This document shows, piece after piece, positions 1 to 29,827 of a stretch of DNA of 29,827 nucleotides (position 1 is the stretch's first letter; every line of letters begins with the position of its first letter). Origin of the DNA: Eledone cirrhosa (lineage: Eukaryota); contig CAXHJY010001749.1 in the NCBI GenBank assembly GCA_964016885.1, forward strand, positions 1 through 29,827, given 5' to 3'. Both the position numbers and the translations under genes were made by a program. The notes below the pieces were generated by a model, which was not told the DNA's origin, searched no databases, and saw only the letters and a list, made by a program, of their open reading frames with translations.

Positions 1-928
1 TCCACCACCAAGTCACTCTCCTCCTGCTTGAGGTCTTACTCCAGCCACAAACCTCATCCGTCGCCTCTAGTAAGTTATTTTTTAGGAACTCCCAGTTCTC
101 TTCTACGTTAAATGTCTCTATCTGTTCTTCTTTACTGTCGTAGGCGTTGAGTAAAATATCTTTAAATCTGTTACTGGTTGAGGGGACTTTCAGCTTCCAG
201 ATCTTTCTTCTCCAGGTTGGCCTCTGTTTCAGGGCTCGTCTAGTTCTGACCGTGAGGTCGCTGACAACTAAGCTATGTTGGGATGTACATTCCTCACTAG
301 GGAAGGCTTTTGTGTTTACGACCGTCCATCTGTCACGTCCTCTGATGAGGATAAAATCTAACTGACTAGAGTGCTCCCCTGATCTATAGGTGATCAGGTG
401 GTTGTCGGGTTTTTTAAAGTTTGTGTTACATATCGACATGTCATTGGCGTCGCAGAATTCTAGAAGTCTGAATCCTTCCTCATTCCTTGTGCCAACTCCA
501 TGGCCTCCATGTACTCTATTGAAGCCGTCGCAGTGTTTACCTACGTGTCCGTTAAAATCTCCTGCAATGATTAGGAAGTCCTTGTCGTCTGTTAGAGCAG
601 TAGTGTGTATTAGGGACTCGTAAAACCTATCCTTAAGTTCGTCTGGCAGCCCCGATTGGGGGTGCGTAAGCTGATATTATTGTGGTAATTGTCTTATTCA
701 GACTAGTCTGAGTTTAATGATTCTTGCATTTACCCTGTACACTGAGATTACTTTATCTACCCACTTGTCAGCTAATAGTATACCTACACCACCCATCCCA
801 TCGTCATTTCCACCCAGAAAAATTTGTAGCACTGCTTTTTCCTACAAGGACTCTAGCAGACCCTCCTCTCATCTAGTCTCTTGCACACAGCATACATCAA
901 CTTCCTTTCGCTCTAGCATTTCTACGAT
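1..928 (-). mobile_element. RTE-clade LINE fragment (APE endonuclease region, degraded; different subfamily from the other RTE copies)
   Basis: Minus-strand translation gives [18 protein letters not shown] followed by a stop where the copy at 19751-23185 has W. Further collinear motifs include ISAYAP, IIAGDFNGHVG, NTNFKK and W-W-W. The nucleotide sequence is clearly diverged from that copy. The fragment runs off the window start. Confidence 0.88.
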
Positions 929-1148
<220 letters not shown>

Positions 1149-1318
1149 TATGTTGATTTAAAACTGCACTATCCACAAGTGTTTTTTTAGCCTTCATATC
1201 ATGTTCTCCTGTTTTATCTGATGAAAACACAAATATTATTGCATGATGATGTTTGTTTTTGAAATGCGCATAATAAAATACATGGAACTCCTTTAACCAT
1301 CTTTTGATCTTATATTAT
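1149..1318 (+). mobile_element. Stand-alone ~170-bp hammerhead-bearing module (PLE terminal/pLTR fragment)
   Basis: Near-identical to 17078-17245 and to the reverse complement of about 6680-6826. Flanked on both sides by TA repeats. Confidence 0.8.
1203..1288 (+). ncRNA. Type I hammerhead ribozyme (family 1)
   Basis: Stem I TTTTAT/ATAAAA with outer GTTC/GAAC; CTGATGA at 1218-1224; long stem II; GAAA at 1261-1264; palindromic helix III TGCGCA; UA cleavage site predicted after 1272. Confidence 0.85.
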
Positions 1319-1346
1319 ATATATACATATATATATATATACATAC

Positions 1347-1381
<35 letters not shown>

Positions 1382-1386
1382 CATAT

Positions 1387-1477
<91 letters not shown>

Positions 1478-1505
1478 TTTATATACATATATATATACAT
1501 ATATA

Positions 1506-4161
1506 TAATTAGCGACCTCATAGTCAGGACGAGACGTACTCGACAGCAGAAGAGGACTATCCTCAGGAGAAAAATATGGAAGCTAAAGGACCCCACAGCC
1601 AAAAATAAATTTCAAAACATATTACTTGATGTTTTCGACAGTAAGGAAGAACATTTAGAGTCGGACAATATAGAGGGACAGTGGGAATTTCTGAAAGCAA
1701 ACCTGCTGTTGGCGACAGACGAAGTCTGTGGCTGGAGCAGGCCTGTAGGCAGGAGGAGAGTAACATGGTGGTGGAACAGTAAGGTGGAGGGGTCAATTAA
1801 GGCCAAAAAGCAGGCTTGGAAAGTATGCGGGATGGGGGAAGTAGAGTAGACTATCAAGTGGCCAGGAGGGAAGCTAGGAGAGAAGTGTACTTAGCAAGAA
1901 GGGAAGCTGAGGAAAGAAAGTTCAAGCATGTCCTACAACGCGATGACCAAAAACGTGAGGTGTTCAGGATTGCTAGGCAATGCGTCAGGAAAAACCGTGA
2001 TATTGTCGGGGAGAAGTGTGTACTTAACGATGATGGCATACTTGCCATCACCGACACTGATAAGAAGGTAGCTGGAAGTGTCACTATGAAAGGCTACTAA
2101 ATGAGGAGAATAAATGGGAGAAAGACAGTCTCCCCATATCGACCCAATAGAGGGACCAGCAGTGTTAGTCGAGGGGAGTATAATAAGTAAGGCAATCAAG
2201 GATATGAAGACAGGTAAGGTGGCTGGGCCTTCGGAAATAGTTGCTGAGATGCTGAAGGCATCTGGCACGGTGGGACACACCATGGTCACTCGCATAGTTA
2301 ACCATGTCGTACAGAATGGGGTTGTCCGAAGGACTGGCATAGCAGCATCATCGTTAACTGTTATAAGGGTAAAGGAGACGCCCTAGATAGGAGTAACTAT
2401 AGAGCATTAAATTAATCGACCAGGTCATGAAGGTCACGGAAAAAGTAATAGCGCAACTAATCAGAGAGAGAATTGACCTAGATGAAATGCAGTTCGGGTT
2501 TGTGTCAGGCAAAAGTACACAGACGCTCTTTTCATAGTACGACAACTACAGGAGAAGTTCCTAGCTAAAGGTAAACCCCTCTACTTAGCTTTTGTCGACT
2601 TGGAGAAAGCCTTCGACAGAGTCCCCCGCTCCATTATCTGGTGGGCTCTTAGAAAACTAGGCGTTGACGAATGGCTTGTGAGGGCTATACAAGCCATGTA
2701 TAAAGAAACAGTCAGCAAGGTTAGAATTAACAACGAATATAGTGAAGAGTTTAGCGTAAAAGTTGGCGTCCATCAGGGCTCTGTTCTCAGCCCCCCTACT
2801 ATTTATTATTGCCCTTCAGGCTATAACAGAGGAGTTCAAGACAGGCTGCCCATGGGAACTCCTATACGCAGACGACCTGACACTCATAGCGGAATCAATG
2901 GCCGAGCTAGAGAAGAAATTCCAAACATGGAAGCACGGCCTAGAGTCAAAAGGACTTAAAATTAACCTGGCTAAGACCAAAGTTCTAGTTTGTAGGAAAG
3001 AAAACAAGGCGGCGGTCCCTTCTGGGAAATGGTCGTGCTCGGTGTATAGGAAAGGCGTAGGTAGAAACTCCATTTTATGTCCTAAATGCAAAGTATGGGT
3101 GCATAAAAGATGTAGTGGGATCACAGGTAAGCTAACTAAGAACATAGATTTTACATGTGGCCGGTGTTCTGGTGCAATAAGTAGCAGCAAAGTGCCCACA
3201 AAATACTAGCTCTTTCAATTGCGCAGAGGGTTCTATAGAAATAGTGGACAGCTTCCGTTACCTGGGCGATAAAATCAGCAGTGGGGGAGGGTGCTGAAAG
3301 TACTGTAGCTAGAGTCAGAACTGGTTGGAAAAAGTTCAGAGAGCTTATACCACTATTAGCTGCTAAAGGGTTCTCCCTAAAAATGAAAGGCAGGTTGTAC
3401 GATGCCTGCATACGAACAGCAATGTTGCATGGCAGTGAGACCTGGGTATTGTGTGCAGAGGATATACGCAGACTAGAGAGGAACGAAGCTTGCATGCTCC
3501 GCTGGATGTGTAACAGTAATATACGTGAACGGCAAAGCATAAACGAACTAAGGAAAAATTAGAGATAAGAGGGATCAGATGTTGTTTACTCGAGAGAAGG
3601 CTACGTTGGTATGGACACGTGATGCGCATGAAAGTCGATAGCTGTATAACAAAGTGCAGGGCAATAAAGATAGACGGTAGCCACGAATAGGCAGACCTAG
3701 AAAAACCTGGGACGAGCTGATAAACTCCGACCCTCACACACTTACACCTCTCCAAGACAATGTCACTGGACCGAGACCTTTGGCGGGTACTCAGTAACAG
3801 AGAAGACCCGCCTTGCCAGTAGGCATCTCTAACAAAATACACCCCGTCCCGCACCACCCCCACCCATCCACACCACCCCGTCCTATGTAAAGTTATGTTG
3901 GTGCCGCGCCATCCAGGCCGAAACAATGAGATCGTGTAGGTGTCACGACAAAAAAACACACAGTCCACGCTGTAATGTGGCCGTGTAGGCAACACGGTAA
4001 AAACCTCCCAGACCACACTGTAAATGTGGTTGGTGTTAGGAAGGGCATCCAACTGTAGAAAACCTGCCAGACAGTCCTATGCGAGCAAGACAATCACTCT
4101 GCCTCAAGTGGGACTACCCCCGTCCAAACCCATGCAAGCGTGGAACACGGGCGTTAAACGT

Positions 4162-4201
<40 letters not shown>
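1506..4201 (+). mobile_element. 5'-truncated RTE-clade LINE with frameshifted RT, 3' UTR and (GAT)n tail
   Basis: ORF pieces carry RT motifs (EKAFDRVPR, GVHQGSVLSP, LLYADDL) and a Cys-rich insert. Highly similar to the reverse complement of 19352-22066. The (GAT)n tail is at about 4163-4201. Confidence 0.93.
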
Positions 4202-5053
<852 letters not shown>

Positions 5054-5354
5054 ATGTAAGTATGTATGTATACATACATACATATATGTATACAGACGTA
5101 CAGTAGCATGCATATATATATATACACATATATATATATATATATATACATATATGCACACCGGTACACATACATATATGCACGCATCAGTTTAGCCGAC
5201 GTTTATTATAACGCAGCTTTGTTCGTTTGTTTGTCAACATAAATTCAGGCTGTTCGGTTTGTTGACAAACAAACGAACAAAGCTGCGTTATAATAAACGT
5301 CGGCTAAACTGATGCGTGCATATATGTATGTGTACCTGTGTGCATATATGTATA

Positions 5355-5393
<39 letters not shown>

Positions 5394-5852
5394 ATATATA
5401 TATGCATGCTACTGTACGTCTGTATACATATATGTATGTACGTATACATACATACTTACATTTAAGTAAGTGCCATACTAAGAGTGAGAAATGAAATTTC
5501 GTTTCATTTTTTTCAACTTATCGTTTTCGGTATGCCTGAACCGATTAACTCACTCAATATGCAAATTAGGCTGCTCAGCCGTTAATTTTCATAAGGAAAG
5601 TATATACTTTCGAACGTTCAACTATCTGGCAGATGGGTAAACGGTGCTGATGATAGCTAACAAGCTTGAAACTAGTACATCGTTCCTGTGTCAGTGTTGA
5701 ACAAAAAGGTGACGTGGTTGCTTAAAACCGTATGGCATAAATTCAGGCTGTTCTGTTTGTTGACAAACAAACGAACAAAGCTGCGATATAATAAACGTCG
5801 GCTAAACTGATGCGTGCATATATGTATGTGTACCTGTGTGCATATATGTATA

Positions 5853-5889
<37 letters not shown>

Positions 5890-6017
5890 ATATATATATG
5901 CATGCTACTGTACGTCTGTATACATATATGTATGTACGTATACATACACACTTACATTTAAGTAAGTGCCATACTAAGAGTGAGAAATGAAATTTCATTT
6001 TCATTTTTTTCAACTTA
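5054..6017 (+). mobile_element. Non-coding retrozyme-like / non-autonomous PLE-type element: ~498-bp unit x1.6 with inverted 5' segment
   Basis: CATAAATTCAGGCTGTTC starts at both 5238 and 5736 (period 498). 5054-5239 is an inverted copy of 5260-5461. The unit contains a hammerhead at 5640-5684. Confidence 0.72.
5640..5684 (+). ncRNA. Minimal type I hammerhead ribozyme (family 2)
   Basis: AACGGTG-CTGATGA-T-AGC-TAACAA-GCT-T-GAAA-CTAG-TA-CATCGTT. It has a 7-bp stem I, core boxes at 5647-5653 and 5668-5671, palindromic helix III (ACTAGT), and predicted cleavage after 5677. Confidence 0.85.
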
Positions 6018-6128
6018 CATATATATACATATACATATATATACATATATATACATATATATACATATATATATACATATACATACATATATATACATAT
6101 ATATATATATACATATACATATATATAC

Positions 6129-6163
<35 letters not shown>

Positions 6164-6315
6164 CATATATATACATATACATATATATATATACATACAT
6201 ATATATATATATATATACATATATATACATATATATATATACATACATATATATATATATATATACATATATATACATATATATATATACATACATATAT
6301 ATATATATATTATAC

Positions 6316-6361
<46 letters not shown>

Positions 6362-6523
6362 ACATATATATATATATACATATATATACATATATATATA
6401 TACATATATATACATATATATATATACATATATATACATATATATATATACATATATATATATATACATATATATATATACATATATATATATACATATA
6501 TATATATACATATATATATATAC

Positions 6524-6568
<45 letters not shown>

Positions 6569-6589
6569 CATATATATATATATACATAT
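6018..6589. repeat. (TA)n/(TACA)n microsatellite
   Basis: Directly visible. Confidence 0.95.
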
Positions 6590-6883
6590 ATGTAGGAGGT
6601 GAGTTTTATTGTAGTACAATAAAGCAATGCAGATATCGGATAAGAAGCACTCTACAGTTTGTAGGACTGGAGTATACATAATATATAAGAACAAAAGATG
6701 TTAAAAGAGTTCCATGTATTTTATTATGCGCATTTCAAAAACAAATATCATCATGCAATAATATTTGTGTTTTCATCAGATAAAACAGGAAGACATGATA
6801 TGAAGGTTAAAAAACACTTGTGGATATGTTGATTTAAAACTGCACTATCCACAAGTGTTTTTTAACCTTCATATCATGTCTCC

Positions 6884-6884
<1 letters not shown>
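6590..6884 (-). mobile_element. Hammerhead module (family 1) with extra 3' sequence and a 5' inverted segment
   Basis: Reverse complement of the 1149-1318 module plus about 90 bp of additional downstream sequence containing AATAAA. Arms 6787-6826 and 6846-6884 are inverted repeats. Confidence 0.78.
6709..6794 (-). ncRNA. Type I hammerhead ribozyme (family 1)
   Basis: Minus-strand CTGATGA (plus TCATCAG 6773-6779), GAAA (6736-6733), TGCGCA-TA and stem I TTTTAT/ATAAAA. A stem II G-U pair of the other two copies is A-U here. Confidence 0.85.
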
Positions 6885-6936
<52 letters not shown>

Positions 6937-7097
6937 ACATATATATATACATATATATTCATACATATATATATACATATATATACATATATATATACAT
7001 ATATATATATATACATATATATACATATATATATACATACATATATATACATATATATACATATATATATATATATACATATATATACATATATATA

Positions 7098-7671
7098 TGT
7101 ATAACAAAGTGCAGGGCAATAAAGATAGACGGTAGTCACGGAATAGGCAGACCTAGAAAAACCTGGGACGAGCTGATAAACTCCGACATCACACACTTAC
7201 ACCTCTCCAAGACAATGTCACTGGACCGAGACCTTTGGCGGTACTCAGTAACAGAGAAGACCCGCCTTACCTAAATATATAGTAAAACCTACTCCAGCCA
7301 GTAGGCATCTCTAACAAAATACACCCCGTCCCACCACCCCCACCCGATCCACACCACCCCGTTCTATGTAAAGTTATGTTGGTGCCGCGCCATCGAGGCC
7401 GAAACAAATGAGATCGTGTAGGTGTCACGACAAAAAAAACACACAGTCCACGCTGTAATGTGGCCGTGTAGGCAACACGGTAAAAACCTCCCAGACCCAC
7501 ACTGTAAATGTGGTTGGTGTTAGGAAGGGCCTCCAACTGTAGAAAACCTGCCAGACAGTCCTATGCGAGCAAGACAATCACTCTTGCCTCAAGTGGGACT
7601 ACCCCCGTCCAAACCCATGCAAGCGTGGAACACGGACGTTAAACGTTGATGATGATGATGATGATGATGAT
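7098..7671 (+). mobile_element. 3' fragment of RTE LINE (ORF C-terminus, 3' UTR, (GAT)n tail)
   Basis: Encodes [23 protein letters not shown]...TEKTRLT*. Nearly identical to the reverse complement of 19352-19925. Confidence 0.93.
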
Positions 7672-10618
<2,947 letters not shown>

Positions 10619-10983
10619 GGAGGCACATGGAGGCACATGGAGGCACATGGCTTAGTGGTTAGAGCATTGGGCTTGCAATCGAAAGGTTGTGAGTTCAATT
10701 CTCAGACCGGGTGATGTGTTGTTTCCTTGAGCAAGACACTTTATTTCACATTGCTCCAGTTTACTCAGCTGTAGAAATGAGATGATAGGGGCTGGGGTCC
10801 CTATCATTCCACTGCAAGTGGTCGTGGAGGTGCCACGGCAAAAAAGCACCCAGCACTCACTGTAAATGAGGTTGGTGTTAGGAAGGGCATCCAGCTGTAG
10901 AAAATCAAGCCAGCATCAGTTCCCGTCCCACCCTTGCAAGCAGGGAAAAAGCGGACGTAAAATGAAATGATGATGATGATGAT
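10619..10983 (+). mobile_element. tRNA-derived SINE with RTE-like 3' tail
   Basis: A-box TGGCTTAGTGG at 10648-10658 and B-box GTTCAATTC at 10693-10701. Central CCTTGAGCAAGACAC motif. The 3' part is homologous to the RTE 3' UTR and ends in (GAT)n. A second copy lies at 29343-29663. Confidence 0.88.
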
Positions 10984-11569
10984 ATATATATATAGCGGCG
11001 ATGAATTAGTTTTGCGAGGTTTTTTATATGAAATCGTGTGTCGAAACAGATATTGTTATATTTGGGGAGGGTCATATTTGCGTAATATTGCCAGAATTAA
11101 TAACAGAACACACTCACTGTTTGGTTGGTTTTCGCTTCTCGCTGTCTTTATATATATATATCTGCGATCTAACTTACTCGGTCCTCAATGTTGCCATTGA
11201 CTGACCGGCGGTCAAAAATAATACAGATACAATATAGACAAACACATATATATATAGTTTACATAATTTACATAAATCTTTCGTTGCACATCTGCAACAT
11301 AGTGGTGTTATATTCATTGTTCCTCCTGTTGTGTTGTATGTCTACGCCATTTTTTTTTTGTTCAGTCTGTCTATATATTTATTTATTTATTTGCTTGTTT
11401 GTTTATCTTATTTTATTTTGTCTTCTTTGCGCATGCGTTTGTGTATAGTGTATGTGTGATGTGTGACTAGTGTGTATAGTGTTGTGTCTGCTGGGTGACT
11501 AGTGTGTGTTTATGTGCTTGTGTATGTATTTATTTATCTTATTTTATTTTATTTTATTTACTTATTTAT

Positions 11570-13051
11570 TTATACTTCTCTTAGGTCAGTGTTGTTTGTT
11601 TGGGTGTTGTTGTTGTTCCACTCATTCTTTCTGTTTAGCTTTGGTCTTCTAATTTCTATTTCACTGGCCTCTCTGATTTGCCTATCTGCTGGGTCATTCC
11701 TATGTTTAGATATTATTCTAATTTCTATGTTGTCTATGTTACCGTCATGTTGTTGTCTAGCATGTTCGTATAGTACTGACCCGTTTTTTCGTCCTTTTAG
11801 TTCCCCCCAGTGTTGGTCTATCCTTTCACCTATGCTACGAGCTGTCTCACCTATGTATGTTGTTGTCGTGTTTCTGCAAGTACCCTCTGTACATCTTATG
11901 CTATAGACTACGTTTCTAGTTTTACAGTTTATCCGGGGGTTCACCTTACATATGATACATTTCCTATTGGTACAGTGGGTTTTCTTAAAAGGGTAGGTTT
12001 TGCTGATCAGGGATTTTATGGTGGTTCCTGGCTTTTCTACCACCTTTATTTTTAAGTGGGTCTTTCTCAGGGCCTTTCTACACTGGTTAGCTAATTTCCC
12101 TCCAGGGGTGGCGTCCACAAACATGACACTCTGATATCTCTGGTTGTCGTACCATGATGTGGCCTTCCCTATCTTATGTCTAGCCCTATCTAAGCTATTC
12201 CATGATTTGCTCCTGTATAGTGGGCAAATTCCTTTCATGTCCAGTTCTATGAGGGTCTTATACTTTTCCATGGCTCCTTCGTATACTCTGACTCTGTCTC
12301 TTTGGTTGTAGCCAGAGAACTGCATGCGGTTGATGAAGTGTTGGATGTGTCCTTCCATTTCTGTTGGGTCGCACATGCTGGACACATTCTTCATCACTCG
12401 TACCAAATCTGCGATCAGAATATTAAACTTAGCACTACTGGACATTGCTGAGTTTTTGAGTATCAGGTATTTGGAGGCCATGGGTTTAGCATAGTGTGAG
12501 TGGAGAATTTGGGCTCTCTCGTCTATAGTGTTAATCCAGAGTTCTGTGTCTAATACAGGTAGTCTATTGTTAGGGTGTTTGGAAGGGAAGTCTATAGTTA
12601 CAGTTATACTCTGGTGTATGGAATTAGCTATCTGCTGGATGCTTTCCATCGTGCTACGTTCTAAATCAAACTTGTTAGTGCTCTCTAGTGGGGGTGTTCT
12701 TATAACTATATTGATATCGTCTACATAACGAGAGTACATGATGAGGTCTATGGAGCATTCATTAAGGAGATCTTTAAGTCTCCTTTCCCACCATACCATG
12801 AAAAGGTTGGCAACATCACCAGCTATGCTGACGCCGATGGCTGCTCCCTCATTTTGGGTGTAGATTTTCTCATTGAACTTAAATATGTGGCCCTTTAGGG
12901 TAGTTTTGATACTAGCCCCTATTGCATGTGCGACCATTTTTCTTACCTGATCAGTGTTTTGGGGGGTCCGTATAGCTTTGGTCCACCCAATCCACTTTCC
13001 TATGGGAGTCTTTTTAGCCATTGAGGTTATGGTGGGGGGTCTACCTCTCAT
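11570..13051 (-). CDS. PLE reverse transcriptase C-terminal half + GIY-YIG endonuclease (partial ORF)
   Basis: QNEGAAIG (RT motif B'), YSRYVDD (motif C), LPVLD, HYAKP, and a Cys-rich linker CTNRKCIIC. The endonuclease reads NVVYSIRC-x4-C...YIGET...R...H...EHARQQH...E...LN, i.e. GIY-YIG with CCHH residues. Confidence 0.9.
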   Translation of the reverse strand: MRGRPPTITSMAKKTPIGKWIGWTKAIRTPQNTDQVRKMVAHAIGASIKTTLKGHIFKFNEKIYTQNEGAAIGVSIAGDVANLFMVWWERRLKDLLNECSIDLIMYSRYVDDINIVIRTPPLESTNKFDLERSTMESIQQIANSIHQSITVTIDFPSKHPNNRLPVLDTELWINTIDERAQILHSHYAKPMASKYLILKNSAMSSSAKFNILIADLVRVMKNVSSMCDPTEMEGHIQHFINRMQFSGYNQRDRVRVYEGAMEKYKTLIELDMKGICPLYRSKSWNSLDRARHKIGKATSWYDNQRYQSVMFVDATPGGKLANQCRKALRKTHLKIKVVEKPGTTIKSLISKTYPFKKTHCTNRKCIICKVNPRINCKTRNVVYSIRCTEGTCRNTTTTYIGETARSIGERIDQHWGELKGRKNGSVLYEHARQQHDGNIDNIEIRIISKHRNDPADRQIREASEIEIRRPKLNRKNEWNNNNTQTNNTDLREV

Positions 13052-14770
13052 CACAGCAAACGAGAGAGATGACTTCATGAGCGTCATCCGACGCGAAACG
13101 AAATATGCTCAAAACGAATGCTGTAGGCATTTCAAGAAGAAATTAGAATGGATGAATAAGGAAAAACTACAAGAAAGGAAAATCGAATATTCTCAAAAAT
13201 ACCCAGATAACATCGACAACATCCGTATGAGTGATGTAAAACTACCGGAAGAATTTACCAATGACCACACAGTAAATATCTATGGGAACACTTTAATCAG
13301 TGAACAAGAACAACAAATCCTAAAGTTACCACCAAAATTTGCCATCTACAAAAAGATTAACCCTATGGAATGCAAAACGGAGCTGGAAAAGTGTTTCACA
13401 AAAATACGTTGGAATGCAAAGGTAAACAACAACAACAATAATAACGGTAGTAGTAATATAAACAATAACTCTGGGTATAGAAATAACAGCCATAACCATA
13501 ACAATGGCAGGAAAGTGAGAAATAGTGATAATGGTAATAATACTAGCGATAGACAGAACAACAACAACCACAATAATAATAATAATAGAAACGTTAACCA
13601 CAGACACAGCAACAGTGACCACAGTAGTAATGACGGTAACAATACGAACAACAACAACAACAATAACCACAGTGGTAATAATGGAAATAGTACATGTAGC
13701 AACATCAACAAAAACAAGAAACATAATAATAGTAACAACCACAATGGTAGAAATAGCAGTAACAACAACAACAATAACGGTGAAGTAAACAACAATACAT
13801 CTAGCAATCATAACAATAATAATATTAATGCTAATGATAGAAACAACAACAACCACCATGATAACAATAATAGCAACACACACAACTATGACGATAGAAA
13901 TAACGACAACCCCTTAGAGAAACTATTTTTCAACCCAGCTGACAAAACATATAAGATGGGTAATATCTATCCTACGAGGTTACCCTTTAATAAAAGAGTT
14001 TGCATACCACAGCAAATAGATGACGAGACGGAGGCACAGTTCACCATAGCTAGAAATAAGATTAGACAAGTAGTAGACAGGTACACTATGAGACAGAGCA
14101 GACCAGAGGCCCAACAACTTGGGATAAAACCTGTAGAAGGCTTGGTTAGCCTCAAGCAGCGCACAAGGGATGGTGAGGTAGTGTGTCTACCCACAGATAA
14201 GTCCGGTAGGATGTCAATAGATAGCATGCCGAACTACATCGAGGCAATGCAACCCCACATCACCAACACGAGCGAAGTTGCACAACTAACACACGATGGG
14301 AGAGAAAAAATCCTCAACGCTCACATGATGATGTGGACTGACATCCTAAAGCCAAGCAGACGCACTGCCAACAACTTCCAGGCGTCTAACAATGGCATAC
14401 CACCCTTGTATGGGCTCCGCAAAGACCACAAGACAGTCGACGACCCGACAACAGGACCACCAACAAGACCCGTATGCGGAGCTAATATAGCTAGCAACTA
14501 CAGGATCTCCTACTTCCTCTCAATGGTTATACGCCCCATAATCAAGATGTCCCCAGATGTATGTGAAAGTACAGAGGACCTCCTCAGCAGAATCAGTGAG
14601 TGCAACAAAAACAGGAGCCTATCCAACTGCATAATAGGCAGCATGGATGTGGTGTCACTGTACCCATCCATTAACATTGATTTTGCTGTGAAAAGATGTG
14701 TGGAGATGATCATTGAGAGTGAGGTGGAGTTCTGCGACGTCGACACAGACGAACTGGGCCTCCTACTTAT
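13048..14770 (+). CDS. PLE ORF N-terminal half (Asn-rich insert, RT motifs 1, 2 and A; partial ORF)
   Basis: ILKLPPKFA...KIRW, PTDKSGR, LYGLRKDHK, PPTRPVCG and SMDVVSLYPSI are typical PLE N-terminal/RT motifs. Similarity ends at DTDELGLL. The ORF-track ends (12954 and 14837) run into neighbouring sequence. Confidence 0.88.
13425..13910 (+). repeat. In-frame (AAC/AAT)-rich low-complexity tract encoding ~160 aa of Asn-rich sequence
   Basis: Directly visible, with no stop codons in the PLE frame. Confidence 0.9.
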
Positions 14771-14943
14771 GTATATGTTAAGAAGGATTTTACAAGGTGA
14801 AGATAGAAAGAGGGTAATGAGTAAACAAGTATTATAGAGTGTATAATGCCCTTTGAAGTAAGGTAGGAAGATGGGTATATTTTAAAGAAGTGTATGTATA
14901 TGTGCCTTTGAGAAAAGATTCTAAATTGATAAAGAATTGAATA

Positions 14944-15318
14944 TTAACTGTATACTTTGTGAAAAGTCCTATGGAATTTATGCAGGCAGATAGAAAACAA
15001 ATCTGTACGTCTATTTATTATAGAATCTAGATTAGAGATAATGGTAAATTTTTCATTTAGGCAGAGATTACAGATTTTAGATAGAGAGCTGTTCAAGTAT
15101 GAGGATGCAGGAGAAACCTTCTTCCAAAAGATGGTATATTTAATGTTTTTGTCTTTCAAGGACCATATGAGTTCTGAGAGAGCCGTGTTGGTTCTTTTAA
15201 GTTTGTATTTGAAAGATGAATGGTGATTATAGAGACGAGCTTTAAAAGAGGTGGAAGTGGAGCCAAAATAGGTGAAGGAATTGGTGCTAGTTATAACTTT
15301 ACATTCATAAATTAAGTT
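14944..15318 (-). pseudogene. GIY-YIG endonuclease domain fragment (inverted copy)
   Basis: NLIYECKV...TYFGST...FKARLYNH...LSELIWSLK...CNLCLNEK...INRRTDLFSICLH*. Confidence 0.8.
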
Positions 15319-15322
15319 TTTA

Positions 15323-15697
15323 AACTTAATTTATGAATGTAAAATTATAACTAGCACCAACTCCTTCACCTATTTTGGCTCCACTTCCACCTCTTTTAAA
15401 GCTCGTCTCTATAATCATCATTCATCTTTCAAATACAAACTTAAAAGAACTAACACTGCTCTCTCAGAACTCATATGGTCCTTAAAAGACAAAAACATTA
15501 AATATAACATCTTTTGGAAAAAGATTTCTTCTGCATCCTCGTACTTGAACAGTTCTCTATCTAAAATCTGTAATCTCTGCCTAAATGAAAAATTTACCAT
15601 TATCTCTAACCTAGAATCCATAATAAATAGACGCTCGGATTTGTTTTCCATCTGCCTGCATAAATTCCATAGAACTTTTCACAAAGTATACAGTTAA
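15323..15697 (+). pseudogene. GIY-YIG endonuclease domain fragment of a PLE (no start codon, absent from the ORF track)
   Basis: An open frame of 124 codons reads NLIYECKIITSTNSFTYFGSTSTSFKARLYNHHSSF...CNLCLNEK...CLHKFHRTFHKVYS*. Confidence 0.82.
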
Positions 15698-16138
15698 TAT
15701 TCAATTCTTTATCAATTTAGAATCTTTTCTCAAAGGCACATATACATACACCTCTTTAAAATATACCCATCTACCTTACTTTAAAGGGCATTATACACTC
15801 TATAGTACTCGTTTACTCATTTACCTCATCCTATCTTCTCGTAAAACAATAACATTTGTTTTTGACATTTTGAATATTCATCCGCAATCATTATTATTTT
15901 TTTTCCCTCTATCATAAATCTTTTTAATCTCAATTTCATCCTTAATTTATTATTATATATTTTTTTTAATATATACTCATATATTCTTTAAAATATACCC
16001 ATCTACCTTACTTTAAAGGGCATTATACACTCTATAATACCCGTTTACTCATCACCCTCATTATATCTCCTCGTAAAACAATAACATTTGTTTTTGACAT
16101 TTTGAGTATTCATCCGCAATCATTATTATTTTTTCTCT

Positions 16139-16324
16139 GGGTGGTGGATTGGCAGTATCGGTAGAGGGTCGGACGCCATGCTTTCCAGCATAGTTACGTC
16201 CCTTTATGATCTGAGTTCAAATCCCGCCGAGGTTGACTTTGCCTTTCATCCTTACGGGGTCGATAAAATAAAGTACCAGTAATGCACTGGGTAATTTGCT
16301 GGCCTTGTGCCTAAAGTAGAAACA
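16139..16324 (+). mobile_element. tRNA-derived SINE (second family) with 17-bp target-site duplication
   Basis: A-box-like TGGCAGTATCGG, B-box GAGTTCAAATCC and central GCCTTTCATCCTTACGGGGTCGATAAA. The TSD ATTATTATTTTTTCTCT is at 16122-16138 and 16325-16341. Confidence 0.88.
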
Positions 16325-17131
16325 ATTATTATTTTTTCTCTCTATCATAAATCTTTTTAATCTCAATTTCATCCTTAATTTATTATTATTTTTTTCTCCC
16401 CATCAACGAACTCATTATTAATACATATGAATTCAATATAAAAACTTTAACTTCACATTATTTTTCTCAAATCCTATACATAAACTTTTTCTCTTTGCTA
16501 ATTTTAAAATTCCTACATTTCTCCTTTTGAATATTCACCCACAATTATTATTTTTTTTTTTTTTTCTCTCTATCTCCATACATAATCTCCCTTCGTTATT
16601 TTTTTCTCTCTATCTCCATACATAATTTCCCTTCGTTAATTTTCAAATTCCTTTAATTTATACATTATCTTCCAACGGTTCCCAACCTCTCTATATTAAA
16701 ACATTATATCTTTTTCTCAGTTATAAAAACTATCTCTTTCTCTCTATCACCCATCTCTCCCTTTCCACCTTCACTCTCATCTCCTCCCCTTTTTTTTCAT
16801 CCTTTCCACCCCCACCCCTCCCTAAATATAATATATTTTTTCCTCGCACATATCCTCCCTTCGTTAATTTTCAAAATTTTTAATTTATACAGTATCTTCC
16901 AACGGTTTTCAACCCCTCTATATAAAATATATCTCCTCTCTGTTATAAAAACTATCTCTTTCTCTCTATCACCCATCTCTCCCTCTCATCTCCTTCCCTT
17001 TTCATCCTTTTCTCTCCCCCCCTCTCTAAATAAAATATTTTTCCCAATATCACACATCAATCTAAAACCACTTTTCATATGTTGATTTAAAACTGCACTA
17101 TCAACAAGTGTTTTTTTAGCCTTCATATCAT

Positions 17132-17217
17132 GTTCTCCTGTTTTATCTGATGAAAACACAAATATTATTGTTTGATGATGTTTGTTTTTGAAATGCGCAT
17201 AATAAAATATATTGAAC
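17132..17217 (+). ncRNA. Type I hammerhead ribozyme (family 1) at the PLE 3' end
   Basis: CTGATGA at 17147-17153, GAAA at 17190-17193, TGCGCA-TA, and stem I TTTTAT/ATAAAA. Confidence 0.85.
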
Positions 17218-17245
17218 TCCTTTAACCATCTTTTGATCTTATATT

Positions 17246-18322
<1,077 letters not shown>

Positions 18323-18323
<1 letters not shown>

Positions 18324-18920
18324 GGTGGCTGCCAACTCGTTTTCGAGTACGGCCACTACTTTATATCCATGTAGGAGAACCCCTACCGAAGCGCTGAACG
18401 AGTGTGACTTTTTAGTCCAGCCAGCGACTTGAAACCTCTGGTACAAACACAACACTTGTGACAATTATTGACACATAGTGCTGGGCCCATGGTACCATGT
18501 GAGGACAAGTGCAGAGAGATCTCCAGATATAAAGCAATGCCTGTGCCGTGAAGCTTTTATAGTGAGCAAAGGCACTGCACAAAGCCAGTCCCACTCTCTT
18601 AACCAACATGATATTTACCAAAAAGAAGAACAAGTCAACATCATTGGATACCATCAGGGTTGCAGGTGTTATATCAGAGTTTTCCTTCTCCTAGAATTCT
18701 GCCTTGATAAAGGCTAAGGGGTCATCTCTCCCGGTGATTTTGGATGGCCATTGACTCTTAAGAGCTCCTTTGCCCTTTGACAGGTTTTGTTTTTAGTCCT
18801 GCAGGATGTCCAAAGTCACCCTCCTCACCAAGAAACCTTGGTGGGGTTGCCAGTTTAGTCGCCAACGACCCGACCATGAGACAGGTTGTACTGGGATACA
18901 TGTTACCAGTAGCACCAACA
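18323..18920. other. Unclassified ~600-bp non-coding insert, possibly a retroelement 5' UTR
   Basis: A complex-sequence island bounded by TA arrays, with several short hairpins and no convincing ORF. Confidence 0.35.
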
Positions 18921-18971
18921 TATATATATACATACATATATATATATACATACACATATATATATATATAC

Positions 18972-19022
<51 letters not shown>

Positions 19023-19121
19023 TATATACATATACATATATATATATATATACATATATATATACATATACATATATATATATATATATACATATATATA
19101 TACATATACATATATATATAC

Positions 19122-19168
<47 letters not shown>

Positions 19169-19175
19169 TATATAC

Positions 19176-19218
<43 letters not shown>

Positions 19219-19225
19219 TATATAC

Positions 19226-19264
<39 letters not shown>

Positions 19265-19271
19265 TATATAC

Positions 19272-19336
<65 letters not shown>

Positions 19337-19351
19337 TATATACATATACAT
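18921..19351. repeat. (TA)n/(TACA)n microsatellite
   Basis: Directly visible. Confidence 0.95.
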
Positions 19352-19750
19352 ATCATCACCATCATCATCATCAACGTTTAACGTCCGTGTTCCACGCTTT
19401 CATGGGTTTGGACGGGGGTAGTCCCACTTGAGGCAAGAGTGATTGTCTTGCTCGCATAGGACTGTCTGGCAGGTTTTCTACAGTTGGATGCCCTTCCTAA
19501 CACCAACCACATTTACAGTGTGGGTCTGGGAGGTTTTTACCGTGTTGCCTACACGGCCACATTACAGCGTGGACTGTGTGTTTTTTTGTCGTGACACCTA
19601 CACGATCTCATTTGTTTCGGCCTCGATGGCGCGGCACCAACATAACTTTACATAGAACGGGGTGGTGTGGATCGGGTGGGGGTGGTGGTGGTGGGACGGG
19701 GTGTATTTTGTTAGAGATGCCTACTGGCTGGAGTAGGTTTTACTATATAT

Positions 19751-22700
19751 TTAGGTAAGGCGGGTCTTCTCTGTTACTGAGTACCGCCAAAAGTCTCGGT
19801 CCAGTGACATTGTCTTGGAGAGGTGTAAGTGTGTGATGTCGGAGTTTATCAGCTCGTCCCAGGTTTTTCTAGGTCTGCCTATTCCGTGACTACCGTCTAT
19901 CTTTATTGCCCTGCACTTTGTTATACAGCTATCGACTTTCATGCGCATCACGTGTCCATACCAACGTAGCCTTCTCTCGAGTAAACAACATCTGATCCCT
20001 CTTATCTCTAATTTTTTCCTTAGTTCGTTTATGCTTTGCCGTTCACGTATATTACTGTTACACATCCAGCGGAGCATGCAAGCTTCGTTCCTCTCTAGTC
20101 TGCGTATATCCTCTGCACACAATGCCCAGGTCTCACTGCCATGCAGCATTGCTGTTCGTATGCAGGCATCGTACAACCTGCCTTTCATTTTTAGTGAGAA
20201 CCCTTTAGCAGCTAATAGTGGTATAAGCTCTCTGAACTTTTTCCAACCAGTTCTGACTCTAGCTACAGTACTTTCAGAGCACCCTCCCCCACTGCTGATT
20301 TTATCGCCCAGGTAACGGAAGCTGTCCACTATTTCTATAGAACCCTCTGCGCAATTGAAAGAGCTAGTAGTTTGTGGGCACTTGCTGCTACTTATTGCAC
20401 CAGAGCACCGGCCACATGTAAAATCTATGTTCTTAGTTAGCTTACCTGTGATCCCACTACATCTTTTATGCACCCATACTTTGCATTTAGGACATAAAAT
20501 GGAGTTTCTACCTACGCCTTTCCTACACACCAAGCACGACCATTTCCCAGAAGGGACCGCCGCCTTGTTTTCTTTCCTACAAACTAGTACTTTGGTCTTA
20601 GCCAGGTTAATTTTAAGTCCTTTTGACTCTAGGCCGTGCTTCCATGTTTGGAATTTCTTCTCTAGCTATGATTCCGCTATGAGTGTCAGGTCGTCTGCGT
20701 AAAGGAGTTCCCATGGGCAGCCTGTCTTGAACTCCTCTGTTATAGCCTGAAGGGCAATAATAAATAGTAGTGGACTGAGAACAGAGCCCTGATGGACGCC
20801 AACTTTTACGCTAAACTCTTCACTATATTCGTTGTTAATTCTAACCTTGCTGACTGTTTCTTTATACATGGCTTGTATAGCCCTCACAAGCCATTCGTCA
20901 ACGCCTAGTTTTCTAAGAGCCCACCAGATAATGGAGCGGGGGACTCTGTCGAAGGCTTTCTCCAAGTCGACAAAAGCTAAGTAGAGGGGTTTACCTTTAG
21001 CTAGGTACTTCTCCTGTAGTTGTCGTACTATGAAAAGAGCGTCTGTGGTACTTTTGCCTGACACAAACCCGAACTGCATTTCATCTAGGTCAATTCTCTC
21101 TCTGATTAGTTGCGCTATTACTCTTTCCGTGACCTTCATGACCTGGTCGATTAATTTAATGCCTCTATAGTTACTCCTATCTAGGGCGTCTCCTTTACCC
21201 TTATAACAGTTAACGATGATGCTGCTATGCCAGTCCTTCGGAACAACCCCATTCTGTACGACTTGGTTAACTATGCGGGTGACCATGGTGTGTCCCACCG
21301 TGCCAGATGCCTTCAGCATCTCAGCAACTATTTCCGAAGGCCCAGCCGCCTTACCAGTCTTCATATCCTTGATTGCCTTACTTATTATACTCCCCTCGAC
21401 TAACACTGCTGGTCCCTCTATTGGGTCGATATGGGGGAGACTGCCTTTCTCCCAATTATTCTCCTCATTTAGAAGCCTTTCATAGTGACACTTCCAAGCT
21501 ACCTTCTTATCAGCGTCGGTGATGGCAAGTGTGCCATCGTCGTTTAGTACACACTTCTCCCCGACAATATCACGGTTTTCCTTGACGCATTGCCTAGCAA
21601 TCCTGAACACCTCACGTTTTTGGTCATCGCGTTGTAGAACATGCTTGAACTTTCTTTCCTCAGCTTCCCTTCTTGCTAAGTACACTTGTCTCCTAGCTTC
21701 CCTCCTGGCCACTTGATAGTCCTCTCTACTTCCCCCATCCCGCCATACTTTCCAAGCCTGCTTTTTGGCCTTAATTGACCCCTCCACCTTACTGTTCCAC
21801 CACCATGTTACTCTCCTCCTGCCTACAGGCCTGCTCCAGCCACAGACCTCGTCTGTCGCCAACAGCAGGTTTGCTTTCAGAAATTCCCACTCTCCCTCTA
21901 TATTGTCCGACTCTAAATGTTCTTCCTTACTGTCGAAAGCATCAAGTAATATGCTTTGAAATTTATTCCTGGCTGTGGGGTCCTTTAGCTTCCATATTTT
22001 CCTCCTGAGGATAGTCCTCTTCTGTTGTCGAGTACGTCTCGTCCTGACTATGAGGTCGCTAATTATCAGTCTATGTTGGGAGGTGCATTCTTCATGGGGG
22101 AGGGATTTAGTGTTAACAACAGACACTCTGTCACGTCTTCTGGTAAGGATATAATCTACCTGGCTTGTGTGTTCCCCGGATCTATAGGTGATCAGGTGAT
22201 TGTCACGTTTTTTGAAGTTAGTGTTACAGATAGTTAGGTTATTTGCATCACAGAATTCCAGGATTCTGGCGCCTTCCTCATTTCTAGTACCAAACCCATA
22301 GCCTCCATGGATTTCGTCGTAGCCGTCACAATGTTGTCCAACGTGACCATTTAGGTCGCCTGCGATAATTATATAGTCACTGTCGGATATTTGGGAGGTA
22401 GTTAGCATCAGTGTCTCATAGAATCTGTCTTTTATAGTGCCGGGCAGTCCGGATTGGGGTGCGTACGCAGATATTACTGTCACCGTAGTTCTATTGAGGA
22501 CAAGTCGTATTTTAATTATTCTGTCGTTCACTCTATTTACGTCTATTATCTTATCTGCCCACTTTTCTGCTACCATGATTCCTACTCCACCCAGCCCATC
22601 GTCGTTTCCCACCCAGAAAAGCTTATAACATTGTTTTTTACCCTCAATGAACCTAGCAGACCCACCCCTCCACCTGGTCTCTTGAATACAACAAACATCG

Positions 22701-23185
22701 ACCTCCTTACGTTCAAGCATTTCTACAACCTCGTTAGCGCGACCCTTTAGGGTGCCTACATTTATGGTACCAACTCTGAAGTTTTGGATTGCGTTTGGGG
22801 GTTGGGGGCGGTGAGGGGCGGGGGGCGATGGGGTTATGTTAGCCGTCCGCGGTCGAAACAATGAGGAGTGCTCGCATTCTCGTCCAAGGGGTGAATTTGT
22901 CTTTATCTTTGGCATTGTCGCTGAGCGTCCAGATTTTTCTCTCTCACCTCCACTCTCCAGGATTCCGCAGTCCATCCATCCATCATATATCGTATATCGA
23001 AAGGCAACCAGGCAAGCGATAGTATAGGCCTCTGGTTTCTGATTGGTCCGCGTAATAATACTGGTGATGCGTGGGGGCTCTGTTTTATGATTGGTCCACG
23101 TAATAGCAATGGTGGTGTGTGGGGGTGGGAGGGAGGGGTGTTGGGCAGCTAGCAAGAAGGTAATGATTGAGTGGGGTCCATGCAT
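19751..23185 (-). pseudogene. RTE APE endonuclease + reverse transcriptase ORF with one in-frame TAG
   Basis: APE motifs: GTINVGTL, CCIQETRW, AGDLNGHVG, SQVDYIL, SQHRL. RT motifs: NYRGIKL, QFGF, DLEKAFD, GVHQGSVLSP, YADD. ORFs 20666-23185 and 19751-20533 are in the same frame, separated by the stop at 20666-20668. The true start may be a downstream Met. Confidence 0.93.
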
Positions 23186-25011
23186 TTAACAAGCGATTAA
23201 CAAAAATACAAAATTTGTTCTGTTAAATACGTCCAAAAACCTACGTATTTAGCAATTAATAGAAACAGAAAATGTAGTTTGTTTTAGCGATAGATTGGCT
23301 ATTTGGACTTGATACGAATATGGATTGTTTTGAAAATACGCTAGGAGAGAGAGAGAGAGAGATGAAGTCTGTACATTACGTTTACATGAATATCGTGGGA
23401 CAGCAAGCAATGAAATGAAATTTGGCGAAGTGAATTCCTATCATATATTTATAGGGAGAGAGAGAGAGAGTGAGAGAGAGCGAGGGGAGGGGACCACATG
23501 ATGGCTGTGGGTGTTAGGCGTTTGACCGCCCCGCGCCTTCGAAGAAGGAAGAAGGAAAGGATTTTGCTTTTTTGTTTTGAAGATACGCTAGAATTAGGGA
23601 TTGGGGTTTGAAAATACGTTAGGAATTAAGGTTTGAAAATAGCTAGCAAGAAGGTAATGATTGAGTGGGGTCCATGCATTTAACAAGCGATTAACAAAAA
23701 TACAAAATTTGTTCTGTTAAATACGTCCAAAAACCTACGTATTTAGCAATTAATAGAAACAGAAAATGTAGTTTGTTTTAGCGATAGATTGGCTATTTGG
23801 ACTTGATACGAAATATGGATTGTTTTGAAAATACGCTAGGAGAGAGAGAGAGAGAGATGAAGTCTGTACATTACGTTTACATGAATATCGTGGGACAGCA
23901 AGCAATGAAATGAAATTTGGCGAAGTGAATTCCTATCATATATTTATAGGGAGAGAGAGAGAGAGTGAGAGAGAGCGAGGGGAGGGGGCCACATGATGGC
24001 TGTGGGTGTTAGGCGTTTGACCGCCCCGTGCCTTCGAAGAAGGAAGAAGGAAAGGATTTTGCTTTTTTGTTTTGAAGATACGCTAGAATTAGGGATTGGG
24101 GTTTGAAAATACGTTAGGAATTAAGGTTTGAAAATAGCTAGCAAGAAGGTAATGATTGAGTGGGGTCCATGCATTTAACAAGCGATTAACAAAAATACAA
24201 AATTTGTTCTGTTAAATACGTCCAAAAACCTACGTATTTAGCAATTAATAGAAACAGAAAATGTAGTTTGTTTTAGCGATAGATTGGCTATTTGGACTTG
24301 ATACGAAATATGGATTGTTTTGAAAATACGCTAGGAGAGAGAGAGAGAGAGATGAAGTCTGTACATTACGTTTACATGAATATCGTGGGACAGCAAGCAA
24401 TGAAATGAAATTTGGCGAAGTGAATTCCTATCATATATTTATAGGGAGAGAGAGAGAGAGTGAGAGAGAGCGAGGGGAGGGGGCCACATGATGGCTGTGG
24501 GTGTTAGGCGTTTGACCGCCCCGTGCCTTCGAAGAAGGAAGAAGGAAAGGATTTTGCTTTTTTGTTTTGAAGATACGCTAGAATTAGGGATTGGGGTTTG
24601 AAAATACGTTAGGAATTAAGGTTTGAAAATAGCTAGCAAGAAGGTAATGATTGAGTGGGGTCCATGCATTTAACAAGCGATTAACAAAAATACAAAATTT
24701 GTTCTGTTAAATACGTCCAAAAACCTACGTATTTAGCAATTAATAGAAACAGAAAATGTAGTTTGTTTTAGCGATAGATTGGCTATTTGGACTTGATACG
24801 AATATGGATTGTTTTGAAAATACGCTAGGAGAGAGAGAGAGAGAGAGATGAAGTCTGTACATTACGTTTACATGAATATCGTGGGACAGCAAGCAATGAA
24901 ATGAAATTTGGCGAAGTGAATTCCTATCATATATTTATAGGGAGAGAGAGAGAGAGTGAGAGAGAGCGAGGGGAGGGGGCCACATGATGGCTGTGGGTGT
25001 TAGGCGTTTGA
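23147..25011. repeat. Tandem array of ~495-bp units (about 3.8 copies, nearly identical)
   Basis: AGCTAGCAAGAAGG starts at 23147, 23641, 24136 and 24631. The last unit is truncated at 25011. Confidence 0.95.
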
Positions 25012-25028
25012 CATATACATATATATAC

Positions 25029-25082
<54 letters not shown>

Positions 25083-25100
25083 TCAAGGAATATATATATA

Positions 25101-27775
25101 CAAGGAATGCCTCAACAGCATAAAGTGTTTCATCCAAGAGTGTCACCCTGACAACATCTTAATGATGGGGGACTTCAACCTCCCCGGAGTTGACTGGTCC
25201 ACAAACAGCCTGCCACCAGGTTCTTCTGCCTCAACCTCTGACAGGGAAGCTGTGGAATCGCTTCTTGACTTCATGGATGATTTCTTCCTATCCCAACTGG
25301 TGCTCGAACCAACGAGATGCCACAAAAACGTCCGAGACTTAATTTTCAGCAATCACACTGACAATATCCACAATATTGCAGTGGAGAAAACTCTACTCTC
25401 TGATCATGACATGGTTCTCTGTGATCTGAGATTCCACCGTCCAATATACAAACCCAATGTCATCTCTCCTGTCCATCCGTTTGACGCTATGGATTTCCAC
25501 AATGCAAACTGGGAAGCGATCAGTCATGATCTTGCACATGTCGACTGGTCCTTCACGCACACTCATACACCCACTAACATCAAAAAGTCCTGGCAGACAT
25601 TTGTGGACACTGTTACAAACATATGTGCTAAACACACCCCATTAAGAAATATAAACAAATCTAAGAGCAGAATCCCTAGAAATAGAAAAACGCTCATCAG
25701 AAAAATTAAGAGAACGAACCAAAAAATCAACAAGCTGAAATACTGTCAGCAGCAACACATCAACTTGACTGCCATTTCATCACTAGAGATTAAAAAACAT
25801 AACCTCCAAAACACCATAATGTCCCTCATCAACAATCAGAGAAGAGCTGAAGAGGCCTGGGCCATTGAGAAGATCAAACTCAATCCCAAAGTGTTCTTTT
25901 CATTTGCAAAAAAAACACAAAATCACTGGCTCTACTGTTGGCCCTCTAATTGATGAAAATGGCACTCTTCAAGACAATGCTAAAACCATGGGTGAGATAC
26001 TGCAGAAACAATACTGCTCTGTTTTCAGCAATCCTGATATGGCCGATCTGGGCTGTATCGGCGATGTTACTCCCCATTACACCTTATCGGACATAACGTT
26101 TGGCGCCCCTGATGTCTTGGCGGCAATAAAGGAAATCAAGCATAATTCAGCAGTAGGTCCCGATAGGTTCCCTGCTTGTGTCTTGAAGGCGTGTCAACAC
26201 CAACTTGCATCTCCTCTTGCCAATCTGTGGCGGAACTCACTGGATGCTGGATATGTGCCAGAAAACCTTCTATCCCAGTCTGTTGTCCCAGTTTTCAAAA
26301 AGGGAAACAAATCCCTTGCCGTGAATTACCGTCCAATCTCACTCACCTCTCATATCATTAAGGTATTTGAGCGAGTGGTGAGATCGCGAATGACCCACTT
26401 CCTTGAGAGTAACAATATGCTGAACTCCAACCAGCATGGATTCCGTAATGGAAGGGATTGCCTGACGCAGCTACTGCATCACTTTGATAACATTTTGAGA
26501 GCCTTGGGAGAGGGTTCCAACACTGATGTTATCTACCTTGATTTCAGCAAGGCCTTTGACAGGGTTGATCATAACATTCTACTGAGAAAGCTGTCCAATA
26601 TTGGTGTCACTGGAAAGCTGCTGCAGTGGATCAAGAGCTTCCTGTCAAACAGAACCCAACATGTTGTAGTTGAGGGAGTCAAATCAAGCCCAGCCAAAGT
26701 CAGTAGTGGGGTCCCACAAGGCACTGTGTTGGGCCCACTTCTCTTCATCATCTATATTAATGACATCACTGACATCATCAAACACAGCAACATTAAAATT
26801 TTCGCTGATGATTCCAAGCTCCAAAAGGTCATCAATGGCGTGGATGACCGGATAAGCCTTCAGTCAGACCTACTGGCTGTTACCCAATGGGCAGAAAAGA
26901 ACAACATGTTACTGAACGAAGACAAATTCGATCTGATCCACTTTGGAAAAGAGGATGCTCTGAAACTCCCGTACTCCCTTCCCTCCGGGGAAACTCTCGT
27001 GGCATCTAACAACATCAGAGACTTGGGAGTAACCGTGGACAGCAACATAAGCTGGACCACGCATATAAGCAGCAAAGTTGACATGGCCCGCAGAATGTGT
27101 TCCTGGATCCTCAGAACCTTCCAGTCGAGAGATTCCCGCACCATTATCCTTCTCTTCTCTACTTTCGCCCGACCACACCTTGAATACTGTTGTCCACTGT
27201 GGTCTCTCCACACGAAACAAAGTATCATGAAACTTGAAGCTCCTCAAAGGGCAATCACGAAAAAGATAGATGGCATGTCAGACCTTGACTACTGGGGTCG
27301 ATTAGAAAACCTGAAACTTTACTCACTCCAACGTCGCCGTGAGCGTTATATTATCTGCATGATGTGGAAAATGTTCCATCATCACTGCCCAAATGATGTT
27401 GGCATCGCCTTCAAGATACACCCAAGGCTTGGGCCCCGTGCTATCCGTCCCATTCAAAAATCTAAATCGCAACTCATAACAACAATACGGCACAATTATT
27501 TCACCTCAATCGGCCCTGCTCTCTTCAACATCACACCAGGACACGTCAAAACAGAAACTGACCACACAAAATTCAAGAAGTCTTTGGACAAATTCCTCCA
27601 AGTAATCCCGGACAAACCACCCACACCCGGATATGTCTCCGCAAACAGTAATTCTCTTCTCGAATGGGCCATGGTGCCCAAATCCTGAATTGAAAGACTT
27701 CGCCAGGTGGTGCTATTAAGTTAGACATGGCCTGGGCCAATACTGGCCAAAACATTTCAAAGTTATTCAAAGTTA
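25101..27775 (+). mobile_element. 5'-truncated CR1-like LINE (APE C-terminus + RT + short 3' UTR)
   Basis: APE motifs: MGDFNLPGVDW, EPTR, DLIFSN, SDHDMV. RT motifs: NYRPISLTS, QHGFR, YLDFSKAFD, SGVPQGTVLGP, FADD. C-terminal RPHLEYC and YSLQRRR. The 3' end carries TTCAAAGTTA twice before (TA)n. Confidence 0.9.
25102..27688 (+). pseudogene. CR1-like ORF2, 5'-truncated, one +1 frameshift
   Basis: Two overlapping ORFs (25069-25953 and 25865-27688) join if one A is removed from the A8 run at 25908-25915. Confidence 0.87.
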
Positions 27776-27808
27776 TATATATATATATACATATATATAT
27801 ACATATAC

Positions 27809-27899
<91 letters not shown>

Positions 27900-28003
27900 C
27901 ATACATATATATATATACATACATATATATATATATAAATACACACATATATATATATACATACATATATATATATATACATACATATATATATATATAC
28001 ATA

Positions 28004-28083
28004 CATCATCATCAACGTTTAACGTCCGTGTTCCACGCTTGCATGGGTTCGGACGGGGGTAGTCCCACTTGAGGCAAGAGTGA
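28004..28083 (-). mobile_element. Extreme 3' end (~80 bp) of the RTE LINE
   Basis: Matches 19360-19443, including the (GAT)n tail. Confidence 0.9.
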
Positions 28084-28390
28084 ATCCCAGGCTATTGCAA
28101 TACCTACTCCTTATTCTAGATGTGGAAGACGGGACCTTTGGCATCACACAGTGACGTCCTGTTCGACGGTTGGTCCAGCTCCGAATGCAAAGTTTGGTGC
28201 TAGTCCCTCCAGGATTTTCCACATGTAGATCACTGCGTATCTCTCCGTCTTCGTTCCAAGGAGTAGAGGTTCAGTTCCTTTAGCCTCTCCCAGTAGTTTG
28301 TCTCCTTCATCGTGGCAATCCTCTTGGTGTAGCTTCGCTGGATTGCCTCAAGCTCTGTGGTTAGTTTGACACTATGGGGTGACCACATAC
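28084..28390 (-). mobile_element. Fragment of a second CR1-like LINE family (ORF2 C-terminal region)
   Basis: [23 protein letters not shown]...[17 protein letters not shown] aligns by eye to WSLHTKQSIMKLEAPQRAITKKI...YWGRLENLKLYSLQRRR of the element at 25101-27775. Confidence 0.82.
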
Positions 28391-28459
<69 letters not shown>

Positions 28460-28485
28460 TATATACATATATGTATACATATATG

Positions 28486-28521
<36 letters not shown>

Positions 28522-28565
28522 CATATATATATACATATATATATACATATATGTATACATATATG

Positions 28566-28601
<36 letters not shown>

Positions 28602-28615
28602 CATATATATATACA

Positions 28616-28684
<69 letters not shown>

Positions 28685-28722
28685 ATATATACATATATAT
28701 ATATACATATATATATATATAC

Positions 28723-28753
<31 letters not shown>

Positions 28754-28923
28754 CATATATATATACATATATATATACATATATATTATACATATATATA
28801 TACATATATATATACATATATATATACATATATATATATACATATATATATACATATATATATATATACATATATATATACATACTATATATATATATAC
28901 CTATATATATATATATATATATA
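28391..28923. repeat. (TA)n/(TACA)n microsatellite
   Basis: Directly visible. Confidence 0.95.
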
Positions 28924-28996
28924 ATTGTTACACTTTGGGAGGGTCATGCTGCCAATAAGAAACACACGCACCTGGTGCATATACATATATATATAC

Positions 28997-29082
<86 letters not shown>

Positions 29083-29085
<3 letters not shown>

Positions 29086-29187
29086 TTGTTACACTTTGGG
29101 AGGGTCATGCTGCCAATAAGAAACCACCCGCACCTGGTGCTTGTGTTTTCTTATTGGCAGCATGACCCTCCCAAAGTGTAACAATAT
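29083..29187. repeat. 105-bp palindrome with 41-bp perfect arms; half-copy at 28924-28978
   Basis: Arms 29083-29123 and 29147-29187 are exact reverse complements. Confidence 0.9.
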
Positions 29188-29276
29188 CGGTTTCAACACA
29201 CGATTTCAGATAAAGAATCTTGCTAAACAAATTCAGAAAACGAAATATATATATATACATATATATATATATACAC

Positions 29277-29342
<66 letters not shown>

Positions 29343-29346
<4 letters not shown>

Positions 29347-29663
29347 TCATCATCATCATCATTTCATTTTACGTCCGCTTTTTCCCTGCTTGCAAGGTTG
29401 GACTTGAACTGATTCTGGCTTGATTTCTAACACCAACCTCATTTACAGTGAGTGCTGGGTGCTTTTTTGCCGTGGCACCTCCACAGCAACTTTGCAGTGG
29501 AGTGATATGGACCCCCAGTCCTATCGTCTCATTTCTACAGCTGAGTAAACTGGAGCAATGTGAAATAAAGTGTCTTGCTCAATGGAAACAACACATCACC
29601 CAGTCTGAGAATTGAACTCACAACCTTTTGATTGCAAGGCCTAATGCTCTAACCACTAAGCCA
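29343..29663 (-). mobile_element. tRNA-derived SINE with RTE-like tail (same family as 10619-10983)
   Basis: Reverse-complement match to 10648-10983 with an internal deletion, and a (GAT)n tail. Confidence 0.88.
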
Positions 29664-29706
29664 TATATATATACATACATATATACATATCATCATCATC
29701 ATCATC

Positions 29707-29757
<51 letters not shown>

Positions 29758-29827
29758 CATATGCTCTAACCACTAAGCCATATATATATACATACATATA
29801 TACATAATCATCATCATCATCATAATA

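What the first reader, a model, noticed from the sequence alone, without database searches (positions are those of the whole stretch)
1149..1318. Hammerhead mini-module that appears to move apart from its parent PLE
Seen: the same ~170-bp hammerhead module occurs three times (1149+, about 6680-6826 on the minus strand, and 17078+). At 1149 and in the inverted stub at about 6825, the sequence begins at the same TATGTTGATTTAAAACTGCAC, which suggests a defined boundary rather than random truncation. Established: PLE pseudo-LTRs carry type-I hammerheads. Inference: this is a very small non-autonomous ribozyme element mobilised by PLE proteins into TA repeats.
Basis: partly seen in the sequence, partly recalled or inferred. 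Interest (0 to 1): 0.75.

Follow-up and report, generated by a model that had tools for sequence, protein, structure and literature searches.

The report
Penelope strong-stop copies mark RNA start
This 170-base piece is the ribozyme-shaped end of a Penelope-type jumping gene, present in thousands of copies with one sharp left edge that likely marks where the element's RNA starts, so it is likely a short by-product of the parent's copying and not a separate mini-element.

Summary
The module is real. It is the pseudo-LTR of a Hydra-type Penelope-like element (PLE); its hammerhead core has 21,797 exact copies in the genome. The left boundary is also real: 26 of 69 tail-anchored copies that reach it stop within 5 nt of it (about 28-fold over background). 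The base in front is most often a G (2,111 G, 1,581 T, 570 A) where the parent has C, the known mark of a copied RNA cap. The boundary is likely the transcription start, not the ribozyme cut, where ends are not enriched. An independent mini-element is not supported: short and long copies share subfamilies, solo copies like 1149 are rare (1 of 49), and most short copies are head-to-head pairs with a one-sided tail, the usual PLE layout. Unexpected: 0 of 43 copies carrying the leader in front of the ORF stop at this boundary. Two RNA templates seem to exist, a capped linear one and a continuous (circular or tandem) one. No RNA data were available. The scan noted a similar fixed stop in another PLE family of this genome.

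The parts
1149..1318 (+). Copy A: solo pseudo-LTR arm (+2 to about +171 of the inferred transcript), no tail, TA repeat on both sides
   Evidence: same variant pattern as many long copies
1210..1280 (+). Type-I hammerhead of copy A: stem I 1210-1217/1273-1280, core CUGAUGA 1218-1224, long stem II 1225-1260, GAAA 1261-1264, palindromic helix III, predicted cut after 1272
929..1507 (.). TA-type microsatellite that holds copy A (target site)
6823..6884 (+). Inverted stub (+1 to about +61) with G at 6823 in front of +1; overlaps arm B by 4 nt
6678..6826 (-). Copy B: pseudo-LTR arm from about +21 to +171; hammerhead core starts at 6779
6590..6677 (-). ~88-nt PLE tail of arm B (start of the parent's leader), ending at TA repeat
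17077..17247 (+). Copy C: pseudo-LTR at the 3' end of a 5'-truncated PLE; +1 = 17077, preceded by the templated C; predicted cut after 17201
15311..17076 (+). Parent PLE: end of the GIY-YIG endonuclease frame (15311-15697) and 3' UTR, interrupted by another repeat at about 16139-16325
   Evidence: Pfam GIY-YIG E 0.0021, below cut-off
14799..15310 (-). Inverted arm of the same insertion as copy C (endonuclease end), cut short

Best explanation
The module is the pseudo-LTR of a Hydra-type Penelope-like element, and the short copies are likely strong-stop DNA copies: the element's enzyme likely starts copying inside the 5' part of its own capped RNA and runs off the RNA's first base. Shown: +1 (window 1148/17077) is a sharp end of copies, often with an extra G in front. 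Copies end on the right at two fixed places (about +170 and about +257). Short copies mostly come as head-to-head pairs, one arm from each right-hand end, joined at +1. They pass intact through the hammerhead and occur in every subfamily sampled. Inferred: +1 is the capped transcription start. Both strands of a cut TA repeat prime copying, one at each internal start, as shown in vitro for Poseidon. The two short cDNAs are then joined by their ends. Copy A is a rare one-armed product. Long and ORF-bearing copies pass +1 without stopping, so they likely come from a second, continuous template. The hammerhead likely needs a second hammerhead (dimer) and does not cut the template of the short copies.
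For: Boundary: 49 of 100 copies holding the first 20 nt stop there. In a sample anchored downstream of the ribozyme, 26 of 69 arms that reach +1 stop at -1..+3, against 31 ends spread over the next 167 nt (rate ratio 28). Base before +1 genome-wide: G 2,111, T 1,581, A 570, against 4,738 read-through copies with the templated C and 1,245 arm matches at perfect palindromic joints. G precedes 19 of 50 non-palindromic +1 starts against 3 of 31 random ends (p 0.005). An untemplated G is read as a cap mark in L1 work (PMC6425141, passages). The D. virilis Penelope start site lies in the pLTR (PMC2377424, PMC8557442, passages). One-sided tail in 25 of 26 short pairs, and 18 of the 19 found without the tail pattern. 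Partner arms are near-identical (median distance 0.012 against 0.062 overall). There is no short-copy lineage. Two internal starts and priming on both strands were shown for Poseidon (PMC11167929, parts 1-2 read). The dimeric hammerhead fold scores -34.1 kcal/mol against -7.1 for the active monomer.
Against: No RNA evidence for the start site or cap. About 8 of the 19 Gs can be explained by the partner arm (microhomology or its templated C). The by-eye conservative count, 11 of 50 against 3 of 31, is not significant (p 0.23). The simplest form of the model predicts that full-length copies also stop at +1, but 0 of 43 do, so a second template has to be added. The tree is poorly resolved (2 of 80 branches starred), so small module lineages are not excluded. 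One pair with no tail and a shared flank on both arms (L079) could be a re-copied genomic module. Samples come from the first listed places (mostly contig C1) and from exact-match patterns, so they favour young copies.
Confidence: 0.68

Rival explanations
1. Short copies are made in trans from short capped transcripts of the roughly 10,000 truncated, tail-bearing copies, including earlier modules. This is a mild form of the first reader's idea: non-autonomous RNAs, but from many sources and not one family.
For: It explains why short copies stop at +1 while ORF-bearing ones never do. The Penelope promoter of D. virilis is internal, downstream of the start (PMC2377424, passages), so a module could keep it. 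L079 has two tail-less arms that share the same flank. Many sources would also give an interleaved tree.
Against: Tail-less arms are as common as tailed ones, yet tail-less pairs are 1 of 26. In Poseidon the RNA needed for activity extends downstream of the start sites (PMC11167929), a part that modules lack. No clear flank transduction between different loci was seen among 179 arms (read by eye).
Confidence: 0.17
2. The boundary is a DNA- or cDNA-level hotspot: the short palindrome around +1 favours fold-back or microhomology joining, with no RNA end there.
For: There are 1,245 arm matches at perfect palindromic joints. Arkhipova et al. read palindromes at inverted PLE junctions as self-priming (PMC3846280, passages).
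Against: Most +1 ends are not perfect palindromes: 50 of 81 short arms have other bases in front. G is the commonest non-template base. The same palindrome is crossed without a stop by 43 of 43 leader-bearing copies.
Confidence: 0.08
3. A distinct self-propagating ribozyme mini-element (retrozyme- or SINE-like family) derived from the pLTR.
For: Very high copy number of the module against 189-296 copies of the leader or ORF start. Fixed ends. Retrozymes are thought to derive from pLTRs (bioRxiv 10.64898/2026.07.22.740005, part 1 read).
Against: No own lineage. No head-to-tail arrays among the first 100 listed core matches. The ends are not set by the ribozyme. The layout equals that of long PLE insertions.
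Confidence: 0.07

Closest known systems
Hydra clade of C-terminal EN+ Penelope-like elements (Craig et al. 2021, PMC8557442; section 11 and passages read)
   Same: DKT motif, RW motif, no GxKF/Y, CxCX5C linker, CxxC and CxH in the endonuclease, hammerhead in the pLTR, insertion into (TA)n, inverted 5'-truncated arm with a tail on one side.
   Different: The unit is 3.7-3.9 kb, not under 3 kb. RW is followed by I or T, not K. The tail is about 88 nt, not 30-40. A sharp, G-marked 5' stop is not described in the parts read.
Poseidon of Anolis, internal initiation of reverse transcription (Frangieh et al. 2024, PMC11167929; parts 1-2 of 4 read)
   Same: Two fixed right-hand ends that define the tail, priming on both strands, AT-rich targets, uncleaved RNA as template, no ends at the hammerhead cut.
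   Different: There the ORF starts inside the hammerhead; here it starts 343 nt after +1. That study does not report where cDNAs stop on natural RNA.
Minimal or palindromic type-I hammerheads of metazoan PLEs (Cervera and de la Pena 2014, PMC4209133; parts 1-2 of 4 read)
   Same: Long helix II, tiny palindromic helix III, dimer-type architecture. Motifs close together on opposite strands and dispersed single motifs were already noted and ascribed to truncated PLEs.
   Different: A-U instead of G10.1-C11.1 at the base of stem II, an AUA cleavage triplet, and a conserved C-U mismatch in stem II.
Metazoan non-LTR retrozymes (PMC7229834, passages; bioRxiv 10.64898/2026.07.22.740005, part 1)
   Same: 150-400 nt, AT-rich, non-coding, type-I hammerhead, PLE origin.
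   Different: Retrozymes are head-to-tail arrays processed by the ribozyme into monomers and circles. These copies are head-to-head or solo and their ends lie away from the cut.
Minus-strand strong-stop DNA of LTR retroelements (recalled, no call)
   Same: A short cDNA primed near the 5' end of the RNA that runs off the capped first base.
   Different: Here it is primed by target DNA and ends up integrated, mostly in pairs. There is no tRNA primer.

Membership tests
Hydra-clade PLE (parent) | Single ORF with RT and C-terminal GIY-YIG | tested here: met
   [quoted passage not shown] Pfam gives only a weak GIY-YIG hit and none for the RT.
Hydra-clade PLE (parent) | DKT in place of DKG; GxKF/Y absent | tested here: met
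Hydra-clade PLE (parent) | RWK motif | tested here: inconclusive
   RW present, third residue I or T
Hydra-clade PLE (parent) | CxCX5C linker, CxxC and CxH in the endonuclease | tested here: met
Hydra-clade PLE (parent) | Insertion into (TA)n | tested here: met
   164 of 179 arms are followed by a TA-type repeat
Hydra-clade PLE (parent) | Generally shorter than 3 kb (a tendency in the description, not a strict criterion) | tested here: not met
   Unit 3,710 and 3,940 nt in L047 and L033
Hydra-clade PLE (parent) | RT phylogeny with reference Hydra families | not tested
   No reference proteins were fetched
Type-I hammerhead ribozyme | Conserved core CUGANGA, GAAA, UH with stems I-III | tested here: met
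   core bases kept in at least 130 of 134 distinct arms (position 7 varies). Eight common stem I/II variants all keep pairing (one-sided changes). Part of the sample was selected with a core pattern. Rfam gives no hammerhead hit.
Type-I hammerhead ribozyme | Self-cleavage after 1272 | not testable with these tools
   No RNA run. No genomic excess of ends at the cut.
Non-LTR retrozyme | Head-to-tail tandem of at least two hammerhead units | tested here: not met
   The first 100 core matches are single or head-to-head
Non-LTR retrozyme | Expressed as ribozyme-cut linear and circular monomers | not testable with these tools
   No RNA data
Independent non-autonomous element (SINE-like) | Own lineage with diagnostic variants | tested here: not met
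   (low tree resolution)
Independent non-autonomous element (SINE-like) | Fixed 5' and 3' ends | tested here: met

The most novel reading that the evidence does not exclude
The genome records two RNA templates of one Penelope-like element. The capped, uncut primary transcript gives strong-stop pairs that end at +1. A circle, made when the two hammerheads of a partial-tandem transcript cut as a dimer and the ends are ligated, gives all long and ORF-bearing copies, which run through +1 without stopping and rebuild the upstream pseudo-LTR at a new length each time. This would be genomic evidence for the proposed circular-RNA route and would explain how PLE partial tandems are regenerated.
Probability: 0.3. 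Interest if true: 0.78.

Novelty: new member of a known kind. Interest (0 to 1): 0.5.

Why it matters
How Penelope-like elements rebuild their partial tandems, and what their hammerheads do, are stated open questions (PMC2377424, PMC8557442). This family gives a base-exact predicted RNA start, two predicted priming sites and a clear contrast: short arms stop at the start 38% of the time, leader-bearing copies 0 of 43. That makes the circle, tandem-transcript and strand-transfer models testable with one RACE/RNase R experiment. For annotation, such 170-nt hammerhead pieces should be filed as PLE ends, not as new retrozymes or MITEs.

Tried and rejected
Rfam: only microsatellite and snoRNA noise, no hammerhead family. 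The repeat finder was swamped by TA repeats. Sequencing runs: no RNA holder listed; laying the four runs' contigs showed loose TA ends at the two right-hand ends, but no starts or splice joints, and may be the same sample, so it is not counted. Ends at the hammerhead cut: no excess; one leader-bearing copy (L233) and possibly one arm (L199) start there. Twin hairpins behind the two right-hand ends (lead from e1-8673755): a weak hairpin behind the first (z -0.63), none supported behind the second (z 0.55 to 1.16). Trans-splicing as the source of the G: rejected, because there is no AG acceptor before +1 and no longer leader piece. Simple model 'ORF mRNA copied to +1': rejected by 0 of 43. Strand transfer with the same failure rate as short arms: rejected by the same count. 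ORF-start-anchored extra copies (11 of 30 loci, those not in the leader set): 4 end at +254..+266, but the set is enriched there by construction and one alignment was unanchored, so it is not used. In one search the first short/long labels mis-scored the older subfamily; they were redone. Literature searches found no paper that describes a cap-marked strong stop in PLEs ('strong-stop' occurred 0 times in the 11 papers listed). The library lacks most subscription papers, and supplements were not read, including Craig et al.'s family files, which may already hold this family.

Full report
Numbering. +1 is window 17077 in copy C and 1148 in copy A. The predicted hammerhead cut lies after +125. 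The two right-hand ends lie at about +170 (pLTR end) and about +257 (tail end). The parent's ATG is 343 nt after +1 in L047.

1. Observation. Three copies are present: A 1149-1318 (+), B 6826-6678 (-) and C 17077-17247 (+), plus an inverted stub 6824-6884 (+). A motif scan of both strands of the window found the hammerhead pattern three times, once per copy. B continues for about 88 nt into a tail before the TA repeat. C continues upstream into a 3' UTR and a GIY-YIG-like frame at 15311-15697, with an inverted arm at 14799-15310.

2. Parent. A 26-nt core pattern has 21,797 exact matches in the 3.0-Gb assembly, and the control pattern has 0. Of 20 stretches fetched around listed pairs, several hold a long RT-endonuclease frame (L031, L032, L033, L047, L049). 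Its motifs (DKT, RW, CxCX5C, CxxC, CxH, no GxKF/Y) match the description of the Hydra clade (PMC8557442 section 11). The unit length of 3.7-3.9 kb is longer than typical, and no RT tree was made. Only 189 copies carry the leader behind the tail and 296 the ORF start, against 10,006 tails.

3. Hammerhead. The core, an 8-bp stem I, a long stem II and a 2-bp helix III with a palindromic loop are present, and the centroid folds show stems I and II. Among 134 distinct arms, the eight common variants in stems I and II all keep pairing through A-U/G-U or U-G/C-G changes. These are one-sided changes in related sequences, and part of the sample was picked with a core pattern. The dimeric form is computed at -34.1 kcal/mol against -7.1 for the active monomer, in line with the dimer-type PLE hammerheads that cleave poorly in vitro (PMC4209133). 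Rfam has no matching family. Activity is untested.

4. The left boundary is real. Of the first 100 listed copies of the 20-mer at +3, 49 stop at the boundary and 51 read through (50 by rule, 1 by eye). To avoid bias I anchored on the tail, downstream of the ribozyme. Of the first 100 listed copies, 31 end between +5 and +171, 26 end at -1..+3, and 43 go further upstream; the rate ratio is 28. Ends within 5 nt of the cut are at background: 3 of 31, expected 2.0. So the cDNAs were made on RNA that the ribozyme had not cut.

5. What the boundary is. The parent has C before +1. Genome-wide, the base before the intact +1 sequence is G in 2,111 copies, T in 1,581 and A in 570. A further 4,738 read through with the parent's sequence, and 1,245 arm matches sit at perfect palindromic joints where two arms overlap by 4 nt. 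In 81 short arms pooled from all loci, 19 were palindromic joints, 50 began at +1 with another base in front (G 19, T 12, C 10, A 9), 10 began at +2..+5 and 2 slightly upstream. G was found before 3 of 31 random ends (p 0.005). Counting only Gs that the partner arm cannot explain gives 11 of 50 by eye (p 0.23). An untemplated G is the accepted sign of a copied cap in L1 work (PMC6425141). PLE start sites are known to lie in the pLTR (PMC2377424; PMC8557442). I infer that +1 is a capped transcription start. The stub in the window has this G (6823), but there it also matches arm B, so it is ambiguous. Copy A lacks +1 and starts at +2.

6. Not a separate family. Short and long arms share every variant pattern inspected, including an older subfamily (output partly cut). 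On a tree of 110 loci (58 long, 52 short, one arm per locus) the label needs 29 changes against 31.4-31.7 for shuffles, and 5 sets of identical rows span both classes (low resolution). Only 1 of 49 boundary copies has TA repeat on its left like copy A. Of 26 short head-to-head pairs, 25 have the tail on exactly one arm, which is the layout published for long PLE insertions (PMC8557442, PMC3846280). Partner arms are near-identical (median 0.012 against 0.062). The exception, L079, has two tail-less arms with the same flank; it is either a re-copied genomic module or a DNA fold-back.

7. Result against the simple model. Of 189 copies with the leader, 70 were examined (the first 70 listed). 43 reach +1 and none stops there; 27 end between +18 and +249. 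Against 26 of 69, p is 4e-7 (two loci are in both sets). In 17 of the 19 such copies from the first 30 that could be measured, the upstream part runs on for 18 to over 1,249 nt, each to a different length. So cDNAs that have crossed the leader do not meet an RNA end at +1. A second, continuous template is needed: a circle closed at the hammerhead cut (proposed in PMC4209133), a tandem read-through transcript, or near-perfect strand transfer on full-length RNA only. These data do not separate the three.

8. Mechanism. Shown: fixed ends, G excess, paired layout, shared subfamilies, no ends at the cut, no stop in leader-bearing copies. Inferred: the element's endonuclease cuts both strands of a TA repeat; each strand primes at one of two internal sites (shown in vitro for Poseidon, PMC11167929); on the capped linear transcript both cDNAs run off +1 and are joined end to end, by their 4-nt self-complementary ends or by short microhomology; on the continuous template they run on into the 3' UTR and ORF. 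Copy A is a one-armed product, B with its stub is an uneven pair, and C is a long arm.

9. Novelty. The family is a new member of a known kind, and the paired stubs were noted before (PMC4209133). I found no paper on a cap-marked strong stop or on the two-template contrast in nine searches; the library is incomplete and supplements were not read. Earlier notes of this scan report a similar fixed stop in another PLE family of this genome. They are unchecked AI notes and are not counted as support.

10. Verdict. Interest 0.5.

Noticed in passing
window 11570-14837: A second, unrelated PLE (RT plus C-terminal GIY-YIG with a Cys-rich linker) split head-to-head near 13040: C-terminal half on the minus strand, N-terminal half with an Asn-rich stretch on the plus strand. 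The motif scan found no standard hammerhead for it.
   Followed up: partly
window 23147-25012: Tandem of a 495-bp unit, 3.8 copies, 99% alike, just in front of an AP-endonuclease RT element on the minus strand; no hammerhead pattern in it.
   Followed up: partly
window 5163-5336 (partial copy 5736-5834) and 29086-29184: Two unrelated near-perfect palindromic elements (174 and 99 bp) in TA repeats; MITE-like or head-to-head stubs of other families.
   Followed up: no
window 1512-4179, 7106-7664, 19356-22726, 1-925: Several copies of AP-endonuclease non-LTR retroelements, some ending in (TGA)n next to TA repeats; 1512-4179 and 19356-22059 are 96% alike.
   Followed up: no
window 10620-10982, 29347-29661 and 16139-16325: Short interspersed repeats. 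The first has a tRNA-like head (Rfam tRNA 31.2 bits at 10648-10705); the one at 16139-16325 interrupts the 3' UTR of copy C and recurs in many loci.
   Followed up: no
L079:730-1145; L126: Inverted pairs in which both arms carry the same flank beyond the TA repeat: either copying of a genomic copy with its flank or a DNA fold-back duplication.
   Followed up: partly
L131, L189, L205: Junctions at +1 with short repeated restarts of the first 8-25 nt, which suggests repeated template jumps when the enzyme reaches the RNA end.
   Followed up: no
window 1149-1221 and L047 leader: An ATG at +3 opens a short upstream frame of about 23 codons that ends in the hammerhead core; the main ORF starts 343 nt after +1. 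A leader intron, as in other PLEs, was not tested.
   Followed up: no
L033:1523-2430; L047:5100-5340: The 3' UTR of some subfamilies carries internal tandem repeats (about 111-nt and 60-nt units) that change the unit length.
   Followed up: no

What the first reader, a model, noticed from the sequence alone, without database searches (positions are those of the whole stretch)
11570..14770. Naiad-like PLE split into two divergent, stop-free halves (twin-priming-like inversion)
Seen: the + ORF carries the N-terminus through RT motif A and stops at DELGLL. The - ORF starts at RGRPPTIT and carries motifs B' and C, the thumb and GIY-YIG. The 5' ends of the two halves meet at about 13048. They are complementary and non-redundant, and both are open, so the event looks recent. 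Established: L1 twin priming gives this inversion-with-small-deletion geometry, whereas PLE inversions usually duplicate terminal sequence. Inference: flipping 13048-14770 rebuilds most of an active element.
Basis: partly seen in the sequence, partly recalled or inferred. Interest (0 to 1): 0.7.

Follow-up and report, generated by a model that had tools for sequence, protein, structure and literature searches.

The report
Dead Penelope copy with inverted front
This is a very young, broken copy of a common Penelope-type jumping gene (not a Naiad) whose front half is flipped, likely because DNA repair removed one arm of the usual back-to-back insertion, and its reverse transcriptase carries a telomerase-sized insert that may mark an unnamed branch of these elements.

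Summary
Observation confirmed. One young Penelope-like (PLE) copy lies as a 3' arm (10992-13048, -) and an inverted 5' piece (13046-14769, +), both open, with 3-nt microhomology and a 68-bp frameshifting loss; 6 substitutions in 3.2 kb against an intact copy. It is not a Naiad: the GIY-YIG is C-terminal. The family has 1,764 exact marker matches in this genome. Of 94 inverted copies among 166 loci, 76-77 have two arms ending at fixed 3' sites in (TA)n; eight have an arm ending internally, leaving at most 202 bp of stem and mostly fused to non-(TA)n, cut neighbours. So does this copy: its outer junction cuts a Hydra-type PLE about 1 kb short. Best reading: repair removed one arm of a back-to-back insertion (0.45); L1-type twin priming 0.27; end remodelling 0.17; artefact 0.11. 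No read bridges the junction. Side finding: the RT has a ~70-residue insert between motifs A and B', shared by 131 measured proteins of the lineage, where canonical C-terminal-endonuclease PLEs have none; possibly an unnamed clade (no tree built). Earlier scan notes reported the two-arm geometry on other DNA, not this variant or the insert.

The parts
10992..13048 (-). PLE1 3' arm (unit bases 2071-4150): RT motifs B'-E, thumb, Zn linker, GIY-YIG, 3' UTR/pLTR with the long 'tail' end abutting (TA)5
11570..13048 (-). Coding part of the 3' arm, 491 codons without a stop, from RGRPPTIT
   Evidence: weak RVT_1 hit E 8e-4, below Pfam cut-off
11291..11311 (-). Hammerhead core region of the pLTR; this copy has a private 4-nt deletion in CTGACGA (0 of 206 other arms; 197 of 206 intact). 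Cleavage not tested
13046..13048 (.). Head-to-head inversion junction, 3-nt microhomology TCT; 68 bp of the element lost (23 codons, frameshift)
   Evidence: (intact contig 515-280-167 = 68)
13046..14769 (+). Inverted PLE1 5' piece (unit bases 279-2002; residues 129-702 of the 1,202-residue open frame): N-terminal region, Asn-rich insert, DKS, RT motifs up to A and the start of the A-B' insert
13420..13910 (+). In-frame Asn-rich insert, present in intact copies, absent from most homologs
14769..15321 (-). Internal fragment of a second young PLE, Hydra-type, subfamily a (99.8% to L044), cut about 1 kb before its normal (TA)n end; 1-nt overlap with PLE1
15322..17253 (+). 3' arm of Hydra-type subfamily b (100% over 817 bp to its own subfamily), head-to-head with the subfamily-a fragment, ending in (TA)n; interrupted at about 16139-16324 by a ~185-bp repeat

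Best explanation
This is a dead, very recent copy of an abundant Penelope-like retrotransposon whose 5' half is inverted, most likely because it was inserted as the family's usual two back-to-back arms and repair then removed the outer 2.1 kb of one arm together with about 1 kb of the neighbouring element. Shown: the family's normal inverted insertion has two arms, one ending at unit base ~4092 and one at 4135-4150, both in (TA)n, and the two arms usually share rare variants. Inferred: both target strands are nicked and prime reverse transcription on the same source RNA, and the cDNAs join by short microhomology. Here that would have given arms 4150->2071 and 279->4092, a 2-kb near-perfect inverted repeat around a 1.8-kb loop. 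Inferred: this repeat formed a hairpin, during integration or soon after; it was cut near the loop-stem border and rejoined by end joining to a resected point in the adjacent Hydra-type PLE. What remains is the first arm plus the former loop, which looks like an L1 twin-priming product. The copy is predicted to make no working protein.
For: Family norm: 94 of 166 loci have a head-to-head junction; of 87 not cut by the fetch edge, 77 were sorted as two fixed 3' ends (76 after moving L247 by hand), 75 of the 77 with one short and one long end; 148 of 154 such ends are TA-rich. Arms of one locus are closer to each other than the median arm of other loci in 29 of 31 loci and share at least one non-majority base in 28 of 31. 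The window's inner junction has 3-nt microhomology, in the range of ordinary head-to-head junctions. Its outer junction has 1 nt of overlap and cuts a Hydra-type PLE 955-1,051 bp before that element's (TA)n end: one deletion explains two missing 3' ends at one point. Eight other inverted copies have an internally ending arm; all keep 0-202 bp of stem although five could have had 1.1-3.6 kb and one more 0.6 kb (product of chances under uniform truncation 1e-5, threshold chosen after seeing the data). Only 2 of 8 have a TA-rich flank at the 0.6 cut (Fisher p 1e-6). In L140, L179, L239 and L247 the flank is a repeat cut in its interior. In L239 and L257 the inverted piece lies wholly inside the duplicated region, which twin priming does not make. 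PAc nicks and extends both strands from two internal start sites in vitro (PMC11167929). Spaced inverted repeats fold back in single-stranded DNA in yeast (PMC10164571 abstract).
Against: No precursor or empty allele was found: a marker of the left flank occurs only in this contig. The end point 68 bp from the other arm's start is what twin priming predicts, and L140 (-5 bp) fits it as well. The cut site in the Hydra-type element reads ATGTATATGT, which resembles the TA target, so a second nick with target deletion is possible. L204 is a clean internal start in (TA)n, so internal priming does occur in this family. Long stems persist in many copies (upper quartile 1.4 kb), so stem loss is not obligatory. 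L239 and L257 could also be fold-back self-priming. The eight cases were sorted partly by hand; the loci are not a random sample. Two loci (L110, L170) have arms no more alike than unrelated arms.
Confidence: 0.45

Rival explanations
1. L1-type twin priming: one target strand primed at the 3' tail, the other annealed inside the same RNA at unit base 2002, with deletion of about 1 kb of target between the two nicks.
For: Order and orientation match the model as described in PMC2912911; 68-bp gap and 3-nt inner microhomology; L140 has a 5-bp gap, and L179, L191, L247 overlap by only 57-108 bp; L204 shows internal priming in (TA)n; the outer flank starts with a TA-like 10-mer.
Against: Outer microhomology is 1 nt, whereas 5'-inverted L1 have the highest microhomology frequency at that junction (PMC2912911); the flank is not (TA)n and the neighbour is cut in this and four sister cases, while fixed-end arms sit in TA in 148 of 154; it does not explain L239 and L257; no target-site duplication could be seen.
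Confidence: 0.27
2. Remodelling of a single-arm integration end: a cDNA reaching unit base 279 was resected, its 3' flap self-annealed at TCT, was ligated and cut, inverting the flap, and was then joined to a resected reciprocal end.
For: [quoted passage not shown] It gives a small gap, a non-duplicated inversion and flank loss, as seen.
Against: It does not give the 57-108-bp overlaps of L179, L191, L247 without extra synthesis; the published example had 14-bp homology, here 3 nt; not shown for PLEs.
Confidence: 0.17
3. Assembly or library chimera on a short unplaced contig.
For: The window is a whole 29.8-kb unplaced, repeat-filled contig; four pieces of three PLE subfamilies abut; no listed read or contig bridges 13046 or 14769 in 8 runs.
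Against: The same geometry occurs on chromosome-scale contigs (L140, L179, L191, L247); the Hydra-type junction falls at a position where two chromosomal copies also fold (L066, L067); the runs are other individuals, lacking this copy's private bases; the halves carry the marker of a 10-place sub-lineage.
Confidence: 0.11

Closest known systems
Canonical C-terminal-endonuclease PLEs with inverted pLTR/partial copy (Penelope, A. vaga Pen2; PMC3846280, PMC8557442 Fig. 2)
   Same: Tandem units, start codon predicted in the upstream pLTR, inverted 5'-truncated second arm, tail at one end only, hammerhead core, Asn-rich in-frame insert (as in A. vaga Pen2a/3/4, at other positions), (TA)n targets.
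   Different: In this copy the inverted arm ends internally and duplicates nothing; the RT has a ~70-residue insert between motifs A and B'.
Nematis and Neptune clades
   Same: C-terminal GIY-YIG preceded by a CX2-5CxxC linker; spacing C-X4-CxxC-X7-C equals that of Nematis_C4 and Nematis_Cr in Fig. S2.
   Different: Motif A to B' distance 127-139 residues against about 60-63 (hand count from Fig. S1); DKS, LRKDHK and GG(A/P)IG in place of DKG, K(I/T)HK and G(L/T)AMG; no tree with named references was built.
Naiad/Chlamys
   Same: An insert between RT motifs A and B' (IFD position); (TA)n targeting; tandem and inverted insertions.
   Different: Endonuclease is C-terminal, no CxC motif, DKS not DKA, canonical hammerhead core present; insert about 70 residues against about 20 (Naiad) or 20-40 (Chlamys).
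5'-inverted L1 (twin priming; PMC2912911)
   Same: Inverted 5' piece ending just upstream of the 3' piece, small loss, short inner microhomology.
   Different: No poly(A), no visible target-site duplication, 1-nt outer overlap, about 1 kb of neighbour lost.
Telomerase RT (TERT)
   Same: Top fold matches of the predicted RT (VIA Z 15.2, rmsd 3.7 A, 357 aligned, human TERT), as expected for any PLE; insert at the IFD position and of similar length.
   Different: Structural equivalence of the insert itself to the TERT IFD was not tested.

Membership tests
Penelope-like element, EN+ | Single ORF with telomerase-like RT and GIY-YIG endonuclease | tested here: met
   1,202-residue open frame in L002; TERT top fold matches; VVY...YIGET and Cys/His pattern. 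Pfam gave no GIY-YIG hit for this protein.
Penelope-like element, EN+ | Tandem/partial tandem units, inverted copies, optional tail | tested here: met
   4,150-bp tandem unit; ends at 4092 and 4135-4150.
Penelope-like element, EN+ | Hammerhead motif in the pLTR | tested here: met
   CTGACGA-stem II-GAAA at unit base 3835 in 197 of 206 arms; motif only, activity untested; Rfam gave no hammerhead hit.
Naiad | N-terminal GIY-YIG | tested here: not met
   No N-terminal YIG motif in 29 of 29 proteins of 1,000+ residues; C-terminal YxG(E/Q/K)(T/S) in 28 of 29.
Naiad | CxC motif and DKA | tested here: not met
   CxC in 1 of 29; DKS in 51 of 61 rows, DKT 1, gap 9.
Naiad | IFD between RT3(A) and RT4(B) | tested here: met
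   Insert present but about three times longer.
Nematis | C-terminal EN with short CX2-5CxxC linker | tested here: met
   Spacings (4,7) in 23 and (4,9) in 19 of 61; 15 not matched by the pattern; compare.
Nematis / Neptune | No IFD (canonical A-B' spacing) | tested here: not met
   127-139 residues in 59 of 61 and 127-136 in 72 of 89 further homologs, 17 not measurable; in-genome control, Hydra-type PLE2: 61.
Nematis / Neptune | Placement in the RT phylogeny | not testable with these tools
   No named reference sequences could be brought into the tree tools.
Hydra (for PLE1) | DKT, divergent RT4(B), no CCHH, short ORF | tested here: not met
   The neighbouring PLE2 does resemble Hydra by eye (FDITMGASD, GIYRDDGL, CNCR...CPL).
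L1-type twin-priming product | Non-duplicated inverted 5' piece ending next to the 3' piece | tested here: met
   68-bp gap.
L1-type twin-priming product | Both outer junctions in one target site, with TSD and primer microhomology | tested here: not met
   Left end in (TA)5; right end inside a cut Hydra-type element with 1-nt overlap. A twin-primed insertion with target deletion is not excluded.

The most novel reading that the evidence does not exclude
This family belongs to an unnamed, widespread animal clade of Penelope-like elements that joins a C-terminal GIY-YIG endonuclease to an RT with a telomerase-sized (~70-residue) insertion-in-fingers domain, breaking the published rule that among endonuclease-bearing PLEs only N-terminal-EN elements have an IFD; in addition, its rare non-duplicated inversions record how long back-to-back insertions are trimmed.
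Probability: 0.45. Interest if true: 0.65.

Novelty: new variant of a known kind. Interest (0 to 1): 0.42.

Why it matters
For the locus itself: little; it is one dead copy among about 1,800. For mechanism: it shows that an L1-like inversion geometry in a PLE need not mean L1-like twin priming, and the family gives many near-identical insertions in which the two-arm rule (one short end, one long end, shared variants) and its exceptions can be counted, which bears on the open question of how PLEs form inverted structures (named as open in PMC8557442). For evolution: if the ~70-residue insert is homologous to the telomerase IFD, an active C-terminal-endonuclease lineage keeps a telomerase-like feature thought confined to Naiad/Chlamys and a few Coprina, and it offers a young intact protein for biochemistry.

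Tried and rejected
Reads: 8 runs laid on the junctions; no listed piece bridges them and all loose ends show the intact element; uninformative because the runs lack the copy's private bases. Empty site or second haplotype: not found. Recurrent break at unit base 2002: 16 places end the marker differently; of 10 read, 8 are diverged uninterrupted copies and 2 gave no hit at the 88% cut; 5 not read. Recurrent cut in the Hydra-type 3' UTR: 36 places; 14 read, all uninterrupted. Secondary insertions hiding the rest of truncated arms: no continuation within about 10 kb in 13 extension loci. Simple post-insertion inversion of a full-length copy: rejected, unit bases 1-278 are not left on the outer side. 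Fold-back of one cDNA as origin of ordinary two-arm copies: rejected, the short arm can carry the longer tail (e.g. L030). Two families in the halves: rejected. Pfam, PDB sequence search and Rfam gave nothing diagnostic. A DNA search with the 3' half skipped the near-identical copies. ESM Atlas gave no result. Ostertag and Kazazian 2001 was not held. No clade tree: named references were unavailable.

Full report
Setting. The window is a whole unplaced contig (C1776, 29,827 bp) of a 3.0-Gb genome, filled with (TA)n tracts and retroelement pieces. The nearest named protein to the element is from Octopus vulgaris, 69% identical, so the host is inferred to be an octopus-type animal.

Observation. 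The two open frames are there. Alignment to intact copies elsewhere in the genome shows one element in two pieces: unit bases 2071-4150 on the minus strand at 10992-13048 and unit bases 279-2002 on the plus strand at 13046-14769 (unit = a natural 4,150-bp tandem repeat from L025). The inner junction has an exact 3-nt overlap and 68 bp are lost, 23 codons with a frameshift (the same 68 follows from an intact contig). The copy differs from intact L023 by 3 of 1,724 and 3 of 1,470 bases, so it is very young. The first 278 bases of the unit and the upstream pLTR, which holds the probable start codon, are missing, and the hammerhead core has a private 4-nt deletion. The copy is dead. The intact 22-mer across the outer break occurs 1,764 times in the genome.

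What family. [quoted passage not shown] Naiads are defined by an N-terminal endonuclease, a CxC motif, DKA and lack of canonical hammerheads (PMC8557442; passages). These tests fail, so it is not a Naiad. The linker spacing equals that of Nematis in the paper's Fig. S2. But the distance from the motif A aspartate to the motif B' glycine is 127-139 residues in 59 of 61 aligned proteins and 127-136 in 72 of 89 further homologs, 17 not measurable. By hand count from Fig. S1 it is about 61 in Penelope, 60 in a Neptune, 63 in a Nematis, 84 in Naiad-Amil and about 118 in human TERT (the last assumes the same block start, which I did not see); the Hydra-type neighbour gives 61 by script. The insert has conserved positions (E280, G282, R306, W330) and is predicted folded at pLDDT 89-98. 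Top fold matches are telomerases, which is expected for any PLE and does not show that the insert is an IFD. Named homologs come from an octopus and a sea cucumber. The paper states that canonical PLEs lack the IFD, bar some Coprina. Searches for a described C-terminal-EN clade with an IFD returned only that paper or unrelated ones, and a 2026 preprint still lists eight clades (10.64898/2026.07.22.740005, passages). Subscription journals and Repbase were not searched, and no tree was built, so 'unnamed clade' is a lead.

The family's normal insertion. I mapped 166 loci: 58 best-match loci (5 dropped as pieces of arrays already counted), 78 taken in position order on contig 1, and 35 picked by a variant marker. 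This is about a tenth of the long copies and is not random. 94 have a head-to-head junction; 7 were cut by the fetch edge; the script sorted 77 as having both arms end at the 3' terminus and 10 as internal. In 75 of the 77 one arm ends at about 4092 and the other at 4135-4150, and 148 of 154 ends are TA-rich. This is the published 'inverted copy with a tail at one end' (PMC8557442 Fig. 2 legend; PMC3846280 passages) and fits the two start sites and two-strand extension seen in vitro for PAc (PMC11167929, parts 1-2 of 4). The two arms of a locus are closer than the median foreign arm in 29 of 31 loci and share non-majority bases in 28 of 31; same-source RNA is the simple reading, later gene conversion is not excluded. 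Earlier scan notes reported two fixed ends and one-RNA origin on other DNA; I saw the first before running.

The exception class. From the 10 internal calls I removed L153 (complex palindrome), L235 (runs 64 nt into the next unit, TA flank) and L193 (tandem arm that keeps a 219-bp stem), and added L247, which the script had joined to an older fragment. That leaves eight. Their outer ends lie -5, +56, +87, +107, -528 and -1,685 bp from the other arm's start; in two (L239, L257) the inverted piece is a 63- or 202-bp remnant wholly inside the duplicated region. All keep at most 202 bp of stem (chance product 1e-5 under uniform truncation, threshold chosen afterwards). Two of eight have a TA-rich flank (L204 clearly, L191 borderline) against 148 of 154 (p 1e-6). 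In L140, L179, L239 and L247 the flank is a repeat cut in its interior; L257 is unclear; L158 and L191 were not resolved. No continuation of the truncated arms was found within about 10 kb (not checked for L239, L247, L257).

The window's outer junction. At 14769 the inverted piece joins, with 1 nt of overlap, an internal fragment of a second young PLE (99.8% to L044) that resembles Hydra by eye. In five other copies that element runs on for 955-1,051 bp to (TA)n. So two 3' ends are missing at one point, and one event must have removed both. The fragment is itself head-to-head with a different subfamily (95% in the arms; each arm 99.8-100% to its own subfamily), at a position where two chromosomal subfamily-b copies also fold.

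Mechanism. Shown: geometry, youth, family norm, flank loss. Inferred: the route. Stem loss from a two-arm precursor explains the small or absent stems, the overlaps, the remnants and the cut neighbours with one process (0.45). Twin priming (as described in PMC2912911, passages; the original paper was not held) explains the near-complementary end points and L204 but needs a 1-kb target deletion here and does not give L239 or L257 (0.27). Remodelling of a resected end, proposed for L1 (10.1101/2024.12.14.628481, passages and section 9), gives the same product without a second arm (0.17). A chimera cannot be excluded because no read from the source individual was at hand (0.11). Yeast data on fold-back of spaced inverted repeats are cited from the abstract only (PMC10164571); hammerheads in pLTRs from passages (PMC4209133). 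bioRxiv supplements were not seen and do not carry a claim here.

Verdict. A real but dead copy showing an uncommon (about 8 in 87 inverted copies, about half of them near-complementary) non-duplicating inversion; probably not L1-type twin priming and not a Naiad. I found no paper on twin priming in PLEs and no earlier scan note on this variant or on the insert. The more surprising lead is the lineage's telomerase-sized RT insert. Novelty: new variant of a known kind; interest 0.42.

Noticed in passing
window 14769-17253: Head-to-head Hydra-type PLE whose arms come from two different young subfamilies and meet with a 2-nt spacer at a position where pure subfamily-b copies (L066, L067) also fold; suggests two different RNAs in one insertion and a reverse-transcription stop hot spot.
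   Followed up: partly
L023-L262 (family-wide): Two-arm insertions almost always pair one short end (~4092) with one long end (4135-4150): 75 of 77.
   Followed up: yes
P0001 residues ~690-760 (window 14740-14769 and 12920-13048): About 70-residue insert between RT motifs A and B', conserved across 131 measured proteins of a C-terminal-endonuclease lineage; the inversion break lies inside it.
   Followed up: partly
L204 (C1:126635800-126636420): Very young copy whose inverted arm starts internally at unit base 2199 directly in (TA)n: best candidate for true internal priming.
   Followed up: partly
L025-L028 (C28:42.00-42.06 Mb): Tandem array of at least ten near-identical 4.15-kb units with a head-to-head junction; possible source locus.
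   Followed up: no
L158, L161, L179, L198, L199, L255, L260: Arms with internal jumps (collinear deletions), suggesting template skipping during reverse transcription or later deletions.
   Followed up: no
window 23147-25012: 495-bp tandem repeat, 3.8 copies, 99% alike, attached to the 5' end of an EN-RT LINE (20666-23185 and 19751-20665, minus strand); the same junction recurs at many loci.
   Followed up: no
window 10617-10990: Left flank is a tRNA-like SINE-type repeat (label recalled, not tested) with a unique triple 10-bp repeat at its start and a (TGA)n tail.
   Followed up: no
window 29105-29407: 3' tail of a related PLE family (frame [22 protein letters not shown]) ending in (TA)n.
   Followed up: no
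L208 (C1:119.99 Mb): 615-bp tandem array, 99.6-100% identical units, next to the L191 insertion.
   Followed up: no
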